From: an uncultured Candidatus Peregrinibacteria bacterium
GTDB lineage: Bacteria > Patescibacteriota > Gracilibacteria > Peribacterales > Peribacteraceae
Assembly (NCBI GenBank): GCA_937863435.1
Contig: CALMES010000147.1
Location: forward strand, 1,639 to 65,638
Direction: 5' to 3'
Length of the DNA: 64,000 bases
The position numbers were made by a program, and so were the translations under genes. Shown one piece after another: positions 1-64,000 of the stretch (within the stretch, counting starts at the first letter, position 1; every line of letters starts with the position of its first letter). Below the pieces are notes generated by a model. That model made no database searches and was not told the origin of the DNA. It saw nothing but the letters and a program-made list of their open reading frames with translations.

Positions 1-77
1 ATGAATCCCACAATCATTTTATAAGAGCGAAAGACAAACAAAATTGCCATCCGTGATTTTAATGGTATTGTACATTC

Positions 78-494
78 ATGGTTACATCTTCAGCATTTTT
101 CACACCTTCCTCCATGCACACCTTTCACTCTCCTGTGAGCGGTTCTGGTTTTTACGAAAACAGGTTCTTATATCGAAATAATGCAGAAAGAGTTGAAGCA
201 TTTAAGGGCACATTAGAAAAGCAGGGCATTAACTTGCGAGATCCTCACGTTCAGGACGTTTTAGATAATTATAAAAATCTCATGAGACACATCGCCAATA
301 ATCCATTGCGCAAAAATCCCGAACCCCGTCCCTATCCGGAACTTCCTGCGTTATCATTAGGGAGTACAGTTCCCATGGCTACTCACGAGCAATCTTCACT
401 TCCTTTGGGGGTTGCCCAGCAAGCAATTCGTTTGCTTCTTACGGAAGTTTTACCCAGCCTCTCCAATGGAAGCGCTTTAAAAGGAAATAAATAA
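78..494 (+). CDS. hypothetical protein (138 aa)
   Basis: An intact ORF. A TATTGT hexamer at 66-71 lies 6 nt upstream of the ATG. A hairpin terminator follows at 521-549. No family recognised. Confidence 0.5.
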   Translation: MVTSSAFFTPSSMHTFHSPVSGSGFYENRFLYRNNAERVEAFKGTLEKQGINLRDPHVQDVLDNYKNLMRHIANNPLRKNPEPRPYPELPALSLGSTVPMATHEQSSLPLGVAQQAIRLLLTEVLPSLSNGSALKGNK

Positions 495-520
495 TAAACT
501 TGTTACAAGACAGCTTCACA

Positions 521-549
521 AAAAAGCCCCGACCAATGCAGGGCTTTTT
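521..549. terminator. bidirectional rho-independent terminator
   Basis: AAAAAGCCC (521-529) pairs with GGGCTTTTT (541-549) around an 11-nt loop. It lies between the convergent genes 78-494 and ssb. Confidence 0.6.
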
Positions 550-619
550 TGCTGAGGCTTTTCTTGTATCAGAGAGCCGAAGTTTGCGAATATCGGCTGC
601 GGCAGGATATAGATCGCGA

Positions 620-1483
620 TTAGAACGGAAGATCTTCTGGCTTGATATCGGATTCGTAACTGATATCCGGAACGGCCATGCCGGCAGCAACCGGCTGCGA
701 CTGATCGTAGCTTGGTGCCGACTGGCGCTGACTGCTTGGCACGCTGTCGGACTGCATGGAAGAGAACGCGTCGGCATTCTTGACGCCGAGTAAGCTGACC
801 TGGTCTGCAATAATTTCCGTTGTGTAGCGTTTGACGCCTGCCTGCGTTTCCCAGGTGCGGGTCTGCACGCGGCCAGTGACATACGCGCGGTTACCCTTCT
901 TGATATTTTTCTGGACTTCGACTGCGAGGTCGCCCCAGACAACGACGTTGTGGAACTCGACACGCTCTTTTATTTCGTTGCTGGCTTTGTCTTTCCACTT
1001 TTCGTTTGTCGCAACACCAATAGTGAGCACGTTCTGGCCGCTGGTTGTGGTGCGCATTTCGGGATCTTTGGTGACGTTACCAATGACCTGCACGCGATTG
1101 AGGCAGTTTGTCACCCGCTTTGCATCGGCCGGAACATCGATCTGACCGTTCTTCGGGTCCAGCAGGATCATGTCCATGGCGACGATTTTGGTTTTGGATT
1201 TCTTTTCGCCGCTGGCCGCATCATCCCAGCTGTCTGTCTGTAAGCGACCCGAAATGAAGAGCTGGGCTCCGGCGCGGACATACTGGCCGGCAACATCGGC
1301 CATGGCGCCCCACATAGTGACTGTGTGGAAACTCTTTCCCTGAATAGTCTCGCCCTTTTCGGAGCGGAAGGAGTAAGGAACGACTATGTTTAAATCCGTG
1401 ACGCTGGCGCCACCGGGAGTCTGACGAAGTGTAACAGGTTGTGTCTGGTAACCGATGATATCGATACGATTGAGAGAGAACAT
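620..1483 (-). CDS. ssb: single-stranded DNA-binding protein with two tandem OB folds
   Basis: The start is taken at MFSLNRIDIIGY. There are two SSB-like OB modules (NRIDIIGY...FISGRLQTDSW and NRVQVIGNV...YVTGRVQTRTW). A low-complexity tail ends in the acidic tip EDLPF. Confidence 0.85.
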   Translation of the reverse strand: MFSLNRIDIIGYQTQPVTLRQTPGGASVTDLNIVVPYSFRSEKGETIQGKSFHTVTMWGAMADVAGQYVRAGAQLFISGRLQTDSWDDAASGEKKSKTKIVAMDMILLDPKNGQIDVPADAKRVTNCLNRVQVIGNVTKDPEMRTTTSGQNVLTIGVATNEKWKDKASNEIKERVEFHNVVVWGDLAVEVQKNIKKGNRAYVTGRVQTRTWETQAGVKRYTTEIIADQVSLLGVKNADAFSSMQSDSVPSSQRQSAPSYDQSQPVAAGMAVPDISYESDIKPEDLPF

Positions 1484-1699
1484 CGTGATAGGAAGAATGG
1501 AAGTAAAGGAGGCCTCTATGAATGTTACTCGTTTATTCGTTGCTCGCTCACTCGTTACTGTACACATAACAGGTAACGAACGACTAAAATCGAGAACTAT
1601 AAAGGAACGTGGACATTTGTACACCTTTGCGTAGATGTTGATCAACTAATCGGAGTTGATTGGAAGTTTAAAATATTGTCGGATAGGAATTACGATACT

Positions 1700-1751
1700 C
1701 GAATTACGAAGTACGAACGCATTTCAAACTTGTATCGTACTTCGTAATTCG
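1700..1751. repeat. 17-bp perfect inverted repeat built from CGAAnTA heptad words
   Basis: CGAATTACGAAGTACGA at 1700-1716 pairs with TCGTACTTCGTAATTCG at 1735-1751 around an 18-nt loop. It lies in the divergent ssb/operon intergenic region. Confidence 0.8.
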
Positions 1752-1825
1752 CAATTCGTACTTCGCTCTCAAATTCGTTTGAAACCTCTAACAAAATTCG
1801 GCTCCGATAGTGTATTATCGCACCC

Positions 1826-4800
1826 ATGCGTCGGCGCACATTTTTGGGCAGCATAGGTCTCATGGGTCTTGCATTGCTGCAAAGCGCTCAGGCTGAGCAG
1901 TTTCAGCCAAAATATAACAATCCACAAACGTACGCCGAGGTGCAAAAGGGCATTGCCGAACTGAAGAAAAATATTGAGAGCGTCCAGTGCGGCGGCTGGC
2001 AGTCCGGCACAGAAGAAGAGGATGCAGCCAGTATGGGCGGCTGCAACGTACAGATACGCTGCGCCAGTGACAGTGCGGCGGCCACCGGCCCGGGAGACGG
2101 CAGCGATGAGGGCGGAGACATCGGCATCTGCTACGGCCGTGTCGCTTTCGCCAGCCGTAAAGATGCATCCGGCACCATGAATGTCTGTTCATCACGACCG
2201 AAAAACAACAAGGGCGAAACATACTTTCTTATTCATGAACTGGCCCATACGCTGCAATTCTGTCCGCATCGCGTGGGGGAGAGCGTGATTCATTCCCGCG
2301 AAACGTGCTGCAAATACGAGCGCGAAGCCTATCGCGCGCAATGCCAGGCAATGGCGGAAGACGGACAGCTTTCCGGCATTTCGATTGATCAGTGTGCCGA
2401 CTACGGCGCGTCCTATTTAAGCTGCGACAAATACGGTGTCAATGCGTGCGGCGTTCCGCCGATTGAGCCTGCAATGCAGATCACCATCCGCAAAGCGCTC
2501 TACGACGGCGGCGGCAAAACATGTGCGCAGGAAACAGCCGGACTCGACACAAAAAACCCGGACGCCAGCGGAGCCGACCCCCGTATCAAGGCGCTGCTGA
2601 AGCAAATCAACAAGCTGTCGGACGACCAGACCAAAAGCTCGAGCAGCACACCCTCCGCATTCCCGATGCCTGTTGTGACGGGCGCGCCCGGACGGGCAAA
2701 TCCCACCCCGACCGCGGACATAAAGCTGGGCGTCGGCGTACGCGCCGCATTCACCTTCCCCGACACGACCCTGGGCTTCAAGACCGCTTGTGACATCCAT
2801 CAGGCAAAAGACGCTCGCGGCAACGACATCAACCCTGAACGTCTGTGCATCAATGAAAATCCCGAACGAAACACTCCCAAAGACTGTAAAAAATTGTACG
2901 ATTTTCTGATCCGCCAGCAAAAGGACGCCAGACGCAATGACAACTGTGACGGCAGCAAGGAGAAGCTCTGCTTCGACTACACAGGCGTGTGTACCGGCCA
3001 GGGCTGCCGCACGCCGTTCTTTCCCGCATTTTCCTACACTCCACCCGTGTGTCCGCCACCGCCGCTGCCTGTGGTACCCGAGCAGGTGACGCAAAAACAA
3101 TCTTCGTTTTACCGCCACTACACAGTGACCGTTGATGCGCCGCAGAGTAATCACTGGGACGTAAGCGGGGAGTGTTACGACTGGTACATCGAGAAAGACC
3201 CTGAGCTGAACATGACCGTCAAAAAAAAGGCCGGCGGCAGTTACGCCGATACCAGGCCGTACGAACAGTGCGAGGTGAAAATCGGCAAAGACACATCGGC
3301 ATTCGAGAGCTCGTCTTCTTCTGCGGGCACGGCATCCGTGACACCGGGCGGTTCAGCCGGAAGTGCCGCTCCAAACATCACTCCCGAATGGAAACCGGCG
3401 AGTGACCAGAAGGGACAGTTCTGGCCGCAGAAAGGACTCGTCGGCCCGACCGATGATGACAGACAGCCGCGCACTGCCGCCGATCCGTGGGTAGCCGACG
3501 CGCAGACGAATCTGTCAATTCTGGACATGAAGAAAGCGAAAGATGTCACCAAAAACCTGGATGATGAAAACGACATCACGCCGTTTGCCACCAACCTGAT
3601 CGCCATCCGTCAAAAGGCCAGCAAGGCGATTGGGGCTCAGTCGCGTACCGACGATTTCGACGACACGGGCGAGCGCGGGTTTGTCAGCTGGTGGCTTACG
3701 CAGCAGCAGGAAATTATGAAGATTGTTCGCCAGCCGCAGGTACGACTGCTGCTTCCGTCGCGCTTCATTACCGGGCTCGATGAAACCGATGCGCTGTTTG
3801 CCTACGCCAAAGACAGCATTTCACAATCCAACGGCTACAGCGAAATCACCGTTCATGCCGGCTCCGAGGAGCTGGGCAATCTTCTGCAGTCGCTTCAGCA
3901 CAGTTTCTTCCTGCCGATTCAGGAGGTGCGCGTGCCTGTCATCGTGCCGCTGCTGTCGGAAACCGAAGCCAACACACGTATTGCCGAGTGGAAGTTATGG
4001 CAGCAGGAAAATCCTGCACACAAAGCCGATGCCGAGCCGTTCATTCACAAAATTGAAAGCTACCGCGACGCTGCGTTGCGGGTTCGCGACATGCGATCCG
4101 TCCTGCCGGCACGATCGAAGCAGCTGCTCACAGTCCAGAAGCAGATCCGCGGATTCTATGCCAGCTGGTATCTGCAGAACGCCAAGCGCGTCCAGCAATG
4201 GTCGCAGGTGAACGTCGTGCGCACGCAGATCAAGAAAACATGGAATACCATGGCAACAGCCCTGCTCGACGCATCGGCGTGCCAGCTGCAGTGGTGCAGC
4301 AATCAGCGCTACTCGCTGGCGGTTTACTCGCTGCTCGACGGATGGTTCCGCAAAACAGACAGAATACTGTTGAGCGCCACCGACCTCTCCAGTCTGCGGT
4401 ATCGTCCGCCCCGCGATCAGTCGATTGATTTTTCGTGGTTGCAACTGGGGTCAGGATCCAGTCTGCAGATGCCGGTGCTGTGGCCGGTACAAGTGCGTCT
4501 GACCATCCCCCTGCCTCCCCACAGCCTGAATGCGACACTGCCGGATATCGACGATTATCCCGACGTTCCGCAGTACGCCGATAACTACGCGGACTTGTTT
4601 GGCAGCATGCCGGTCCCCGACGTGCGTTTTCCTGCCGGCATCATTCCCCGCAACGAGGATTTTTCGGATTTTGCCATCAGCGATGCCTATCTGGTACCGC
4701 CCGTGGAGCGTGAAGACGTCCTCACGCAGGCACAGCAGATGCTTGATGCCCTGTCTTCTTCGTTTCAGGGCGATGACACCAGCCGCGACAATCTGAAGGG

Positions 4801-5245
4801 CGCTTACTGCCGTTTTGCCAACAGTATTCTGGAGGCACCCAATCCCGATGCGGGCAGCGACAGGCGTATCGTGCATATCGAGAATGATCTTCAGGAGCGT
4901 ATCGCCCGCCTGTTCTCACGCTTTATGCCCAACCGCGACAATGATTTCCGCGGCAAGGCAGACCGGCTCGCCGCGACGCCCGCACCGTCCCCCTGCCTCG
5001 ACGATGTGCCGTGTGCTCCTGCTCCCGGCGAAAGGCGGATCCGCGACAGCTGGCAGTGGACCGTCCGGTCGATGGCAACCGACATCCAGACTACCTACGA
5101 AGTACTGCGCGACAGCATGCTGCCGGCAATCGACCGCAATCCGTATCTGGATGCCGCCCGCAGCGTCCTTGTGCGCAGCATGCCGCTGGTGCTGCTGCCA
5201 CTCACCTACGACCTGTCACCATCCCTCCCTTCTTCCAACCCCTGA
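1826..5245 (+). CDS. large exported Cys-rich protein with HExxH (zincin-like) motif, otherwise unknown
   Basis: The N-terminus MRRRTFLGSIGLMGLALLQSAQA is a Tat-like RRxFL signal. HELAH is encoded at 2234-2248 inside a Cys-rich segment. A TATTAT hexamer at 1813-1818 lies 7 nt before the ATG. Confidence 0.75.
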   Translation: MRRRTFLGSIGLMGLALLQSAQAEQFQPKYNNPQTYAEVQKGIAELKKNIESVQCGGWQSGTEEEDAASMGGCNVQIRCASDSAAATGPGDGSDEGGDIGICYGRVAFASRKDASGTMNVCSSRPKNNKGETYFLIHELAHTLQFCPHRVGESVIHSRETCCKYEREAYRAQCQAMAEDGQLSGISIDQCADYGASYLSCDKYGVNACGVPPIEPAMQITIRKALYDGGGKTCAQETAGLDTKNPDASGADPRIKALLKQINKLSDDQTKSSSSTPSAFPMPVVTGAPGRANPTPTADIKLGVGVRAAFTFPDTTLGFKTACDIHQAKDARGNDINPERLCINENPERNTPKDCKKLYDFLIRQQKDARRNDNCDGSKEKLCFDYTGVCTGQGCRTPFFPAFSYTPPVCPPPPLPVVPEQVTQKQSSFYRHYTVTVDAPQSNHWDVSGECYDWYIEKDPELNMTVKKKAGGSYADTRPYEQCEVKIGKDTSAFESSSSSAGTASVTPGGSAGSAAPNITPEWKPASDQKGQFWPQKGLVGPTDDDRQPRTAADPWVADAQTNLSILDMKKAKDVTKNLDDENDITPFATNLIAIRQKASKAIGAQSRTDDFDDTGERGFVSWWLTQQQEIMKIVRQPQVRLLLPSRFITGLDETDALFAYAKDSISQSNGYSEITVHAGSEELGNLLQSLQHSFFLPIQEVRVPVIVPLLSETEANTRIAEWKLWQQENPAHKADAEPFIHKIESYRDAALRVRDMRSVLPARSKQLLTVQKQIRGFYASWYLQNAKRVQQWSQVNVVRTQIKKTWNTMATALLDASACQLQWCSNQRYSLAVYSLLDGWFRKTDRILLSATDLSSLRYRPPRDQSIDFSWLQLGSGSSLQMPVLWPVQVRLTIPLPPHSLNATLPDIDDYPDVPQYADNYADLFGSMPVPDVRFPAGIIPRNEDFSDFAISDAYLVPPVEREDVLTQAQQMLDALSSSFQGDDTSRDNLKGAYCRFANSILEAPNPDAGSDRRIVHIENDLQERIARLFSRFMPNRDNDFRGKADRLAATPAPSPCLDDVPCAPAPGERRIRDSWQWTVRSMATDIQTTYEVLRDSMLPAIDRNPYLDAARSVLVRSMPLVLLPLTYDLSPSLPSSNP

Positions 5246-5991
5246 TGCTGCGCCGTCTTTCAGTAACCGGCTTTCTGCTTCTTCTGCTCACTGCGCACTC
5301 GCCGTCTGCAGCGGCACAAACATCCGCGCCTTCGCCAGACGAAACGCGTACCGCCTGCCGCAATCGCATGTTCAAGGAGCTGGCGGCAGTGCACGATGAA
5401 TACCGCAGCGTCATATTCGGCAGTATCCAGGACAAAGACGGCAATGTTGTCGTCAAAGGCGGAGGGTCGGGAACCGTCGTCCGGCAGGGAATCCTGGAAG
5501 AGCGCGGCCGTCTGACCTCCGAACTGGTTGCGCCGATTATGGAAAGCTACCGCGCCTACCGCTGCCGCAGTCTTGCCGTCTGCAAGGTCCTGCAGGAATC
5601 CTTCAGTCATACCAATATGAAAGAGGCTGTACAAGTGCACACTCTCGGTTGCCAGCCGCAGGAGATCGAGCCGTACGAGGAATGTTTTTTCGGCACCGCC
5701 AAGAATGCCAAAGCGCGCCTGCCGCAAAGCGATGTACAGGCTCTGGGAACGGAATGTGACGTACTGGTGCAAGACACACTCACTATGGAGCGTGCCGTTT
5801 TGCGCACGGCCGTGGCGTACGACAGCGGCTACCGCGGTCTGCTCCAGTTTTCAGGCATGATGAACATGCTTCTCGATGCCACTGCGCGCTTCGCGTTTCC
5901 ACCGCTGCGCGACATGATCAACCTGCTGGGCAAACTGCACCAGATTCCGTGCTACATCGGTCAGTGTGATATGCGCAAAGACCTCCGATAA
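5245..5991 (+). CDS. exported hypothetical protein (248 aa)
   Basis: The signal peptide is MLRRLSVTGFLLLLLTAHSPSAAAQ. The ATG shares one base with the upstream TGA (TGATG at 5243-5247). Confidence 0.65.
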   Translation: MLRRLSVTGFLLLLLTAHSPSAAAQTSAPSPDETRTACRNRMFKELAAVHDEYRSVIFGSIQDKDGNVVVKGGGSGTVVRQGILEERGRLTSELVAPIMESYRAYRCRSLAVCKVLQESFSHTNMKEAVQVHTLGCQPQEIEPYEECFFGTAKNAKARLPQSDVQALGTECDVLVQDTLTMERAVLRTAVAYDSGYRGLLQFSGMMNMLLDATARFAFPPLRDMINLLGKLHQIPCYIGQCDMRKDLR

Positions 5992-5993
5992 TC

Positions 5994-6914
5994 ATGCCGA
6001 AAAAAACTCCCGTCACTACCGGCGCGACCGTCCGATCCGCCTCCGCAGCGAGGCAGGTAATGCAACGCATGCAGACAGTTGTGCGCAACAATCCGCTGCT
6101 GAGCGGCATTATTCTGGCAACCGTCGTGATTGCGGTGGGAACCAATGTGCTGCTGCACGCGGACCTGACAGGCGGCGGTAAGGATGGCGGCGGCACGGAA
6201 GCAGAACAAAGAAGGAATTTGAGAGCCTGCTCATCCAGCGGCACCGTCTTTGCCGGACTGACACCCAAAGAAGTGACGGAAAAATTCAGAAGCGACATGT
6301 CTCTGGTTGTCCAGGAACGCCAGGACCTGCTCATCAAGCCGTCGCTATGGACATGTGCGACGGACGACGGCGCCGGCACAGATCCTCCCATGCCGCAGCT
6401 GACGGCAATGGCCACAAACAAAATGCCGGCGTGGACCATCCGTACCGGCAAAAACACCTACGAAACGAAGCCGGTCCGCTTCGCCGATTTCTCGACTATC
6501 GTGATGGAATACGAGCGCAACTACGAATGCACCCTGTCGGAATTCCAGGGGAACGCACTCTCTGTTGTGAGCAATGATCTGGATGACTACGGTCTGCAAA
6601 ATCCGCAGGAAAAAAGCATCAGCCTGCTGCATATCGACAGCGGTCTTGGCGCGCGCATGAATCGCTTTTCGCAGACGATGCAGAACGAACGCCGGCGTGC
6701 GCGCATAGCTGTCGAGCGGACCGTCACCACTCTGCGCTCGATGGAGATTGCCGCGCCGCTTACCACCCGCATGCAATGCCTGGTCCGCCAGCAGCTCGAC
6801 CTGCGCAGTCTTATGAGCCTGCTTGCCGACACCATGAGCTGCATGCCACGCATCTGGGATGCCGCGACATCGCTCCATGACCGCTCATCCAGTGCCTCCA
6901 CCACGAATCCCTAA
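5994..6914 (+). CDS. N-terminally membrane-anchored hypothetical protein (306 aa)
   Basis: The TM helix LLSGIILATVVIAVGTNVLL follows a basic N-terminus. The gene starts 2 nt after the upstream stop. Confidence 0.65.
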   Translation: MPKKTPVTTGATVRSASAARQVMQRMQTVVRNNPLLSGIILATVVIAVGTNVLLHADLTGGGKDGGGTEAEQRRNLRACSSSGTVFAGLTPKEVTEKFRSDMSLVVQERQDLLIKPSLWTCATDDGAGTDPPMPQLTAMATNKMPAWTIRTGKNTYETKPVRFADFSTIVMEYERNYECTLSEFQGNALSVVSNDLDDYGLQNPQEKSISLLHIDSGLGARMNRFSQTMQNERRRARIAVERTVTTLRSMEIAAPLTTRMQCLVRQQLDLRSLMSLLADTMSCMPRIWDAATSLHDRSSSASTTNP

Positions 6915-8729
6915 ATGAAACACCTCTCGTCTGTTGCCATCGGCGCCATGATCTTCCTCCTGCCGGCGGCAGGAATGGCTGAATCCATCTTCGACACTTT
7001 CTACAACGAAGCGGCGCAGACGATTGACGGCACGCCGGTCAGTGACGCCATCGTACAATTTACCATTGATCAGATGCGATTGTGGGGGCCTCGCGGTATT
7101 GTACTGACCGCCGAGGATATCCGCCTCGCTCAGCTGGGAGATACTAAAGTGTGTCTCGGTAAAAAAGATCGTAATGGGGATACTATCCCGCCGATGAGCA
7201 GCGGCCTGGGTGCGTATACCTGCGACGGACTGAAGCAGGCTATAAAAGCCCTCATCGAAAGCGAGAGGCAGGCCCAACTGCTTGGCGACACACTCATCAC
7301 GATTGCAAACGGCAATGAAATGGCGATTGCCGACGAAGCGCACCGCGGATCCAATGTCGGTCAGCTGACCGCCACCTTCGGACGCCTGTGGAGCGGGACC
7401 GGCAGCCAGGCGGAAGCATGGCCGACGGACGCCGGCGATGCGGTGACCCAGCTGGAAAGCGCTCTGTCTGACGAACAGAAAGATCTGGACGCGATCATGC
7501 TCCGGTTTCACCACGGCTACTTCCGCGACGCGCGCGAGAATGACCCGCGCTTCCGCGACATAGGACCAAAAACCCGCGACGCGCTCGAAGCGATTGCCAG
7601 CCGGCTGAATATTGCGGGCGACACGCGCAAAACCGGAGACATTGCCACGCCGGTTCTCAAAACAAAAAATGTGACGCTGTGGGCACGCAAAGACGACATC
7701 GGTTTGCAGTGGACCTATCCGACGCATCTGGAACGCATGAACATTCAGGCTGCATGGGACTACCCGCAGCGCGCAGAGGGCGGACAGTCACTGGCCTATC
7801 CGTACGCGTACCGGGGCGAACCGAGGGCGGGTCAGGCATACAACATTGCAAGTCCGCTGTGCAGCCGCAGCCAGGGGCGTTTCGGCTTCCTCTGCCGACC
7901 GCTGCCCGCGGCATCCGGTTGCAACAGCACAACGGGGAGCGGAGCGCTCAGCAGCATTACCCTGACACGCTGCAGTCACACGATAACCGAGACACCCCCC
8001 GGTACCATGCAGCTGTGTTCCGGTGCCCTGCTTCTGTACAAAGACACCGGCAAGGCCGTAGGCGACCTCCAGCCTGGCGACAAGGCCGATCCGAAAGACA
8101 TCTGCTCGCCTGAAAGCAATATTCTGTACCAGGACGACACGACGCAGCATGCCTGCTATATCAGCTCCTGCCTGCGCCAGTCTATGAGCGGGCACACGAT
8201 TATCCCTCTGCGCAATACGACACTCTCCACAGAGGTGGCGGCACCGTTCCATGCGTTTGAACGGAATGATCCGCAACTGGGACTGTATGCCGAGATGAGC
8301 AGCAGCAACACTCCGGTTATCCTGCCGCCGTACCTGGGGCTGGACCTTGTGGCACTCTTCGAGCGGGATTACTGCGCGCAGAACGGGCTTCCGCCGGGCC
8401 CGCTTGCCGGCTACTGCAGCTATCAGAACAATCGGCGCGACGCATCGCCGCTTGCCCAGCTGAGCGCCATGTTCGGCTCCTACACGCAGGAGGCGGCGGA
8501 TCTCGCCAGCGACCTTGATCAGACCGCCGCACTCGGTGCGGCAACCGGCTACCGCCTCTCGCTCGACCAGTCGCTGCCCATTTACCGGACAACCGCCGCG
8601 TCACTGGCGCAAACCGTCCGCACTATCGCCAACCTGTTTAACGAACTCAAGAGCGCCCCTCTCACGCGCCAGCTCTGTCCCTGGATCGGCGCGCCGCAAG
8701 ACACCACCCTCACCCCTGTCGAACCATGA
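6915..8729 (+). CDS. exported Cys-rich hypothetical protein (604 aa)
   Basis: The signal peptide is MKHLSSVAIGAMIFLLPAAGMA. The ATG directly abuts the upstream TAA (6912-6917). Confidence 0.7.
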   Translation: MKHLSSVAIGAMIFLLPAAGMAESIFDTFYNEAAQTIDGTPVSDAIVQFTIDQMRLWGPRGIVLTAEDIRLAQLGDTKVCLGKKDRNGDTIPPMSSGLGAYTCDGLKQAIKALIESERQAQLLGDTLITIANGNEMAIADEAHRGSNVGQLTATFGRLWSGTGSQAEAWPTDAGDAVTQLESALSDEQKDLDAIMLRFHHGYFRDARENDPRFRDIGPKTRDALEAIASRLNIAGDTRKTGDIATPVLKTKNVTLWARKDDIGLQWTYPTHLERMNIQAAWDYPQRAEGGQSLAYPYAYRGEPRAGQAYNIASPLCSRSQGRFGFLCRPLPAASGCNSTTGSGALSSITLTRCSHTITETPPGTMQLCSGALLLYKDTGKAVGDLQPGDKADPKDICSPESNILYQDDTTQHACYISSCLRQSMSGHTIIPLRNTTLSTEVAAPFHAFERNDPQLGLYAEMSSSNTPVILPPYLGLDLVALFERDYCAQNGLPPGPLAGYCSYQNNRRDASPLAQLSAMFGSYTQEAADLASDLDQTAALGAATGYRLSLDQSLPIYRTTAASLAQTVRTIANLFNELKSAPLTRQLCPWIGAPQDTTLTPVEP

Positions 8730-10276
8730 AGCGCCTTCTTGTCATTGCCGGCCTCCTGCTGCTGCCAGCATCTGCTCTGGCGGCAGGACAACCCGCGCTG
8801 TCGCCATGGGTCCAAACCATTCTCGACAAAGCAGACAAGGGGATTGCCGTCGCCGCCAGACGTCCGGCCGATGAAGCCTGCCGCAGCGAACAGGATCCTC
8901 TCAAAAAAGCCCGGCTCAGGCAGACAGCGATTACGGAAGCGCAAAACGTCCTGCGCAAAGGCATTGATATCCGCACGCAGGTGAGTCTGGAGGCGCGCTC
9001 GTTGTTTGAACAGAACGTCTGTTTCCGCAGCGATGTCCGACTGGTTGAGGCCAAGATGCAGGAGGTGCGACAGGCAATGATCGACCACATCGACTCGTGC
9101 AATCTGGTCGGCGCAAACGTGCTTGGCAGCGTCTACTCCCTGCTCTCGCTGGCGCAAAAATCGCTTGTAACCGGCGGACTGGATCCGACCTATCGCGACA
9201 ATCTGGCGCGCCAAACGTACTTCTTCGAGAGCGAAGAGCTAGTCACAACACCGGGCACTCCGGTCGCACAGGACGATACATCCTCGGCTGCTCCGTCGTG
9301 CCCGTTTACCAGCGACTACGGCCCGCACTCCTACGCCACCGCACAAAGCCTGGAATCCGAAGGCACGCTGAGCTTCGGATGCGATGAAACCGTCATCCAG
9401 ACGCTGCCGGATACCCTCAAGAATGAATGGGAGAGACAGCATGCGTTTATGGCCGACATGAGCACGATTGCCGGGTCCATCAATGCCGCCATGCAGGCCT
9501 TTATCACCACCATGAACAGCACCGTTTCATACATCCGGCATGGCGCGCCGCCGGACATAAGCGACGACGCCCCCATTCGTCCGTCCGATGTCCGTCACGG
9601 CAAAGTCGACGGCTGTCTGGCGCTTGATGAGAACGAAGCGGGCAGCGAGGCGGCGCGTGACTACGCCGATGATTTCTCTGCGGCACCGCGCACGGATACC
9701 GATGCAATCTTGCCGCTGGGCCTTCTGTTCCGTCCGGCGTACGACTACTTCTCGCTCTTTCAAAATCCGCTCACGCTCCTGCAGCGCAGCGCCGACACCA
9801 AAGCCCGGCAGGGCTACGAGCAGGCGCTTGTCGGCCGCACTCTCTATGCAGGCAATGATACCGGCACGAAGCTGCTTTCGACTGTTGCCATGACAGAGCG
9901 GGACGAAAAAGACCTGCGCGGCATTTCTGCCAATCAGGCGCGGGAGCAGGCGATTGTGAATTCATGGAGCGCCGACGCCATACAGCGCAGCAGCGAGGCA
10001 TTTTCTGAGCTGGACGGCAGCGTGAAGGCCCTTGGCAATGTGGTAAAGGAGAAGGGAACGCTGCCGCTCTACATTCGTGACGTGGCGTATTTCCTCCTGC
10101 GCTCGTGCGTCGACGGCCACTGCACCAAGAATCTGGATACGATTTTGAAGCGCGTGCTCAATCCGTACTGCTACCCGTATTCATCGGATCTCTACAAAGA
10201 AGACAACGTGCCCGAGAAGTGCTTCTGTCAGGATCAGGAATGGGGAGGATACGCCGAGTATTGTATGGCGACGTAA
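8726..10276 (+). CDS. exported Cys-rich hypothetical protein (516 aa)
   Basis: The signal peptide is MKRLLVIAGLLLLPASALAA. There is a 4-nt ATGA overlap with the upstream gene. Confidence 0.7.
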   Translation: MKRLLVIAGLLLLPASALAAGQPALSPWVQTILDKADKGIAVAARRPADEACRSEQDPLKKARLRQTAITEAQNVLRKGIDIRTQVSLEARSLFEQNVCFRSDVRLVEAKMQEVRQAMIDHIDSCNLVGANVLGSVYSLLSLAQKSLVTGGLDPTYRDNLARQTYFFESEELVTTPGTPVAQDDTSSAAPSCPFTSDYGPHSYATAQSLESEGTLSFGCDETVIQTLPDTLKNEWERQHAFMADMSTIAGSINAAMQAFITTMNSTVSYIRHGAPPDISDDAPIRPSDVRHGKVDGCLALDENEAGSEAARDYADDFSAAPRTDTDAILPLGLLFRPAYDYFSLFQNPLTLLQRSADTKARQGYEQALVGRTLYAGNDTGTKLLSTVAMTERDEKDLRGISANQAREQAIVNSWSADAIQRSSEAFSELDGSVKALGNVVKEKGTLPLYIRDVAYFLLRSCVDGHCTKNLDTILKRVLNPYCYPYSSDLYKEDNVPEKCFCQDQEWGGYAEYCMAT

Positions 10277-10320
10277 AGGGGCTGGGGTTAATGGTTGGCA
10301 TTGATTGAGCATCTGGAAAC

Positions 10321-10376
10321 TCCCAACTACCAATACTCCAATTCCCAAATTGGTAGTTGGTTATTGGTAGTTGGGA
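10321..10376. repeat. 15-bp perfect inverted repeat of CCAACTA-type words (hairpin after operon)
   Basis: TCCCAACTACCAATA at 10321-10335 pairs with TATTGGTAGTTGGGA at 10362-10376. An inner CCAATT/AATTGG hairpin is also present. Confidence 0.8.
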
Positions 10377-10401
10377 TTTGTTCAATTGAATGATCAAAAC
10401 A

Positions 10402-10410
10402 TGCTAAGAT
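10402..10410 (+). promoter_or_regulatory. extended -10 box TGCTAAGAT
   Basis: It matches the window-wide TGCTAnAnT motif. It lies 6 nt upstream of an in-frame ATC at 10417. Confidence 0.45.
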
Positions 10411-10443
10411 CACCCTATCTCCTCAACTATTTTCATCGCCGGC

Positions 10444-10989
10444 TTGTCGTGGAGCACGACCGAAGAAACGCTCAAGAAGTATTTTACGCCGATTGCGTCT
10501 GTCGTGTCGGTCCGGCTCACGAAAGATCCGAAGACCGGCAAATCCAAAGGATACGCTTTCATCGAATTCCAAACGCCGGAGATTGCCAAAAAAGTGATGC
10601 GCCAGTGCGATGGCAAAAATTGCGATGGCCGGACAATGCGCATCGATATCGCAAAAGAAGAACCGGCGGAGCCGTGCAAGCTGTATGTATCAGGCTTGCC
10701 GCAGGGCATTTCGGAAGAAGCGCTGATCCGTCATTTATCGCAGGCCGGACAACTGGTGAGCGCCAAGATCGCGCACGAGGCCGGCAGCACCCGCAACCGC
10801 GGCTTTGCGTTTGTGGAAACAGAGACCGACGCAGATGTAGAGGCGATTATTGAGGCGCTGGATGGATCGATTTTGAATGATTCGAGACTGAGTATTAAAC
10901 GTGCGCGACCGAAGACGGATAAGGCGCCGATTGAGGGGAAAAGAAGAGGCGAGCAAGACACTAAAAACGCTAATGCAATTGAAAACTAA
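10444..10989 (+). CDS. RNA-binding protein with two RRM domains
   Basis: RNP-1 motifs KGYAFIEF and RGFAFVET are present. The track start is a TTG inside the first RNP-2 motif. The in-frame upstream sequence encodes IFIAG, so the true start is probably ATC at 10417. Confidence 0.8.
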   Translation: MSWSTTEETLKKYFTPIASVVSVRLTKDPKTGKSKGYAFIEFQTPEIAKKVMRQCDGKNCDGRTMRIDIAKEEPAEPCKLYVSGLPQGISEEALIRHLSQAGQLVSAKIAHEAGSTRNRGFAFVETETDADVEAIIEALDGSILNDSRLSIKRARPKTDKAPIEGKRRGEQDTKNANAIEN

Positions 10990-11603
10990 ATTTGTATTAA
11001 CCAAGCTGGTTGAAAAATAAAAAGAATCGTAAGGCTAATGACACCAATGATAAATAAGTAAAATGCGACGTTTCGACACACCACAATCCAAACCAATTGC
11101 CAAAAATTGAGAAAAAGTTTTTGTTTATTAGTGGTTGCAATCAGTATCTCTGCACACTCATTAATTCTACCTTTTAACAAAAAAAGAAAAGCTTTTTCCG
11201 AGTTTCTACGAATAAAATCAGCACCTTCTACTTCGTACGACCATTCTAGAAGTGATGCAATAACACCTATCACAAGTGATGCCAATAAGATCAGTGTTAT
11301 AATTTTAAATATCCGAGAGTCGGCTAGCGGAGATCCAATTGAATCCAGCAAAGGCAATGCGACCGTAAGGAATGTCCCAGCTGTAGCAAAAATAGTCAGG
11401 TAAAGGTTTCTTCTTTGTGAAAGCGCAGCATTGCGCGTTGTAATAGCTTCTTGTCCGAGCGATTGAATATGATTCAATGCTTTTACATTATCAGATTGCA
11501 GCCACTTGATAATATCTGCCATATCATTATTTAGCCCTTCTTCTGCGTCCGCTTGTTGCTTATATAGATTTCCAAAGAGAAACAAAATGATTTTCAGCCA
11601 CAT
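10986..11603 (-). CDS. hypothetical multi-pass membrane protein (205 aa)
   Basis: An AT-rich ORF with several hydrophobic helices and no recognised family. Its stop overlaps the RRM gene stop by 4 nt. Confidence 0.5.
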   Translation of the reverse strand: MWLKIILFLFGNLYKQQADAEEGLNNDMADIIKWLQSDNVKALNHIQSLGQEAITTRNAALSQRRNLYLTIFATAGTFLTVALPLLDSIGSPLADSRIFKIITLILLASLVIGVIASLLEWSYEVEGADFIRRNSEKAFLFLLKGRINECAEILIATTNKQKLFLNFWQLVWIVVCRNVAFYLFIIGVISLTILFIFQPAWLIQI

Positions 11604-11697
11604 GATATAATCCTAATTCATCTATTAAAACTCAACAATGACAACTAGATGAGGCTGAACATTGAGATGAAAGATATCATAGATAAATCGGCAACCA

Positions 11698-11822
11698 CCG
11701 CGGCTAAAAAAGCCGCTCCCTATGATCAAAAAATAAACCCAGGGGAGCAGGATGCTTCCTGCGGCGATTGATGTATTTTATAGTACCCATCGGGGCACGA
11801 TGCCCCTCCTGCGGATATATTT
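11698..11822. repeat. cluster of three REP-like hairpin elements
   Basis: Three hairpins are present. GCGGCT-AAAAA-AGCCGC lies at 11700-11716 in inverted orientation. GGAGCAGGATGCTTCCTGCGG lies at 11744-11764. CATCGGGGCACGATGCCCCTCCTGCGGATATATTT lies at 11788-11822 and is identical to 43391-43425. Confidence 0.8.
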
Positions 11823-11883
11823 TTTTCTTGGTAATTGGTCGTTGGTTTTTGGGATTTTTTTTCTGCGCTTAAGGCCCTCTAAC

Positions 11884-11892
11884 TGCTACAAT
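11884..11892 (+). promoter_or_regulatory. extended -10 box TGCTACAAT for dnaE
   Basis: It lies 7 nt upstream of the dnaE ATG (11900). No SD is present. Confidence 0.5.
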
Positions 11893-11899
11893 CCCATCA

Positions 11900-14800
11900 A
11901 TGAATCCCCAAGACTTCGTCCACCTACATACGCACTCCACTTTCTCTCTTCTGGAGGCTTTGCCTACGCCCGACGAGATTGTGCTGCGTGCCAAGGAATT
12001 GGGGCACGACGCGGTGGCGTTGTCGGACAAGGGCTACACCTACGGACTCATCCAGTTCTACAAAGCCTGCAAGAGCCATAAGATCAAACCGATTCTGGGG
12101 CTGGAAACGTACATTGCCGCACGCACGCGCCACGACAAAGACAGCTCATCCGACACACGGCGCTACCCACTGGTGCTGCTGGCCGAAACAGACGAAGGCT
12201 ACGAAAATCTGCTCAAACTTGCGACCAAGGCGGCGCTCGAAGGCATGTACTACAAGCCGAGAGTGGACAAAGAACTACTGCAGATGCACGGCAAAGGACT
12301 GATTGCGCTCAGCGGTCCAATTTCTGGTGCCATTCCACAGGCGGCGCTGGCCGAAGACCGCGAAAGAGTAAAGGCGCTCGTGGATGAGTACCGTTCGTAC
12401 TTTGGTCACGACAATTTGTATTTCGAACTGATGGATTTCCCAAACGTGCCGGGACAAGCGGAAGTGAATCAGCAACTGATTGCACTTGGCAAAGAATTCG
12501 GCGTGCCGCTGGTTGCCACCAACAATAGCCATTATTGCCGCCTGGAAGACGCCGAAGCCCACGACGTGCTGCTGTGCATTCAGAAGAACGCCAATGTGAA
12601 CGACGCCAGCCGCTTCTCCATGCGCGACAGCGATTTCTCCATGCCCACAAGCGAAGAGATGATGGCCAAATTCGCCCACGTGCCCGAAGCGATTGCCAAC
12701 ACGCGCGTGATTGCCGACCGCTGCACCATCAACATTAAGTTCGGCTCGTATAAAATTCCGAAATTCCCGATTACAACCGGAGAGACAGAGGAGGAGCTGC
12801 TGCGCACCAAATGCGAAGAAGGCTTGCGCGTACGCTATCCGCATGCACAGTCGAGGACAGCTCCGCACAATGGAGAGCAGTTTAGCCCTAAGCAGATCTG
12901 GGACCGATTGGATTACGAGCTGGAGACCATCAACACTATGGGATTTTCGGGGTACTTTCTGATTGTCGCCGACTTCATCGGCGAAGCCAAACGACGCGGC
13001 ATTACCGTGGGTCCCGGCCGTGGATCGGCGGCCGGTTCGATTGTGAGTTACGTGCTGGACATCACCACCCTCGATCCGCTGGAACATGGGCTGCTGTTCG
13101 AGCGCTTTCTGAATCCCGAACGCATCTCCATGCCGGATATCGACGTTGACTTTGCCGATACGCGCAGAGACGAAGTGCTGGAATATGTGCGGGCGAAATA
13201 CGGCACCGATCGTGTGGTCCAGATCTGTACGTTCGGAACACTGGCTGCCCGCGCAGCTGTCAAAGATGTCGGCCGCGCATTTGGTGTGTCATTCAACGAA
13301 ATGAATGCGTTGGCCAAGCTGATTCCCGAGCGTCCGGGCACAACACTCGACGAAGCGCTGGCAACCGACGAGCTGCAGGCCGCCATCAAGCACGATGAAA
13401 ACTACAAGAAAATTATTGATATCGCACTCAAGCTGGAAGGCAAATCGCGCCACGTGTCGGTGCATGCCTGCCGCGTTGTCATCACACCCGAACCGGCGAC
13501 CACCTACACCGCCATTCAGCGTGCGCCGAAAGACGAGAATACGATTATTACGCAGTACGACGCCAAGCCGCTGGAATCTTTGGGGCTGCTCAAAATGGAC
13601 TTCCTGGGCCTTAAGAACCTGACGATCATCCAGACGGCACTCGAAATTATCGAGCGCATGCACGGTATCAAAATTCATATTCCGGCGACGGGGATGAACG
13701 ACAAGAAAACCTTTGAGCTGCTGGCGCGCGGCGAAACAACCGGCGTGTTCCAGCTGGAATCCGCCGGCATGCGCCGCTACTTAAAGCAGCTCAAGCCGTC
13801 GGCCTTCGATGACATTACGGCCATGGTGTCTTTGTACCGCCCGGGTCCGATGGACAAGATTCCGGATTACATCAAATGCAAAAACGGCGAGAAGGAAGTG
13901 AAGTATCTGCATCCGGATTTGGAACCGATTCTCAAGCCCACGTACGGCGTTGGTATTTACCAGGAACAGATTCTGGAAATGGCGCGCACATTCGCCGGAT
14001 TCTCTCTGGCCGAAGCCGACTTGCTGCGCAGAGCCATCGGTAAGAAAATCAAGAAAGAGCTGGACGCACAGCGCGAAATATTTATCCGGAAAGCCAAAGA
14101 AAAAGGCTACACCGAGAAACTGGCTGTGACATTATTCGACGATGTGATTACGCCGTTTGCCGGTTACGGTTTCAACAAATCGCACGGTGCCTGTTACGCG
14201 CGCGTTGCCTACGAAACGGCATTTTTGAAAGCGCATTACCCAACAGAATTCATGGCTGCCCTGCTGAGTAGCGAGCAGGGTGATACCGATCGTATTTCCA
14301 TCGAAATCGAGGAAACACGCGCAATGGGACTGGAAGTTCTGCCGCCGGATATCAATGAATCGCTGTCGGACTTTACGGCGCTCGAAGGCCGCAAAATCCG
14401 CTTTGGACTGACAGCCATCAAAGGAGTCGGCGAAAGCTCCGTTGCCCAGATTATCGCTATTCGCGATGAGGTGGGCGGCAAGGGGAAGTTTGCCAGCCTG
14501 GAAGATTTTGCGCTGCGTGTGCCGAGTAAAATTCTCAACAAGAAACTTTTGGAATCGCTCGCCAAATCCGGTGCGCTGGATTCGCTCGGTGAACGCGCCA
14601 TACTTGTCGGGCAGTATCAGCGGATTGCCGAATTCAGTAAATCCGCCGGCGACAGTGCGGCGTCTCAAGTGGATCTTTTTGAATCGCTCCATACCGCATC
14701 CGATGCGTCGAAAATCTCCTTCGATCCGGTAACACCCGCAACCGCTCAGCAGAAATTGCTGTGGGAAAAAGAGACGCTCGGCCTCTACGTTTCCAGCCAT

Positions 14801-15670
14801 CCGCTCGCCGGACTTCGCAAGTACATCAGGAAAAAGGCACGACTCATCAATACTGTCACATCCGAAGACAGTAACAAGCGCGTCACGCTTGCCGGTATTA
14901 TCGAAAGCGTGAAACCCATCCGCACCAAGAAAGGAGACATGATGGCGATTATCAGTATTGAGGATGGCACCGGAAAAATTGAAGTAACACTGTTTCCAAA
15001 AGTGTATACGCAGGCGATGGATATTCTGGAGCGACCGGACACCGTGCTGGTGATTGCCGGAACGATCGATATGCGCGGCGGTGTTCCACAACTGCGTGCC
15101 GAAGCGCTCAAGCGCGCATCACTCACGACGATGATCGAAAAGGCCAGGGAGCTGGGCTCCTACGACGAAGAGGAGGCGAAAAACTGGCGCCCGAACCTGC
15201 GCGAGAATGAAGAAAAGATCGAAACCGTGACAGACGAAGGCGATGTGATCGTCCAGACAGTCGAGAAATCTGCAACGACAAGCAAGTCTGCATCGCCTAT
15301 GGCAAGTGACGGCATACACGGCCCGCTGGGACTATGGATTCGTGGCGGCATGGATACGGAGTGGGCAAGTGCCAAGCTGGGGATTAGTGATGAGAAGAAA
15401 GGAGGAGAGGAGGAGAGGTTGGAAAAAGAGGATGCCGAAGACGCACTCAAGGCACATCATCAGCCTGCTATTTCCATTCACACCATCACGCTTCCACCCA
15501 AAGCCCCGCGCGATTTACTCATTGCGCTCAAGCAGATTTTCGAAACGTTCCCGGGCAGCGAAAAGGTGCAGCTGAATATCGGCGGAAAAATTGTGCCGGT
15601 ACCGATGACGATTACGGTGTCGCCGGTGCTGGATAAGAAGGTGGAAGAGGCGGTGGGGAAGTATTCTTAA
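11900..15670 (+). CDS. dnaE: DNA polymerase III alpha subunit
   Basis: The N-terminal PHP motif FVHLHTHSTFSLLEA is present. Polymerase core motifs are conserved along 1256 aa. Confidence 0.95.
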   Translation: MNPQDFVHLHTHSTFSLLEALPTPDEIVLRAKELGHDAVALSDKGYTYGLIQFYKACKSHKIKPILGLETYIAARTRHDKDSSSDTRRYPLVLLAETDEGYENLLKLATKAALEGMYYKPRVDKELLQMHGKGLIALSGPISGAIPQAALAEDRERVKALVDEYRSYFGHDNLYFELMDFPNVPGQAEVNQQLIALGKEFGVPLVATNNSHYCRLEDAEAHDVLLCIQKNANVNDASRFSMRDSDFSMPTSEEMMAKFAHVPEAIANTRVIADRCTINIKFGSYKIPKFPITTGETEEELLRTKCEEGLRVRYPHAQSRTAPHNGEQFSPKQIWDRLDYELETINTMGFSGYFLIVADFIGEAKRRGITVGPGRGSAAGSIVSYVLDITTLDPLEHGLLFERFLNPERISMPDIDVDFADTRRDEVLEYVRAKYGTDRVVQICTFGTLAARAAVKDVGRAFGVSFNEMNALAKLIPERPGTTLDEALATDELQAAIKHDENYKKIIDIALKLEGKSRHVSVHACRVVITPEPATTYTAIQRAPKDENTIITQYDAKPLESLGLLKMDFLGLKNLTIIQTALEIIERMHGIKIHIPATGMNDKKTFELLARGETTGVFQLESAGMRRYLKQLKPSAFDDITAMVSLYRPGPMDKIPDYIKCKNGEKEVKYLHPDLEPILKPTYGVGIYQEQILEMARTFAGFSLAEADLLRRAIGKKIKKELDAQREIFIRKAKEKGYTEKLAVTLFDDVITPFAGYGFNKSHGACYARVAYETAFLKAHYPTEFMAALLSSEQGDTDRISIEIEETRAMGLEVLPPDINESLSDFTALEGRKIRFGLTAIKGVGESSVAQIIAIRDEVGGKGKFASLEDFALRVPSKILNKKLLESLAKSGALDSLGERAILVGQYQRIAEFSKSAGDSAASQVDLFESLHTASDASKISFDPVTPATAQQKLLWEKETLGLYVSSHPLAGLRKYIRKKARLINTVTSEDSNKRVTLAGIIESVKPIRTKKGDMMAIISIEDGTGKIEVTLFPKVYTQAMDILERPDTVLVIAGTIDMRGGVPQLRAEALKRASLTTMIEKARELGSYDEEEAKNWRPNLRENEEKIETVTDEGDVIVQTVEKSATTSKSASPMASDGIHGPLGLWIRGGMDTEWASAKLGISDEKKGGEEERLEKEDAEDALKAHHQPAISIHTITLPPKAPRDLLIALKQIFETFPGSEKVQLNIGGKIVPVPMTITVSPVLDKKVEEAVGKYS

Positions 15671-15676
15671 CGGACG

Positions 15677-16215
15677 GACCTCATCCGGCCCTACGGGCCA
15701 CCTTCTCCTGCGAGGAGAAGGATTCTTATTGAGATATGGATTTTGGAGCTGATTTTTCTCTGGATTCAATCAGAGATTCTTCGATCTTTTTCAAAGAGAA
15801 TGGCAAATTCTCCAGTACTTCTTCGTTCGTTAATCGCAATACAGGAATTTCGTAGTCAGCGAAAATACCCTCGGTGCGCTCTGCATCCTGAGCTGCTTGT
15901 CCAATATGAATCGGACCATCCACTTCAATAATAAGCGGTGGGTTGTTGCACAGAAAATCAGCAATAAATCTGCCAACTGGCGCTTGACGCCTGAATTTAT
16001 AACCAAGAAATTTTCGATCTCGCAAAATATTCCATAAAACCTTCTCAGCATCTGTTAATCGTTTCCGCAAATCGCGCGCATGCTCTAAAACTTTCGGTAA
16101 TTGACGTACGACGGACATGCCATAGTAGTAGCTTGCTGTTTCAAAGAACGCAAATTCTATACCAATCAAACCAACACTCCCTTCTCCTCGCAGGAGAAGG
16201 GCCGGGGATGAGGTC
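15677..16215. mobile_element. DUF559 gene cassette bounded by about 36-45-bp terminal inverted repeats
   Basis: The left end at 15677-15721 is GACCTCATCC...CCTTCTCCTGCGAGGAGAAGG. The right end at 16180-16215 is CCTTCTCCTCGCAGGAGAAGGGCCGGGGATGAGGTC. Each end carries a 9-bp-stem palindrome. Confidence 0.6.
15726..16118 (-). CDS. DUF559 (Vsr-like) endonuclease domain protein
   Basis: The sequence LTDAEKVLWNILRDRKFLGYKFRRQAPVGRFIADF...IIEVDG is typical of DUF559. The start is taken at MSVVRQL. Confidence 0.75.
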   Translation of the reverse strand: MSVVRQLPKVLEHARDLRKRLTDAEKVLWNILRDRKFLGYKFRRQAPVGRFIADFLCNNPPLIIEVDGPIHIGQAAQDAERTEGIFADYEIPVLRLTNEEVLENLPFSLKKIEESLIESREKSAPKSISQ

Positions 16216-16272
16216 AAACTATTAGATAAACCTCCCTGCTGGCATCACAATGACGCTAGCAGGGAAGATCTT

Positions 16273-16590
16273 TCATCTTAAACGGTTGAGAGCAAGAAAT
16301 GCGTCCACGAGCGCTTGGCCCAATGTCGTCAACATGACCTCGTTCGAGTACGGAGTCTTAGGAGCAACGAGGCCGCATGCCTCAAGGCTTAAAATAGCAG
16401 CCTTCGCTTTCTGTGGATCTTTGTGCATTTTTTCCTGCACGAAGTGCAGCGTCTGCCCGCTTAGCATAAGGAGAAATTGGATGTATTCAGGCCGCTTACA
16501 TAACAGACCAAAACTGTTAATGAATGCGCCCTGTGCCTTATTCAATTCGGGAAGCATGACCACCTCCTCAAGCATGGGATGAAAGATCAA
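16273..16590 (-). CDS. hypothetical small protein, possibly winged-helix
   Basis: The minus-frame product looks protein-like, while the overlapping plus-frame ORF is Cys/Ser/Arg-rich. The start is uncertain (TTG 16590 or ATG 16575). Confidence 0.4.
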   Translation of the reverse strand: MIFHPMLEEVVMLPELNKAQGAFINSFGLLCKRPEYIQFLLMLSGQTLHFVQEKMHKDPQKAKAAILSLEACGLVAPKTPYSNEVMLTTLGQALVDAFLALNRLR

Positions 16591-16666
16591 TTCTCACTTC
16601 ACCGTGAAATGAGGTCGTTATTTATATACTTCTTGTTCTAAATGTCAACTATTGTACACTCTGTCC

Positions 16667-17290
16667 ATGCACATCCTCCCTGCCACAGCCGAAAATATCG
16701 CGAAAGCTGCCGATATCATTCTCGCGGGCGGCATTGTTGGCCATGCCACCGAAACCTGTTACGGATTGGCATGCGATATGACGAACCTGAAAGCCGTGAC
16801 AAAACTCTTTGACGTCAAACAAAGATCGCACGAAAAATCAGTATCGGCTCTGTTTTCGAGCATCGAAGAATCGGAAAAATTTGTGCTATGGACCGAGCAG
16901 GCGAGAGAGCTTGCGAAGAAATATTTACCCGGCCCGCTCACCATTATTCTGCGCGTACGACCGGACACCTCCTCACCACTTTTTCCGGCTGCTGAAAATC
17001 CGGCAATTGATGACCTGACATTGGGTGTACGCATATCCTCGCATCCGGTTGCCATGCAGCTTTCGGCGCTCTGCAAGCGGCCCATCAGCACGACGTCGGC
17101 GAACTTGGCGAGCCTTCCAAGCCCGTACAGTATTGCTGACATCGTTGCTCAATTTGAAGGCCAATCGTTGCAACCAGACATTCTCCTCGACTCGGGTGTA
17201 CTTCCGTTTTGCCCTCCGTCGACGATTGTTGATTGCTCAAAACAGGAGATGCAAATCGTTCGTCAGGGCGATATCGACGTACGAATCTAG
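16667..17290 (+). CDS. tsaC: L-threonylcarbamoyladenylate synthase (YrdC/TsaC family)
   Basis: The YrdC motif GGIVGHATETCYGLACD is present. A TACACT hexamer at 16655-16660 lies 6 nt before the ATG. Confidence 0.85.
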   Translation: MHILPATAENIAKAADIILAGGIVGHATETCYGLACDMTNLKAVTKLFDVKQRSHEKSVSALFSSIEESEKFVLWTEQARELAKKYLPGPLTIILRVRPDTSSPLFPAAENPAIDDLTLGVRISSHPVAMQLSALCKRPISTTSANLASLPSPYSIADIVAQFEGQSLQPDILLDSGVLPFCPPSTIVDCSKQEMQIVRQGDIDVRI

Positions 17291-17432
17291 AATTACGAAT
17301 TACGATAATTTTGTTATTTATAGTTAACAAAATAGATAGTTTGATTGTCTTATTTTATCTATTAATCAATACTATTGCCTGGTAATCAACCATGCCAACT
17401 TGTCGTAATTCGTGATTCGCAATTCGTAATTC
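17290..17432. repeat. inverted AATTACG-word repeats flanking a 97-nt AT-rich spacer
   Basis: GAATTACGAATTACGA at 17290-17305 pairs with TCGTAATTCGTGATTC at 17403-17418 with 1 mismatch. A further TTCGTAATTC lies at 17423-17432. Confidence 0.7.
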
Positions 17433-17467
17433 ATTACCGACGCGAGTGTCACTCGCACCAATTTTCC

Positions 17468-17476
17468 TGCTATCAT
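17468..17476 (+). promoter_or_regulatory. extended -10 box TGCTATCAT for nrdR
   Basis: It lies 6 nt upstream of the ATG at 17483. Confidence 0.5.
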
Positions 17477-17482
17477 CCCCTC

Positions 17483-17944
17483 ATGCACTGTCCCCGCTGC
17501 AAACACGACGACACGGCTGTTATCGATTCCCGCGATACCGAAGAAGGCCGCGCCATCCGCCGGCGCCGTGAGTGTGAAAAATGCAAGCATCGCTTCACTA
17601 CGTTCGAGCGCCAGGAAATGTCGTCGCTCATTGTGGTCAAACGCGACGGCACGCGCGAACCGTATAGCCGCACCAAACTCGAACGCGGCATTTGGGTCGC
17701 CTGCACCAAGCGTCCGGTGAGCCAGAAGGCGATTGATGACATGCTGAGCGAACTGGAAGAAAAGTGGGGCAAAAACCGCGAGGAAGTCGAAAGTTCCGCC
17801 ATCGGGAAAGATGTCATGACCGCACTCGCCGCCATCGACAAAGTCGCCTACATCCGCTTTGCATCGGTGCATCGCGAATTCAAGGATGTGGAGGAATTTA
17901 AGAAAGAATTGGGGAAGTTGTTTGGTGGCAAAGAAGAAAAATAA
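17483..17944 (+). CDS. nrdR: transcriptional repressor NrdR
   Basis: The N-terminus MHCPRCKHDDTAVIDSRDT...RRRRECEKCKHRFTTFE carries the zinc ribbon. An ATP-cone domain follows. Confidence 0.9.
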   Translation: MHCPRCKHDDTAVIDSRDTEEGRAIRRRRECEKCKHRFTTFERQEMSSLIVVKRDGTREPYSRTKLERGIWVACTKRPVSQKAIDDMLSELEEKWGKNREEVESSAIGKDVMTALAAIDKVAYIRFASVHREFKDVEEFKKELGKLFGGKEEK

Positions 17945-17945
17945 A

Positions 17946-18248
17946 TCATGATTCCGACGCCAGACTCAAAAGCACCAACAATTGCTCTCGCGTCGCAAGA
18001 GTGTGAGAGCAACGTTTATTGAGAAATGCTGACATCAGATCTGCCGCCTTATCATTCACATTTCGAAATCCTCCAATTTTATCTCCTGGGGTATTGGCGA
18101 GAATCTTGTCAATCTCAGCATCGTCAAGTGTTTCGGCACCGAAAGTGTATACATCGTAGCCATTTCCATGGCGAATAATTTCTACTCTTTTATTGCCCTG
18201 AAGATGGGGTGGAATGGGTGCAGTCTCGTAAGAATTGTTTTTGTGCAT
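17946..18248 (-). CDS. hypothetical protein (about 100 aa)
   Basis: An AT-rich ORF with no family. The start is chosen at MHKNNSYE and is uncertain. Confidence 0.35.
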   Translation of the reverse strand: MHKNNSYETAPIPPHLQGNKRVEIIRHGNGYDVYTFGAETLDDAEIDKILANTPGDKIGGFRNVNDKAADLMSAFLNKRCSHTLATREQLLVLLSLASES

Positions 18249-18362
18249 AGTGATACAGGATATCATATTTTTGATTACAAAAATCGGATTTGAAAGATGG
18301 GCTGTAAGGGGGGGGTGTTGATTAATGTGAAAATATCTGACCAAAGAATTATCCTTAAAAAA

Positions 18363-18440
18363 GGAGCAGGATGCTTCCTGCGGAGAGTTAAGAAATATTT
18401 CATGAGCCGCCGCGGCCGGGAACGGCCGCTCTGGAGATTG
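18363..18440. repeat. two REP-like hairpin elements
   Basis: GGAGCAGGATGCTTCCTGCGG at 18363-18383 is identical to 11744-11764. GCGGCCG-GGAA-CGGCCGC at 18412-18429 is followed by the tail TCTGGAGATTG. Confidence 0.8.
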
Positions 18441-18500
18441 TGGGTGATCATAATGAATTAGTCATGACCTTCTTCCTCTCTCGTGCTACCATTTCCGGCC

Positions 18501-18509
18501 TGCTACACT
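18501..18509 (+). promoter_or_regulatory. extended -10 box TGCTACACT for aspS
   Basis: It lies 6 nt upstream of the ATG at 18516. Confidence 0.5.
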
Positions 18510-18515
18510 ACATTT

Positions 18516-20276
18516 ATGCTACGTACCAACACCTGCGGCGAACTTACGGCTGCCTCAATCGATACCTCGGTCACACTATGCGGCTGGGTCAATACGCGCA
18601 GAGATCACGGTGGGCTCATCTTTATCGATCTTCGCGACCGATATGGCTTAACTCAGATCGTCTTTCATCCTGAGACGAATGCAGACGCTTTTGCGGTTGC
18701 CGAAACACTCCGCCCGGAGTGGGTGATTCAAGTGGAAGGAAAAGTAGCGAGGCGCTTAGAGGGAACGGAAAATAAGAAAATGCCGACCGGTGAAATCGAG
18801 ATTGTGGCGAGTAAGCTCACAGTCCTCAACAAAGCCAAAACACCGCCGTTTGAAATCGATAACGAAAAGCCGGTCAACGAGGAGCTGCGCCTGGAATACC
18901 GCTACCTCGATATGCGCCGCGAACGCATGCAGAAAAATATCATGCTGCGCAGCAAAGTTTTTCAGATCATCCGCCAGTATTTTACTGCGCAAGATTGTCT
19001 GGAAATCGATACGCCATGTCTCATAAAAGGCACGCCAGAAGGCGCTCGCGAATACCTGGTGCCGTCTCGCGTGTACCCGGGAAACTTCTTCGTACTGCCG
19101 CAAAGCCCGCAGCAGCTCAAGCAACTCTGCATGGTCGGCGGACTGGATAAATACTTTCAGATCGCCCGCTGCTTCCGCGACGAGGATTTGCGCGGCGACA
19201 GGCAGCCAGAATTCTTGCAGCTCGACTTCGAGATGAGCTTTGGCGACCAAGGGGATGTACAAAAAATCATTCAGGGATCAATCGAAGAGATCATCAGGCA
19301 GTGTTCGGATAAGCCGCTGAAAAACGGCAAAGTCGAGAAGCTCACGTGGAAACACGTGATGGATACCTATGGATCCGATAAGCCCGATTTGCGCTACGAT
19401 CTGCCGATTACGGATGTGTCGGAGATTTCCAAAAGCTGCGGATTTGAAGTGTTCGAGAAAGCACTCGCCGCCAACGGCACCGTTCGTGCGCTGCGCGTGC
19501 CAGGCGGCGCCGAGCTGAGCCGCAAGGAGATTGATACGTGGACAGAGCTCGTAAAAGAATTAAAGGCCAAAGGCCTCGCCTATATTCTCTTTAAGCCCGA
19601 AGGCCCAAGTTCGCCCCTGCTCAAATTCTTCAAGCCAGGATTTTTAGAACAACTACAAGAAGCAGCTGGCGCACAGGCGGGCGACGCATTGTTCTTTGGC
19701 GCCGACAAATACAAGATTGTGTGCGCCGCACTCAGCCGCGTACGCAGCGAAGCCGCCAAACGTTTCAACTTGATCGATACCTCTGTCCACGCCCTCTTCT
19801 GGGTGACAGACTTCCCGATGTTCGAGGAAAATGAGGATGGCACACTCACCTTCAGCCATCATCCGTTTACATCGCCGAATGTCGAGCAGTGGAAAAACCG
19901 CAAGGAGAAGCCGCTCGATGTGCATGCTGTGTGTTACGATCTCGTGCTCGACGGCTACGAACTAGGCTCGGGTTCCATCCGCATTCATAACCCTGAGTTG
20001 CAGCAGGAAGTATTCGACATGCTTGGCTTTAGTAAAGAGGATCAGCAGAAGCGCTTCGGCCATATGCTCAAGGCATTCGAGTATGGCGCGCCGCCGCACG
20101 GTGGTTTCGCCTACGGCATCGACCGCGTCGTGATGATCCTCGCTGGCGAACCGAACATTCGCGAGGTGACACCGTTCCCGAAGGATCAGAAAGCAAAGGA
20201 TTTGATGCTCGGTGCACCGTCGATGATGCCAAATAAGCAAGTGGAGGAGTTGGGCATCAAGATTGTGGAAGCGTAA
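18516..20276 (+). CDS. aspS: aspartate--tRNA ligase
   Basis: The N-terminus is MLRTNTCGELT. Class II motifs are present, including the FRDEDLRGDRQPEF region and GGFAYGIDR. Confidence 0.95.
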   Translation: MLRTNTCGELTAASIDTSVTLCGWVNTRRDHGGLIFIDLRDRYGLTQIVFHPETNADAFAVAETLRPEWVIQVEGKVARRLEGTENKKMPTGEIEIVASKLTVLNKAKTPPFEIDNEKPVNEELRLEYRYLDMRRERMQKNIMLRSKVFQIIRQYFTAQDCLEIDTPCLIKGTPEGAREYLVPSRVYPGNFFVLPQSPQQLKQLCMVGGLDKYFQIARCFRDEDLRGDRQPEFLQLDFEMSFGDQGDVQKIIQGSIEEIIRQCSDKPLKNGKVEKLTWKHVMDTYGSDKPDLRYDLPITDVSEISKSCGFEVFEKALAANGTVRALRVPGGAELSRKEIDTWTELVKELKAKGLAYILFKPEGPSSPLLKFFKPGFLEQLQEAAGAQAGDALFFGADKYKIVCAALSRVRSEAAKRFNLIDTSVHALFWVTDFPMFEENEDGTLTFSHHPFTSPNVEQWKNRKEKPLDVHAVCYDLVLDGYELGSGSIRIHNPELQQEVFDMLGFSKEDQQKRFGHMLKAFEYGAPPHGGFAYGIDRVVMILAGEPNIREVTPFPKDQKAKDLMLGAPSMMPNKQVEELGIKIVEA

Positions 20277-20295
20277 AAATTGATAGTCACCAATA

Positions 20296-20978
20296 GAGCG
20301 GCTTTTCTAGCCGCGGGGGTCGATCATTCTAGCCGCGGATGTCAATCATTATCACCTATTGATAATCATTCAATGACACCACATCCCACCTGCCCGATGC
20401 CAATGACCAAGGATAATCCTGTGGCGTCACGCATAATTCTGCCTTTACAGGATTTTGATGAATATATTTCAATGCCAGCCATGGCTCTCGAGCCAATCGG
20501 ATATGAAAACGAGACTGCCAGATTGGACCTCGACCAATATTGAAACTGACTGCTCGTTTATAAATGCCAATTGTTTTTGAGACAGAGCCACCTTCCGGAA
20601 CATTCATCAGAATATGGCAATGGTCGGGCATAATGACAAATCCAAATAGGAAAAATGGATAATGGGCTTGTATTTGATAGAGCGACTCGACTGCAATTCT
20701 GGCTGCTGCTGGATCGAAAAAAATATCTTTACGACCCTGGATATTGGTTGTAATTAACATGGGAAAACTGCTTTGTATAGGGTGACGCTGGGACATGCAG
20801 GTATTCTAAATGCCCGCGGGCAGAAAGCCCGCTCTGCAGGATCTGAATATTTTTCCAGCATCGAAAAATGATTATGCAGAAGCCATATTTGGCGTTCTAC
20901 GAATAAAAAGAACACCAATGCCATTTGGAGCGGGCTTTCTGCCCGCAGATTGATGTAAAATGGCCGCGGATATACATG
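20296..20978. mobile_element. RAYT-type Y1 transposase gene flanked by REP-like hairpins
   Basis: Hairpins lie at 20296-20343 on one side of the CDS at 20356-20796. Further hairpins lie at 20821-20850 and 20927-20978 on the other side. Confidence 0.65.
20356..20796 (-). CDS. REP-associated tyrosine transposase-like (IS200/IS605 Y1, COG1943-like)
   Basis: The HUH motif MPDHCHILM is present. The C-terminal segment IWQSRFH...LKYIHQNPVKAEL carries the catalytic Tyr context. Confidence 0.75.
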   Translation of the reverse strand: MSQRHPIQSSFPMLITTNIQGRKDIFFDPAAARIAVESLYQIQAHYPFFLFGFVIMPDHCHILMNVPEGGSVSKTIGIYKRAVSFNIGRGPIWQSRFHIRLAREPWLALKYIHQNPVKAELCVTPQDYPWSLASGRWDVVSLNDYQ

Positions 20979-21015
20979 AAATAAACATTCAAATATGGTT
21001 TTTTTGGCTTCCGTC

Positions 21016-21024
21016 TGCTATACT
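21016..21024 (+). promoter_or_regulatory. extended -10 box TGCTATACT
   Basis: It lies 6 nt upstream of the ATG at 21031. Confidence 0.5.
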
Positions 21025-21030
21025 ATCTTG

Positions 21031-21939
21031 ATGTCCCCGAACCCAATTCCAGACGACGAGGCGGCAAAAAAACTTCGCGCCCTGCGCGAGGAGGATATTC
21101 GTCGTGCATCCGCACTGGGGCAAAAACGTTCGGCGGAAGAGGCTGCCTTGCGTGAACATTTGCGGGAGAAAAAAGAGGAGGAGCAGCGACGCGGCGAGGC
21201 AGTAGCCCATGAACGAGACATGGCGTGGGAGCAGCAAGGCGAAGACAAGAAAGAGTTCTTTAAAGAAAAGAAGCAGCGCGACGCCGAGATCGCCGCCGAT
21301 AAAGAGCGTCGCGAAAAAGAGGCTAAGGCGCTGGAAGATTTGCATCTTGCTCATGTGGAACAGGAAAAGAAACGAAAGGCCTACATGGATGAATTGCATG
21401 CCGCTGCCAAAGAGAAGTTTGAAAAAGAGCAGGAGAAAAATTTGGCAGTACAAGCCAAGCTGAATGCCAGACAAGAAGCCGAACGGAAACTGATGGCTGA
21501 TAAAGATATGCTGCAAGCTGATGAGAGACGTCAAGAAGAGGAGCTGAACCGCGATATGCGCGCCAAGAAAGCCGTGATTGAAGAGCAGAAGAAAAAGAAT
21601 ATGTACGAGCTGGAACAATGGCTGCGCATGCAAACCTTTGCGATTGACAGCGATATCCGCACAAAAATGAATCACGCCAGAATGATGAGTCGTGAGGCTG
21701 GCAATCGCGAACTTCTCGACGTGCAGATGGAAGACAAGCGCCGCAAGGCAGCAGTAAAATCCGAGCACGAGAAACGCAAGGCAACCATCGACAACAACGC
21801 CCGTCTGCAAGTATCGGCGCTCGAAGCATTGGAGCGGACACAACTCACATCGATTCGCCTGGCGACAGCGTCAAAAATTGATGCCGCCGAACGCACGCTG
21901 CGCCGCAAGCTAGAAGAGATCGAGCGGGGGATGAAGTGA
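21031..21939 (+). CDS. K/E/R-rich coiled-coil protein, unknown function
   Basis: The start at MSPNPIPDDE is supported by the -10 geometry. The product is highly charged and heptad-like. The antisense ORF 20989-21843 is an L/F-rich mirror artefact. Confidence 0.6.
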   Translation: MSPNPIPDDEAAKKLRALREEDIRRASALGQKRSAEEAALREHLREKKEEEQRRGEAVAHERDMAWEQQGEDKKEFFKEKKQRDAEIAADKERREKEAKALEDLHLAHVEQEKKRKAYMDELHAAAKEKFEKEQEKNLAVQAKLNARQEAERKLMADKDMLQADERRQEEELNRDMRAKKAVIEEQKKKNMYELEQWLRMQTFAIDSDIRTKMNHARMMSREAGNRELLDVQMEDKRRKAAVKSEHEKRKATIDNNARLQVSALEALERTQLTSIRLATASKIDAAERTLRRKLEEIERGMK

Positions 21940-21993
21940 TGTACGAGAATTCCCGCTTTAGCTTACCAGCGGAACTGGGTACTATAGCCAGGC

Positions 21994-22079
21994 GCCCGGG
22001 TGGCGAAATGGCAGACGCATCAGCCTTAGGAGCTGACGAGAGCAATCTCATGGAGGTTCAAGTCCTCTCCCGGGCACCA
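21994..22079 (+). tRNA. tRNA-Leu (anticodon UAG), class II with long variable arm, CCA encoded
   Basis: The acceptor stem is GCCCGGG/CCCGGGC. The anticodon stem TCAGC/GCTGA carries the loop CTTAGGA. The T arm is GGAGG-TTCAAGT-CCTCT. The 3-prime end is ACCA. Confidence 0.9.
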
Positions 22080-22236
22080 CACAAAGCACCTTCAACGTCA
22101 CGTGCTGCACATCGGAGTGCTTAGGACATGCGAAAGTTCGGGCACGCAGGCGTGGCGCAGCCCTTTCGCTCGGAAAGAATGAGGCTTTCTGCAACCTCAC
22201 TTCAACGAGTTCTGCACCTCAGGCGGTACAATGTAT

Positions 22237-22854
22237 CTATTGCCCGCCAATGCGGCGGTAATACCGAAGGGTCGCAGTTCCCCAGCCCATATCGCATGGC
22301 TCGACCAAGATTTCCTCCAGGGCATCGGATTCTATTTTGAGCGGATTGGCGATGATGGCATGCGCGCCGGGCTTCATCCCTTCGAGCGTGCGCCTCATGC
22401 GCAGCAGCAGATCCGGACCAAAGCAGGTGGCATGCGAAAAGACAATGTCGGCATCGGCAATATCGGCATCGAACATATCGCCTTGAATAAATGAGATCTC
22501 CTGAGTGCGCCTATAGTCATCCAGCGTCTGACAAATTTCTTTGTCATAGATTGCGAGCACTTCCTGCGATGCACGGTGAAGATCGGGCACCAATTCCACG
22601 CCGACGCATTTACGAAACGGAAATTGCAGCGCGGCATAGAAGACCGCTTTGCCCGTACCAGAGCCAAGATCGTAGAACACCTGGCCCTGCTTCGGATTGA
22701 CGCGTGACAAAAAAGTCTCGACCGCCTTGGGCGTTACTTCGCCATACGTAAGCTCGAACGCTGTGTATTGCCTGTACGACTCTTTCGCCTTCGACGAAAT
22801 CGCATGACCGGAGATGGACGCAAAGAGCCGGCTGTCGATTGCAGCAATGTCCAT
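22237..22854 (-). CDS. DOT1-like class I SAM-dependent methyltransferase
   Basis: The segment YGEVTPKAV...VFYDLGSGTGKAV...GVE...GDMF...IVFSHATCFGPDL...MKPGAHAI aligns by eye with the DOT1 catalytic core (YGE, DLGSGVG, GVE, GDF, FVNNFAFGPE, MKEGGRI). Confidence 0.6.
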   Translation of the reverse strand: MDIAAIDSRLFASISGHAISSKAKESYRQYTAFELTYGEVTPKAVETFLSRVNPKQGQVFYDLGSGTGKAVFYAALQFPFRKCVGVELVPDLHRASQEVLAIYDKEICQTLDDYRRTQEISFIQGDMFDADIADADIVFSHATCFGPDLLLRMRRTLEGMKPGAHAIIANPLKIESDALEEILVEPCDMGWGTATLRYYRRIGGQ

Positions 22855-22885
22855 AGATGTACAAAGACAAAATGAGCTGTTATCA

Positions 22886-24658
22886 CTAGCTTACTCCTGC
22901 CGCCTTTTGAATCTTCTGCAGGGTATCAATGAGCATGGCGGGGTCTGTCATGGTTTCGCGAAGCTGCGATTCGATCCTGCCAATATACTTCTGTTCCATG
23001 GCATGAATCGCCGCAATAGCCTGCCTGCCGATTGCCACCTGCATCCGGCCTGTCGAGGTTTCGGTTGTGATTGCAATGCTGCCGTTTGTCAGATTGGCTG
23101 CCAGCTGCGGATCTGCTTTTTTCAGAGCTGCGGCTATTGACAGAATCTCCCGCGTCGCGGCTTCAGTCCCGCGCTCAGATTTTACGGCCTCCGGTGCCGC
23201 CGCCGGATTCGGATTGACCGGGGCAGTTGTATCGACACCACCTGTCACCACCTTCTTTATCTCTTCCAGAGCCTTGATGTCGGCTTCGTAGCCGTGCATT
23301 TCGGCAATCAGACTTTTGCGGATCGGCTCCAGCGCCGCAATCTCGGCATTGTTGCGCTCTATCTGCCGTGTAAATTCATCCAGACGATTTTTCAGCTGCG
23401 CTTTGACGACAGCATCCGTTGTTTTGTCCATGTCCTGCTTCATGGTCTGGATTTCGCCTTCATTGAACGCATTATTAGCCTTCAGATCTTTTTCGCGCAC
23501 TTCCTTCTCTCCGATTTTGAGCGTCAGCGCATTAATCTTGGCCGTACGCTCGGCAATCAGAGCGTCCGCCCCCACCTTGCGATCGGCAAGCTCCTTCTGG
23601 AGCGCCTCACGATTGGCGGCCGGAACTGCGCCGGAAACGGCTTCAGGCGCAAGCGGCTTGCCATCCGGCCCCACAGCCGGCCTCTGCCCCTCCTCTCCGG
23701 CCAGTTTGTTGTACGAACCGTCTTTGATGCTCTGAAGCAATGAATAGGCCAGAATTGCCAGCTGAATCATGCCACCGATTTTATTGCCGGAATTTTTCAT
23801 TTCCTGCTGTACGATTTTCATTTCGGCCTGAATGCGCTCGCCGTTTGTCTTGGCACTATCGCGCTCAGCTACGAGCTTCTTCATAAGAGCTTCATCTTCC
23901 GGGCTCTTGCGTTTTGACTCTGATGCATCATCTGTCTCGGGATATGCCGCCTGGAACGTAGCGGTCATTTCTGCATGCGCCTTCCTGAGAGCGGCTGCTT
24001 CTTCGGGCTTTAAGCCGATCTTCGCAGCTTCTGCTGGCGTCAAGCCGTCCATCATCATTCTTGACGTCAGTTTTCCGTCTTGCTGCAGTTGAGCGACTTT
24101 TCTTCCAAGATCTGGACCGAGAGTCTTGGCGAATTTCTCCTGAGCCATACCTTCCACTGCCATAAATTTTACGTTCTCTGGCGACAAGGTATTCATATTT
24201 GCATTAAACTCTGCCTTCTTGTCGGGAGTCATATCTTTTGTTGTATTTTCAATGTGACTTTTTTCTGCTGGCGAGAGAGACTTTGCCCAATCTTGCGTGT
24301 CGCCGCCTTTCTCTAGCTTTGGCGCAAGCACCGTGCCTTCGCCAGGAATTCTTGCCCGTGCAGCTTCCGCTCTTGCCTTTACGGCTGCAACTAATTTTGC
24401 TGCCGCCTCCGAACTTGGCGGAGGGGCAAGCACTGTGCCTTCGCCGAATTTTGACATTTTGGTGAGCGAGTCAGCTGCGTCTTTCGTCACATCTTCTGCA
24501 TGCGTGATTTTGTTCTGAGCCTCTTGCCTAGGATCTCTGCCCGTTTCTCCGGGCTTGGGCGACTCAGTTTTCACTTCGGCAGTTGTCGGCTTTGGCATTT
24601 CTGCACCAAAAATCAATCGTTGCTCCCTCTCGCCCATAAAGAAATGTGAATACTTCAT
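22886..24658 (-). CDS. hypothetical Lys/Ala/Glu-rich coiled-coil protein (590 aa)
   Basis: An intact ORF with the motif GEGTVLAP present twice. It has one internal hydrophobic segment, GGMIQLAILAYSLLQSI. No family recognised. Confidence 0.6.
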   Translation of the reverse strand: MKYSHFFMGEREQRLIFGAEMPKPTTAEVKTESPKPGETGRDPRQEAQNKITHAEDVTKDAADSLTKMSKFGEGTVLAPPPSSEAAAKLVAAVKARAEAARARIPGEGTVLAPKLEKGGDTQDWAKSLSPAEKSHIENTTKDMTPDKKAEFNANMNTLSPENVKFMAVEGMAQEKFAKTLGPDLGRKVAQLQQDGKLTSRMMMDGLTPAEAAKIGLKPEEAAALRKAHAEMTATFQAAYPETDDASESKRKSPEDEALMKKLVAERDSAKTNGERIQAEMKIVQQEMKNSGNKIGGMIQLAILAYSLLQSIKDGSYNKLAGEEGQRPAVGPDGKPLAPEAVSGAVPAANREALQKELADRKVGADALIAERTAKINALTLKIGEKEVREKDLKANNAFNEGEIQTMKQDMDKTTDAVVKAQLKNRLDEFTRQIERNNAEIAALEPIRKSLIAEMHGYEADIKALEEIKKVVTGGVDTTAPVNPNPAAAPEAVKSERGTEAATREILSIAAALKKADPQLAANLTNGSIAITTETSTGRMQVAIGRQAIAAIHAMEQKYIGRIESQLRETMTDPAMLIDTLQKIQKAAGVS

Positions 24659-25029
24659 TGTTTGGAAGGGGAAGGAGTTGCGGTAAATGCTGCGTCGAGT
24701 TTGGCCATCACTTCTTCTTCTCTCTGCTTATCCTGTTGCTCAGCAGAGGACAAAATGTCGCGCTTGGTTTTTGCGACCATTTGCGAAAAGTCCTGTGACC
24801 AGATTTTGAATGCCTCTTCATACGCTGCATAGGCCTTGTCGTAGCGCTGGTAACGCACTTTACGCGCCTCCGGCGTTTCCTGTGGATAGCGCTCGTCGAG
24901 GTGCGGCAAATTCGTGGAAACGAGCTCTAGCTCAATGTCGCCCATGAGCGCGTCGTAGATATCGACACCCGCTGGCATTTGAATGCCGAGCGCCGTAAGA
25001 CCCGTGGTTGTTTGTGTATTTTCGGCCAT
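24655..25029 (-). CDS. hypothetical protein (124 aa)
   Basis: There is a 4-nt overlap with the downstream 590-aa gene. TGCTATAAT at 25040-25048 lies 10 nt upstream. Confidence 0.55.
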   Translation of the reverse strand: MAENTQTTTGLTALGIQMPAGVDIYDALMGDIELELVSTNLPHLDERYPQETPEARKVRYQRYDKAYAAYEEAFKIWSQDFSQMVAKTKRDILSSAEQQDKQREEEVMAKLDAAFTATPSPSKQ

Positions 25030-25039
25030 AAATCTGATT

Positions 25040-25048
25040 ATTATAGCA
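25040..25048 (-). promoter_or_regulatory. extended -10 box TGCTATAAT
   Basis: The minus-strand motif lies 10 nt upstream of the ATG at 25029. Confidence 0.45.
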
Positions 25049-25143
25049 GAAAACCCTCTTTGAGGGAACTACCAATTTCCAATAAGCTAACTCCCAAGCA
25101 GGATTTGGCTATTTTTTGGTAGTTGGGAATTGGTGATTGGGAA

Positions 25144-28100
25144 TTACTCCGCTACCACTTTTGCTTCTACCAGTTTCTTTTCTTTCTGAGACTTCTTCTG
25201 AAGTGCTGCAATTTCAACGGTCAGTTCCGGCAAATAATCTTTCGTGCCGGCCTTGCGGATCAAATCTGCTTCGTTGATACGCAGGGTTTGACTAGAGATA
25301 CGCCACTGCGGATTGACTTGCAGCAGCTGCATGATTTCTGCGGCTGTCACACGCGGATTGAGGGTGAGAACCACTTCGCGCTTGCCTTTAGACACCTCAT
25401 CGCTCTTGACGCGTGTCACACCACTTCTGCGGCACGCCATTTTGAGACGAATGATATTGAGCAGGTGAATAACTTGCTGCGGCAACTTGCCGTATTCTTC
25501 CAGAAGATCATTTTCGAACTCAGCCAAAATCGCCTCATCCTCTGCGCCAGCAAGCTTCTGGTAGATGCCGATTTTCTCCTGTTCTTCCGGAATATAAAAC
25601 GACGGAATGAGCGCTTCAAACGGCAGAATGATTTCGATGTTCTGCACTTCTTCCTCCACTTTACCGCCAGCCTTTAGCTCTTCGACAGCACTCTTGAGCA
25701 TGCGCAGATAATGACTCACGCCGACTGTCTGCATGTTGCCCGATTGATTGGCGCCCAAAATTTCTCCCGATCCACGGATTTCCAAATCGCGCATGGCGAT
25801 CTGAAAGCCGGAACCGAGTTCGGATGCCTCGACAATCGCGCGCAGGCGCTTTTTGGCGTCGTCCTTGAGACGCTGGGAATGATACAGGAAGTACGAATAC
25901 GCCTGAATCGGACCACGGCCAACGCGGCCGCGCAGCTGATACAGCTGCGACAAACCGAACTTTTCCGCTTCGTTTACAATGAGGGTGTTCGCCCGCGCCA
26001 AGTCGATACCGTTTTCGATGATGGTGGACGACACCAGCACATCAAACTTTCCTTCTTTGAACGCCATGATGCGCTCTTCGAGTAATTCCGGTTTGAGCTG
26101 GCCGTGCGTCACCACAAACTTGGCTTCCGGCACCAGTGCTCGGAGCTTCATGGCGAATGCATCGATCGTTTGCACGCGGTTATGCAGCACGTACACCTGT
26201 CCTTTGCGTGCCAATTCTTTCTGAATCGCCTCCCGGATAAGCGAATCGGAATACTTGCGCACTTCGGTAATAATCGGCAGGCGGCCCGGCGGGGGAGTGG
26301 TGATAATGGTGATGTCACGTAGCTTATGAAGACCAAGGTTGAGTGTGCGTGGAATCGGTGTGGCTGTGAGCGTGAGAATATCCACAGCCGCACGCATGGA
26401 CTTCATGATTTCTTTCTGCTTTACCCCGAAGCGCTGCTCCTCATCGATGATGACAAGTCCTAAATTGAAGAATTTTACATCTTCCTGAAGCAATCGATGC
26501 GTACCGACCACAATATCCAAGTCACCTTTGCGCAATTTTTCGAGCACAACCGCCTGCTCCTGCTTGCTACGGAAACGCGAGAGCATATCGATGCGGATAT
26601 TAAAGCCCTTCATGCGCTCCAGTAAGCTCTTGTAATGCTGATCAGCCAAGATGGTGATCGGACTGAGCAGGGCCACCTGCTTGCCGCCCTGCACCGCCTT
26701 AAATGCCGCGCGCATGGCAACTTCTGTTTTTCCGAATCCCACATCTCCACACACCAGACGATCCATCGGATGATCACCCTCCATATCCCGTTTTAGGTCT
26801 TCAATAGCCTTCATCTGGCCCGGCGTCTCTTCGTAGGGGAATGCCTCATCAAACTTCTTCTGCGCCTCTGTATCGTCACCGTAACGATGTCCTTTGGCCT
26901 TGGCACGTTTGGCATAGATCTCCAGAAGCTCTTTGGCGATGCGCTGGGTTTCTTCGGAAATTTTCTTGGTGATGCGCTTCCAGTCGGCAGCACCCAGGCG
27001 CGTGAGTACCGGCTCATCCCCTTCTTCATGCACGAATTTGCTGAGTTTATCCGCCTGATCGACCGGCACAAACAATTTGTCGTTTTCGGCGTACGTAATC
27101 TCCAGATATTCGCGCGCCAGGCCATCCACTTCCTTCTGCGTCATTCCTTCAAAACAGCCGATACCATGTTCCATGTGCACCACGAAATCACCAACCTGCA
27201 GAGAGGTAATAAAGTCGAGAGCCAGGCGCTGTACTGAGCGCTGCTTGTTTTCTTTTTTGAGCGAGAATATTTCGCGGTCAGTAATGAGGGCGCATTTCAA
27301 ATCCGGATTCTGGAGTGAGTGTGGCAGCAGTGCATCTTTATCAGCCGGCACAATCGTAATCGCGCCTTTGCGGCGTTCGCCGGTCAAAAACTGCACTTTC
27401 TCCTCCGTTAAAATGGCTTCCAGCTCAACTGCGCGCTTGGTGACGATAATGAGTGACCATTCCTGATGTAACTTATCTTTTACATCGTTGATAAAATCAG
27501 GAAGGGTGTAGAACTTCAGAACCGATAAATAGCGCACGTGCACATGACCCTCTTCCGACTGCGGAAAGGAAGTGAAGTGCAGTGTGTCTACACCTTTAAG
27601 TGACTCGATTTCATCCTGATCATCAAGTACCAACAATTTATTTTTAGGAAACTGACGCGCGAGCGGTGCTGTCTTTGTCCAGGTGAGTGGATACAAGACA
27701 ATTGTTCCTTCGTGATCTGCCGTGATTCCTAAATTATAACGATCAACTTTTGAGATTTTTTCCACCGTATCAAAAGCGAACTGGATGCGGAAAGAATGAT
27801 CTGCACCCACCGGATAAATATCGAGCGTGTCACCGGTGCGACGGTATTCCCCTGTGGATAAATACGGATCATTGCCGTGTGAGTAACCACAATCAATGAG
27901 CTGACTGAAAAGATCTGTGAAATCAATTTTCTGACCAACCTTCAATTCAATTGCACGTTCTTCCATTTCGGAAAAAAGCGGCAATTCACGCTCCCATAAA
28001 CCTTTCTCAATGAGCGAGACACCGCCTCCATGAAACAGATGCACCAGGCTGGCGATATGGTCAGCAGTGACTTCCTCTTCCGGAAAATGAATCACATCTG

Positions 28101-28323
28101 TTTTCTGCTCAAAAAATTGCAGCCAATGAACCAATCCCTCTACGCGCGTTTCATCTTCTGTCACCACTACCGCACTACGCGGTTCTAAATGCAGAATATG
28201 ACTTAAAAGCATCGCCTTTGCCGTTTCATTTGATGCGCCGGACACCGTGAGTTCCTGACGGTCGCGCAAAAGAGCGATGAGCTCGCTATGAGTTGTAGGA
28301 CCGATAAAGAGTGATGGCTTCAT
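25144..28323 (-). CDS. mfd: transcription-repair coupling factor
   Basis: The 1059-aa product has SF2 helicase motifs (GDVGFGKTEVA, DEEQRFGV, TATPIPRTL) and a TRCF-type C-terminus. Confidence 0.95.
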   Translation of the reverse strand: MKPSLFIGPTTHSELIALLRDRQELTVSGASNETAKAMLLSHILHLEPRSAVVVTEDETRVEGLVHWLQFFEQKTDVIHFPEEEVTADHIASLVHLFHGGGVSLIEKGLWERELPLFSEMEERAIELKVGQKIDFTDLFSQLIDCGYSHGNDPYLSTGEYRRTGDTLDIYPVGADHSFRIQFAFDTVEKISKVDRYNLGITADHEGTIVLYPLTWTKTAPLARQFPKNKLLVLDDQDEIESLKGVDTLHFTSFPQSEEGHVHVRYLSVLKFYTLPDFINDVKDKLHQEWSLIIVTKRAVELEAILTEEKVQFLTGERRKGAITIVPADKDALLPHSLQNPDLKCALITDREIFSLKKENKQRSVQRLALDFITSLQVGDFVVHMEHGIGCFEGMTQKEVDGLAREYLEITYAENDKLFVPVDQADKLSKFVHEEGDEPVLTRLGAADWKRITKKISEETQRIAKELLEIYAKRAKAKGHRYGDDTEAQKKFDEAFPYEETPGQMKAIEDLKRDMEGDHPMDRLVCGDVGFGKTEVAMRAAFKAVQGGKQVALLSPITILADQHYKSLLERMKGFNIRIDMLSRFRSKQEQAVVLEKLRKGDLDIVVGTHRLLQEDVKFFNLGLVIIDEEQRFGVKQKEIMKSMRAAVDILTLTATPIPRTLNLGLHKLRDITIITTPPPGRLPIITEVRKYSDSLIREAIQKELARKGQVYVLHNRVQTIDAFAMKLRALVPEAKFVVTHGQLKPELLEERIMAFKEGKFDVLVSSTIIENGIDLARANTLIVNEAEKFGLSQLYQLRGRVGRGPIQAYSYFLYHSQRLKDDAKKRLRAIVEASELGSGFQIAMRDLEIRGSGEILGANQSGNMQTVGVSHYLRMLKSAVEELKAGGKVEEEVQNIEIILPFEALIPSFYIPEEQEKIGIYQKLAGAEDEAILAEFENDLLEEYGKLPQQVIHLLNIIRLKMACRRSGVTRVKSDEVSKGKREVVLTLNPRVTAAEIMQLLQVNPQWRISSQTLRINEADLIRKAGTKDYLPELTVEIAALQKKSQKEKKLVEAKVVAE

Positions 28324-28493
28324 GCTCTAAGAAAAGCGCTGCGCGCTATGTTAATAAAAATGATGACAATAGAGTGTTGTAGGCGACCACATTCTCTTCT
28401 CATCCAAAGGCGCTCCAACTAAAAACTATAAACCAATAACAAGAAACCTCTTCGGATGTTCGATATATCATCTACTTTCAACAGTATTATATC

Positions 28494-29654
28494 CTACTCA
28501 TCCGCCATCCGCAACGGCATGATGAGATGTAGATACTGCTCATCGGTTGGCAGGCGGAAGACAGCCGGGTGCATTTTGTCGGATAATTCCATATCAAGCG
28601 AATCGCTGTCGATACGTGACAGGAAATCGATCAGATAGTGCGAACTGATGGCGATCTTGTTTTCCGTTCCCTGTACCATTGCAGCAATATCGGATTCGTC
28701 TTTTCCCATCTGTGTCTGTTTAGTAGAAAGATGCATCACCTCCGGCGTAATGGCAAAGGTAATATTATTATTCACCTCCTTCGCAAAGTAATGCATGCGT
28801 TTTACCGCACTAAGAAGCTCTTTTACTGAAATATGGCACGTAGTGTTTTTTACTTTTGGCAGCACCTGAATGTAGTCTGGAAATTTCCCATCAATCAAGC
28901 GACTGGTAAGTTGTACATGTCCGACTGTTGCCTCTATTTGCTGCTGACTCACATTCATACTAATAACATCTGTTTCTGAAATCTTCTTCTCTTTCTTTTC
29001 TTTATTCTCGGCGCCTTCGGCCATTTTTCTCCCGGCAATCACTACCTTTAATTCCTCTAAAAACTTCGCCGGAATAATACACGACATTTCCTGCTCAATT
29101 CCCTCAACCGACATTTTGTACTCTGATAAACGATAGCTATCGGTTCCCACAAGTGTGATCGCACCCTGTTCCACCTTCATAAACACACCCGAGATAACCG
29201 GACGTGATGTTGTTTTGGCGCAGGCGAAAGTTACCAGGTTTAGCGCCCGTAGAAGAGGATCGGCCGGAAGGGAAAATGTCGCCTGTTTTGCAATAGAGGT
29301 AATAACCGGATACGCCGACGCGCTCTCGCCGGAAATCATGGCTTTTGCCCGCTTGGATTTGAGTTTTAACTGAGTTCCTTCCGCAGCTTCCAGAACCACT
29401 TCTTCGTCCTGATTGTATTGTACAAAGTTTAAGAGTGCTTTTGCTGGAACGGTAATTGTGCCCTCACTTTCTATTGTCGCATCGAAACTCATCACAATGG
29501 ATAACTCCAGATTTGTCGCACTTAATGTGCAACGATTTCCACTCACCACCATAAGAACGTTTTGCAAAATCGGCAACATCTGCTCGCCGCCAATTGCACG
29601 ACTTGTCAGTTGTACAGCAGAGAGAAGTGCGGATGTTTTGCAGGAGAATTTCAT
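28494..29654 (-). CDS. dnaN: DNA polymerase III beta sliding clamp
   Basis: The N-terminus is MKFSCKTSALLSAVQLTSRAIGGEQMLPILQNVL. Length is consistent with a three-domain clamp. Confidence 0.9.
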   Translation of the reverse strand: MKFSCKTSALLSAVQLTSRAIGGEQMLPILQNVLMVVSGNRCTLSATNLELSIVMSFDATIESEGTITVPAKALLNFVQYNQDEEVVLEAAEGTQLKLKSKRAKAMISGESASAYPVITSIAKQATFSLPADPLLRALNLVTFACAKTTSRPVISGVFMKVEQGAITLVGTDSYRLSEYKMSVEGIEQEMSCIIPAKFLEELKVVIAGRKMAEGAENKEKKEKKISETDVISMNVSQQQIEATVGHVQLTSRLIDGKFPDYIQVLPKVKNTTCHISVKELLSAVKRMHYFAKEVNNNITFAITPEVMHLSTKQTQMGKDESDIAAMVQGTENKIAISSHYLIDFLSRIDSDSLDMELSDKMHPAVFRLPTDEQYLHLIMPLRMADE

Positions 29655-30146
29655 AAGGTATTGAGAGAGGGAAGTTATTCTAGAAGCTGGCTTGAAAAAT
29701 GAAAAGAGATATCCAAATTTTCTTTCTTACCGGAGTTATCCACATTCCACACGTCTCTATTTATGAAAAAGGTTTTAAAAAAATTTTATATATTCAGATA
29801 GTCATCATAGTAGGGGGTTGTAAGATAATCAGGAATGATTTGTAATGATGGGGATTGGTGTGGAAGAATCGACGTAAGTATTATTGTCATTGTTGTCTGA
29901 AAGCCAAAAAGTGAAAAATCTGTATAAAAAGTGTGTGTGGAATGAGTGTGGATAACTTTTGAGTTGTCGGCAGGTGTTTGATACTGGGAGCCAATGTTAT
30001 ATAAATGGCTTACAATAAAGGAAAGCTACATGATATGTGGATAGATCGGGAAGAATGGGGATAAGGTGGAAAAGAGGTTATCCACATTGGATGTGGATAA
30101 CTTTTAACAGGAGCATCGCCTTTCTTTGTATAATATTTTCTTATAA
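29655..30146. promoter_or_regulatory. putative oriC: DnaA-box cluster plus AT-rich unwinding region
   Basis: TTATCCACA occurs at 29736-29744 and 30078-30086. TGTGGATAA occurs at 29947-29955 and 30092-30100. TGTGGATAG occurs at 30036-30044. An AT-rich tract lies at about 29755-29830. Confidence 0.65.
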
Positions 30147-31448
30147 TCAGACTTTCTTTTTAAAGCCTGCCCGCTGCTCAGGCTGCGTTGCCTGTTTGTT
30201 GTTCGGGCGAATGTCGAGCTCTTGTTTTGTTTTTACAAATGAATCGTCAGGAATATCTTGTGATACGGTGATGTTGGACGCCAAAAATGAGCCTGCACCG
30301 ACCTTGATGCCAGGCGAGATGCAGCAGTGGATGCCAGTGCGAATATTTGCCCCCAGAATAGCGCCAAACTTTGTGAGGCCGGTGGGAGTTGGCTCTCCTT
30401 TTACATGAGACTGAATTTCTGTTTCATCTAAACGTAAGTTACCAAGTGTTGTCCCGCCGCCAAGCGATGTATTGGCATCAATCACGCTGTCGCCCACGTA
30501 ACTCATGTGCGTCCATACATTGTCTGCCAGCACAGACCGGACAACTTCCGTGTTGTAGCCGATGACACAATTCTCGCCAATTGAGGAATTGCGTACCAGC
30601 GCATTATTGGCAACGATCGTGTTATCCCCAATAGTGCACGGGCCCATAATGGTTGCGTGTGGCAGTACGCGGACATTCTCGCCGAGCACAACAGCTCCTT
30701 CTATAACAGCGCTCTTGTGAATCTTGGTGGATGCGGGAATGATCGGCTTGGCATTGGTCGGGAGCACGAGCGGGAGCACATTGAGTAAATGCCATGGATA
30801 TTTGATTGCCTGCCACTCACCATTGTAAGGAAGAGCTTCGTAATGGCCCGACTTGAAAAGGATATCGAGTGCTTGTTCGTAGCCATCATCCTTTTTTGTT
30901 TCAATCTTCTTGAGTGTCTGGAGAAGGAGGGCGGCATTTTTGTGCCCATGCGCGACGATGTTGACCATGTCAGACGGCTCATTGCCAGCACCTGGCTTTT
31001 CGACAATTGAGGTAATGCGCCTGTTTTTAACTGTCAGATAGCCACCCGGGAAATACTGCTTTACTTTTTTGGCCAGCAGAACGCCATCAATTTTCTTGTC
31101 GTTCATTTTCAGGAGAATAGCTTTGTAAGCTCGCGGCTCGATCAGGTCATTGCTGTTTACTAGCAATACAGGTTCCTTCTTGCAAATCGGCAGCGCCGAC
31201 AAAAATGCTTCGCGCATGCCGAGCGAATCATCTTTCTGTTCGACAAACTGCACATTCTTGAGCTTCAGTTTTTTGGCGAGCATGAGATTGTGTTTGCCAC
31301 CGACGAGTATCAACTCCTTGCAGCCACCTTCACGCAGGCGATCAATCTGGTGCTCTAAAATTGTTTTGCCACCAATGTGCCAGAAGCATTTTTCTTTGAG
31401 TGGCCAGAAGCGCGTAGAAAGGCCGGCAAAAATGACGATGGTCTTCAT
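30147..31448 (-). CDS. sugar-phosphate nucleotidyltransferase with C-terminal left-handed beta-helix (GlmU/GCD1-like)
   Basis: The N-terminus MKTIVIFAGLSTRFWPL is an NTP-transferase motif. The C-terminal half contains hexapeptide repeats. Confidence 0.75.
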   Translation of the reverse strand: MKTIVIFAGLSTRFWPLKEKCFWHIGGKTILEHQIDRLREGGCKELILVGGKHNLMLAKKLKLKNVQFVEQKDDSLGMREAFLSALPICKKEPVLLVNSNDLIEPRAYKAILLKMNDKKIDGVLLAKKVKQYFPGGYLTVKNRRITSIVEKPGAGNEPSDMVNIVAHGHKNAALLLQTLKKIETKKDDGYEQALDILFKSGHYEALPYNGEWQAIKYPWHLLNVLPLVLPTNAKPIIPASTKIHKSAVIEGAVVLGENVRVLPHATIMGPCTIGDNTIVANNALVRNSSIGENCVIGYNTEVVRSVLADNVWTHMSYVGDSVIDANTSLGGGTTLGNLRLDETEIQSHVKGEPTPTGLTKFGAILGANIRTGIHCCISPGIKVGAGSFLASNITVSQDIPDDSFVKTKQELDIRPNNKQATQPEQRAGFKKKV

Positions 31449-31822
31449 TGGTTGGATAGCATACAGGATAACCGGGCAGAAATAGCAAGCAGTTACGCAA
31501 TAATGTCCACAAGGTCTGCCGGGATCCGAAAAGCCGGCCACCTATGGCGGTCGGCAGCGCCAATTCTTTGGCTCAGCGGAAAATGCTGATAATAATTTTA
31601 TGATTTCCGTCAGCGTATTCCAGATCCAGCTCCATACATCTGTTCGTTCTTCGTTTGGCGTCTGACTGGGCATGCGATCCGCTCCTGGAGGGCCTTGGAG
31701 GCAAGATCAGCTTGTTCAGCATACACACACTCAGGCTTCTTCAGTGGTATATCAACTATTGCTGACACCTCAAATCACTTGACTTTTTTCTTAGAGTGAG
31801 ATTGTGAAATGTAAATAATAGT

Positions 31823-34800
31823 TTGCATTCTGGTCAAACATTCTTTACCCTTTCAGGTTATATTCTATTTCTTTCTTGTATTGCCATGTCCTGGTATCTC
31901 GTTTTTGCTCTCGCAGTAATCTTGTGTGCCTATTGTTGCAGGGCATCGGTTTCGGCTTTGATTTATTCACGCAGGGTGCAAAGCATTGTTGTCATGAGCT
32001 CGGTATTGCTTTCAACAGTTCTTATCCCGGTGGGTCCGCATGCATCCCTGGAAGGGATTGGTGCCGATGCATCTCTGGAGACGGTTGATATGTCGCTGCA
32101 AGCACCGCCTTCCGACACAGCAATGCCTGAAAGCGCGCAAGAGATCTCCAGCTCAGATTCATCATCTCTGGTGCCGGCTTACTTCGATCCCTCTATGGCC
32201 TCACGGCAAAGCCAGGCTTCCAGTCTGTCTGGCGACTCATCCTGGACGGGGTCGTCATCGCAAGAGTCGGTTTCCGCTTCTTCGCCCTCCTCGTCGGATG
32301 CGGGCTTTGCAGGCTCTCTGCAGTCAGCCTATTTCAGTTCGGCATACTCCGATGACAGCGTCTCTTCCCGATCGTCCGAGGAGGCGGCTTTCCCGTCACT
32401 TTCATCGAGTTTCTCATCTGAAAATTCCGACGCGCAGGCCGCAACACCGGCCGACAGGGCAGAAGAAGTGGCGAGCGAGCCAGAGGAGCTGCGCGCAGGG
32501 GATGAGTGGGTGCTGCTGGTCGGACCGAATTCTGTTGCAGACAATAAAGAGGTACAGGCCATGATGCGGCGGATTGATGCTGAGCCGAAAGTGACAGATT
32601 CGTCGTTTTCTCTTTCCAATTCGGTTTCAAAAATTTTTCAAAATATTGCCGGCATAGAGTCGAGCACGCCTGCGGAATTGAGCGGCGATCGCGCAGCTCT
32701 GATGCGCAAGGTGAATGATGTAAAAAAGACCAACCAAGCCGGACGCAATACTGCTGTCGCCGAGCTGGCGGGAAGGCTGGGACGAACGGTTGCCTCTCTG
32801 CGCGCCCCTGGTTCGCTGAGCATTGACATTGTGCTGAACGCAGAGAAAATCCGTTTGCCGAAAGACCGCATTGCAGAGCTGAATGCAGAGTTGCAGGGGT
32901 ACAGAATAGTTGAACTGGATGCGGTGAAGGCAACGTTGAGCCAGTCAGTGCCGCAAATACAGGCAAATACCGTATGGACCAAAAAATCCGATAACAACAG
33001 CTGCACGCCAGGCTCGGCTGATTGTATTACCGGAAGAGGGATGAAAATTGCGGTTATTGATACCGGCATTGATTACAGACATGTGGAGTTTGGTGCGTGC
33101 GCGACACTTGGCAATTGCCCTAAAATTGCCGATGCGTACGATTTTGTGAATAACGACAGCGATCCTGTCGATGACAACGGTCATGGTACGCACGTAGCCG
33201 CTATTGCGGCTGGAAATGGTGTGCTTAAAGGAGTAGCGCCGGATGCGAGGCTGTATGTGTATAAAGTGCTAGGTGCGAATGGCGAAGGGGACGGAGGATT
33301 GGTAGCGGCTGCAATTGATAGGGCTCTTGATCCTGACAACAATGGTGACTTGAGCGATCGTGCCGACGTTATCAATTTAAGCCTGAACTCCGCCACGGAA
33401 CATAATCCAAACGACTTGATGAGCCTAGAGGTAGATGCTGCCGCTCAATTGGGTGCAATAGGGGTCGTAGCGGTTGGCAACAATGGTGCCGGGGGATTCA
33501 TTTATTCGCCTGCCAATGCGCGCGAAGGCATCGCGGTTGGGGCTGTTGATAAATTGGGAAATTTGTATTCCTATTCAACGCGCAGCAAAACATCATTGTA
33601 TATTCCAAAGCCAGATATTGTAGCGCCGGGAGTCGGGATTTGTGCAGCCAGAGCAGCCGGCCAGCTGAACGGCGCTCAGTCATGTATCGACAGCAACCAT
33701 GTCTATCTGGATGGTACCAGCATGGCTGCTCCGCATGTTGCGGGGGTGGCAGCACTTATGCGCCAGGCTCATCCTTCGTGGACGCCGCAGCAAGTAAAAG
33801 CTGCCTTGCGCGCTACTGCAGGAGGTGCCAATGCATTCAGCCTCAACGCATTTTCATCGCAGGGGTTCGGATTGATCAATGCGGCGCAGGCGGTGTTTCA
33901 GGCTACGCCTGTTGATGCGGTGACGCTGTCAACCGCAGGCGGCGTGAGCGGGATTATCAATGTAACTGGCGCAGTGAATGCGTCGTCGATCGCCTCTTAT
34001 TCGCTGTGGATGCAGTCATTTAAAACCGGCATCCGGACCAATCTTTTTACATCTTCCGCTCCGCCGAGCGGAAACATCTTGATGTCGGGATTTGATACAC
34101 ATGCGCTGGGCATTGGTGATCAGTATTATCTGGTCCTTGAGGCGACAGACACTGCCAGTCGTATCAGTCGCGATGTCTCCATTATCTATTCAAACAATAC
34201 CGTACCATCTCCGGCGGATTTGCAGCTGACTGTTGTCGGCGACTCTGCATGGGTGCCGACGGGAACGGGCACCTATCAAATGACGGTCAAAAATCTGGAT
34301 GCGTCAGTGACGGCTAATGCGGTCGTTGTGACGGCGGATCTCGACACGCATTCCGCCTTTGTGCCCGCCCTTTCCAGCCCCGAGTGCGTGACGACAGGGG
34401 CGCACGATGCAGTGTGCACGATTGCCGCGCTTGCGCCGGGGGCCAGCAAGAAATTCACTGTCAAATTTGCCCCGCAAGACAGCAAGGTCACATGTGATCC
34501 TACCATCACCAATGTGGCAAACGCGTGGTCTGATAACTATGATTCCGCTCCCGCCAACAATCAGAATATTGTGACCAATACAGCGTTCCGCTGCCCTGCA
34601 GATCTTTCCATCACGCGCACAGGCTCGGGCTCCATTCAGCGCGGCATGATCGGCGGCTACACAATGGTTGTTGCCAATGCGGGGCCGGGCAACGCATCCA
34701 GCGTAGCCGTGACAGACATTCCTCCAACGACAGACGCGGTATTTCAGCCGGCACTCAGTTCCGGCTCATGTCATGTGGTGGGACAGAACGTGGTGTGTAA

Positions 34801-37800
34801 CAATTTTGGCTTGAATGCGGGGGCATCGCAGACGCTGACCATCGCATACCTCATTCCGGCCGTTGCAAACTGCTCACCTGAAAATGCGCAGACATCTGCG
34901 GCAATTTCATCCTCCACTTTCGATTGGTATCTGTCCAACAATACAAGCAGTACTCTGCAGACAAGCATCACATGTCCTGCCGGCAGCACAGCAGACGTGT
35001 CGCTGACGGCCAGCGGATCAAACACGTCCGTTCTGGGATCGCCGTTTGTTTTTGCCGCCACGGCTTTCAACAAAGGACCTCAGACTGCTGCAAATACTGT
35101 TTTGACGGTGACACTTCCCGCTGGCGCGGCCATTGTTTCCACATCGGATGCCACCTGCGGTCTTTCCAACGGCGTTATAGCCTGCCCTGCCACGGCGCTT
35201 GCGGTGAACCAGTCAAAAACCCTGGTGCTTCAGCTGCGTCTGCCGCTGGGCGGGGCCTGTCCGGTGTCTGCGACGACAGTGGCAAACGTTTCTGCGGCGA
35301 CGTCGGATCCTGTTTCGGGCAATAATACTGCCTCAGCAACCACCGGCGTCAGCTGCCCGCCTGCCGACCTTTCTCTGGTACGCACCGGCTCCGCCAGCAT
35401 TGTTCGTGGTTCTGCCGGCGCGTTTGTGATCACAGTCACCAACAACGGTCCGGGAGACGCATCGAACGTGTCGATAGCCGATAACCCGCCTGCCGATTTT
35501 GTCTATCAGACATCTGCAGGATGCCGGCTCGTCGGTTCGACGCCGGTGTGTGACGGTTTCAATCTTGCTGCGGGTGCCAGCAAAACATTCACGATCCGTT
35601 ACAGCGTTCCGGCCATTGCCAATTGCAGTCCGAAGAATGTGACGTCCTCGGCGACGGTCACTTCCTCGGCAACAGACCCGGATGCTGCGAATAATACCAC
35701 GGCTGGCCTGGTCACCGTTATTGTCTGCCCTCCTCCGTCTGCAGACTTGGCGGTGGCTGCAACGGGAACTGCGGCCGTACTTCCGGGAAACAATTTCTCG
35801 GTCTATGTTTCTGTAAAAAACACGGGTCCCAACATCGCAAACAGTGTCGTTCTGAAAAATCAGATGCCTGCCGGCGCCGTATTTGTCTCGAGTTCCGATG
35901 TCAATTGTATCGATATTGCGGGAGTGGTGACTTGCGGGTCGGTCAGCCTGTCGGTCAATGAGACGAAGGCAACAACCATCCGGATGAAAATGCCTCAATC
36001 TTTCGCTTGTCCTGCAACAGTAACAAACACCGTTTCCGCCACGTCGAGTACGGATGATGCGAATACCACGAATAATACCGCCGGTTTTTCCACCTCAATC
36101 CTCTGTCCGTCCGCCGATCTTTCTGTTGTGCGCACGGGCATTACGCCTGTCATGAGAGGGGATTCATCCGCGTTTGTCGTGACGGTTACCAACAACGGTC
36201 CGGATACGGCTACAGCCGTCGCGCTTACAGACAATCTGCCGTCTGATTTTCAGTTTCAGGCATCCGCGGGCTGTCAGGCAGTGAATGGCAAGGTGTTGTG
36301 CAGCGGCTTCGATCTGCCCTCCGGTTCGTCCAAAACTTTCACGGTGAACTATAAGGTTGCCACGACAGCCCCGTGCTCACCCGGGTCGGTCACATCGTTT
36401 GCCAGCGTCACATCAGCGGTTGCGGATCCGTCTGGCGCCAATAATGCCACCAATGTCCTGACCACGCAGATCGTGTGTCCTCAGGCAGACCTGATGGTTA
36501 CAGCCACAGGCTCGACTGCTTCTATTGTAGGATTGCCATACGGCATTGCGGCAACCATGAAAAATAACGGTCCTCAGACAGCGCCAGACGCCGTTCTCGC
36601 CATTGCGCTTCCTGCAAATGCGATCATCTTGTCTACGTCCGATCCCACGTGTTTGCCTGGCGCGCAGAACATTGTGACCTGCGCTGCGGTCAGCCTGACG
36701 AGCGGACAGACAAAGACGCTCTCTCTCCAGATCAGGCTGCCGGCTAGCGCTGCCTGTCCCGTCACCGTCGAGGCTGTTGCGTCAGCATCCTCGTCGACCA
36801 ATGACCCGGTGCCCGGCAATAACACGTCCATCGTGCAGACAGTAAACGGATGCCCGAAGGCGGATGTACTGACAACAGTCCAGGGGCCTGCAGAAATTGT
36901 GATGGGCGCAGTGCTTACGGTCACCGGATCCGTCGTCAACGCAGGCCCGCAGGCCGCCGATGCGGTCAGGATTTCGTTCACGCTGCCGCCGAATGCAACA
37001 GTGCTGTCCGTCACAGATGCGGCATGTACGGCATCGGCCAGTCTTTTGACCTGCTTGCCGACCACTCTTGACCTGAATCAGGTGAAGAAAGTCGGCGTCC
37101 GATACAGACTGCCGCTCACTGCCTCCTGTCCGGCGACTATGCCTACCGTCGTTTCGGCGACCGCGGCAACTCTCGATCCGGTTGGTGCCAATAATGCCGC
37201 AACGCTCAGTACCAGCTTTGCCTGTCCGCCTGCTGATATTTCTGTCACGCGCACCTCAAGCGGCAGTGTCATGCGCGGGGATGTCTTTACCGTCACACTC
37301 ACGTCCGCCAACAAAGGTCCCGGCCCTGCCAACAATGTGGTTCTCACCGATATGCCCGGATCAGGCCTTGGTTTTGTCTCCGGCACAACTGGCTGCAGCG
37401 CCTCGGGTCAGCTGGTTATCTGCGTCATCGGAAACCTCGCGTCCGCAAGCACGAAAACTTTTACTTTGCGCTACAACACCACTCCGCCCGCACTTTCGTG
37501 CACGAACACCGTTGTCCAGTCGTTTGCCAAAGTGACAACATCGTCCCCTGATCCCAATACATCTGACAACACCGCAGGTCCGGTGAATGTCGCTGTCAAT
37601 TGTCCGCAGGCGGATGTGTCGATTGCCACACCCGGTCCGGCTACCGCATTTGTTGGTGACACATTTTATGCCACCTACACCGTCAAAAATAATGGTCCGT
37701 ATGCCGCTGACAATGTCAGGTTTACCGGCAGCATTCCTGCCGGAGGCGTTCTCATCGGATCGGCACCGGCAGGTTGCACCATAACAGGCAACCAGTTGCA

Positions 37801-39112
37801 GTGCATGGTGGGTTCACTGGCGCTGAATCAGTCCAAAACCATCACGTATCCGTATACGTTTTCCGGCAGCGGCTTCGCCTGTCCGGCAACACTCGACAAT
37901 ATCGCCACAGTCACCGCAGCCACGTCGGATCCGGTGAGCGCCAACAATTCCGTCAATCAGAAAAACACGGTGCTGTGTCCGTCTGCAGACATATTTGTTG
38001 GCGTGAATACATCGCCGACCGCCGTTACGGACGGCGTCTTTTCGGTGACATTTGCCGCCAAGAATACCGGGCCAAGCGTTGCGCAGAATGTCGTGCTCAG
38101 CAACCTTCTCCCTGAGAACAGCGCATTTGTCAGCTCGTCGGATGCATCCTGTACGTATAACGCCGCCGCACGCAAAGTGACCTGCGCGTCCGTCAGCCTG
38201 GCAAAAGATGCCGTGAAATCCGTGACGATCCAGCTGAAAATGCTTGCAGGTTCCCAGTGTCCGGTTGCCGTCGGCAACGTGGTGACTGCCTCCAGTGCCA
38301 CAGCCGATCCCAATGCTGCCAATAATACCGTGACCGGCTGGACGGGCATTACCTGTCCGATTGCAGATCTGCAGGCGTCCATTTCCGGCATGAGTGCCGG
38401 CAAAGCTGAGGATGTATTCACTACCACTCTCACAGCCAAAAACAACGGTCCTGCCAATGCATACGGCGTTGTGCTCGGGGCACAGCTGCCGGCCGGTGCG
38501 GTGCTCATGGGAATTTCGGATCCCACCTGTCAGCTTAACGGTCAGAATATTTCCTGTGCGCCGACCGCACTGCCTGCCAGTCAGGTGAAGACGGTGTACA
38601 TGAACTTCAAGATGCCAGCAGGCTCCAGTTGTCCGGTGAGCCTTAAGACGGTGGTGACGGTTTCCAGCTCTCTTGTCATCGATCAGGTTGATAACAACTG
38701 GGACATTCTCTGGGGAACGCTGCAATGCCCGCCGCCTGTTCCGCCAAACCTGGCGGCTGTCGCGTCCGGTCCTGCCTCCGTCGCCAAAAACAAAGCAGCG
38801 TCCTATACCTTCGGCGTCGTCAATACATCTCCGGCCAATGCCGCCAAAGCGGATCCTTCCACCCTTGTCGTGATTTTGCCGGCTAATACCGTTTTCACCG
38901 CCAAGAATTCCAGCCCGCTGTGTTCACTTGCATCTCCCACTTCCATTTATTGCAAGGCACCGGCTATGGCGAGCGGTCAGTCGACCCTTTTCCCGGTGAT
39001 CCTGACTCGCAAATCGGCAGGAAAGGTTGCTTTTAACGGCGTGCTTGTGCCCGGAGGCGCAGACACCAACAGCGGCGACAATCAGGCAGTCATCAACACC
39101 ACTATCAAGTAA
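31823..39112 (+). CDS. giant surface protein: TM anchor, Ser-rich linker, subtilisin-like S8 protease, about 13 DUF11/CARDB-like repeats
   Basis: The catalytic triad contexts are VIDTGID, HGTHVAAIAAG and GTSMAAPHVAG. Modules starting CP.ADL and containing N(N/K)GP(G/Q) repeat through the rest of the protein. The start is uncertain (TTG 31823 or ATG 31886). Confidence 0.85.
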   Translation: MHSGQTFFTLSGYILFLSCIAMSWYLVFALAVILCAYCCRASVSALIYSRRVQSIVVMSSVLLSTVLIPVGPHASLEGIGADASLETVDMSLQAPPSDTAMPESAQEISSSDSSSLVPAYFDPSMASRQSQASSLSGDSSWTGSSSQESVSASSPSSSDAGFAGSLQSAYFSSAYSDDSVSSRSSEEAAFPSLSSSFSSENSDAQAATPADRAEEVASEPEELRAGDEWVLLVGPNSVADNKEVQAMMRRIDAEPKVTDSSFSLSNSVSKIFQNIAGIESSTPAELSGDRAALMRKVNDVKKTNQAGRNTAVAELAGRLGRTVASLRAPGSLSIDIVLNAEKIRLPKDRIAELNAELQGYRIVELDAVKATLSQSVPQIQANTVWTKKSDNNSCTPGSADCITGRGMKIAVIDTGIDYRHVEFGACATLGNCPKIADAYDFVNNDSDPVDDNGHGTHVAAIAAGNGVLKGVAPDARLYVYKVLGANGEGDGGLVAAAIDRALDPDNNGDLSDRADVINLSLNSATEHNPNDLMSLEVDAAAQLGAIGVVAVGNNGAGGFIYSPANAREGIAVGAVDKLGNLYSYSTRSKTSLYIPKPDIVAPGVGICAARAAGQLNGAQSCIDSNHVYLDGTSMAAPHVAGVAALMRQAHPSWTPQQVKAALRATAGGANAFSLNAFSSQGFGLINAAQAVFQATPVDAVTLSTAGGVSGIINVTGAVNASSIASYSLWMQSFKTGIRTNLFTSSAPPSGNILMSGFDTHALGIGDQYYLVLEATDTASRISRDVSIIYSNNTVPSPADLQLTVVGDSAWVPTGTGTYQMTVKNLDASVTANAVVVTADLDTHSAFVPALSSPECVTTGAHDAVCTIAALAPGASKKFTVKFAPQDSKVTCDPTITNVANAWSDNYDSAPANNQNIVTNTAFRCPADLSITRTGSGSIQRGMIGGYTMVVANAGPGNASSVAVTDIPPTTDAVFQPALSSGSCHVVGQNVVCNNFGLNAGASQTLTIAYLIPAVANCSPENAQTSAAISSSTFDWYLSNNTSSTLQTSITCPAGSTADVSLTASGSNTSVLGSPFVFAATAFNKGPQTAANTVLTVTLPAGAAIVSTSDATCGLSNGVIACPATALAVNQSKTLVLQLRLPLGGACPVSATTVANVSAATSDPVSGNNTASATTGVSCPPADLSLVRTGSASIVRGSAGAFVITVTNNGPGDASNVSIADNPPADFVYQTSAGCRLVGSTPVCDGFNLAAGASKTFTIRYSVPAIANCSPKNVTSSATVTSSATDPDAANNTTAGLVTVIVCPPPSADLAVAATGTAAVLPGNNFSVYVSVKNTGPNIANSVVLKNQMPAGAVFVSSSDVNCIDIAGVVTCGSVSLSVNETKATTIRMKMPQSFACPATVTNTVSATSSTDDANTTNNTAGFSTSILCPSADLSVVRTGITPVMRGDSSAFVVTVTNNGPDTATAVALTDNLPSDFQFQASAGCQAVNGKVLCSGFDLPSGSSKTFTVNYKVATTAPCSPGSVTSFASVTSAVADPSGANNATNVLTTQIVCPQADLMVTATGSTASIVGLPYGIAATMKNNGPQTAPDAVLAIALPANAIILSTSDPTCLPGAQNIVTCAAVSLTSGQTKTLSLQIRLPASAACPVTVEAVASASSSTNDPVPGNNTSIVQTVNGCPKADVLTTVQGPAEIVMGAVLTVTGSVVNAGPQAADAVRISFTLPPNATVLSVTDAACTASASLLTCLPTTLDLNQVKKVGVRYRLPLTASCPATMPTVVSATAATLDPVGANNAATLSTSFACPPADISVTRTSSGSVMRGDVFTVTLTSANKGPGPANNVVLTDMPGSGLGFVSGTTGCSASGQLVICVIGNLASASTKTFTLRYNTTPPALSCTNTVVQSFAKVTTSSPDPNTSDNTAGPVNVAVNCPQADVSIATPGPATAFVGDTFYATYTVKNNGPYAADNVRFTGSIPAGGVLIGSAPAGCTITGNQLQCMVGSLALNQSKTITYPYTFSGSGFACPATLDNIATVTAATSDPVSANNSVNQKNTVLCPSADIFVGVNTSPTAVTDGVFSVTFAAKNTGPSVAQNVVLSNLLPENSAFVSSSDASCTYNAAARKVTCASVSLAKDAVKSVTIQLKMLAGSQCPVAVGNVVTASSATADPNAANNTVTGWTGITCPIADLQASISGMSAGKAEDVFTTTLTAKNNGPANAYGVVLGAQLPAGAVLMGISDPTCQLNGQNISCAPTALPASQVKTVYMNFKMPAGSSCPVSLKTVVTVSSSLVIDQVDNNWDILWGTLQCPPPVPPNLAAVASGPASVAKNKAASYTFGVVNTSPANAAKADPSTLVVILPANTVFTAKNSSPLCSLASPTSIYCKAPAMASGQSTLFPVILTRKSAGKVAFNGVLVPGGADTNSGDNQAVINTTIK

Positions 39113-39125
39113 ATTTTTCTCTCGC

Positions 39126-39160
39126 ACCATCTCCTGATTAGCACATAATCAGGAGATGGT
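39126..39160. terminator. 15-bp perfect hairpin, bidirectional terminator candidate
   Basis: ACCATCTCCTGATTA-GCACA-TAATCAGGAGATGGT lies between convergent genes. Confidence 0.65.
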
Positions 39161-39173
39161 TGATTGATGCATT

Positions 39174-40019
39174 TTACTCCCACACAACGTCAATCGTTCC
39201 ATCGCGATCGGTTCGTTTAGTGGGAATGCCAAAGTGTGTGAGGCGATCCAGGATTGCTTGTTTTGGATGGCCAAAGAGATTGGCTTTTCCCACCGAGATA
39301 ATCGCGAGATCGGGATGCACCGCGATGAGAAAACCGGTGGATGTAGAAGTGAGGCTGCCGTGATGGCCGATCTTCAGAATGTCGGCATGAATATCCAGGC
39401 CGCTCGCGATAATTTTCCCCTCATATCTTTGCTCCAGATCGCCGGTGAAGAGGGCGGAGTGATTTTTAAAACGTGCACGCAGAACCACCACTTCATCGTG
39501 CGGATTACTGTGGTAGGTGCCGAATGCATCGGGCGGCGGCCACAACATGTCGAAGATCAGGCCGTCGCCTATGTCGATTGTGTGACCAGGCTCGGATCGC
39601 AGCAGCGGGATTTTCTGCGCATTCATTTCGGCAAGCATATGCGCGTAGCGCGGCTGATTGTAATCTACGCCACTCATCAGAACCTGGCCGATATCGTAAC
39701 GCTTCAGAATTGCGGGGAAGCTAGCGATATGATCCAAATGAGGGTGTGTGAGAATCAGCAGATCAATCCGTCGATTGAAAAAATCCAAGTGCGAGCCAAG
39801 TTGCTCGAGTGTTGTCAGATCCGGCCCACCATCAATCAGAATTCTTTTGCCACTCGGACTTACAATCAATTCGCTGTCGCCCTGTCCGACATCCAGAAAC
39901 GAGAGATGCGTCTTGCCATCGGGCACATTGATGAGTTGATGCCATGCTAAAAAAAGGCAGAACGGGATCGCCATACAGGCCCAGATCAACCTGCTTGCCG
40001 CTGATTGTGGGTCAGACAT
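39174..40019 (-). CDS. ComEC/Rec2-related metallo-beta-lactamase domain protein (stand-alone)
   Basis: The motifs LSFLDVGQGDS...LIDGG and THPHLDHI are present after one N-terminal TM helix. TAGCAT lies 6 nt upstream of the ATG. Confidence 0.75.
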   Translation of the reverse strand: MSDPQSAASRLIWACMAIPFCLFLAWHQLINVPDGKTHLSFLDVGQGDSELIVSPSGKRILIDGGPDLTTLEQLGSHLDFFNRRIDLLILTHPHLDHIASFPAILKRYDIGQVLMSGVDYNQPRYAHMLAEMNAQKIPLLRSEPGHTIDIGDGLIFDMLWPPPDAFGTYHSNPHDEVVVLRARFKNHSALFTGDLEQRYEGKIIASGLDIHADILKIGHHGSLTSTSTGFLIAVHPDLAIISVGKANLFGHPKQAILDRLTHFGIPTKRTDRDGTIDVVWE

Positions 40020-40078
40020 GGAAGCATGCTAGCGCACGTCAAAAAATTGTGAACGCAGTAGACGCTCGTTCGTACACC

Positions 40079-41320
40079 TTACTGTTGCTTGCGCTTGCGT
40101 GCTGTGCGATGACCGGCGACTGCACCGGAGATAGCCACAAGGCTCAAGAGTCCGACGCCGCTGTTTGGCAGATCGACAATTTTGGAAACGCCGGACGATT
40201 CGTTACCGGCCGTATCGCGTGCGGTTACTTTAACGCCGAAGACGCCCGGTTCGACATTGCTGAAGCTGACTTTTGTCGTGCCAACGGGTTCGCCGGGGAC
40301 AAAGTGAATGCCATCAGTTGTCGTGTAGACGTTGTAATCGGCCAAGTCGCGTGCCGAATTAATGCTGCCGACCCAGAATGCGCCGACATCGTATGTTCCG
40401 TCCTTGCGGATTTTCGGCGTCAGTCCCAAATCGGTCGGGTTTTCCGGTGGCAGGAGATCGGCCTGCACGGGTGGTGATACAGAGCTCGTGCCCGGGTTGG
40501 GAATGTACGGTGCGCTTGCGCCCGATCCATCCGTCATTCTGTAGCCGAAGAAGGTGACCTGCGGAAGTGGCAGGAGCAGCGTTGCGCTGTCTGCAGCCGC
40601 AATCGGCTGCAGCAGCCCGAGAACGTACACTTTTTCTGGCACCTGCGCCGACGTGTCGAGCGTGATGGTCGAACTACCCGAGAAGGCAGTGCGATTGATG
40701 GTGAGTTGTGACCCGCTGCTATCAACAATAATAAACTGATTCGGCGAGAGGAGCTGAGACTGATTCAGGGGCTTGGAGAATTCGAGCAGCACGCCGGTCT
40801 GGCTGTAGCCGCGCACGCGCATGAGCATGAGGGGCTCAAGAGACGACGCAGCAGAAGAGGAGGCAATTGTTGGAGACGATGAGCCTGGCATAAAAACGTC
40901 GGATGGCGTGAGTCCCGAGCGCGAGGAGTTCTGAGACGAGGCGGCAGACAGCATTTCGGCCGACGCTTCCGCCTCGAAGCCGTCACTCTCGATACCGGCT
41001 TTATTCACCGCCATGACCGACACATACACTTTCTTGCCCTTATAAGGAGCAGAGGCAAAGGTAAAAGTAGTATCATTGTTTTTTGTAGGCTCAAAATCGT
41101 CGTAGTTTCCCTGATTGCTTAAAATGGACGTGCGGCTGTAGTACACGTTGTAATGATCGATGTCGCTGCCTTGTACCGCCTGCCACTGGACTATCAGTTT
41201 ATCGCCAGAATAAGCGGCGGATACGTTCTGTACATTCGACGGAATGGCCGCAGCAACAGCAGTTGCGACGGATACGCACGAAAGAAAAATGGCGATGAGT
41301 GATGTTTGTTTTATGTTCAT
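40079..41320 (-). CDS. exported FN3-domain protein with LPxTG-like C-terminal sorting signal
   Basis: A signal peptide is present, and FN3-like modules occur at both ends. The C-terminus is DLPNSG followed by a hydrophobic stretch and RKRKQQ. Confidence 0.7.
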   Translation of the reverse strand: MNIKQTSLIAIFLSCVSVATAVAAAIPSNVQNVSAAYSGDKLIVQWQAVQGSDIDHYNVYYSRTSILSNQGNYDDFEPTKNNDTTFTFASAPYKGKKVYVSVMAVNKAGIESDGFEAEASAEMLSAASSQNSSRSGLTPSDVFMPGSSSPTIASSSAASSLEPLMLMRVRGYSQTGVLLEFSKPLNQSQLLSPNQFIIVDSSGSQLTINRTAFSGSSTITLDTSAQVPEKVYVLGLLQPIAAADSATLLLPLPQVTFFGYRMTDGSGASAPYIPNPGTSSVSPPVQADLLPPENPTDLGLTPKIRKDGTYDVGAFWVGSINSARDLADYNVYTTTDGIHFVPGEPVGTTKVSFSNVEPGVFGVKVTARDTAGNESSGVSKIVDLPNSGVGLLSLVAISGAVAGHRTARKRKQQ

Positions 41321-41391
41321 TTCCTAATATTATAGCGGATTTTGGGGTTTTTTACAACAGATGGGATGGGGGAGCCGAGGTTCCCCTGCCG

Positions 41392-41739
41392 TCACGTGTT
41401 GCGGTACAGGTGAGCCGCAGTGGACAGACTTATTATTCCTATAGCCAGAAACGTCATTGCGTACACGCATTTTTCTCGTGGAGTGATGCGCGTGCTTCTC
41501 ATTAGACTCCTTTGCTCCTTTTCGAGCTTGCTTCTTGCTCTGGGCGAGATCTCTTCATCGAGCTTTCTGTCGAGAAGATCCATCTTCTGCATCATGCCTT
41601 TCATGCTTGTCTTGTAGACGAAGTTTTGAAGCGCCAACTGGCTGAATGCAATGATGGAAATGGTCATGGCGGCAAGGCCGATCAGGTAGATGGTGCCGAC
41701 GCAAAAGAGGCGAATGAGATGCAGAGATACGAGCGACAT
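41392..41739 (-). CDS. small membrane protein (115 aa)
   Basis: Two TM helices flank a charged coiled segment. This is one of the few genes with an SD-like AGGAGA upstream. Confidence 0.5.
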   Translation of the reverse strand: MSLVSLHLIRLFCVGTIYLIGLAAMTISIIAFSQLALQNFVYKTSMKGMMQKMDLLDRKLDEEISPRARSKLEKEQRSLMRSTRITPREKCVYAMTFLAIGIISLSTAAHLYRNT

Positions 41740-41809
41740 TGGAGGCTCTCCTGTTGCAGCGGAGGTGAAGGAACTAATTGTATTTTACCATCTTTTAGTA
41801 TGTCTGCAG

Positions 41810-43282
41810 CTAGCTCTTCATGAGATTATGGAGTTTCAATTGCCATGCCAAGACAGCCATCAGCCCCAGTGCTGCTATAAGACCGACGATAATCGATGAG
41901 ATCGTGATCAGAAGTGGAGAAAACAGCCAGAGAATGAGTGCTAGTACGCCTGTGTAGATCAGAAACTTCGACAGAAATTCGCGCGGGAAACGCATGGGCA
42001 TAATTTTGAGTGCTTGCGGTAGCAGAAGAATCGCCAGTACCGCATTCACGACGTTGGCGGTTGTGGCTGCGCCGACAAAGCCGAGTTTTGGGATGAGGAA
42101 ATAGTTGAGTGAGAAGGAGAGGACGACCCCGAGAAGCATGGTTTTGACGAGCGGCTTCCATGCGTGCGTTGTGAGCATCGTGTAAAAGCTAAAGAGCACA
42201 ATGCCGTTTAAGAGCATCGGTCCGCTCATAATCTTGAGCGCCGTATCGGAACCTGCGTGCCACATGCCTGTTGCTGGATCAATTCCGGATAGATAGCTCT
42301 CCGCTGTAAGGAGCTGTATGAGCGGGCGCGACCAGAGGAAGCAGAAGAGAAACGATGTGGAGCCGAGGAGGAGAATCATCAGAAATGTTTTGCCAAGCAG
42401 TGAGGATGTATCGGCGCCTTCGTCACTGCGCTTGCTCAGCACTGGAAGTGTGGAGTTTAAGAGAAACGTTGGCACGAGATAGGTCATTTCGGTGATGCGG
42501 CCGGCAAAACCGTAGTAGGCGTTTTGTATGTCGTAATCCTCCGGCCGCAGAATGGCGATCATTGTGAGATCGAACTGACGGTAGAGAGCAACGCACAGAA
42601 ACGCAAAACCGTAGGGAATGGAACCCTTGATAAGTGTTTTCATCAGCTGCGAATCCCACGTAAATCGCACCGGCATCAGGCGCAGTGAAAAGATGACCGA
42701 CAGAATAAAGAGGACAAACGCGCCCAGTCCGCCGATAGCGATAAAGAGATTCAGATCATGCACATTCGTACTGGCTCGCACACCCATGACAACGACAAGC
42801 CCGATGAGCGTTGCAGTCACTATTCTCTGGGTCACTTCCGATATGAACACGAAGTGCATTTTGTACGTCACTTGGAAAACCGTGCGCAGAATGCCGGCAA
42901 GCAACGTGAAAAGTGGAACAGACGCCGCAATGGCAATGGCAATCGGCAGTGGAGTGGAGCGCCACGATGGCGATACCCAGGCGATACCCACGCCAAGTCC
43001 GAGTGAGAGAATGCTGATGAGCCCGCGAATGAGAATGAGTCCGCCGAGCACCTTTGGCTGATCTTTGGCTTTGGCGAGTTCTTTCACCGATACGACGTAC
43101 AGTCCGAAATCCGAAATGATCGCGAATATCTGCAGGTACGCATACGACGAGTTGTAGTTTCCGGCGAGTTCTTTGCTGAGTCCGATCGCGATAAACTTCA
43201 CCGTAATCACGCTCAGCGCGGCCATCACAAATTGACTGGCCATTTGCCACAGCGTGGAGCTTGCGATTTGCTTGGTCGACAT
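41810..43282 (-). CDS. MOP-superfamily polysaccharide/lipid-linked oligosaccharide flippase (Wzx/MurJ-like)
   Basis: The product has about 12-14 TM helices. The start MSTKQIASSTLWQ is fixed by the TGCTATACT box 6 nt upstream. Confidence 0.7.
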   Translation of the reverse strand: MSTKQIASSTLWQMASQFVMAALSVITVKFIAIGLSKELAGNYNSSYAYLQIFAIISDFGLYVVSVKELAKAKDQPKVLGGLILIRGLISILSLGLGVGIAWVSPSWRSTPLPIAIAIAASVPLFTLLAGILRTVFQVTYKMHFVFISEVTQRIVTATLIGLVVVMGVRASTNVHDLNLFIAIGGLGAFVLFILSVIFSLRLMPVRFTWDSQLMKTLIKGSIPYGFAFLCVALYRQFDLTMIAILRPEDYDIQNAYYGFAGRITEMTYLVPTFLLNSTLPVLSKRSDEGADTSSLLGKTFLMILLLGSTSFLFCFLWSRPLIQLLTAESYLSGIDPATGMWHAGSDTALKIMSGPMLLNGIVLFSFYTMLTTHAWKPLVKTMLLGVVLSFSLNYFLIPKLGFVGAATTANVVNAVLAILLLPQALKIMPMRFPREFLSKFLIYTGVLALILWLFSPLLITISSIIVGLIAALGLMAVLAWQLKLHNLMKS

Positions 43283-43288
43283 GGGGGA

Positions 43289-43297
43289 AGTATAGCA
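43289..43297 (-). promoter_or_regulatory. extended -10 box TGCTATACT for flippase gene
   Basis: The minus-strand motif lies 6 nt upstream of the ATG at 43282. Confidence 0.5.
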
Positions 43298-43390
43298 GGA
43301 ACGCGAATGACGAATCACGAATGGTTTAATCAATACTTCCCGCAGACGGAGCATCGTGCTCCGGGCGTATATCGGGCATTAAGAGCGTCG

Positions 43391-43425
43391 CATCGGGGCA
43401 CGATGCCCCTCCTGCGGATATATTT
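43391..43425 (+). repeat. REP-like hairpin element, 35-nt perfect copy of 11788-11822
   Basis: The element reads CATCGGGGCACGATGCCCCTCCTGCGGATATATTT. Confidence 0.85.
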
Positions 43426-43538
43426 GGTGATTTTGACATATATATTTTCGTCCTTGTTTCGTGTTTCGGATTTGGTTCTTCATATTTTTTGCTATTTGTC
43501 TCTTGTATCTTGCTATTTTGCCCATATACTCGCCTCTG

Positions 43539-44456
43539 ATGCCACTCCCTTTTAAGCATCTAACGTCAACCAAACAACTCACACGCAGTGATACCGATCA
43601 GCTATTGAAGGTATCTGGTGACATGGAAAATATTCTCAAAGATGGCGGGAGCGATTTGCTGAAGGGCAAAATCCTTGCCTCTCTTTTTTATGAACCATCG
43701 ACGCGTACGCGCCTCAGTTTCGAGGCCGCGATGCTGCGTCTTGGCGGCAATGTTCTGACAGCCGAAGGACTTCAATTCAGTTCACTGTATAAAGGCGAAA
43801 CGATCGAAGACACGATGCTCATGGTTTCGCAGTACGCCGATATTATTGCCATGCGCCACCCGGAAGCCGGCAGCGCGGATCAGGCTGCCAGTGCCGCACT
43901 CATTCCGTTCATCAATGCCGGTGATGGCCCCGGTCAGCACCCCACGCAGGCGCTCCTCGATCTCTACACTATCCAAAAAGAGCGCGGAAAAATTGATGGC
44001 ATCACGATCGCGATGGTGGGGGATCTTAAGTACGGTCGGACAGTTCATTCATTGTGTTACTTACTCGGTCTCTACAAAGACATCAAATTTATCTTCATCG
44101 CCCCGCCGGAACTGCCAATGCCCGAAAAGGTGACCAGTTATTTAGACGAGCGGAAATTTCAGTACACAGCCAAGGAATCAATAGAAGATGGTGTCGATGC
44201 GGATATTATGTATGTCACCCGTGTGCAGAAAGAGCGATTTACAAATCAGGCTGATTACGAACGACTCAAGCTGCGATACATTCTGAAAGCTGATCAGCTG
44301 AAAGGGAAAAAGGTCACGATCATGCATCCGCTGCCTCGTGTCGGGGAAATCGCCACTGATGTCGACGCGCTTCCCAATGCCGCCTATTTCCGACAGGCAG
44401 CCAATGGCGTACCAATGCGCATGGCCTTACTCGCGATGTTGCTTGGAAAAGCGTAG
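43539..44456 (+). CDS. pyrB: aspartate carbamoyltransferase catalytic subunit
   Basis: The motifs FYEPSTRTRLSFE, HPTQALLD and HPLPR are present. Confidence 0.95.
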   Translation: MPLPFKHLTSTKQLTRSDTDQLLKVSGDMENILKDGGSDLLKGKILASLFYEPSTRTRLSFEAAMLRLGGNVLTAEGLQFSSLYKGETIEDTMLMVSQYADIIAMRHPEAGSADQAASAALIPFINAGDGPGQHPTQALLDLYTIQKERGKIDGITIAMVGDLKYGRTVHSLCYLLGLYKDIKFIFIAPPELPMPEKVTSYLDERKFQYTAKESIEDGVDADIMYVTRVQKERFTNQADYERLKLRYILKADQLKGKKVTIMHPLPRVGEIATDVDALPNAAYFRQAANGVPMRMALLAMLLGKA

Positions 44457-44514
44457 GCGTTCTGTGGAGGCGTAGAACGCCTGGATTGGCTTATAGACGC
44501 AACATATTGCGTCT
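44455..44514 (+). repeat. two hairpins between pyrB and the second RAYT-like gene
   Basis: The first hairpin is AGGCGTTCT...AGAACGCCT at 44455-44482, followed by the tail TGGATTGG. The second is AGACGCAA-CATA-TTGCGTCT at 44495-44514. Confidence 0.7.
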
Positions 44515-44576
44515 TTACGAAAGTATCCGGATTGATTGAGGTAGAGGCACGACGTGTAGTCAATCATGCTACTGGC

Positions 44577-45194
44577 ATGACGCTTTTCAAAGGTCGCTAT
44601 CGAAGCGAGACAACCCGGCTGCAATCGCACAATTATGCCGGCCCCGGCTATTATTTTGTCACTATCTGTACCAAGAACCGCTTGCCGTGGTTTGGGGAAA
44701 TTGTGAACGGAAAAATGCAATTGTCGGACAGTGGCCGAATTTTATCGTATGAATGGCAGCAAACGACACGACGTCGGCCGAATGTGATTATTGATGAATG
44801 GATTATTATGCCAGATCATTTTCATGCAATCGTGCAGATCTTGTCTGCTGATAAGAATCAGCGATCTGTCGAGACGGGCCGGCGATTAGATATATTACAA
44901 CAGGATAAATTTGTAGATGAATTTTGCAATAGCCGGCCCGTCTCGACAGAAGAGGAGTCAGAAATCTTTGCGATCAAATCCAAAACCGCCAACGCAACGC
45001 GCAAATGGAAACGCGGCTGTTTGGGCGCAGTCATCAATCAATTTAAAATGACCTGTACCAAACAAATCCGAGGGATGGGAAATTATGATTTCGCCTGGCA
45101 ACCGTTATATCACGACGTCATCATCCGCGATGCATTCGCATTACATCGCATCCGACGGTATATACAAAACAACCCCGCTAATTGGCGGGGTTGA
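44577..45194 (+). CDS. REP-associated tyrosine transposase-like (Y1/HUH, COG1943-like)
   Basis: The motifs YYFVTICTKNR and the HUH element MPDHFHAIV are present. The C-terminal segment is WQPLYHDVIIRD...RRYIQNNPANW. Confidence 0.7.
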   Translation: MTLFKGRYRSETTRLQSHNYAGPGYYFVTICTKNRLPWFGEIVNGKMQLSDSGRILSYEWQQTTRRRPNVIIDEWIIMPDHFHAIVQILSADKNQRSVETGRRLDILQQDKFVDEFCNSRPVSTEEESEIFAIKSKTANATRKWKRGCLGAVINQFKMTCTKQIRGMGNYDFAWQPLYHDVIIRDAFALHRIRRYIQNNPANWRG

Positions 45195-45234
45195 TTGCTG
45201 ATCAAAATGTGTGCGGAGGCGCAAAATCTTGCGA

Positions 45235-45651
45235 CTACGCATTTTTGGCATTGCGGGCGACAAAGCGCTCGATGGCGATTTTGCCAGGTCCGTGCAGCAT
45301 CAAGAGGATGCTGGATGCAAGCAGCAGACAATCCAATTCATATCCACCCGGAGCTGCGTAGCCAATCTGGAACAGGAAGATTTTGAGACCAATCGCACCG
45401 ATCATAATGATGGACAGACAGAGCGAGGCTGTGCGGACGAGAATGCCGACGATGAGGGCAATGCCTGCAACTGGTTCGGCGATAGCCAGAAATTTCATCA
45501 AAAGGAACAATGGCATTGGCATCATTTGCGGTGCCGTAGTCATGGAAATCAGTGGAAACTTCTGTAAGCCGTGAGCGATGAAGCTGCCGGCGATAGCAAG
45601 GCGGACGAGCAGTAAGCCAATATCGGTATGGCGAGAAAGAATATGTTTCAT
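45235..45651 (-). CDS. DoxX family membrane protein
   Basis: The segment IGLLLVRLAIAGSFIAHGLQKF is present within a four-TM pattern. Confidence 0.7.
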   Translation of the reverse strand: MKHILSRHTDIGLLLVRLAIAGSFIAHGLQKFPLISMTTAPQMMPMPLFLLMKFLAIAEPVAGIALIVGILVRTASLCLSIIMIGAIGLKIFLFQIGYAAPGGYELDCLLLASSILLMLHGPGKIAIERFVARNAKNA

Positions 45652-45807
45652 GAATAGAGAGAGTGAGGAAATAGTCGCTTCCTACTAAACTTCAGGCACA
45701 CAGTTTTTGCAAGAGCAGACATACTGCTTCGTTTGTTCTGTCGAGTATTTTTTCAATGTGTAAAAAGCCTTTATGCAAGTTCCAAGAGTCGCGTATAGTG
45801 ACCGTGC

Positions 45808-46731
45808 ATGCTCAAAACATCCATCGCCGGCGTCGCATTTCCATCGTACATTTTCAACGCATCTGGCCCATGCGACACCACTTTTGAAGAATTGTCCGCA
45901 ATTGGCGCATCGCAATGCGGAGCGATTACGATGAAATCGAGTACACTCGAGTTTCGTGCGGGTAACGAAGAGCCGCGCTATGTTCGCGTGCCGCTTGGCT
46001 CTATCAACAGCATGGGTTTGCCGAATTTGGGCTACAAACAGTACATTGATTTTGCTCCAAAGCTCAAACAATATAACAAACCGATTGTCGCGAGTTTGGC
46101 CGGACTTTCGCCCGATGAATTTCCTGTACTGGTCAAAGCATTTCAGGAAAGTGATGCCGATGTGATCGAAGTGAATCTGTCGTGTCCGAATGTGAAAGGC
46201 AAGCCGCAGATTGGCTACGATTTTGCCATGTCGGAGCAGGTTCTTAAAAGCATCATGAACCTTGGCTCGAAACCTCTTGGCGTGAAATTGCCACCGTACT
46301 TCGATGCAGTGCATTGGGATCAGATGGCGGAAATTCTGCTCAAATTCCCACTCGCATTCGTCTGCTGCATTAATTCGGTTGGCAATACGCTCATCATCGA
46401 TCCGGAAACCGAACGGCCGCTCATCAAGCCTAAAGGCGGCTTTGGCGGTTTGGGTGGCGAATACATCAAGCCAGTAGCGCTTGCCAACGTGCGGGCATTC
46501 TACGAACGTCTGCAAGGAAAAATTGCAGTGATTGGCGTCGGTGGCATTGCAACTGGAACAGATGCATTTGAATTTCTCCTGGCTGGTGCTGACGCTGTGC
46601 AAGTCGGCACGCAATTCGAGAAAGAAGGGCCGGATTGTTTTGAGCGAATTTCTCGCGAGCTGGAGCAAATATTGAAGCGAAAGGGCTATGCGGATATTGC
46701 GGCGGCGAAGGGGAAGTTGAAGATTTTATAG
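45808..46731 (+). CDS. pyrD: dihydroorotate dehydrogenase, class 1
   Basis: The motif NASGP is present, along with the active-site Cys context NLSCPNV and GGIATG. Confidence 0.9.
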   Translation: MLKTSIAGVAFPSYIFNASGPCDTTFEELSAIGASQCGAITMKSSTLEFRAGNEEPRYVRVPLGSINSMGLPNLGYKQYIDFAPKLKQYNKPIVASLAGLSPDEFPVLVKAFQESDADVIEVNLSCPNVKGKPQIGYDFAMSEQVLKSIMNLGSKPLGVKLPPYFDAVHWDQMAEILLKFPLAFVCCINSVGNTLIIDPETERPLIKPKGGFGGLGGEYIKPVALANVRAFYERLQGKIAVIGVGGIATGTDAFEFLLAGADAVQVGTQFEKEGPDCFERISRELEQILKRKGYADIAAAKGKLKIL

Positions 46732-46956
46732 AATCGGAATATTTCGATTTATATTGCCATTGCCGTGAGACGCCCCGGACTGAATCTTTGCAACTCAACG
46801 ATTTGGCTGGATGCTGATTATTGAACTAGTCGGGGCGTCTGTATTTAAAAAATTTATAAATTCTTTCAATTATTTCCGAGATTAGGAAATCTTCCCTATA
46901 ATAGCCATATATCAGCAATCCTCATCCGCGGCGGCCATGTTGTATCGTCCAAAGGG

Positions 46957-48240
46957 ATGCGGCTGGCGGATGTGTTGTATGAGAATGGGGAAGTAAAAAA
47001 AGTAGGTGATAATCTTCAGTCGGAGCCGCATGCCGATCTCATAGAGGCCGAAGGCATGTTGCTCTTTCCGGGGCTCATCGATTGCCATGTGCATTTTCGC
47101 GAGCCGGGCTTGGAGCACAAAGCGACACTGGAAAGTGAAGCGCGTTGTGCAAGGCTTGGCGGTATTACGACCGTGTGCGAAATGCCGAATACCGTTCCGC
47201 CGACAGTCACGATTGTCGCGCTTGCAGACAAAGTGCGTCGGGCCGAAAAAGTGCGGGGATTCGATTTTCATTTTTTCTTCGGTGTTACCGAAGCTGCGCA
47301 TCTGCACGCTCTGCGCGAACTTTGGACAGGTGAATCGGCAGAGCTCCGACGCCTGAAAAAATATTGCTGCGGTGTGAAATTATTTTTGGATCACTCAACG
47401 GGCAATCAAATGGTCGCGCGCGAACTGATCGATGATATTTTTGCTGCGTGTGCCAAGTTACACATTCCGCTTGTCGCTCACTGCGAAGATCCGGAGATCA
47501 ATGCTGCTGCGGCACAAGCAAACAAATCTACGGATATTAGTGCTCATTCACTCATGCGTCCGCCAGAATCAGAAGCGTCATCGATTAGCTTTGCACTCGA
47601 AAAAGTACGCACGCATGGAACCGCGTTACACATCGCGCATCTTTCTACTAAGCAGGGAATTGAACTTGTCCGTCAGGCAAAAAAGGATGGCCTGCCCGTG
47701 ACCTGCGAAGTGTGCCCGCACCATTTACTGCTCTTGACCGATGATTATTCGTGGCTTGGCACGCGCGGGAAAATGAATCCACCATTGCGATCTGCTGATC
47801 ATCTCAAAATGTTATGGAAAGGAATTGCTGATCATACTGTTGATTGTGTTTCGACGGATCATGCACCGCACACCATCGACGAAAAAAACGCGCTCGAAGC
47901 TCTCAAGGCGCCAAGCGGCGTGCCCGGAGTGGAGACGATGGTGCCGCTGCTTTTGAGTGTCGTGGCTGGGAAGTGGCCGACGAATAATCAGAAACGAATT
48001 ACGAATTACGAATTACGAATTACGCCGGAAGATATTCTTCGGCTCTGTTTTACGAATCCGAATCAGATTTTCTCTTTGGGACGCGAAGAGATTTCTGAAG
48101 GAGCGAAGACGCCGATTGTGATTATCGATCCAGCGGTTGAATGGACAATCAGCGCCGAAAACCAGCACAGCAAATGCGGCTGGACGCCGTACGAGGGCTG
48201 GAACGTCACCGGAAAAGTTATGCAGATTGTAGGATCTTAA
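46957..48240 (+). CDS. pyrC: dihydroorotase
   Basis: The motif DCHVHFREPG is present. The conserved N-terminal strand ILIRGGHVV is encoded in frame upstream of the first ATG, so the start is probably ATA at 46909. A repeat-derived insertion lies at 47974-48021. Confidence 0.9.
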   Translation: MRLADVLYENGEVKKVGDNLQSEPHADLIEAEGMLLFPGLIDCHVHFREPGLEHKATLESEARCARLGGITTVCEMPNTVPPTVTIVALADKVRRAEKVRGFDFHFFFGVTEAAHLHALRELWTGESAELRRLKKYCCGVKLFLDHSTGNQMVARELIDDIFAACAKLHIPLVAHCEDPEINAAAAQANKSTDISAHSLMRPPESEASSISFALEKVRTHGTALHIAHLSTKQGIELVRQAKKDGLPVTCEVCPHHLLLLTDDYSWLGTRGKMNPPLRSADHLKMLWKGIADHTVDCVSTDHAPHTIDEKNALEALKAPSGVPGVETMVPLLLSVVAGKWPTNNQKRITNYELRITPEDILRLCFTNPNQIFSLGREEISEGAKTPIVIIDPAVEWTISAENQHSKCGWTPYEGWNVTGKVMQIVGS

Positions 48241-48862
48241 CGAGATCTTCCAAATTATTGGTATGGAGCTTCGCGTTCTTGTGAGCATCTTTTCCCGTAT
48301 ACGTATGCTGTACCAGGCAACTGACCATACCGGCGGCATTGGCCGCAGCCACATCAAATTCCTGATCGCCCACATACAGACAACGATGCGGGTCAACTTT
48401 CAATTTCTTGGCTGCAAGTGTTAAGCCGTACGGGTCGGGCTTCATTCTTTCCTGCATATCATCAGCTGTGATAATTGTTTCGGTGTAGCGGCTAAATTGC
48501 ATATTTTCATCCAATGCTTCGACATATTTTTTCCACGCTCCAGTGACAATTGCAGTCGGTGCAATATTTTTTGCATACGATAAAATCGGCTCTGCGCCCT
48601 GGCGCCACTTTGCCTTGGTTTTCAGCAGGCGCAGGTAGACTTCGTCACGCTTGGCGCGCAGCTTTTCTTCCTCAGTGTTATCGATGCAATAATGTGTGAG
48701 CCATTGCGGGAGTGACCAGCCGGTTTTGTAGAGAGTGGAAAATTCACTCTTGGTCATTTTGATTTTCACCAAAGCGAATGCCTCCATGCATGCTTCTTCA
48801 TAGAGATCGACTGTCTCAACGAGCGTGCCGTCTAAATCGAAGATGATAGCGTGGAAATTCAT
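48218..48862 (-). CDS. HAD-superfamily hydrolase
   Basis: Motif I (IIFDLDGTLV) and motif IV (YVGDQEFD) are present. Confidence 0.8.
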   Translation of the reverse strand: MNFHAIIFDLDGTLVETVDLYEEACMEAFALVKIKMTKSEFSTLYKTGWSLPQWLTHYCIDNTEEEKLRAKRDEVYLRLLKTKAKWRQGAEPILSYAKNIAPTAIVTGAWKKYVEALDENMQFSRYTETIITADDMQERMKPDPYGLTLAAKKLKVDPHRCLYVGDQEFDVAAANAAGMVSCLVQHTYTGKDAHKNAKLHTNNLEDLVKILQSA

Positions 48863-48967
48863 AAAAGCGATAGGCGAGTAGCGGTAAGCGATAAGTCTCC
48901 TTACCGCTAGCCGCTTCCAGCTTACCGCTTCTTAATACTAATGCAATAAACCAATCATTTAGTCCAA

Positions 48968-50887
48968 TTAGACCTCGATAATAATCGGCATGATCATCGG
49001 CTCGCGGTCGAGTTTCTTGGAGAAGAATCGCCAGAGAGCACTCGTTACTTCGCGCTTTAAGTTTCCGATCGACTTCTCGCCACGGGCGAGAGCATCTTCG
49101 TAGGTCTTGCGGATGATTTGTGTGGCTTGCTTATTGATATCGGCCTGTTCGGAGCCGTACACAAAGCCGCGCGAGAGAATGAGCGGGTCAGACACCAGAC
49201 GCATCGACTCGGCGTATACCTTAATGGTGGCCACGAACACGCCCGCGTTGGTCATCATGCGGCGATCGTCGAGAATGCGTTCGCCATCGCCACCCGCACC
49301 GCGACCATCGATAATAATATCGTTGGCGGTGAGCTTGTGTTTGGACCTTCGAGCGGCACCTTGTGCGTCGAACTCAAGAATTTCGCCGTTAGTCAGCAGG
49401 TGCACCTGGTTTTCCTGATAGCCAATACTCTTGGCAAGATCGGCATGCGCAGCGCGCATGTAAGGTTCGCCGTGCTCCGGAATAATATGCTTGGCCCGCA
49501 CAAGGCGATGCATGAGCATGATGTCATTCTGGTAACCGTGACCGGTTGTATGGAGAGCAAGTTCCTGATTGGTAAATACTTTTGCGCCCATGAGGTGCAG
49601 GTTGTTCACCACTTTGGCAACAGCGCGTTCGTTTCCCAGAATAGGGTTGCTGCTGAGGATGACGGTATCACCCTTTTTCATGCGGACGTGCTGATGAGTG
49701 CCGAGCCCCATGCGAGCGAGACTTGCGCGCTCTTCGCCTTGGGAACCGGTTGTGAGGATTAAGACTTCGCGGTCCGGGATCTTTTCCATACCCGGCCCCA
49801 CTTTGCGGATCATGCCGCGGGGAACCTGGATATAGCCAAGACTCTGTGCGATTTCGATGTTCTCTTCCATCGAGCGGCCGGAGACAAACACCTTGCGGTT
49901 GAGTGTCTTGGCGTGTTCGATGACTTGCTGCAGGCGATTCAAGAGTGAGCTGAATGTTGAGACAATCAGACGGCCTTTGGCATCGCGCATTAAGTTAAAG
50001 AGTGTTTCGGAAATTGCTTTTTCACTGAGCGCATTGCCTGGCTTGGTCGCGTTGGTGGAGTCGGCGATGATCGCCAATACCCCTTCGTCGCCCAGTTCAG
50101 CCAGACGCTGAAAGTCGGCTGGTGGTTCATTCATCGGCGTTAAGTCGAACTTAAAGTCGCCGGTGTGCAGTATTTTTCCATACGGTGTATGGATTGCAAC
50201 CGCTGCGGAGTCGGGGATACTATGCGTGACGCGCAGGAATTCGACCTGGACCGGACCGAGCATCACTTTATCGCCGAAATTCACAGTATTCAGACGAGCC
50301 TTGCTCGTCAGCTTTTCCTCATCCAGACGCTTTTTGACAAACGCCATGGTGAGGCGTGTGCCATAGCAAGGTGGGAAATGGAGCTGTGGCAGCAAATGTT
50401 GCACAGCGCCAATATGGTCTAGGTGACCGTGGGTAAAGATAACGGCTTTGATGCGATTTTCTTTGCCCTTAAGCGAGCTGATATCGGGAATAAGGTAGTC
50501 GATACCCGGCATGTCTTCCTCCGGAAACTGCAGACCGAGGTCGACAATATAGAGGTCGCCATCCACGTCGATAACCATACAGTTGCGGCCGACTTCTTCG
50601 AAGCCGCCGAGCGGATAAATGCGCAGTCCCTTGCCCGATGCAGGAGCTGTGTGTGCTGCTTTAGGAGCAGGCTTTTGCTGTCCGCCATGACCCGAATGCT
50701 TGGGTTGCTGCTGATGCTGTCGAGGCTGCTGATTATGCGGCTTCGATGCATGCGGCTGCGAAGGAGGTACGGGTTTGCCGGTGTTTTGCGAAGCTTGCAC
50801 TGGAGACGCTTTTGCGTCTGCAGCGGGAGTAGTGGAGCCCTCTGGGCCGCCTACTACTTTCTTCACCCAATCTTGAACTGATTTCAT
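48968..50887 (-). CDS. rnj: ribonuclease J with low-complexity N-terminal extension
   Basis: The motifs RIYPLGGFEEVGRNCMV and THGHLDHIGA (beta-CASP MBL) are present. The first 85 aa or so are Pro/Gln/Lys-rich. Confidence 0.9.
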   Translation of the reverse strand: MKSVQDWVKKVVGGPEGSTTPAADAKASPVQASQNTGKPVPPSQPHASKPHNQQPRQHQQQPKHSGHGGQQKPAPKAAHTAPASGKGLRIYPLGGFEEVGRNCMVIDVDGDLYIVDLGLQFPEEDMPGIDYLIPDISSLKGKENRIKAVIFTHGHLDHIGAVQHLLPQLHFPPCYGTRLTMAFVKKRLDEEKLTSKARLNTVNFGDKVMLGPVQVEFLRVTHSIPDSAAVAIHTPYGKILHTGDFKFDLTPMNEPPADFQRLAELGDEGVLAIIADSTNATKPGNALSEKAISETLFNLMRDAKGRLIVSTFSSLLNRLQQVIEHAKTLNRKVFVSGRSMEENIEIAQSLGYIQVPRGMIRKVGPGMEKIPDREVLILTTGSQGEERASLARMGLGTHQHVRMKKGDTVILSSNPILGNERAVAKVVNNLHLMGAKVFTNQELALHTTGHGYQNDIMLMHRLVRAKHIIPEHGEPYMRAAHADLAKSIGYQENQVHLLTNGEILEFDAQGAARRSKHKLTANDIIIDGRGAGGDGERILDDRRMMTNAGVFVATIKVYAESMRLVSDPLILSRGFVYGSEQADINKQATQIIRKTYEDALARGEKSIGNLKREVTSALWRFFSKKLDREPMIMPIIIEV

Positions 50888-51090
50888 TACTTTGTTGGAA
50901 ATAAATATGTCGTGACGTACGTATCACTGTCATCATCCTACTCCGTCTTGGGATAAATAGCAAGCATGTCATTTGTCGTGCATAGTATTTTTTGGCTTAT
51001 ATTCAATAAGTTATTGGTTTTTAGAAGAGGAAACAGATGAACCAGAGGATGCAGAAGAACCAGAAGATATGATAGTTATTATCCCTCAAA

Positions 51091-51115
51091 TAGGGAGCGG
51101 CTTTTCTAGCCGCAG
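51091..51115 (+). repeat. REP-like hairpin element
   Basis: The element is TAGGGAGCGGCTTTTCTAGCCGCAG. The same core occurs at 20296-20316 and, inverted, at 11698-11724. Confidence 0.8.
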
Positions 51116-51142
51116 CGCTGTATGTAGATTTTGCAGCAAAAT

Positions 51143-51311
51143 ATGCGCAAGCGAGGTCGTCGGGACTGGTGCATAAAACGATGGCATCGTGGTGGGTGCT
51201 TTTTGCTAATTTTGCTACATCACCGCACCCGCGGTGTCTCGATATATTCTGCCGCTGAAAATTCTGATGCCATTGATCCAGCATCAAATTACGACGACCT
51301 CGCTTGCGCAT
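51143..51311. repeat. 169-bp element bounded by 20-bp perfect terminal inverted repeats
   Basis: ATGCGCAAGCGAGGTCGTCG at 51143-51162 pairs with CGACGACCTCGCTTGCGCAT at 51292-51311. Confidence 0.8.
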
Positions 51312-51445
51312 CAAAATTTCAATCGTTAGATATCATATTGAGAAATGGATGTCTCTCAATCGACTTGCGAAGCAAACTTGATTCTTGAGTGTTCACCTTG
51401 TGTTGCTTGCCGATAGCTTCCCGTACGTGTACCCTTTTTTCCTGT

Positions 51446-53470
51446 ATGAAGGTTACTGTCTCAACAGGTCACACCAAGGCTCCTGCTAGCACTCTTTTGG
51501 TGCCGATCGTTCTTGGCGGGAGTTCGGGTGAGCAGGTTTTTTTCCTGATTCAGAGCGAAGGAAAGCCTGGCGGAACGGGAAATTTGCAGGAGGAATGCGT
51601 CGCGGTTTTGACCCACAGCGTTCTGGAGGGTGAGGGGGACGCGTATACGCGTCTGGAAAGTGCGCTGAAAGAGCTGAACGGATTGCTCAAAGGCTTTCAG
51701 CTGACTGATGTGGTAAAAGATGTCAGTGCGATTGTGGGCCTTCTGGAGCCGGATGGAAATCTGCATCTGTCGCACGTGGGGCGATCCGAGGCGTATCTTG
51801 TCCGTGAAGGTGCGGCAACACAGATTACTGAATACAGTCGCGGCAAGCAGCCCGCATCATTTTTGCATATTGTTTCAGGTCCCATTGAAGGAGGGGACAA
51901 TGTGCTGCTTTCCACCCAGCGCCTGCTTCGCGAATTTACGCCGGCACAGTTAGCGCATCTTGTTACAAACGAAGAAGCACCTTTGGACGATATCGTCTCG
52001 GCGCTGGAGGCCGAAAAAGAGGCGGCATGCATCGTACACATTTCCGTTCCGCAGGGTGCTGGCAAGAAAGAACAAGACATTCCTCCGCCAGTTGCACGTC
52101 TGCACGCGCGTCACGAGGGTCGTCGATCCGCCCGCAGGCAGGGGACGAGCAATCCTGTAGCAGCATTTCTGTCATCGATACAGCTTCCGGATTTTTCCGG
52201 TGTTGCCCGTATCGGCACAATGAAGGAAAAAGTCGGTGGCAAAGTGTCGCGTGTCAAACATACGGGCGGAAAGTACGTCGCAAATTTTCTTGAGGATCTG
52301 TCTGATCCCAAGCGCAAACGGAAAGCCCATCTGCTTCTGCTCGCCGGAGCGGCCGGATTGTTCCTGGTGATGTGGCTGGTTATTCAGGTTTCGCTTATCA
52401 GTCAGAAAAGCCAGACAAGCGGCGAGCTTAAGTCTCTGATTACGCAAATCACCGCCGATATTCAGACCGCCGATAACCGCAAACTGGCCGGCGATACCGA
52501 CAGTGCGAATGCCATTTTGCAACGTGCGGAAGATCGCGCTCATCAGGTAATGGCCAACGAAACAGGCTTGTATCGCAGTGATGCTCTCAATCTCCTGGAT
52601 CAGATTCGCTCCAAGCGTGAGGAGATGAACAACATCACGCGCGTACCCCCGCGCGTCATGGCCAATCTCAGCTCCAAAAAGTCAGGTGTCAGCGCGCAGG
52701 GTATGATCGGCATTGCCGATGGTGAATTTATTGTCTATGACCGCCAGGATCTCTACCGTGTGCTCCTTAACTCGGCTGAAGGTCCGACACATCTGAATAC
52801 CGAGGAGTTGATAGTCGACGGTGCCGATTTTCCGCGCTTCCAGTCCACTGTGTATCTTACAACAGGCAACAGCGTGATTGAGGTGGCGAATAACCAGCCC
52901 ACCATCATGAAAACCGAGGATCCCAGCGGCTGGGTAACGGGCGTCGATGTCAAAACATATCTGCGCAATATGTATATTCTCTCGCCGGAGCGCAAGCAGA
53001 TCTACAAGTACGAACATCTCTCCGGCCGCTTTGGTCCATCGGCCGAATACAATGTGAACGGCGATCTGACCGGCGCGCTCGATATGGTGATTACGGGTCC
53101 TGTGTATGTACTGAAGGAAACGTTGCCCGCAACAGCTACCGCCGCCGGAGGCCGTGAGGTCATCAAGCTGCTGCGCGGAGAAAAGCAGAGCTTCTCGATT
53201 CGTAATTTGCCGCCGGGGGCACTCAACGGCGTGACGAAAATTTTCAAGTCCGGTACGAGCGGTAATTTCTATTTCCTCGACCCGACCAGCAAGCGCGTCA
53301 TTGTGACAACGAACGACGGTGATCTGGGAGATTCGCTCTACATTCGTCAGTATGTGCTGGATTCCGATCAGATAGGCAAGCTGCAGGATGTCTATGCGAA
53401 CGCCGATGACACGCGTCTCTACGTTCTTGACGAAAAGAATGTCTATTCTATCGATCTGCAGGCACGGTAG
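51446..53470 (+). CDS. membrane protein with N-terminal degenerate PP2C-like domain and large C-terminal extracytoplasmic domain
   Basis: The segment LSHVGRSEAYLVREGAATQITEYS resembles the PP2C motif GDSRAYL...QLT.DH with the Asp replaced. A central TM helix (LLLLAGAAGLFLVMWLVIQVSLI) is present. Confidence 0.5.
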   Translation: MKVTVSTGHTKAPASTLLVPIVLGGSSGEQVFFLIQSEGKPGGTGNLQEECVAVLTHSVLEGEGDAYTRLESALKELNGLLKGFQLTDVVKDVSAIVGLLEPDGNLHLSHVGRSEAYLVREGAATQITEYSRGKQPASFLHIVSGPIEGGDNVLLSTQRLLREFTPAQLAHLVTNEEAPLDDIVSALEAEKEAACIVHISVPQGAGKKEQDIPPPVARLHARHEGRRSARRQGTSNPVAAFLSSIQLPDFSGVARIGTMKEKVGGKVSRVKHTGGKYVANFLEDLSDPKRKRKAHLLLLAGAAGLFLVMWLVIQVSLISQKSQTSGELKSLITQITADIQTADNRKLAGDTDSANAILQRAEDRAHQVMANETGLYRSDALNLLDQIRSKREEMNNITRVPPRVMANLSSKKSGVSAQGMIGIADGEFIVYDRQDLYRVLLNSAEGPTHLNTEELIVDGADFPRFQSTVYLTTGNSVIEVANNQPTIMKTEDPSGWVTGVDVKTYLRNMYILSPERKQIYKYEHLSGRFGPSAEYNVNGDLTGALDMVITGPVYVLKETLPATATAAGGREVIKLLRGEKQSFSIRNLPPGALNGVTKIFKSGTSGNFYFLDPTSKRVIVTTNDGDLGDSLYIRQYVLDSDQIGKLQDVYANADDTRLYVLDEKNVYSIDLQAR

Positions 53471-53563
53471 AGGAGTAACTGCCAATTTGCCAAGGATCAA
53501 TTCCCAGGCAGCATTTGGTAGTTGGACTTTTCTACGAGCTTTCCTCGTCAAGCCGCTCTCTCA

Positions 53564-53572
53564 TGCTACTCT
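53564..53572 (+). promoter_or_regulatory. extended -10 box TGCTACTCT
   Basis: It lies 6 nt upstream of the ATG at 53579. Confidence 0.5.
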
Positions 53573-53578
53573 ATCTGT

Positions 53579-53962
53579 ATGCCCCGCATCATGGTCTTCG
53601 GCACGTTTGATCACTTTCACCCCGGTCATAAGTTTGTGCTGGATGAAGCGGGCAAGCGCGGGGAAGTGATTGTGATTGTCGCTACAGACGCTCATGTAGG
53701 TCAGATTAAAGGTCGCAAACCTGATCAAAATGAATCGCAGCGTATCCGTGTTTTGCGATCACACTATCCTGATTATACGATTGCTTTGGGTGATCCGGAT
53801 GATTTTATGGCCCCGCTGAAGCACTACAAGCCAGACCTGATTCTGTTGGGTTACGATCAGCAGATGCCGCCTGGAGTGTCGCTCGAGGATTTACCCTGTC
53901 CAATTGAGCGTTTAGCAGCATTTGAGCCGGAAAAGCATAAGAGTAGTCTGCGGAGAGGGTAA
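53579..53962 (+). CDS. cytidylyltransferase-like nucleotidyltransferase (RibL/FAD-synthase-like)
   Basis: The N-terminus IMVFGTFDHFHPGH carries the (H/T)xGH signature. Confidence 0.6.
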   Translation: MPRIMVFGTFDHFHPGHKFVLDEAGKRGEVIVIVATDAHVGQIKGRKPDQNESQRIRVLRSHYPDYTIALGDPDDFMAPLKHYKPDLILLGYDQQMPPGVSLEDLPCPIERLAAFEPEKHKSSLRRG

Positions 53963-54108
53963 GGTGGGTATTGTGTGTATGGCGCGTAAAGCGGGTTTAT
54001 TGTATGTACAATCGTTCTGATTTCTTCGTAAGCATCTGTACCCACCTTACCCACAATATCCGCCATACGCGTCTTACCCTCACCCTCGTTGAGTTTTAAC
54101 TCAAAAAC

Positions 54109-54117
54109 TGCTATAAT
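54109..54117 (+). promoter_or_regulatory. extended -10 box TGCTATAAT
   Basis: It lies 6 nt upstream of the ATG at 54124. Confidence 0.5.
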
Positions 54118-54123
54118 AACTCG

Positions 54124-54759
54124 ATGACTTTCTACAAACACCCACTTTTCAAACAAATTGCCGGCGCTGTTGCGGGCATGCTGGTGATGACTGGCGTGTA
54201 TTTTGCCATTCAGTCGGCCACGCCGCAGATGACGGCTCTTTTGATCGGCGCCGATTCACGGGTGAGCAATACGGCCGCTCGCGTAGCGGTAAATGATAAG
54301 ACGGCGGATCCGGAGCTCATTGCTCGTCTGGCATCCAAGGCCAGGGAAGTGGCGTCTCAGCTTGCCCCGGATTCATCTGCCGATACCACAACCCAAATGG
54401 AGCAGAATACGATGGAGCGTCTGGCGCGGCGCAAGCAACTCGCTCAATATGCTGCAATTGCGCAGCCGACGGTTACCACTAGCTCGGCTGCATCGCAGAC
54501 ATACATCAGCGCCAATGAGCAGGCACGCATTGCCAGGCGTCGACAGGAACTGGGTCTTGCGGCTCAGGAATTGGCGACAAAACAGGTTGCGTCCGGCCCC
54601 GGTCTGCATGCGGGTGCTGATCTCTCGCGTCCTCATGATTTAAGTCAGACCGGCATTCCGCTGCCCCTGCTGGCCGTCTTGGCACTTATTGGCACATCGG
54701 GCATATCTCTCTGGCTCCGTCGTGGCAGATTGTTTGCTATGGAGAAGGCAAAAAACTAG
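54124..54759 (+). CDS. hypothetical protein with N-terminal anchor and LPxTG-like C-terminal signal
   Basis: An N-terminal TM helix is present. The C-terminus is DLSQTG followed by a hydrophobic stretch and RRGR. Confidence 0.55.
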   Translation: MTFYKHPLFKQIAGAVAGMLVMTGVYFAIQSATPQMTALLIGADSRVSNTAARVAVNDKTADPELIARLASKAREVASQLAPDSSADTTTQMEQNTMERLARRKQLAQYAAIAQPTVTTSSAASQTYISANEQARIARRRQELGLAAQELATKQVASGPGLHAGADLSRPHDLSQTGIPLPLLAVLALIGTSGISLWLRRGRLFAMEKAKN

Positions 54760-54768
54760 TATAGAGGT

Positions 54769-55575
54769 GTGTCACTCCTCTTTACAGCAGTACTGTTTGT
54801 TGTCTTCGGATTAGTTTTCGGCAGCTTTGGAAATGCGACTGCCATTCGTCTGGCCAAAGGCGAGAGTCTTGGCGGGCGTTCGCACTGTCCGCACTGTATG
54901 CATGTCATTGCATGGTACGATTTGTTTCCGGTGTTCAGTTACTTGCTGCTTGGGGGTAGATGCCGCAACTGCAAAAAACCGATCGCGCTGCAGTATTTCA
55001 TGATGGAACTTGCTTGTTCGGTGCTTTTTTTACTCGCGCTCGCCTCCTCCCCGCACAATGTTCCTGCAGCTGTCTCAACGGCTATCGTCTTTTTCGGACT
55101 GCTGCTCATATGCGTGTTCGATTTCCATCACCAGCAAATCCCCGATGCGTTTACGGCCATCGTCTTCGTCGGTGCAGTCGCGTCCATTTTACTGCGGGGC
55201 TACAGCGCCATTCCCGACGCACTGACCGGAGCGGCTATTGGCATTATCTGGTTTGGATTCCAGTGGGTGATCAGCCGCGGGACACTCGTCGGCTCCGGTG
55301 ATATCTGGCTTGCGGGCGCGATTGGTATCTGGCTGGGATCCGGTGCCACCGTCACCATGCTCATGGTCAGCTACATTGTGGGTGCCATTGTGGCGTCGTA
55401 CCTCATTCTCACCAAGAAAATGGCGCTCAAAAAAAGCTATCTGCCGTTTGCGCCGTTCATGGCAACCGGTTCGATCATTGCGTTCATAGGTTTCAATAAT
55501 TTACCGCTGGCATTACTCGTGATTGCCTTCCTGGGAATTTCGAATGCGTATTTGGCGTTGATGATCGGGGATTAA
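54769..55575 (+). CDS. pilD: prepilin peptidase (A24 family)
   Basis: The start is GTG. The zinc-binding Cys pairs CPHC...CRNC are present, and the protein is multi-TM. Confidence 0.85.
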   Translation: MSLLFTAVLFVVFGLVFGSFGNATAIRLAKGESLGGRSHCPHCMHVIAWYDLFPVFSYLLLGGRCRNCKKPIALQYFMMELACSVLFLLALASSPHNVPAAVSTAIVFFGLLLICVFDFHHQQIPDAFTAIVFVGAVASILLRGYSAIPDALTGAAIGIIWFGFQWVISRGTLVGSGDIWLAGAIGIWLGSGATVTMLMVSYIVGAIVASYLILTKKMALKKSYLPFAPFMATGSIIAFIGFNNLPLALLVIAFLGISNAYLALMIGD

Positions 55576-55648
55576 ATGAGGATGAGAGGATGCGAAGATG
55601 TGCGCCAGCGAGGTTGTCTGAGCAGGTGACTGACTTTATGGCATCATA

Positions 55649-55715
55649 AATTACGAATTACGAATTACGAATTACGAATTACGAATTACGAATTACGAAT
55701 TACGAATTACGAATT
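55649..55715. repeat. heptanucleotide microsatellite (AATTACG)x9 plus partial unit
   Basis: There are nine perfect tandem copies at 55649-55711 followed by AATT. The tract lies in a convergent intergenic region. Confidence 0.95.
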
Positions 55716-56047
55716 TTCAATGATGCATAAATTGTCACTGTTTTCAACGCAGGCCTGTTCGCACTTCGTCATTCGAGCTTCGTACATCGTGTACAAAAAA
55801 ATCGAGGGCTCGACCTAGAAAGGGAACCCCCGAAGATGTATCAGCTGATACATGTTCGGCTGCCCCACAAGGGGGTGATCCCTTCGTTTCAATGGATACA
55901 GAGTATCAACTGGAACGAAGAGACCGCGAACAAATAACAGGGCTGATAGGCAAATCATACTGTTTTTAGGGGATTTGTCAATAATTCTTGCCTTTCTTTT
56001 GTTAGGACTCTATTGAGGTCAAAAATCAACTATTGCGGCTCCCAGAC

Positions 56048-56779
56048 TCATCGAATATCGGTATGATTCTTGGTAATAGGCCGTTTGAGTACTGCTTCCG
56101 CCAGATAATTGGCTACATAGGTGGCGCCAGAGCGTACAAAACCTTGATTTTTGAGTCTGCGAGCGGATGTATAGTTGTAGAAAGACGGATGAAACCGCAC
56201 TTTCCCAACCGCATGCAGGCGGCGAGCCAAATCGGCATCGTCGCCGTAGAACGTAATCGTCGTATCGAAGCCGTCGATGGCTTCCAGAGCAGCGCGGCGA
56301 ACGGCGAAGTTGCCACCCACAACCATGTATCGTGTGAGCAGGTAAGCGGGAAATGCCAGGCAGTTCCAGTACATTTTCACACATGCGTTCTGCCATTTAC
56401 GCAGATCTGTAAAGCGGTACGGCCCGCTTAAGCAGGCGAGTTTTGGCTGCCTGGAGAATTGCTTGTTGATGAAGGCAAACCACTGCGCCGACACCATGCT
56501 GTCGGCATCGATAAACGCCAGAATATTGCCGCTCGATTCGGTAAATCCGCGCTGACGGGCAGCGGACGTGCCCTTGATTTTTTCTTCCACCAGACGAATG
56601 CCGGGCATGGAGCGTACAATCGAAGCGGTTGAGTCTGTGCTGTTGTTATCCACGACAATTACTTCGCATACGTTGGGCGTTTTGGCAGCAAGAATACTCT
56701 GGAGGCATTTCCCGATGTATTGCTCCTCATTGTATGCCGGCACGATGACGCTGATGCGCAGCTGGATCATGGGAGGCAT
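56048..56779 (-). CDS. family 2 glycosyltransferase
   Basis: The motif ISVIVPAYNEEQYIGKCLQSI and the DAD motif (FIDADS) are present. Confidence 0.85.
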   Translation of the reverse strand: MPPMIQLRISVIVPAYNEEQYIGKCLQSILAAKTPNVCEVIVVDNNSTDSTASIVRSMPGIRLVEEKIKGTSAARQRGFTESSGNILAFIDADSMVSAQWFAFINKQFSRQPKLACLSGPYRFTDLRKWQNACVKMYWNCLAFPAYLLTRYMVVGGNFAVRRAALEAIDGFDTTITFYGDDADLARRLHAVGKVRFHPSFYNYTSARRLKNQGFVRSGATYVANYLAEAVLKRPITKNHTDIR

Positions 56780-56946
56780 TGTGCGAGAGGAGTGGGAGGA
56801 TAGCAAGTACGGTAATTACCAATTACCAAAGACCAACTACCAAACATCAATTATTATACTGTTGGGAGTTGGCGTATTGGCAGTTGGTAGTTTTCCAGAA
56901 AGCATCTTCTACAGCCACCGCTCCTGTATCATGTTATTCTTTCACC

Positions 56947-57387
56947 ATGAAGGTTGTCGCCAAAAACCGTCGGGCACTGTTCGATTTTGAAATTCTGGAA
57001 ACGATCGAAGCAGGGATGATTCTCACTGGCCAAGAGGCAAAGTCGGTGCGGATGGGTCATGCCAATTTGGCCGGAGCGTACGTGTCTTTTTTGCACGGGA
57101 AGCCGATTCTCAAAAACGCCAGCATTTCGCCCTACGCGTTTGCATCGAATCTCGATGGCTATGATCCTGGTCGTGAACGTCCTCTGCTCCTTAAAAAGCG
57201 GGAGATTGAGAAATTGAATGCCCAGACAGCCGAGCGGGGCATCTCTATTGTGCCGCTGGAAATCCGTGCGGGGAAGTTCATTAAAATTGCACTTGGCATT
57301 GGTCGCGGCCAGAAGCGACTCGATAAGCGGCAGAAGATCAAAGAACGCGATATGGATAGAAGAATGAGGACAGGAAGGGAATTGTAG
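56947..57387 (+). CDS. smpB: SsrA-binding protein
   Basis: The N-terminus is MKVVAKNRRALFDFEILETIEAGMILTGQEAKS. TATTCT lies 6 nt upstream of the ATG. Confidence 0.9.
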   Translation: MKVVAKNRRALFDFEILETIEAGMILTGQEAKSVRMGHANLAGAYVSFLHGKPILKNASISPYAFASNLDGYDPGRERPLLLKKREIEKLNAQTAERGISIVPLEIRAGKFIKIALGIGRGQKRLDKRQKIKERDMDRRMRTGREL

Positions 57388-57389
57388 TA

Positions 57390-57530
57390 AATTCCAAGAT
57401 ACAAGATACAAATTTCAAAAAGAACCAATTATCAATGATCAGCTATAACAACTATTGGAACTTGCTCTCTGTTATTTTTTGATGCTTGTTTCTTGTATTT
57501 TGATGCTTTTTTATCTTGTATCTTGGAATT
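57390..57530. repeat. 141-bp element with 19-bp perfect terminal inverted repeats of CAAGATA words
   Basis: AATTCCAAGATACAAGATA at 57390-57408 pairs with TATCTTGTATCTTGGAATT at 57512-57530. Confidence 0.85.
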
Positions 57531-57568
57531 TTAAGCTTGAGTCTGTACATTCGTCTACACTCTCATCT

Positions 57569-58165
57569 ATGGACCTCCTCCCGTCTCAAATCAAGCGCAC
57601 GATCGAAGAGTTTACCAAGCTGCCCGGCATTGGGCCGAAGTCTGCTGAACGCCTCACGTTTCATTTACTGCGCTCGCGCAAGGCGTCGCCCGAGACGCTC
57701 GGTCGCGCACTTTTAGAGCTTAAAAATCAACTGCAGTACTGCCGCCAGTGCCAGATGGTTGCAACCGAAGAACTGTGTCCGGTGTGTCGCGAAACAAGTC
57801 GCGACAGTTCCGCGATTCTCGTTGTGGAAGAACCGCTGGATGTGATCGCGTTTGAAAAATCCGGCTACAAAGGATTGTACCACGTGCTCCACGGTGTATT
57901 GTCCCCGATCGACGGCATGGGCCCGGAGCAGCTCAAGCTGCGCGAGCTTGTTGACCGGACAAAAGCGGGCGGCGTGAAAGAGCTGATTATCGCCACGAAC
58001 CTGGATATCGAAGGCGAAGCGACAGCTACCTACATTCGCCAGCAGTTATCATCTGTTGTTCCATCTATTTCACGATTGGCTCATGGACTCCCGCGAGGTG
58101 CAGACATTGAGTTTGCGGATCAAGTGACGCTGCGAGAGGCGATTGCGGGGAGAAGGGTGATGTGA
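57569..58165 (+). CDS. recR: recombination protein RecR
   Basis: The HhH segment LPGIGPKSAERLTFHLL, the zinc finger C-x2-C...C-x2-C and a Toprim domain are present. TACACT lies 7 nt upstream. Confidence 0.9.
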   Translation: MDLLPSQIKRTIEEFTKLPGIGPKSAERLTFHLLRSRKASPETLGRALLELKNQLQYCRQCQMVATEELCPVCRETSRDSSAILVVEEPLDVIAFEKSGYKGLYHVLHGVLSPIDGMGPEQLKLRELVDRTKAGGVKELIIATNLDIEGEATATYIRQQLSSVVPSISRLAHGLPRGADIEFADQVTLREAIAGRRVM

Positions 58166-58322
58166 GGCATTGGGTAAAATTCGAAGATCAAAAAACGAAG
58201 AACCAGACAAATTTTAAGTAAGAAATTTGAAAATACTATTTTGTTAAATCGGGTCATTTGTTTCAAATTTATGCTTTCGTTCTTGTTTCAAATTTGGTTC
58301 TTTGACCTTCGAATTTTTCACA

Positions 58323-59381
58323 TTAGAGTGACTTTAGATATCTTTCAAAAATCCGCTGCAACACTTTCATGCTTTCCAGATCAATCCACTCCGTATCCTG
58401 ATGATGTCCGCCGCCCAAGCAAATCGTCACAATGCCGGGAATATTGTGCGGGGTTAAGAAACGTCCATCCGAAGCACCCCGCTCTACTGTCAGATTAACC
58501 GGCTTTCCCAATTCTGCTTCCGATGCCGCAATGTACGCCGCAATCAGCGGATGAGTCGGATCTGTACGGAACACCGGTTCTTCGTCGATGTACTCGTACT
58601 CTCCCTGGCGAAAACATTGTGCTGCAACAGCCTTTACTTTTTCATGATGAGCCGTGCGAATATCGATTTTTGCGTCGCAGAGATCGGGTGTGACATTCAG
58701 TGCGATGCCGGCACGAATGTCGACAATGCTCATGATCGTTTCGGGAATTTTGGCGATCTCATTTTTGAATATGTCAAAGTCCTTAATGAACGAATGAATC
58801 GCGTTGTCGCCATCTTCCGGGCGACTGCTGTGAGCCGCTTTGCCGCGGCGCAGAATGTCGAGGCGCAGAATGCCGTACTGCAGTTTTACCACCGAAAAAT
58901 TGCCGCCGCCATCGGGCAAAATGGCACATTCGGGGCGAAATCCTTCGTTATCGAGCAAGTACTTGACGCCGTCTTTTCCGCCGATTTCCTCGTCGGTTGT
59001 CAGCATAATGCCAAGGCTTGTAGCTGAGCCGGACTCCACATGCGCACGAAACGCATTGAGCGCCACTGCCGCCGGGCCTTTCATGTCGTACACGCCGCGG
59101 CCGAATAATTTTCCATCTTTCATGCGCGGAACGAACGCTTGCGGGGGAGCGGGCACGACATCCAGGTGTGCGATGAACATAATTTTCGGTGTCAGTTTTT
59201 CTTTGTATGACACAACCATGGAGTGATGTCCGTTACGTTCGTAGCGATGAAATTCCACTGGCAAATCACTCAAATACTGTTCGCAAAACAGCAGTATTTC
59301 CTTGCAGGCTTTTATATCCGTTGATACCGATGGAATGAGAATCATCTGAGGTAAAAGCTGGTCGAGCGGGAGAGAGGACAT
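58323..59381 (-). CDS. M20 family metallopeptidase (ArgE/DapE-like)
   Basis: The motifs AHLDVVPA, GRGVYDMKG and TTDEEIGG are present. The start is uncertain (59381 or 59408). Confidence 0.8.
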   Translation of the reverse strand: MSSLPLDQLLPQMILIPSVSTDIKACKEILLFCEQYLSDLPVEFHRYERNGHHSMVVSYKEKLTPKIMFIAHLDVVPAPPQAFVPRMKDGKLFGRGVYDMKGPAAVALNAFRAHVESGSATSLGIMLTTDEEIGGKDGVKYLLDNEGFRPECAILPDGGGNFSVVKLQYGILRLDILRRGKAAHSSRPEDGDNAIHSFIKDFDIFKNEIAKIPETIMSIVDIRAGIALNVTPDLCDAKIDIRTAHHEKVKAVAAQCFRQGEYEYIDEEPVFRTDPTHPLIAAYIAASEAELGKPVNLTVERGASDGRFLTPHNIPGIVTICLGGGHHQDTEWIDLESMKVLQRIFERYLKSL

Positions 59382-59499
59382 GGAAAAAGACGAAAATGTG
59401 TACGGCATCTTTGTACGATGCTTAAGCCCTAAACGCAAGTATTTAGCAGAATTATTTGCAATTTATTTAAGTTTCTCTACGATGTAGCGCACATCATCG

Positions 59500-59607
59500 T
59501 CCTATCAAGAGAGATGCAAAGGGAACTGGCCCGTTATATGCATCCCCCAACTCTTCGCTTCGCGAAGTAAGTGGGAATCCAGCCCTCGCATAGAGGGAAA
59601 GATAGCT
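59500..59607 (+). promoter_or_regulatory. SAM-I (S-box) riboswitch aptamer
   Basis: CCTATCAAGAGAGATGCAAAGGGAACTGGCCCG...GGGAATCCAGCCCTCGCATAGAGGGAAAGATAG matches the S-box core by eye (TATCAAGAG, GGGA, CTGGCCC, AATCCAGC, AAAGATAG). P1 is CTATC/GATAG and P2 is GATGCA/TGCATC. Confidence 0.8.
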
Positions 59608-59620
59608 TCCGTGTTATTGC

Positions 59621-59649
59621 CTCTTTCTCTCGCAGGAAGAGTTTTTTTT
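59621..59649 (+). terminator. riboswitch expression-platform terminator
   Basis: CTCTTTC-TCTCGCA-GGAAGAG is followed by T8. The aptamer 3-prime segment GAAAGA (59597-59602) can pair with TCTTTC (59622-59627) as an antiterminator. Confidence 0.7.
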
Positions 59650-59806
59650 ATTACTTCTTACCGAGGGACGAGATGGCCACATGATTTATTTCTTCCAAAC
59701 ATGCTCGATGCCTATGTGCATGCGAGCGCTGCAGGGGCAGGCAATCGCCTGAATAACCCCATCCCTTGCAGCGACTGGGTGCTTTTATCAACTTTTTATT
59801 TTATGT

Positions 59807-60751
59807 ATGAACAGCAAAGAATTTTCCTATAATGAGTCTCATGATCCGAAAAGAAAATATTTTTTCTCAGATACATTTGGAGGTAGCGCAGAGTGGGATC
59901 CTCTTTCATTGCCGGACCCGGATGCGCAGATATCAACCGATTTTTCGGGATCTCCGCTTACTCCTTGCGAGCGGCGTTTTGATACGTATGGACAGGAGCG
60001 TGTGACGGATCATCTCTTGCGTCTTATTTTGCAGCAATTTGATGAATTGGCTCGTAGGCCAGACATATCTGGCGGCAGGAGGCAACAGGCTTTACGTCTT
60101 GGAACTGGAGTTTTTATAAATTATGCTCCTCGTACCAGTCACAGCAACGCTCAGCCTTTTTATGTGGCGACTGCTCGTGGTGGAAATATCCGGATTGTTT
60201 CTACTCCTCTTGAAGCCTTGTCTGCAATTAAAGGAGAAATCGAAACTCTTCACCACTTGCCTAATCCAGAACGAGGGGAGGCGGACAATGGTTTGTATGA
60301 CTGGACTCAGCAATTTCGATCGAAATTAACGCCAATTCTCTTGGATCCTGATCATGGACTTGATCTCATTGAAGATGATCCTGCAGATATTCCAGCGCCA
60401 GATAATCGTTGGCATATTGCATTTGTCGATCGATTCGGAAATGTGATTTCGTATACGGATAACCCTGAAGATCAATGGGGGGAAATAGAGACATTGGCTG
60501 ATCGCGTTGGTGATTCGCGTCGGGAAATACGGCTGCTACTTGATGGTCATGAAACTGTCCCTTTGACACTCGCAACATCACTGGGTTCAGCGCACCCGGG
60601 TGGCGTATCGATCTATCGAAATGGTGGTATTGATTTAGTGAGAAAGTGGCAGGTAGGAGAAACGGCTTCCGAGAGACTTGCTCAGTCTGCGTTTAGAAAA
60701 TTAGGCAATCCAACGATAGGTACAACCATAGAAATTGCTCCTAATGCCTAA
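59807..60751 (+). CDS. divergent DUF62-like protein (SAM hydroxide adenosyltransferase/chlorinase-fluorinase fold), function unknown
   Basis: The C-terminal half contains the family hallmark VDRFGNVISY and a GG.SIY..GG.DLV-like tail. The N-terminal catalytic motifs (TDFG, DPGVG, FHGRD) are not conserved. Confidence 0.45.
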   Translation: MNSKEFSYNESHDPKRKYFFSDTFGGSAEWDPLSLPDPDAQISTDFSGSPLTPCERRFDTYGQERVTDHLLRLILQQFDELARRPDISGGRRQQALRLGTGVFINYAPRTSHSNAQPFYVATARGGNIRIVSTPLEALSAIKGEIETLHHLPNPERGEADNGLYDWTQQFRSKLTPILLDPDHGLDLIEDDPADIPAPDNRWHIAFVDRFGNVISYTDNPEDQWGEIETLADRVGDSRREIRLLLDGHETVPLTLATSLGSAHPGGVSIYRNGGIDLVRKWQVGETASERLAQSAFRKLGNPTIGTTIEIAPNA

Positions 60752-62270
60752 AAGCTCTCGTCCCCGTCAGTACCATCGCAATTCCCAGTTTCTCTGCCGC
60801 CGCAAATACTTCTGCATCTTTCACCGATCCGCCGGGCTGGATAATGGCGACTACTCCGGCCTTGGCGGCTTCGGTGAGGGCGTCTGGGAACGGAAAGAAA
60901 GCGTCGCTTGCGAGTACCGATCCTTGCACACGTTCACCCGCGCGCTTGATGGAAATCCATGTCGAATCCACTCGGCTCGTCTGGCCAGCGCCGATGCCGA
61001 CAGTCACGCCGTCTTTGGCGAGGACAATGGCATTGGATTTTGCATGCTTCACCACTTTCCAGGCGAAGAGCAGATCCTGAATTTGGGCAGGAGTTGGCTT
61101 CTTGCTCGTGATGAATTGCAAGTCTGCTTCGTTAATCTGCTTGCTATCCGCACTCTGTACCAGCATGCCGTCGAATGCGCTGCGATAGACGACGCGCTCT
61201 TTTTTCTCGAGCAGCGGCAATTCGATCACACGGATGTTTGGCTTCTGTTTGAGAATTTCCAGTACACCAGCTTCGTAACTTGGCGCCAGAATGATCTCGG
61301 TAAAAATTTTCTGATCAATGATTTTTTTGGCGATCACTTCCGTGCATTCTTTGTTGAGGGCAATGATGACGCCGAAAGCCGAGAGGCGATCGGTGTCGTA
61401 GCCTTTTTGGAACGCGACATTGATATCGCTGTCGGAGGCAATGCCGCTCGGGTTGGCATGTTTTACAAAGACCGCGGTCGGCGCTGTAAAATCACAGGCC
61501 ATTTGCCACGCGGCGTCACTGTCTAAAATATTCAGATAACTCAGCTCTTTTCCCTGCAGCACTTTCCAGCGCACCGGCTTGCCGTCCAGTTCGTAAAACT
61601 TGCCCCACTGATGCGGATTTTCGCCGTAGCGCAGCACGCGGCCGTTTGTGAGTTGTAGACTTTGATTGGCTCCCGTTGTAAAAAACTCCGCAATCAGTCC
61701 ATCGTAGCGTGCCGTGTGGGCGAATACTTTGGCAGCCAGCTGCTTGCGCAGTTCCGGCGATGTGTCGCCATTTTTTTTGATCTCATCAATGACGCGGCTG
61801 TAATCAGCCGGGTCACAAATGACGGTCACAGACGCATGATTTTTTGCCGCTGACCGGAGCATCGTAGGTCCGCCAATATCGATCTGCTCGACCATCTCTT
61901 TTTCAAAATCAGCTCCCGATTTTCCGGCTTTCTTGCCCTGTTCCAGCGTTTGTTCAAACGGATATAAATTCACGACAATCATGTCGATTGCATCGATACC
62001 CAGTTTTTTTGTTTCGGCTTCGTGCTCGCTATCGCCACGGCGATAGAGAATGCCGCCCATCAGCAGCGGATGCATTGTTTTGACTCTGCCAGACAGGCAC
62101 TCGGGGAAATGCGTAATGTCTTCAACAGAGGTTGTTTTGATGTCTTTTTCGGCCAGAAATTTGGCAGTTCCGCCGGTTGAAATAATCTCAAATCCCAGAG
62201 ATATGAGCTGGTTTGCCAGCATATCAATCTGCTGTTTGTCGGACACCGAAAGGAGCGCGCGCTTGGCCAT
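60741..62270 (-). CDS. purH: bifunctional AICAR transformylase / IMP cyclohydrolase
   Basis: The N-terminus MAKRALLSVSDKQQI...STGGTAKFL is the MGS-like domain. An AICARFT domain follows. Confidence 0.95.
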   Translation of the reverse strand: MAKRALLSVSDKQQIDMLANQLISLGFEIISTGGTAKFLAEKDIKTTSVEDITHFPECLSGRVKTMHPLLMGGILYRRGDSEHEAETKKLGIDAIDMIVVNLYPFEQTLEQGKKAGKSGADFEKEMVEQIDIGGPTMLRSAAKNHASVTVICDPADYSRVIDEIKKNGDTSPELRKQLAAKVFAHTARYDGLIAEFFTTGANQSLQLTNGRVLRYGENPHQWGKFYELDGKPVRWKVLQGKELSYLNILDSDAAWQMACDFTAPTAVFVKHANPSGIASDSDINVAFQKGYDTDRLSAFGVIIALNKECTEVIAKKIIDQKIFTEIILAPSYEAGVLEILKQKPNIRVIELPLLEKKERVVYRSAFDGMLVQSADSKQINEADLQFITSKKPTPAQIQDLLFAWKVVKHAKSNAIVLAKDGVTVGIGAGQTSRVDSTWISIKRAGERVQGSVLASDAFFPFPDALTEAAKAGVVAIIQPGGSVKDAEVFAAAEKLGIAMVLTGTRAFRH

Positions 62271-62284
62271 GGGACCGTATACTA

Positions 62285-62388
62285 GGGCAGAGGGAGGGGG
62301 TTGGGAAGGGCGCGGTGGGGAATTAATCGATTAGGCGTTAGAGTATTATGAGTTGGAACGGAACAAGGGTTGGGGCTAGGGTTAGGGG
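62285..62388 (+). other. two canonical G-quadruplex motifs in divergent promoter region
   Basis: GGGCAGAGGGAGGGGGTTGGGAAGGG starts at 62285. GGGTTGGGGCTAGGGTTAGGGG lies at 62367-62388. Confidence 0.6.
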
Positions 62389-62553
62389 CAGACCACCAGT
62401 TTCTAGTTTTTAGTTTCGAGGTTTTGATTCTTTTGGAAATTGGCAGTTGGAAGTTGGTAGTTCTCTTCTGATTCTTCTTAAGCCCTACTTCCTTCATATT
62501 CCTTGTAAAAATCGGCTTTCTCTGCTATCATAGTGAGATACTTTTGACAAAAA

Positions 62554-63024
62554 ATGTCACCTGCCAAAAAAACACCCAAAGCCGGCACAAGGAAGATCGT
62601 CAAAAAAAATGACGATGTGATCGGAAAAAATGCCGCAGGGAATGCCGTGGCTGTATCTCCTGCCGCTCAAAAATCCATTCTTCTGGTGGAAGATGAAGTG
62701 CCGCTTGCACATGCGCTGGAACTGAAGCTGAAGAATGACGGTTTCGTCGTGAAGACAGTTGCCAACGGATCTGACGCGCTGGAGCAGGCAAAAAAAGGCG
62801 GCTATCAGCTCATGCTTCTCGACCTGATCATGCCCCTGATGGACGGTTTCAGCGTGCTGTCGGAGCTCAAGAGCCGGAAGATTGCGCTGCCGGTCATTGT
62901 GCTCAGCAATCTCGGACAGGAGGAGGATCGCGCCAAGGCCAAGTCTCTGGGGGCGCTTGATTATTTCGTCAAATCCAACACGCCTATTTCCGACATTATC
63001 GCCCGCGTCAAACAGGTTATCTAA
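62554..63024 (+). CDS. single-domain response regulator (CheY-like receiver)
   Basis: The receiver motifs ILLVEDE and MLLDLIMPLMDG are present, with the conserved Lys context LSNLG. Confidence 0.85.
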   Translation: MSPAKKTPKAGTRKIVKKNDDVIGKNAAGNAVAVSPAAQKSILLVEDEVPLAHALELKLKNDGFVVKTVANGSDALEQAKKGGYQLMLLDLIMPLMDGFSVLSELKSRKIALPVIVLSNLGQEEDRAKAKSLGALDYFVKSNTPISDIIARVKQVI

Positions 63025-63033
63025 ATTTTCCGT

Positions 63034-64000
63034 ATGCAACTCACAAACACCCAGCTCGGCCAGATTCTCGTCACGCAAAGTTACCTGTCGGAAGCGGAGC
63101 TGAAGCAGGTGATGGCGGAGGCAAACGAGCGCAATGTGGAACTGCGCACTGTTTTGTTTGAACGCCGTCTGCTCACATCGGAATTGCTGGAAAATGCGCT
63201 GTCGGAATACTATAAACTGCCGTTTTACGATCTTGTCAGCAAGCCGCCAAGCCCCGAGGCTGTCGCGCTGTTGCCTGAGGAATTTTCCCGGTCGTATTCG
63301 GTGGTGATTGTCGCCAAAGACGATACAAACCAGACGATTACGGTGGCAACCTCCGACCCGCAGGTTCCGGGGCTTGAGGAGGCGATCCGCTTAAACTACG
63401 GCCAGCCGAAAATGGTGGCAGTGAGTTCGGAGGCCGCCAGCAAGGTGAAGAAGGAAAATTTCTGGGGATCCGAGGCAAAAATGGATTCAAAGCACTACGA
63501 AGGACAGGTGCTGTTTGTCTACAGCCCGAAGAACGCGATTTCCAATTCGTTTTCGCTGTACCGCAAGTCACTTGCCACCCGCTTTCAGTCCATTATCGAC
63601 AAGCAGCACAAGGTTGCCCCCGAAATTCTCGAAGAAATTTTTGACGACGCGATGATGCTCAAGGCATCCGACATCCACTTCGAGCCGCAGGAAAAGGATG
63701 TGATCGTGCGCTTCCGTGTGGACGGCGTGATGCATGAGGCCGGACGTCTGCCGAAGCAGTTTTACGAAGGCATCATCAACCGCATCAAGATTGAGGCGAA
63801 CCTGCGTATCGATGAACACTTCGCTGCACAGGACGGAGCGATTCGCTACAAGTCGAAGGCCGGCACCATGGACGTGCGTGTTTCCATTATTCCCATTGTG
63901 GATGGCGAGAAGATCGTTATGCGTCTCTTGTCTGAGTACGTTCGTAACCTGACGCTCATGGATCTTGGCTTTTCGGATGCCTACCGTGAAACGCTTGAGA
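63034..64000 (+). CDS. pilB: type IV pilus assembly ATPase PilB/GspE family (3-prime partial, runs off window)
   Basis: The ATG is at 63034. The N-terminal GspE_N-type domain (LLENALSEYYKLPFYDL) is followed by LKASDIHFEP...VRFRVDG. No stop occurs before 64000. Confidence 0.85.
   Translation, partial: MQLTNTQLGQILVTQSYLSEAELKQVMAEANERNVELRTVLFERRLLTSELLENALSEYYKLPFYDLVSKPPSPEAVALLPEEFSRSYSVVIVAKDDTNQTITVATSDPQVPGLEEAIRLNYGQPKMVAVSSEAASKVKKENFWGSEAKMDSKHYEGQVLFVYSPKNAISNSFSLYRKSLATRFQSIIDKQHKVAPEILEEIFDDAMMLKASDIHFEPQEKDVIVRFRVDGVMHEAGRLPKQFYEGIINRIKIEANLRIDEHFAAQDGAIRYKSKAGTMDVRVSIIPIVDGEKIVMRLLSEYVRNLTLMDLGFSDAYRETLE

What the first reader, a model, noticed from the sequence alone, without database searches (positions are those of the whole stretch)
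46897..46959. pyrC likewise seems to start at ATA in the leaderless position
The first ATG of dihydroorotase is at 46957. The frame upstream encodes S-A-I-L-I-R-G-G-H-V-V-S-S-K-G. This matches the conserved first beta-strand of bacterial dihydroorotases (compare YLIKNGWIL at the Bacillus PyrC N-terminus). No canonical start exists between the in-frame TAA at 46846-46848 and 46957. A perfect TATAAT at 46897-46902 is followed after 6 nt by ATA at 46909 in frame. This is a second independent case of an AUH codon sitting exactly where leaderless genes here place AUG.
Basis: partly seen in the sequence, partly recalled or inferred. Interest (0 to 1): 0.6.

Follow-up and report, generated by a model that had tools for sequence, protein, structure and literature searches.

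The report
Dihydroorotase gene starting at leaderless ATA
In an uncultured Peribacteria (CPR) bacterium, the pyrimidine-synthesis gene pyrC has ATA where all relatives have the ATG/GTG start codon, directly behind a promoter that should make an mRNA with no leader; this layout is conserved across its genus and recurs in the deformylase gene, so these bacteria probably start translation on a codon that textbook bacteria barely use.

Summary
TATAAT lies at 46897-46902, followed by 6 nt and then ATA at 46909, in frame with pyrC. There is no ATG, GTG or TTG between the stop at 46846 and ATG 46957.

- **Ancestral start position.** The ATA aligns exactly with the start codon (ATG, once GTG) of 12 orthologues in related genera.
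- **Conservation.** Five sequences from at least three lineages of this genus keep TATAAT-N6-ATA, although pyrC has diverged to dS about 0.94 (omega 0.075).
- **Coding signal.** The five substitutions in codons 2-16 are four synonymous changes and one V>I.
- **Promoter geometry.** It matches the genome's own leaderless class: TAnnnT at -12, pyrimidine at -1, A at +1. The 5' end is unstructured.
- **Other genes.** The only def gene has TACAAT-N6-ATA, also conserved in the sister species. Its 34 codons before the first canonical start show 14 synonymous and 1 non-synonymous change. An RRM gene has ATC in the same position.

Caveats:
- ATH codons are not statistically enriched genome-wide at the leaderless position.
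- Some related PyrC proteins naturally lack the N-terminal 45 residues, so the "missing strand" argument is weak.

Best reading: leaderless initiation at AUA, confidence about 0.58.

The parts
45808..46731 (+). pyrD (dihydroorotate dehydrogenase), the co-oriented gene upstream
   Evidence: Pfam PF01180, E = 3.8e-81; ORF.
46768..46840 (+). Long hairpin after pyrD, followed by a T/A-rich tract. Probably a pyrD terminator or a REP-like element that insulates pyrC from read-through.
   Evidence: RNA fold -28.4 kcal/mol, z = -2.85. The stems GAGACGCCCCGG/CCGGGGCGTC are conserved in G001 while the loop is unrelated.
46874..46879 (+). Weak -35-like element TTCCGA, 17 nt upstream of the -10 box
   Evidence: Sequence. 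The genome's leaderless promoters show T/T enrichment at -35/-34.
46897..46902 (+). Perfect -10 hexamer TATAAT
   Evidence: Invariant in five genus-level sequences. Lies at the modal -12 position of the genome's leaderless genes.
46909..46911 (+). ATA: proposed start codon. Its A is the predicted +1 of the mRNA (T at -1, A at +1, T at +2).
   Evidence: Aligns with the ATG/GTG start of 12 orthologues. Conserved in L001, L071, G001 and L074. Matches the Y-1/R+1 start element (PMC12641261).
46909..48240 (+). pyrC coding sequence as proposed: 443 codons plus stop (type I dihydroorotase)
   Evidence: Pfam Amidohydro_1. Full-length alignment to 3MPG, 3GRI and others, E about 1e-57. AF2 model with pLDDT 90.6. 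omega = 0.075 against G001.
46912..46956 (+). Codons 2-16 (SAILIRGGHVVSSKG), which encode beta-strand 1 of the adjacent domain and lie upstream of the first canonical start
   Evidence: Strand 4-13 in the model, pLDDT 92-97. Five substitutions among five sequences: four synonymous at third positions and one V>I. dS is 0.175 here against 1.0 in the rest of the gene.
46957..46959 (+). First ATG (Met17), the start used by the public gene call (427 aa). This is the rival start site.
   Evidence: P0123. The only purine-rich motif before it (AAAGGG) abuts the ATG directly.
10405..10419 (+). Same layout at the RRM gene: TAAGAT (with TGC before it), 6 nt, then ATC at 10417
   Evidence: Orthologues in G001, G003 and G007 have ATG at this codon.

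Best explanation
**Proposed mechanism.** pyrC in this Peribacteria genus is transcribed from its own sigma-70-type promoter (TATAAT 46897-46902). Transcription starts at A46909, so the mRNA has no 5' leader, and its first three bases, AUA, serve as the start codon. Initiator tRNA(CAU) would read AUA with a third-position mismatch. This most likely happens on a 70S-type leaderless initiation complex. The product is the full 443-residue dihydroorotase, which begins where every orthologue begins.

**Origin.** The ATA arose by a G>A change of the ancestral ATG in the common ancestor of the genus. That followed a rearrangement in which pyrC lost its translational coupling to pyrB and acquired its own promoter. 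The ATA has been kept since then. It probably gives low but sufficient expression.

**What is shown and what is inferred.**
- Shown: the position of the ATA at the ancestral start, its conservation, the coding-type substitution pattern, purifying selection on the gene, and the fit of the promoter geometry.
- Inferred: the exact 5' end, the use of AUA rather than another codon, and the 70S route.
For: 1. **Ancestral start position.** Twelve orthologues in other genera start with ATG (one with GTG in a TATTCT-N6-GTG layout) at the codon aligned to ATA 46909. All give M-x-x-[ILT]-L-[IL]-x-G-G.
2. **Conservation.** Five sequences of the genus (window, L001, L071, G001, L074) keep TATAAT-AGCCAT-ATA unchanged. 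Over the same divergence pyrC has dS 0.94, dN 0.07 and omega 0.075. The gene has therefore stayed functional with this start.
3. **Coding signal.** In codons 2-16 the five observed substitutions are four synonymous third-position changes plus V>I. The chance of at least 4 of 5 falling on third positions is about 0.045. The flanking non-coding DNA carries 1-nt and 5-nt indels.
4. **No conserved upstream start.** In-frame upstream ATGs are absent in the window, lie at -31 codons in L001/L071, and at -9 codons in G001/L074. They are created by indels, and the one in G001 lies upstream of the -10 box.
5. **Leaderless class in this genome.** TAnnnT peaks at -12. ATG, GTG and TTG are all enriched at that offset. 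Position -1 is a pyrimidine and +1 is A. The pyrC promoter scores at the median of that class.
6. **Unstructured 5' end, no SD.** The first 30 nt are less structured than 197 of 200 shuffles. No Shine-Dalgarno motif precedes ATA.
7. **Precedent in the same genome.** The single def gene has TACAAT-N6-ATA (TACACT-N6-ATA in G001). Its first canonical start is 35 codons downstream, and those codons show 14 synonymous and 1 non-synonymous difference. Translation must therefore begin at or near that ATA. The RRM gene has ATC in the same layout.
8. **Possibly permissive background.** The initiator tRNA has A29:U41 instead of the first of the three conserved G:C pairs, throughout the family.
Against: - No transcription start site, ribosome or peptide data were available.
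- In tested bacteria, leaderless translation is strongly AUG-dependent (AUG and GUG in mycobacteria). In Caulobacter, AUA, AUU and AUC at the 5' end drastically lower reporter output (PMC8459731). On leadered E. coli reporters AUA gives about 3% of AUG (PMC3643588).
- ATH codons are not enriched genome-wide at the leaderless offset.
- Synonymous divergence in codons 2-16 is five-fold lower than in the rest of the gene. A conserved non-coding 5' UTR would also produce this.
- Some family members have PyrC proteins without the first ~45 residues, so a product from Met17 might still work.
- Most genes of this genome lack an SD, so SD-less initiation at the internal ATG 46957 is not excluded.
Confidence: 0.58

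Rival explanations
1. Translation starts at ATG 46957 (Met17), as in the public gene call (427 aa). The transcript from the TATAAT promoter would then carry a 48-nt untranslated leader. That leader would be a relic of the former N-terminal codons, kept for a nucleotide-level (regulatory or stability) function.
For: - ATG 46957 is conserved in all five genus sequences.
- Codons 1-10 are invariant even at synonymous sites, and dS is 0.175 for codons 2-16 against 1.0 elsewhere, as expected for a constrained UTR.
- Most genes here have no SD, so an SD-less internal AUG could be used.
- Natural PyrC variants lacking the N-terminal ~45 residues exist in the family.
Against: - The substitutions that do occur in codons 2-16 are four synonymous and one V>I.
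- The peptide is as similar to outgroup N-termini as the rest of the protein is. It shares 11 of 15 residues with G017, against 56% identity overall.
- A Met17 product would lose strand 4-13 but keep its partner strand 16-25. That differs from the clean deletion seen in the short natural variants.
- The same layout in def cannot be explained this way.
- The -10 box sits exactly 6 nt before the ancestral start, which would be a coincidence under this reading.
Confidence: 0.2
2. pyrC is translated from a longer, leadered or pyrD-pyrC read-through mRNA. Initiation occurs at ATA, at another near-cognate codon, or at the strain-specific upstream ATGs, by ordinary 30S loading or by re-initiation after pyrD. 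The TATAAT would then be incidental or a minor promoter.
For: - pyrD lies 177 nt upstream on the same strand.
- Gene callers extend the ORF to upstream ATGs in L001/L071 (474 aa) and G001 (451 aa, MBP9773876.1).
- infC in this genus uses a leadered CTG start, so leadered near-cognate initiation does occur here.
Against: - The upstream ATGs are at different positions in different lineages, are absent in the window, and are created by frame-changing indels.
- A strong conserved-stem hairpin plus a T-rich tract lies between pyrD and pyrC.
- No SD or purine-rich tract precedes ATA.
- The exact -12 geometry and the Y-1/A+1 context are shared with def and the RRM gene.
Confidence: 0.12
3. The ATA is a sequencing or assembly error, or a recent inactivating mutation, and pyrC is a decaying gene.
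For: The assembly is a metagenome bin with 168 contigs and 5.4% contamination. PyrC is absent from some related genomes (13 of 41 have no match).
Against: - The same ATA is found in five independent contigs from different samples.
- There are no internal stops.
- omega is 0.075 over dS 0.94.
- pyrB and pyrD are intact nearby.
Confidence: 0.03

Closest known systems
Bacterial leaderless mRNAs (Mycobacterium, Caulobacter crescentus, Deinococcus, Streptomyces; phage lambda cI)
   Same: A -10 hexamer lies 6-7 nt before the first base of the start codon. There is no Shine-Dalgarno motif and the 5' end is unstructured. In this genome GTG, and to some extent TTG, are also enriched at the leaderless position, as GUG is in mycobacteria.
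   Different: Known natural leaderless starts are AUG (plus GUG, and rarely UUG). In Caulobacter reporters AUA, AUU and AUC drastically reduce output, and only 4.4% of its leaderless mRNAs are non-AUG (PMC8459731). Here the 5'-terminal codon is AUA (AUC in the RRM gene), and it is conserved.
Mammalian mitochondrial leaderless mRNAs with AUA/AUU/AUC start codons
   Same: A leaderless mRNA combined with an AUH start codon, and an initiator tRNA that departs from the canonical three G:C pairs (PMC8459731 and PMC11775629; for this genome).
   Different: In mitochondria AUA is a Met codon, read with the help of f5C34 (PMC3643588). Here AUA is an ordinary Ile codon: a tRNA-Ile(UAU) is present, and ATA at 47041-47043 aligns with I/V in orthologues. 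Only a few genes are affected.
Rare non-canonical AUH/CUG starts on leadered bacterial mRNAs (E. coli infC AUU; NCBI table 11 lists ATA, ATT, ATC and CTG as starts)
   Same: A near-cognate codon occupies the orthologous start position and is conserved, presumably giving low or regulated initiation. This genus's own infC uses CTG where relatives have TTG or GTG.
   Different: Those cases rely on an SD-containing or otherwise leadered initiation region and on IF3-dependent discrimination. Here there is no leader or SD.
Type I (long, Bacillus/Aquifex/Staphylococcus-type) dihydroorotase PyrC, e.g. PDB 3MPG, 3GRI, 1XRT, 2Z00
   Same: Full-length alignment with E about 1e-57. The DCHVHF metal motif is present, and there is a composite beta 'adjacent' domain built from N- and C-terminal strands.
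   Different: Nothing unusual in the enzyme except a strain-variable heptad-repeat insertion near residue 360 and the start codon.

Membership tests
Type I dihydroorotase (PyrC; Pfam Amidohydro_1 PF01979 / DHOase PF12890) | Amidohydrolase TIM-barrel domain scoring above the curated cut-off | tested here: met
   PF01979: 55.5 bits against a cut-off of 25. PF12890 is precomputed on all close homologues.
Type I dihydroorotase (PyrC; Pfam Amidohydro_1 PF01979 / DHOase PF12890) | HxH metal-binding motif after strand 1 of the barrel, and end-to-end similarity to solved DHOases | tested here: met
   LIDCHVHFREPG aligns with LVDVHVHLREPG of 3MPG. Query residues 5-442 align with chain residues 4-416, E = 9.6e-58. 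D58, H60 and H62 are invariant in 32 homologues.
Type I dihydroorotase (PyrC; Pfam Amidohydro_1 PF01979 / DHOase PF12890) | N-terminal strands contributing to the adjacent beta domain | tested here: met
   The model has strands 4-13, 16-25 and 28-33 with pLDDT 92-97. These are present only if translation starts at or near 46909.
Leaderless mRNA | Transcription start coincides with the first base of the start codon | not testable with these tools
Only the geometry is available: the hexamer ends 6 nt before A46909, and the context is T-1/A+1/T+2.
Leaderless mRNA | -10 element at the distance used by the organism's own leaderless genes, with no Shine-Dalgarno motif | tested here: met
   The TAnnnT peak at -12 is 137 against about 30 background. 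PWM percentile 52; 3.4% of control sites score as well. There is no purine-rich tract before ATA.
Leaderless mRNA | 5'-terminal AUG (or GUG), as required in the bacteria studied | tested here: not met
   The codon is ATA in all five genus sequences. This is the departure that makes the case unusual (PMC8459731).
Leaderless mRNA | Low secondary structure at the 5' end | tested here: met
   The first 30 nt have MFE -1.5 kcal/mol, and 197 of 200 shuffles fold at least as well. The first 9 nt are unpaired in the 50-nt fold.
Mitochondria-type AUA initiation | AUA decoded as Met in elongation (reassigned codon, modified tRNA-Met) | tested here: not met
   A tRNA-Ile(UAU) gene is present. ATA at 47041-47043 aligns with I/V in orthologues.
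IF3-regulated non-canonical start (infC-type) | Near-cognate start on a leadered mRNA whose use responds to IF3 | tested here: inconclusive
   IF3 is encoded and itself starts at CTG on a leadered mRNA. pyrC shows no leader or SD, and the IF3 response cannot be tested.

The most novel reading that the evidence does not exclude
A genus of Peribacteria (CPR) uses 5'-terminal AUH codons as real, selection-maintained start codons of leaderless mRNAs for housekeeping genes: def and pyrC with AUA, and an RRM protein with AUC. So far this combination is documented only in mitochondria. A relaxed P-site check would make it possible. The family-wide initiator tRNA has A29:U41 in place of the first of the three G:C pairs, and no clear RsmD (m2G966) gene was found. 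The weak codon may serve as a set-point for low expression. For pyrC, the A/T alternation around +1 (ATATAT) might additionally make productive initiation sensitive to the ATP/UTP balance.
Probability: 0.35. Interest if true: 0.75.

Novelty: new variant of a known kind. Interest (0 to 1): 0.55.

Why it matters
**Translation initiation.** If correct, the rule "leaderless needs AUG (or GUG)", derived from E. coli, Caulobacter, mycobacteria and haloarchaea, does not hold in at least one CPR lineage. Third-position near-cognate starts would then be usable without any leader or SD, even for an enzyme that is normally essential (peptide deformylase).

**Annotation.** Gene finders give three different, mutually inconsistent N-termini for the same pyrC in sister strains (427, 451 and 474 aa). 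They would truncate def by 35 residues and cut the RRM gene inside its RNP2 motif. CPR annotation pipelines therefore need a leaderless, near-cognate start model.

**Testability.** The three promoter-start cassettes are short and can be moved into reporters. The family-wide A29:U41 initiator tRNA offers a concrete hypothesis to test.

Tried and rejected
1. **Genome-wide enrichment of ATA/ATT/ATC at the leaderless offset.** I tested three filters: a strict or loose -10, an upstream stop without a canonical start, and coding-potential filtering. None showed enrichment over neighbouring offsets. The phenomenon is a few genes, not a class visible statistically.
2. **Dicodon coding-potential score of codons 1-17.** The score of 1.7 lies between coding (6.1 +/- 4.5) and off-frame (-11.7 +/- 8.5) and is not decisive.
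3. **Motif-free scan for genes whose coding signal extends upstream of the first canonical start.** It recovered def and the prfB frameshift. It also found one large membrane protein on C106 with no clear start. It gave no further clean leaderless AUH cases.
4. **infC as a fourth leaderless case (TACAAT-N6-ATT inside the ORF).** Rejected. G001 has TACAAC and ATC there, and a CTG/TTG/GTG-CGN-CAR start 22 codons upstream is conserved across genera.
5. **Structural necessity of strand 1.** The model shows the strand, but natural short PyrC variants weaken the argument.
6. **Known RNA elements in 46600-47100.** None found: a single chance hit at E = 0.33.
7. **RsmD absence.** Only partial hits to the methyltransferase core inside larger ORFs, so inconclusive.
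8. **A-to-I editing of AUA to AUI, or codon reassignment.** Considered and set aside. There is no TadA-like UACG hairpin context, and AUA is Ile in elongation.
Full report
**Organism and locus.** The window is contig C147 (bases 1639-65638) of a 2.14-Mb, 168-contig metagenome bin with 50% G+C. The closest named PyrC homologues are from Candidatus Peribacteraceae / Peribacteria (CPR/Patescibacteria). The gene at issue is a type I dihydroorotase. It matches Pfam Amidohydro_1. It aligns end to end with solved DHOases 3MPG, 3GRI, 1XRT and 2Z00 at E about 1e-57. An AlphaFold2 model has mean pLDDT 90.6. pyrD lies directly upstream on the same strand.

**The observation.**
- TATAAT is at 46897-46902, followed by six bases (AGCCAT).
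- ATA is at 46909 in the pyrC frame.
- An in-frame TAA is at 46846.
- No ATG, GTG or TTG occurs before ATG 46957.

The 16 codons from ATA encode ISAILIRGGHVVSSKG.

**ATA sits at the ancestral start codon.** I fetched the orthologous loci from 40 related genomes and read twelve gene starts.
- Eleven orthologues have ATG and one has GTG at exactly the codon that aligns with ATA 46909. Examples are MKKTLLRGG, MSAILIRGG, MTSILIKNG, MSSTLIAGG and, with GTG, (M)SSILITGG.
- In most genera that ATG overlaps or abuts the stop of pyrB (ATGA overlaps), which indicates translational coupling.
- In this genus pyrC follows pyrD and has its own promoter.
- The GTG case (G015) has TATTCT-N6-GTG, the same leaderless geometry.

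**The ATA is old, real and kept.** Four further contigs of the genus carry the identical TATAAT-AGCCAT-ATA. They are L001 from ERZ724532, L071 from ERZ27248701 (also found in two SRA assemblies), the sister species G001, and L074.

Between G000 and G001, pyrC has dS = 0.94, dN = 0.07 and omega = 0.075. Synonymous sites are nearly saturated, yet the protein has been under strong purifying selection for the whole time both lineages have carried ATA. This excludes an assembly error and a decaying gene.

**Are codons 2-16 translated?** Several lines of evidence bear on this.
- Among the five sequences there are five substitutions in these codons: CAT>CAC, GTA>GTT, AAA>AAG and GGG>GGA (all synonymous) and GTT>ATT (V>I). 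The chance that at least four of five fall on third positions is about 0.045.
- The non-coding DNA just upstream carries 1-nt and 5-nt indels.
- Those indels create in-frame upstream ATGs at different places in different lineages: none in the window, -31 codons in L001/L071, and -9 codons in G001/L074. Public gene calls for the same protein are therefore 427, 474 and 451 aa.
- None of these upstream ATGs is conserved, and the one in G001 lies upstream of the -10 box.

One complication remains. Codons 1-10 are invariant even at synonymous sites, with dS 0.175 for codons 2-16 against 1.0 for the rest of the gene (P about 0.004). This fits selection on a leaderless initiation region, and the first 30 nt are less structured than 197 of 200 shuffles. 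It would also fit a constrained untranslated leader.

**Leaderless genes exist in this genome, and pyrC fits them.**
- Relative to the first ATG of 1853 long ORFs, TAnnnT peaks at -12 (137 against about 30 background). SD-like tetramers are weak.
- At that offset ATG (83 vs ~20) and GTG (31 vs ~10) are enriched, and TTG about twofold under the stricter filter.
- Eighty high-confidence leaderless-type starts show T-T at -35/-34, a TG at -15/-14, a pyrimidine at -1 (85%) and A at +1. This is the Y-1/R+1 'start element' described across bacteria (PMC12641261).
- A weight matrix built from the 64 ATG starts among them places the pyrC promoter at the 52nd percentile of true sites. Only 3.4% of control TAnnnT-N6-A sites score as well.
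- No known RNA family matches the region.

**Other genes with the same layout.**
- *RRM gene.* It has TGC-TAAGAT, 6 nt, then ATC (window 10417), encoding ISSTIFIAGLSW. The first canonical codon is a TTG inside the RNP2 motif. Orthologues in G001, G003 and G007 have ATG at that codon. G001 also has an 8-nt longer spacer.
- *def gene.* My scan found a third and stronger case, G000:C148:558-1022(-), the only peptide deformylase gene in the bin. It has TACAAT-ACCCCC-ATA, encoding ITILPIVIGQDQPILRAK, and the first canonical start is 35 codons downstream. G001 has TACACT-ATCCCC-ATA. Other genera have ATG or GTG there. Between G000 and G001 the 34 codons before the first canonical start differ at 14 synonymous and 1 non-synonymous codon, the same pattern as the rest of the gene (52 and 5). 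In def, translation must therefore begin at or very near the ATA.

Def is the best evidence that the translation system of this genus can use a 5'-proximal AUA without an SD.

**Limits on the general claim.** ATA, ATT and ATC are not enriched at the leaderless offset relative to neighbouring offsets under any filter I tried. A motif-free scan for coding signal upstream of the first canonical start added only the prfB frameshift and one unresolved membrane protein. The phenomenon concerns a few genes, perhaps 1-2% of leaderless genes.

**The structural argument.** In the model, residues 4-13 and 16-25 form a beta hairpin of the adjacent domain with pLDDT 92-97. Solved DHOases align from their residue 2-4. 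A Met17 product would therefore lose strand 1.

However, several Peribacteria orthologues naturally start about 45 residues later. P0100 and P0104 are 392 aa, and in G012 the ATG follows the pyrB stop directly. The N-terminal strands are therefore dispensable in some lineages, and this argument alone cannot decide the start site.

**Translation machinery.**
- IF3 is present. In this genus it begins at CTG on a leadered mRNA where relatives have TTG or GTG. This resembles classical infC autoregulation.
- AUA is an ordinary Ile codon. A tRNA-Ile(UAU) is encoded.
- The initiator tRNA (C1xA72) has A29:U41 in place of the first of the three conserved G:C pairs. This variant is found in nearly all 25 genomes of the family, but in only 2 of the 11 matched genomes of other families of the class; the rest carry the canonical GGG/CCC.
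- No full-length RsmD was detected, but the result is inconclusive.
- In E. coli, AUA gives about 3% of AUG on a leadered reporter, and loss of RsmD doubles it (PMC3643588).

These features are permissive hints, not demonstrations.

**Comparison with the literature.** In Caulobacter, replacing the 5'-terminal AUG of a leaderless reporter with AUA, AUU or AUC drastically lowers output. Only 4.4% of its natural leaderless mRNAs are non-AUG. E. coli and haloarchaea prefer AUG, and mycobacteria accept GUG. Only mammalian mitochondria commonly combine leaderless mRNAs with AUA/AUU/AUC (PMC8459731). A conserved leaderless AUA on bacterial housekeeping genes is therefore a new variant of known kinds (leaderless initiation and rare near-cognate starts), not a new kind of system.

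**Verdict.**
- Leaderless initiation at AUA 46909: about 0.58.
- Start at ATG 46957 behind a 48-nt conserved leader: about 0.20.
- Leadered or read-through initiation: about 0.12.
- Error or decay: about 0.03.

Direct 5'-end and peptide data are the missing, decisive pieces.

Noticed in passing
G000 contig C148:558-1022 (- strand), outside the window; G001 locus L033: The only peptide deformylase gene has TACAAT-N6-ATA at the orthologous start (TACACT-N6-ATA in the sister species). Its first canonical start is 35 codons downstream. Those codons show 14 synonymous and 1 non-synonymous difference.
   Followed up: yes
window 10405-10989 (+): The two-RRM protein gene has TGC-TAAGAT, 6 nt, then ATC where G001, G003 and G007 have ATG. 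G001 also has an 8-nt longer spacer between the -10 box and the start, so G000 combines a deletion with the ATG>ATC change.
   Followed up: partly
G000 contig C120:~3143-3718 (+); loci L059-L069: infC (IF3) has no ATG, GTG or TTG before its conserved NEQIRVPEV motif. A CTG-CGC-CAA (M-R-Q) start is shared with G001 and G006, while G003 and G005 have TTG and G008 has GTG at that codon. A pyrimidine-rich leader of about 35 nt follows a TTGACC/CATGCT promoter.
   Followed up: partly
G000 contig C106:40080-40156 (+) and 41366-41442 (+): The initiator tRNA (C1xA72) has A29:U41 instead of the first of the three conserved anticodon-stem G:C pairs. The variant AGGCUCAUAACCU occurs in nearly all 25 Peribacteraceae genomes searched, whereas most other families of the class have GGGCUCAUAACCC. 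A tRNA-Ile(UAU) gene lies 1.2 kb away.
   Followed up: partly
proteins P0100, P0104, P0107; locus L008 (G012) around 1486: Several Peribacteria PyrC orthologues lack the first ~45 residues (the N-terminal strands of the adjacent domain). In G012 the ATG follows the pyrB stop directly (TAAATG).
   Followed up: partly
window 46768-46840 (+): A 73-nt hairpin lies between pyrD and pyrC. Its stems are conserved in G001 but its loop is entirely different. It may be a terminator or a REP-like element (RAYT genes are nearby according to earlier notes).
   Followed up: partly
window ~47974-48024 (+), inside pyrC: The heptad-repeat insertion (KRITNYELRIT) differs between strains: SRHEVRITNDELRIT in G001 and MNHQGRITNDEARIT in P0124. 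It falls in the lowest-confidence loop of the model (pLDDT 55 around residues 361-370).
   Followed up: no
G000 contig C106, - strand, first canonical start at + coordinate ~62527: A protein of about 1080 aa has coding signal and a predicted transmembrane helix (ISALAASLSLAVVAGIATFSLV) that lie up to 59 codons upstream of the first canonical start. A TATAAT sits 5 nt before the open frame, but no start is evident. Possible explanations are an indel or another non-canonical start.
   Followed up: partly
G000 contig C120, - strand, around reverse-strand position 3645: The release factor 2 gene shows coding signal upstream of its first canonical start in this frame, as expected for the classical programmed +1 frameshift of prfB.
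   Followed up: no
whole genome G000: Only about 19% of 436 high-confidence ATG starts have an SD-like tetramer, and about 19% have a -10 box at -12 to -14. G is strongly depleted at -1 (8%). No 16S rRNA 3' end was found in the bin, so the anti-SD could not be read.
   Followed up: partly

What the first reader, a model, noticed from the sequence alone, without database searches (positions are those of the whole stretch)
59478..60751. SAM-I OFF riboswitch controlling a divergent DUF62-like (SAM-cleaving enzyme family) gene
A well-formed S-box aptamer at 59500-59607 is followed by a terminator at 59621-59649, and an antiterminator alternative exists (GAAAGA at 59597-59602 with TCTTTC at 59622-59627). 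This is the classic SAM-represses design. The only downstream gene (59807-60751) carries the DUF62 hallmark VDRFGN and a matching C-terminal barrel segment. It lacks the canonical N-terminal catalytic motifs. DUF62 enzymes (SAM hydroxide adenosyltransferase, SalL, fluorinase) bind SAM, and their reaction is known to be reversible in vitro. Repression by SAM is the logic expected for a SAM-supplying or methionine/adenosine-salvage function rather than a SAM-degrading one. This may therefore be an uncharacterised SAM-related enzyme. A candidate promoter hexamer TACGAT lies at 59478-59483.
Basis: partly seen in the sequence, partly recalled or inferred. Interest (0 to 1): 0.65.

Follow-up and report, generated by a model that had tools for sequence, protein, structure and literature searches.

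The report
SAM riboswitch before DUF62-like gene
A convincing SAM-sensing RNA off-switch sits in front of a gene for a very divergent relative of the SAM-cleaving DUF62 enzymes in an uncultured Peribacteria bacterium; it is the only functional clue to a small uncharacterised enzyme clade, but the pairing is seen in this one lineage only.

Summary
Rfam's SAM-I model matches 59499-59608 (+) at 44.1 bits. That is 0.3 bits under the curated cutoff, but E = 8.8e-7 for the whole window. 30 of 33 model pairs form and the pseudoknot is intact; only the P2 kink-turn departs from consensus. An intrinsic terminator (59621-59649) and a competing 10-bp antiterminator (59593-59602 / 59622-59631) give the classic SAM-OFF layout.

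The sole downstream gene (59807-60751) belongs to the DUF62 superfamily. All 34 significant PDB fold matches are SAM hydrolases, chlorinases or fluorinase, and profile-profile probability is 94.7% over both domains. It keeps the adenosine-binding residues (D22, D208, FGN). It lacks the His-Arg-Asp water-activating triad that defines DUF62 hydrolases: the His position is an invariant Arg171, followed by Ser172.

The clade is tiny (129 representatives among 1.84 billion), and every homolog whose source is named comes from Peribacteria, Peregrinibacteria or Patescibacteria.

The main caveat is that none of about 56 other homolog loci carries any riboswitch. The link is therefore lineage-specific, coincides with a local inversion, and has no covariation support. 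Control of the gene and a supply-side (methionine/adenosine salvage) role are inferred, not shown.

Verdict: a real SAM-I leader and a new regulon member; moderately interesting.

The parts
59455..59483 (+). Weak candidate sigma-70-like promoter: TTTGCA (59455-59460), 17-nt spacer, TACGAT (59478-59483). It would start transcription about 10 nt before the aptamer.
   Evidence: Read from the sequence. It has 8 of 12 consensus matches, below the 9 of 12 needed by the scan, which reported no + strand promoter here. Unverified.
59499..59608 (+). SAM-I (S-box) aptamer. P1 is 59502-59506 / 59601-59605, plus a G-U pair at 59499/59608. P2 is 59511-59545, P3 is 59546-59575, P4 is 59578-59600. Pseudoknot: CUGG 59526-59529 with CCAG 59579-59582.
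   Evidence: RF00162 at 44.1 bits, E = 8.8e-7 for the whole window. 30 of 33 model pairs are canonical. The P2 internal loop (AAA / GUUAUAU) lacks the consensus tandem G-A of the kink-turn (alignment).
59593..59631 (+). Antiterminator: a 10-bp helix, 59593-59602 (3' strand of P4 plus J4/1 and the first P1 bases) with 59622-59631 (5' strand of the terminator). It excludes both the closed aptamer and the terminator.
   Evidence: -11.3 kcal/mol. It is the MFE fold when the 5' part of the aptamer is left out.
59621..59649 (+). Intrinsic terminator: 8-bp hairpin 59621-59641 (3 G-C pairs, 5-nt loop) followed by a U8 tract.
   Evidence: Terminator scan. -7.8 kcal/mol.
59650..59806 (+). 157-nt spacer between terminator and start codon. 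It is strongly structured and its role is unknown. It has no obvious Shine-Dalgarno sequence.
   Evidence: MFE -50.8 kcal/mol, z = -3.0 against 200 dinucleotide-preserving shuffles. No Rfam match at E <= 10. There is an in-frame stop, so it is not an N-terminal extension of the ORF.
59807..60751 (+). Gene for a 314-aa protein of the DUF62 superfamily (two domains) that lacks the catalytic triad. Clade signature: S21-D22, N105-x-A107-P-R109, Q169-F-R171-S172, D208-R-F-G-N212, Y270-x-N272.
   Evidence: AF2 model pLDDT 90.5. All 34 Foldseek PDB hits at E <= 1e-3 are DUF62 enzymes. hhalign against a canonical DUF62 profile: 94.7% probability, E = 6.4e-8, 251 columns. PF20257 is hit by 30 of 30 close homologs. 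Conservation counts.

Best explanation
A SAM-I riboswitch works as a transcriptional OFF switch for a single-gene unit that encodes a divergent DUF62-superfamily enzyme.

Shown:
- The leader contains a full SAM-I aptamer, an intrinsic terminator, and a mutually exclusive antiterminator. The antiterminator uses the 3' strands of P4, J4/1 and P1.
- The only co-oriented downstream gene is the DUF62-like ORF. The flanking genes are divergent (an ArgE/DapE-type deacylase) and convergent (purH).
- The protein has the two-domain DUF62 fold and keeps the residues that hold the adenosine part of SAM in fluorinase and the SAM hydrolases. These are the Asp after strand 1, and the D...FGN and Y.N motifs.
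- It has an invariant Arg-Ser where the hydrolases have the catalytic His-Gly.

Inferred mechanism:
- When SAM is plentiful it locks P1 and P4, the terminator forms, and transcription stops at about 59649.
- When SAM is scarce the antiterminator forms co-transcriptionally, and RNA polymerase reads through the 157-nt spacer into the gene.

Inferred function:
- All known S-box regulon members raise methionine or SAM supply, and Peribacteria cannot make most amino acids. The enzyme therefore most likely acts on the supply side.
- It would bind a 5'-substituted adenosine such as a SAM species (for example the inactive (R)-sulfonium epimer that canonical DUF62 enzymes clear) and release methionine and an adenosine derivative for re-use.
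- Its nucleophile-activating chemistry would differ from the canonical triad.
For: Aptamer:
- RF00162 at 44.1 bits, E = 6.6e-9 locally and 8.8e-7 for the window.
- It is the only riboswitch-like hit in the window.
- 30 of 33 pairs are canonical, the J1/2, J3/4 and J4/1 sequences match consensus, and the pseudoknot is a perfect 4-bp CUGG/CCAG.

Expression platform:
- Terminator found by the scan.
- Terminator -7.8 kcal/mol against antiterminator -11.3 kcal/mol. The whole ON and OFF conformers are nearly isoenergetic (-22.8 against -24.2 kcal/mol for the named helices), as expected for a ligand-tipped switch.

Gene layout.

Protein:
- AF2 pLDDT 90.5.
- Top 34 PDB fold hits are all DUF62, SalL, ClA or fluorinase, aligned over the full length.
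- PDB profile hit to 2zbu at E = 1.8e-6.
- PF20257 in 30 of 30 close homologs.
- hhalign 94.7% probability across both domains.
- Residue mapping with posteriors: D22 to FlA D16 (0.63); F170-R171-S172 to F-H-G of the hydrolases and F156-Y157-S158 of fluorinase (0.43); D208 and N212 to D210 and N215 (0.95-0.99).
- Same order of secondary-structure elements as a fluorinase model made the same way.
- R171 and S172 are invariant in 109 of 109 divergent members.

Background:
- The triad defines the hydrolases and is absent from the halogenases (PMC10491745).
- DUF62 hydrolases are (R)-SAM-specific and are proposed to be a salvage route (bioRxiv 10.1101/2025.08.29.672840).
- Peribacteria lack most amino-acid biosynthesis (PMC4736985).
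Against: - The score is 0.3 bits under Rfam's gathering cutoff.
- The P2 kink-turn lacks the consensus G-A pairs, which could weaken folding or SAM binding.
- There is no covariation evidence. The contigs that carry this exact protein gave 7 loci, and their leaders are all identical to the window's.
- No SAM riboswitch, and no other Rfam riboswitch, lies upstream of the homolog in about 56 other loci. These include the closest and syntenic relatives, whose upstream gaps of 217-277 nt would have room for one.
- Predicted thermodynamics slightly favour the terminator conformer even without ligand. The best structures constrained to contain the terminator or the antiterminator are -46.1 and -42.5 kcal/mol. 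Switching would have to be kinetic.
- A 157-nt structured spacer separates the terminator from the ATG and could hold a second promoter.
- Repressing a SAM-consuming enzyme when SAM is high is not obviously useful if its job is to clear (R)-SAM.
- The enzymatic function is pure inference. The homologs' neighbourhoods contain no methionine or SAM genes.
Confidence: 0.55

Rival explanations
1. The riboswitch is real, but its pairing with this gene is a recent accident of rearrangement with little regulatory meaning. The DUF62-like gene would be driven mainly by its own promoter in the 157-nt spacer. The leader would then be an orphan that ends at its terminator, perhaps yielding a small SAM-responsive RNA like the Listeria SreA/SreB riboswitch-derived sRNAs.
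For: The riboswitch is absent upstream of every other homolog examined. In syntenic relatives the gene faces recR-smpB. In the window it is inverted, with an M20 deacylase gene inserted, so the leader sits at a rearrangement junction. The spacer is long and structured. The terminator conformer is predicted to be slightly more stable even without ligand.
Against: The aptamer, pseudoknot, terminator and a 10-bp antiterminator are all intact and mutually consistent, which an unused element would not keep for long. No other + strand gene lies between the leader and the convergent purH. No promoter-like site was found in the spacer by the scan.
Confidence: 0.2
2. The aptamer is a decaying, non-functional relic: it looks like SAM-I but no longer binds SAM.
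For: The score is below the curated cutoff. The kink-turn consensus is lost and two outer P1 pairs are mismatched. The element is confined to one lineage and has no covariation support.
Against: E = 8.8e-7 at window scale. All consensus junction nucleotides that line the SAM pocket are present, together with the A bulge and A-U pair in P3. P3 and P4 differ from consensus only by compensated pairs. The pseudoknot is better paired than the consensus. The expression platform is complete.
Confidence: 0.1
3. The protein is simply a fast-evolving CPR ortholog of the canonical (R)-SAM hydrolase. It would have the same reaction and role, and the residue changes would be neutral drift or an equivalent way of activating water.
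For: It has the same two-domain fold and the same adenosine-binding residues. The C-domain matches PF20257 across the clade. CPR proteins are often very divergent.
Against: The hallmark His is replaced by an Arg that is invariant in 109 of 109 members, next to an invariant Ser. The N105-x-A-P-R109 loop is equally fixed. This is a new, strongly selected signature rather than drift. By order of secondary-structure elements the catalytic Asp position is Ala107. Pfam's N-domain model PF01887 does not match any of the 30 close homologs or the 10 remote members tested. The review states that the triad is strictly conserved in the hydrolases.
Confidence: 0.2

Closest known systems
SAM-I / S-box riboswitch (Rfam RF00162), e.g. 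the Bacillus subtilis yitJ and metI leaders and the Thermoanaerobacter tengcongensis metF aptamer
   Same: Four-way junction P1-P4, consensus J1/2, J3/4 and J4/1, the P2-loop to J3/4 pseudoknot, and a terminator/antiterminator platform in which the antiterminator uses the 3' side of the aptamer. The logic is SAM-OFF.
   Different: The score is 0.3 bits under the Rfam cutoff. The P2 internal loop lacks the tandem G-A kink-turn consensus. The host is a CPR (Peribacteria) bacterium. The regulated gene is not a known S-box regulon member: no paper in the searched library mentions a SAM riboswitch together with DUF62.
DUF62 (R)-S-adenosyl-L-methionine hydrolases / SAM hydroxide adenosyltransferases (PH0463 1wu8, MJ1651 2f4n and 22uy, TM 2zbu, StDUF62, SaciSAMH)
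   Same: Two-domain fold, the [ST]-D..G ribose-binding Asp after strand 1, and the D..FGN and Y.N motifs of the C-domain.
   Different: The His-Arg-Asp triad is not kept. The His position is Arg171, the following Gly is Ser172, and the Asp position is Ala107 by element order. Pfam PF01887 does not match. There is an extra helix at 89-97 and a longer N-terminus. Identity to PDB members is only 10-16%.
SAM-dependent halogenases: fluorinase FlA (1rqp) and chlorinases SalL, ClA1 and ClA2
   Same: Same fold. They also lack the water-activating triad. Ser172 aligns with the fluoride-binding Ser158 of fluorinase (posterior 0.43). The halogenase reaction is reversible in vitro (established knowledge), which is the basis for the SAM-forming idea.
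   Different: It lacks the fluorinase-specific insert (FlA 92-116) and has no Tyr77 or Thr80 equivalents. The S269-R270 methionine-carboxylate binders appear to be deleted. An invariant Arg lies in the nucleophile pocket. No halometabolite gene context is present.
S-box-regulated methionine-salvage genes (e.g. the Bacillus mtnKA and mtnWXBD operons; established knowledge)
   Same: SAM-repressed expression of an enzyme that acts on an adenosyl-sulfur by-product to recover methionine would follow the same regulatory logic.
   Different: The enzyme family and chemistry are unrelated. The salvage role here is inferred from the regulation alone.

Membership tests
SAM-I riboswitch (RF00162) | Covariance-model score at or above Rfam's gathering cutoff (44.4 bits) | tested here: inconclusive
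   44.1 bits, 0.3 bits short. E = 8.8e-7 for the whole window and 6.6e-9 for the region. The cutoff is an operational threshold, not a structural feature.
SAM-I riboswitch (RF00162) | Four-helix junction P1-P4 with consensus joining regions that line the SAM pocket | tested here: met
   30 of 33 model pairs are canonical. J1/2 AAGAG, the P3 A-bulge with its A-U pair, J3/4 AA and J4/1 GAAAGAUA match consensus.
SAM-I riboswitch (RF00162) | Pseudoknot between the P2 loop and J3/4 | tested here: met
   CUGG 59526-59529 is perfectly complementary to CCAG 59579-59582.
SAM-I riboswitch (RF00162) | Kink-turn (tandem sheared G-A pairs) in P2 | tested here: not met
   The internal loop is AAA / GUUAUAU, where the consensus is gGA / uaUGAA. 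Other members of the clan (SAM-IV, SAM-I/IV) also lack a k-turn (my knowledge), so this lowers confidence without excluding function.
SAM-I riboswitch (RF00162) | Terminator and mutually exclusive antiterminator (OFF platform) | tested here: met
SAM-I riboswitch (RF00162) | Selective SAM binding and SAM-dependent termination | not testable with these tools
   Needs in-line probing or ITC, and in-vitro transcription.
SAM-I riboswitch (RF00162) | Covariation or conservation of the element across related genomes | tested here: not met
   All 7 loci fetched for the exact protein have a leader identical to the window's. No SAM element lies upstream of homologs in about 56 other loci.
DUF62 superfamily (SAM_HAT_N PF01887 + SAM_HAT_C PF20257) | Two-domain DUF62 fold | tested here: met
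   Foldseek: the 34 hits at E <= 1e-3 are all DUF62, SalL, ClA or FlA, best 7.9e-11, about 320 aligned columns, TM 0.42-0.60 depending on normalisation. The model has pLDDT 90.5.
DUF62 superfamily (SAM_HAT_N PF01887 + SAM_HAT_C PF20257) | C-domain sequence match (PF20257) | tested here: inconclusive
   The window protein scores 12 bits against a 25.5-bit cutoff. However, 30 of 30 close homologs hit at E <= 1 (best 1.4e-6), and four of the ten remote members tested pass the cutoff. The family profile hits 2zbu at E = 1.8e-6.
DUF62 superfamily (SAM_HAT_N PF01887 + SAM_HAT_C PF20257) | N-domain sequence match (PF01887) | tested here: not met
   No hit in any of the 30 close homologs or the 10 remote members tested. 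The N-domain is linked only by fold and by profile-profile alignment.
DUF62 superfamily (SAM_HAT_N PF01887 + SAM_HAT_C PF20257) | Adenosine-binding residues: Asp of the [ST]-D-F-G motif, and D...FGN | tested here: met
   D22 maps to FlA D16 (posterior 0.63). D208 and N212 map to D210 and N215 (0.95-0.99). Conserved in 104-109 of 109 members.
DUF62 SAM hydrolase (hydroxide adenosyltransferase) proper | Strictly conserved His-Arg-Asp water-activating triad (PMC10491745) | tested here: not met
   The His of T-F-H-G-R-D aligns with the invariant R171. The Asp of V-D-P-G aligns with A107 in the alignment that agrees with element order, although the posterior there is low (about 0.2-0.4).
DUF62 SAM hydrolase (hydroxide adenosyltransferase) proper | Hydrolysis of (R,S)-SAM to adenosine and methionine | not testable with these tools
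   Needs an enzyme assay.
SAM-dependent halogenases (FlA / SalL) | Halide pocket (FlA S158, T80, Y77; SalL G131, Y70, W129) and a halometabolite pathway context | tested here: inconclusive
   S172 aligns with FlA S158 (posterior 0.43). The other pocket residues are not matched, the neighbour is an Arg, and no pathway genes are nearby.

The most novel reading that the evidence does not exclude
The Peribacteria clade is a new functional class within the DUF62 superfamily. It would use its invariant Arg171-Ser172 / Asn105-x-Ala-Pro-Arg109 pocket to handle an anionic nucleophile or leaving group other than hydroxide. Physiologically it would run in the supply direction, either forming SAM by adenosyl transfer onto methionine (a MetK-independent route) or releasing methionine from a SAM-derived sulfonium. 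That would explain why this lineage placed it under a SAM-OFF riboswitch.
Probability: 0.15. Interest if true: 0.8.

Novelty: new variant of a known kind. Interest (0 to 1): 0.45.

Why it matters
The riboswitch itself is an ordinary class. Its value is as a functional pointer. It ties a small, unannotated enzyme clade found in CPR bacteria (no Pfam N-domain hit, no NCBIfam hit, no informative names) to SAM and methionine economy, in organisms that depend on external amino acids.

The clade keeps the adenosine-binding half of the DUF62 active site. It has replaced the catalytic triad with a different, absolutely conserved Arg-Ser signature. Only three adenosyl-transfer reactions from SAM are known (hydroxide, fluoride, chloride), so a fourth, or a physiological reverse reaction, would interest both enzymologists and biocatalysis groups that use these enzymes to regenerate SAM.

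It also documents a natural riboswitch in a CPR genome and a candidate new member of the S-box regulon. The limits are that the link exists in one lineage only and that nothing here has been tested biochemically.

Tried and rejected
1. Conservation of the riboswitch upstream of homologs was looked for in about 56 loci and not found. Methods were Rfam in permissive mode, Rfam in gathering mode, and my own SAM-I covariance model. A regex hit in L012 lay inside a coding gene.
2. A covariance model from a plain MAFFT alignment of three aptamers was abandoned because the helices were misaligned. It was replaced by an N-padded pairing taken from the cmscan alignment.
3. Direct sequence searches of the protein against the PDB found nothing. 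hhalign against a single fluorinase sequence recovered only the C-domain.
4. A homolog search seeded with fluorinase returned only close fluorinases and was of little use for a canonical profile. Canonical DUF62 genes were taken from plasmid/chromosome records instead.
5. The idea that the structured spacer is a relic of the 3' end of the gatA-like gene that precedes many homologs was tested. The short DNA matches are at chance level (E 0.5-2), and tblastn with 16 GatA proteins found no C-terminal similarity. Rejected.
6. MetK and AhcY signature motifs are absent from the 64-kb window, which is uninformative for the genome as a whole.
7. Gene neighbourhoods of homologs show no methionine or SAM genes.
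8. The PADLOC, PHROGs and NCBIfam libraries give no hit.
9. Source names for remote clade members are not available.
10. Literature searches for SAM riboswitch plus DUF62 or hydroxide adenosyltransferase, for riboswitches in CPR, and for Peregrinibacteria plus SAM found nothing relevant.
Full report
1. THE RNA ELEMENT IS REAL

Rfam in gathering mode reported only a tRNA in the window. A permissive scan of 59380-59860 matched the SAM-I model RF00162 end to end (model positions 1-108) at 59499-59608 (+). The score was 44.1 bits against a curated cutoff of 44.4, with E = 6.6e-9. Rescanning the whole 64-kb window against all 4227 families still gives E = 8.8e-7, and this is the only riboswitch-like match.

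Read against the model's structure line, 30 of the 33 base pairs are canonical. The exceptions are two mismatches at the outer end of P1 and one deleted pair at the P4 loop. The joining regions that form the SAM pocket match consensus: J1/2 AAGAG, the bulged A and A-U pair in P3, J3/4 AA and J4/1 GAAAGAUA. P3 and P4 differ from consensus only by compensated pairs. The P2-loop CUGG (59526-59529) is perfectly complementary to CCAG (59579-59582), which is the SAM-I pseudoknot.

The one real deviation is the P2 internal loop. It reads AAA / GUUAUAU instead of the consensus that carries the tandem G-A pairs of the kink-turn. This probably accounts for most of the missing score and is a genuine caveat for folding.

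2. THE EXPRESSION PLATFORM IS THE CLASSIC OFF DESIGN

- Terminator: an 8-bp hairpin at 59621-59641 followed by eight U was found by the terminator scan and has -7.8 kcal/mol.
It consumes the 3' strand of P4, J4/1 and the first bases of the P1 3' strand, as well as the 5' strand of the terminator.
- Energy balance: for the named helices, P2+P3+antiterminator is -22.8 kcal/mol and P2+P3+P4+terminator is -24.2 kcal/mol. The best structures forced to contain the antiterminator or the terminator are -42.5 and -46.1 kcal/mol. The two states are close, with a slight bias toward termination. That is compatible with a kinetically operated, ligand-tipped switch but does not prove one.
- Promoter: TTTGCA-17 nt-TACGAT (59455-59483) is present but weak, with 8 of 12 consensus matches, and the scan did not call it.

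3. WHAT THE SWITCH CAN CONTROL

The leader lies in a 368-nt divergent intergenic region. Upstream, on the minus strand, is an ArgE/DapE-type M20 deacylase (58323-59438). It scores below every NCBIfam curated cutoff, so its substrate is unknown. Downstream, on the plus strand, the only gene is the 314-aa ORF 59807-60751. That ORF overlaps by 11 nt the 3' end of the convergent purH (60741-62270). The unit is therefore monocistronic.

Between the terminator and the ATG lie 157 nt. They contain an in-frame stop, so they are not an N-terminal extension of the ORF. They fold unusually well: -50.8 kcal/mol, z = -3.0. I could not assign a role to this spacer. A promoter inside it would bypass the riboswitch.

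4. THE PROTEIN IS A DUF62-SUPERFAMILY MEMBER, BUT NOT A CANONICAL ONE

Evidence for the superfamily assignment:
- On its own the protein gives only a 12-bit, 16-residue Pfam match to SAM_HAT_C around VDRFGN, and no PDB hit.
- All 30 close homologs hit PF20257, best E = 1.4e-6.
- A 109-sequence profile hits Thermotoga 2zbu at E = 1.8e-6.
- An AlphaFold model of high confidence (pLDDT 90.5, pTM 0.89) finds in the PDB, at E <= 1e-3, 34 chains. All are DUF62 SAM hydrolases, SalL/ClA chlorinases or fluorinase, aligned over about 320 columns.
- A profile-profile comparison against a small canonical DUF62 profile gives 94.7% probability (E = 6.4e-8) over 251 columns spanning both domains. That profile used fluorinase, whose sequence I verified as identical to 1rqp, plus five canonical genes from Aeromonas, Listeria, Nonomuraea, E. 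coli and Enterococcus.

Residue mapping (posterior probabilities in brackets):
- S21-D22 aligns with the [ST]-D of the canonical TDFG motif, the ribose-binding Asp16 of fluorinase (0.63).
- D208 and F210-G211-N212 align with D210 and F213-G214-N215 (0.95-0.99).
- Y270 and N272 align with Y266 and N268 (0.99).
- F170-R171-S172 aligns with F-H-G of the hydrolases, and with F156-Y157-S158 of fluorinase (0.43).

The two HMM alignments disagree on the loop after strand 3. A fluorinase model made the same way shows the same element order as the family model: b1-a1-b2-a2-b3-loop-b4-b5-a3-b6-loop-a4. This supports the alignment in which A107-P108-R109 corresponds to D-P-G of the canonical VDPGVG..R loop.

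[quoted passage not shown] Here the His position is Arg, and probably the Asp position is Ala. This is not drift. Across 109 members that are only 19-53% identical to the window protein, R171, S172 and D208 are present in 109 of 109, N105 and R109 in 108 of 109, Q169 in 107 of 109, and D22 in 104 of 109.

The adenosine-holding Asp motif is kept and the triad is not.

5. THE CLADE IS SMALL AND CPR-RESTRICTED

An exhaustive profile search of 1.84 billion cluster representatives found 129 proteins at E <= 1e-3. All 37 genome hits are titled Peribacteria, Peregrinibacteria, Patescibacteria, or in one case simply 'bacterium'. NCBIfam, PADLOC and PHROGs have nothing for the protein.

6. THE RIBOSWITCH-GENE LINK IS LINEAGE-SPECIFIC

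The exact protein is on record on 11 contigs. The 7 loci fetched, which come from different samples, all carry an intergenic region identical to the window's. There is therefore no variation to test for covariation.

I fetched 50 loci encoding homologs plus contigs for four more of the closest homologs. None has a SAM riboswitch or any other Rfam riboswitch:
- Permissive Rfam scans of 19 + 6 loci.
- Gathering-mode scans of the rest.
- My own SAM-I covariance model over all of them, with filters off for the closest ones.

Many distant homologs lie 100-170 nt downstream of a gatA-like amidase gene. The closest relatives have the order SIMPL-domain gene, then this gene, then recR and smpB on the opposite strand, with upstream gaps of 217-277 nt and no riboswitch. 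In the window the gene is inverted relative to smpB-recR and the M20 gene lies between them. The leader therefore sits at a rearrangement junction. Neighbourhoods elsewhere (pyrF, aromatic amino-acid and riboflavin genes, amidase) give no methionine or SAM hint.

7. MOST LIKELY MECHANISM, AND WHAT IS INFERRED

Shown:
- A SAM-I aptamer with a complete OFF platform, directly upstream of a single-gene unit.
- That unit encodes a triad-less protein of the DUF62 superfamily that keeps the adenosine-binding residues.

Inferred:
- SAM binding stabilises P1 and P4, the terminator forms, and transcription ends near 59649.
- At low SAM the antiterminator forms and the gene is expressed.
- Every known S-box target raises methionine or SAM supply (established knowledge).
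- Canonical DUF62 enzymes are (R)-SAM-specific hydrolases proposed as a salvage route (bioRxiv 10.1101/2025.08.29.672840).
- Peribacteria cannot make most amino acids (PMC4736985).
- The best reading is therefore a supply-side enzyme that recovers methionine and an adenosine moiety from a SAM-type sulfonium, using a nucleophile pocket different from the canonical one.

I put about 0.55 on this package. Confidence is much higher for 'real SAM-I leader' and 'DUF62-superfamily protein' (about 0.9 each), and much lower for the specific reaction (about 0.25).

Rivals:
- The pairing is an accident of the rearrangement, with the gene driven from the spacer (0.2).
- The aptamer is a decayed relic (0.1).
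- On the separate question of which reaction the enzyme catalyses, it may simply be an (R)-SAM hydrolase in disguise (0.2).

8. NOVELTY AND SCORE

The riboswitch is a new member of a very well-known class. The protein is a new, sharply defined variant within a known superfamily. The combination is not mentioned in the searched literature. Because the association is confined to one lineage and nothing has been tested biochemically, I rate interest at 0.45.

The most novel reading not excluded is a fourth type of adenosyl-transfer chemistry, or a physiological SAM-forming reaction. I give it about 0.15 probability, and it would merit about 0.8 interest if true.

Noticed in passing
window 59650-59806: The 157-nt spacer between the riboswitch terminator and the start codon folds into a multi-hairpin structure of -50.8 kcal/mol (z = -3.0 against dinucleotide-preserving shuffles). 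It has no Rfam match, no obvious Shine-Dalgarno sequence, and no significant similarity in other loci. It could be a second regulatory element or could hide a promoter.
   Followed up: partly
window 56779-62270 compared with L069, L071, L074: In the closest relatives the DUF62-like gene converges on recR-smpB. In the window it is inverted, and an ArgE/DapE-type M20 deacylase gene lies between it and recR. The riboswitch therefore sits at a rearrangement junction.
   Followed up: partly
window 60741-60751: The stop-proximal 11 nt of the DUF62-like ORF overlap the 3' end of the convergent purH gene, so no terminator can lie between the two genes.
   Followed up: no
L010, L012-L016, L019, L021, L022, L024, L025, L028, L033, L036, L045, L067: In the more distant branch of the clade the gene lies 100-170 nt downstream of, and on the same strand as, a 484-530-aa gatA-like amidase gene. 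This is a recurrent arrangement that suggests co-transcription.
   Followed up: partly
L035 and L037 (both from MAG CAYWKJ01): One Peribacteria MAG carries two paralogs of the clade on different contigs (36% and 33% identity to the window protein).
   Followed up: no
alignment A1, homologs P0002-P0007, P0009, P0016: A subset of homologs has an N-terminal extension of about 40 residues (roughly '..PELLTHVPQP..') that is absent from the window protein. Its function is unknown.
   Followed up: no
window 21994-22076: The only tRNA in the window is 83 nt long with a long variable arm (type II; 56 bits).
   Followed up: no
window 31823-39112: A single ORF of 2429 aa lies here. It is reminiscent of the very large extracellular proteins described for Peribacter genomes (PMC4736985).
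   Followed up: no
window 58323-59438 (-): The M20 deacylase divergent from the riboswitch scores below every NCBIfam curated cutoff (best match: DapE-like, 136 bits against a cutoff of 381), so its substrate is open.
   Followed up: partly
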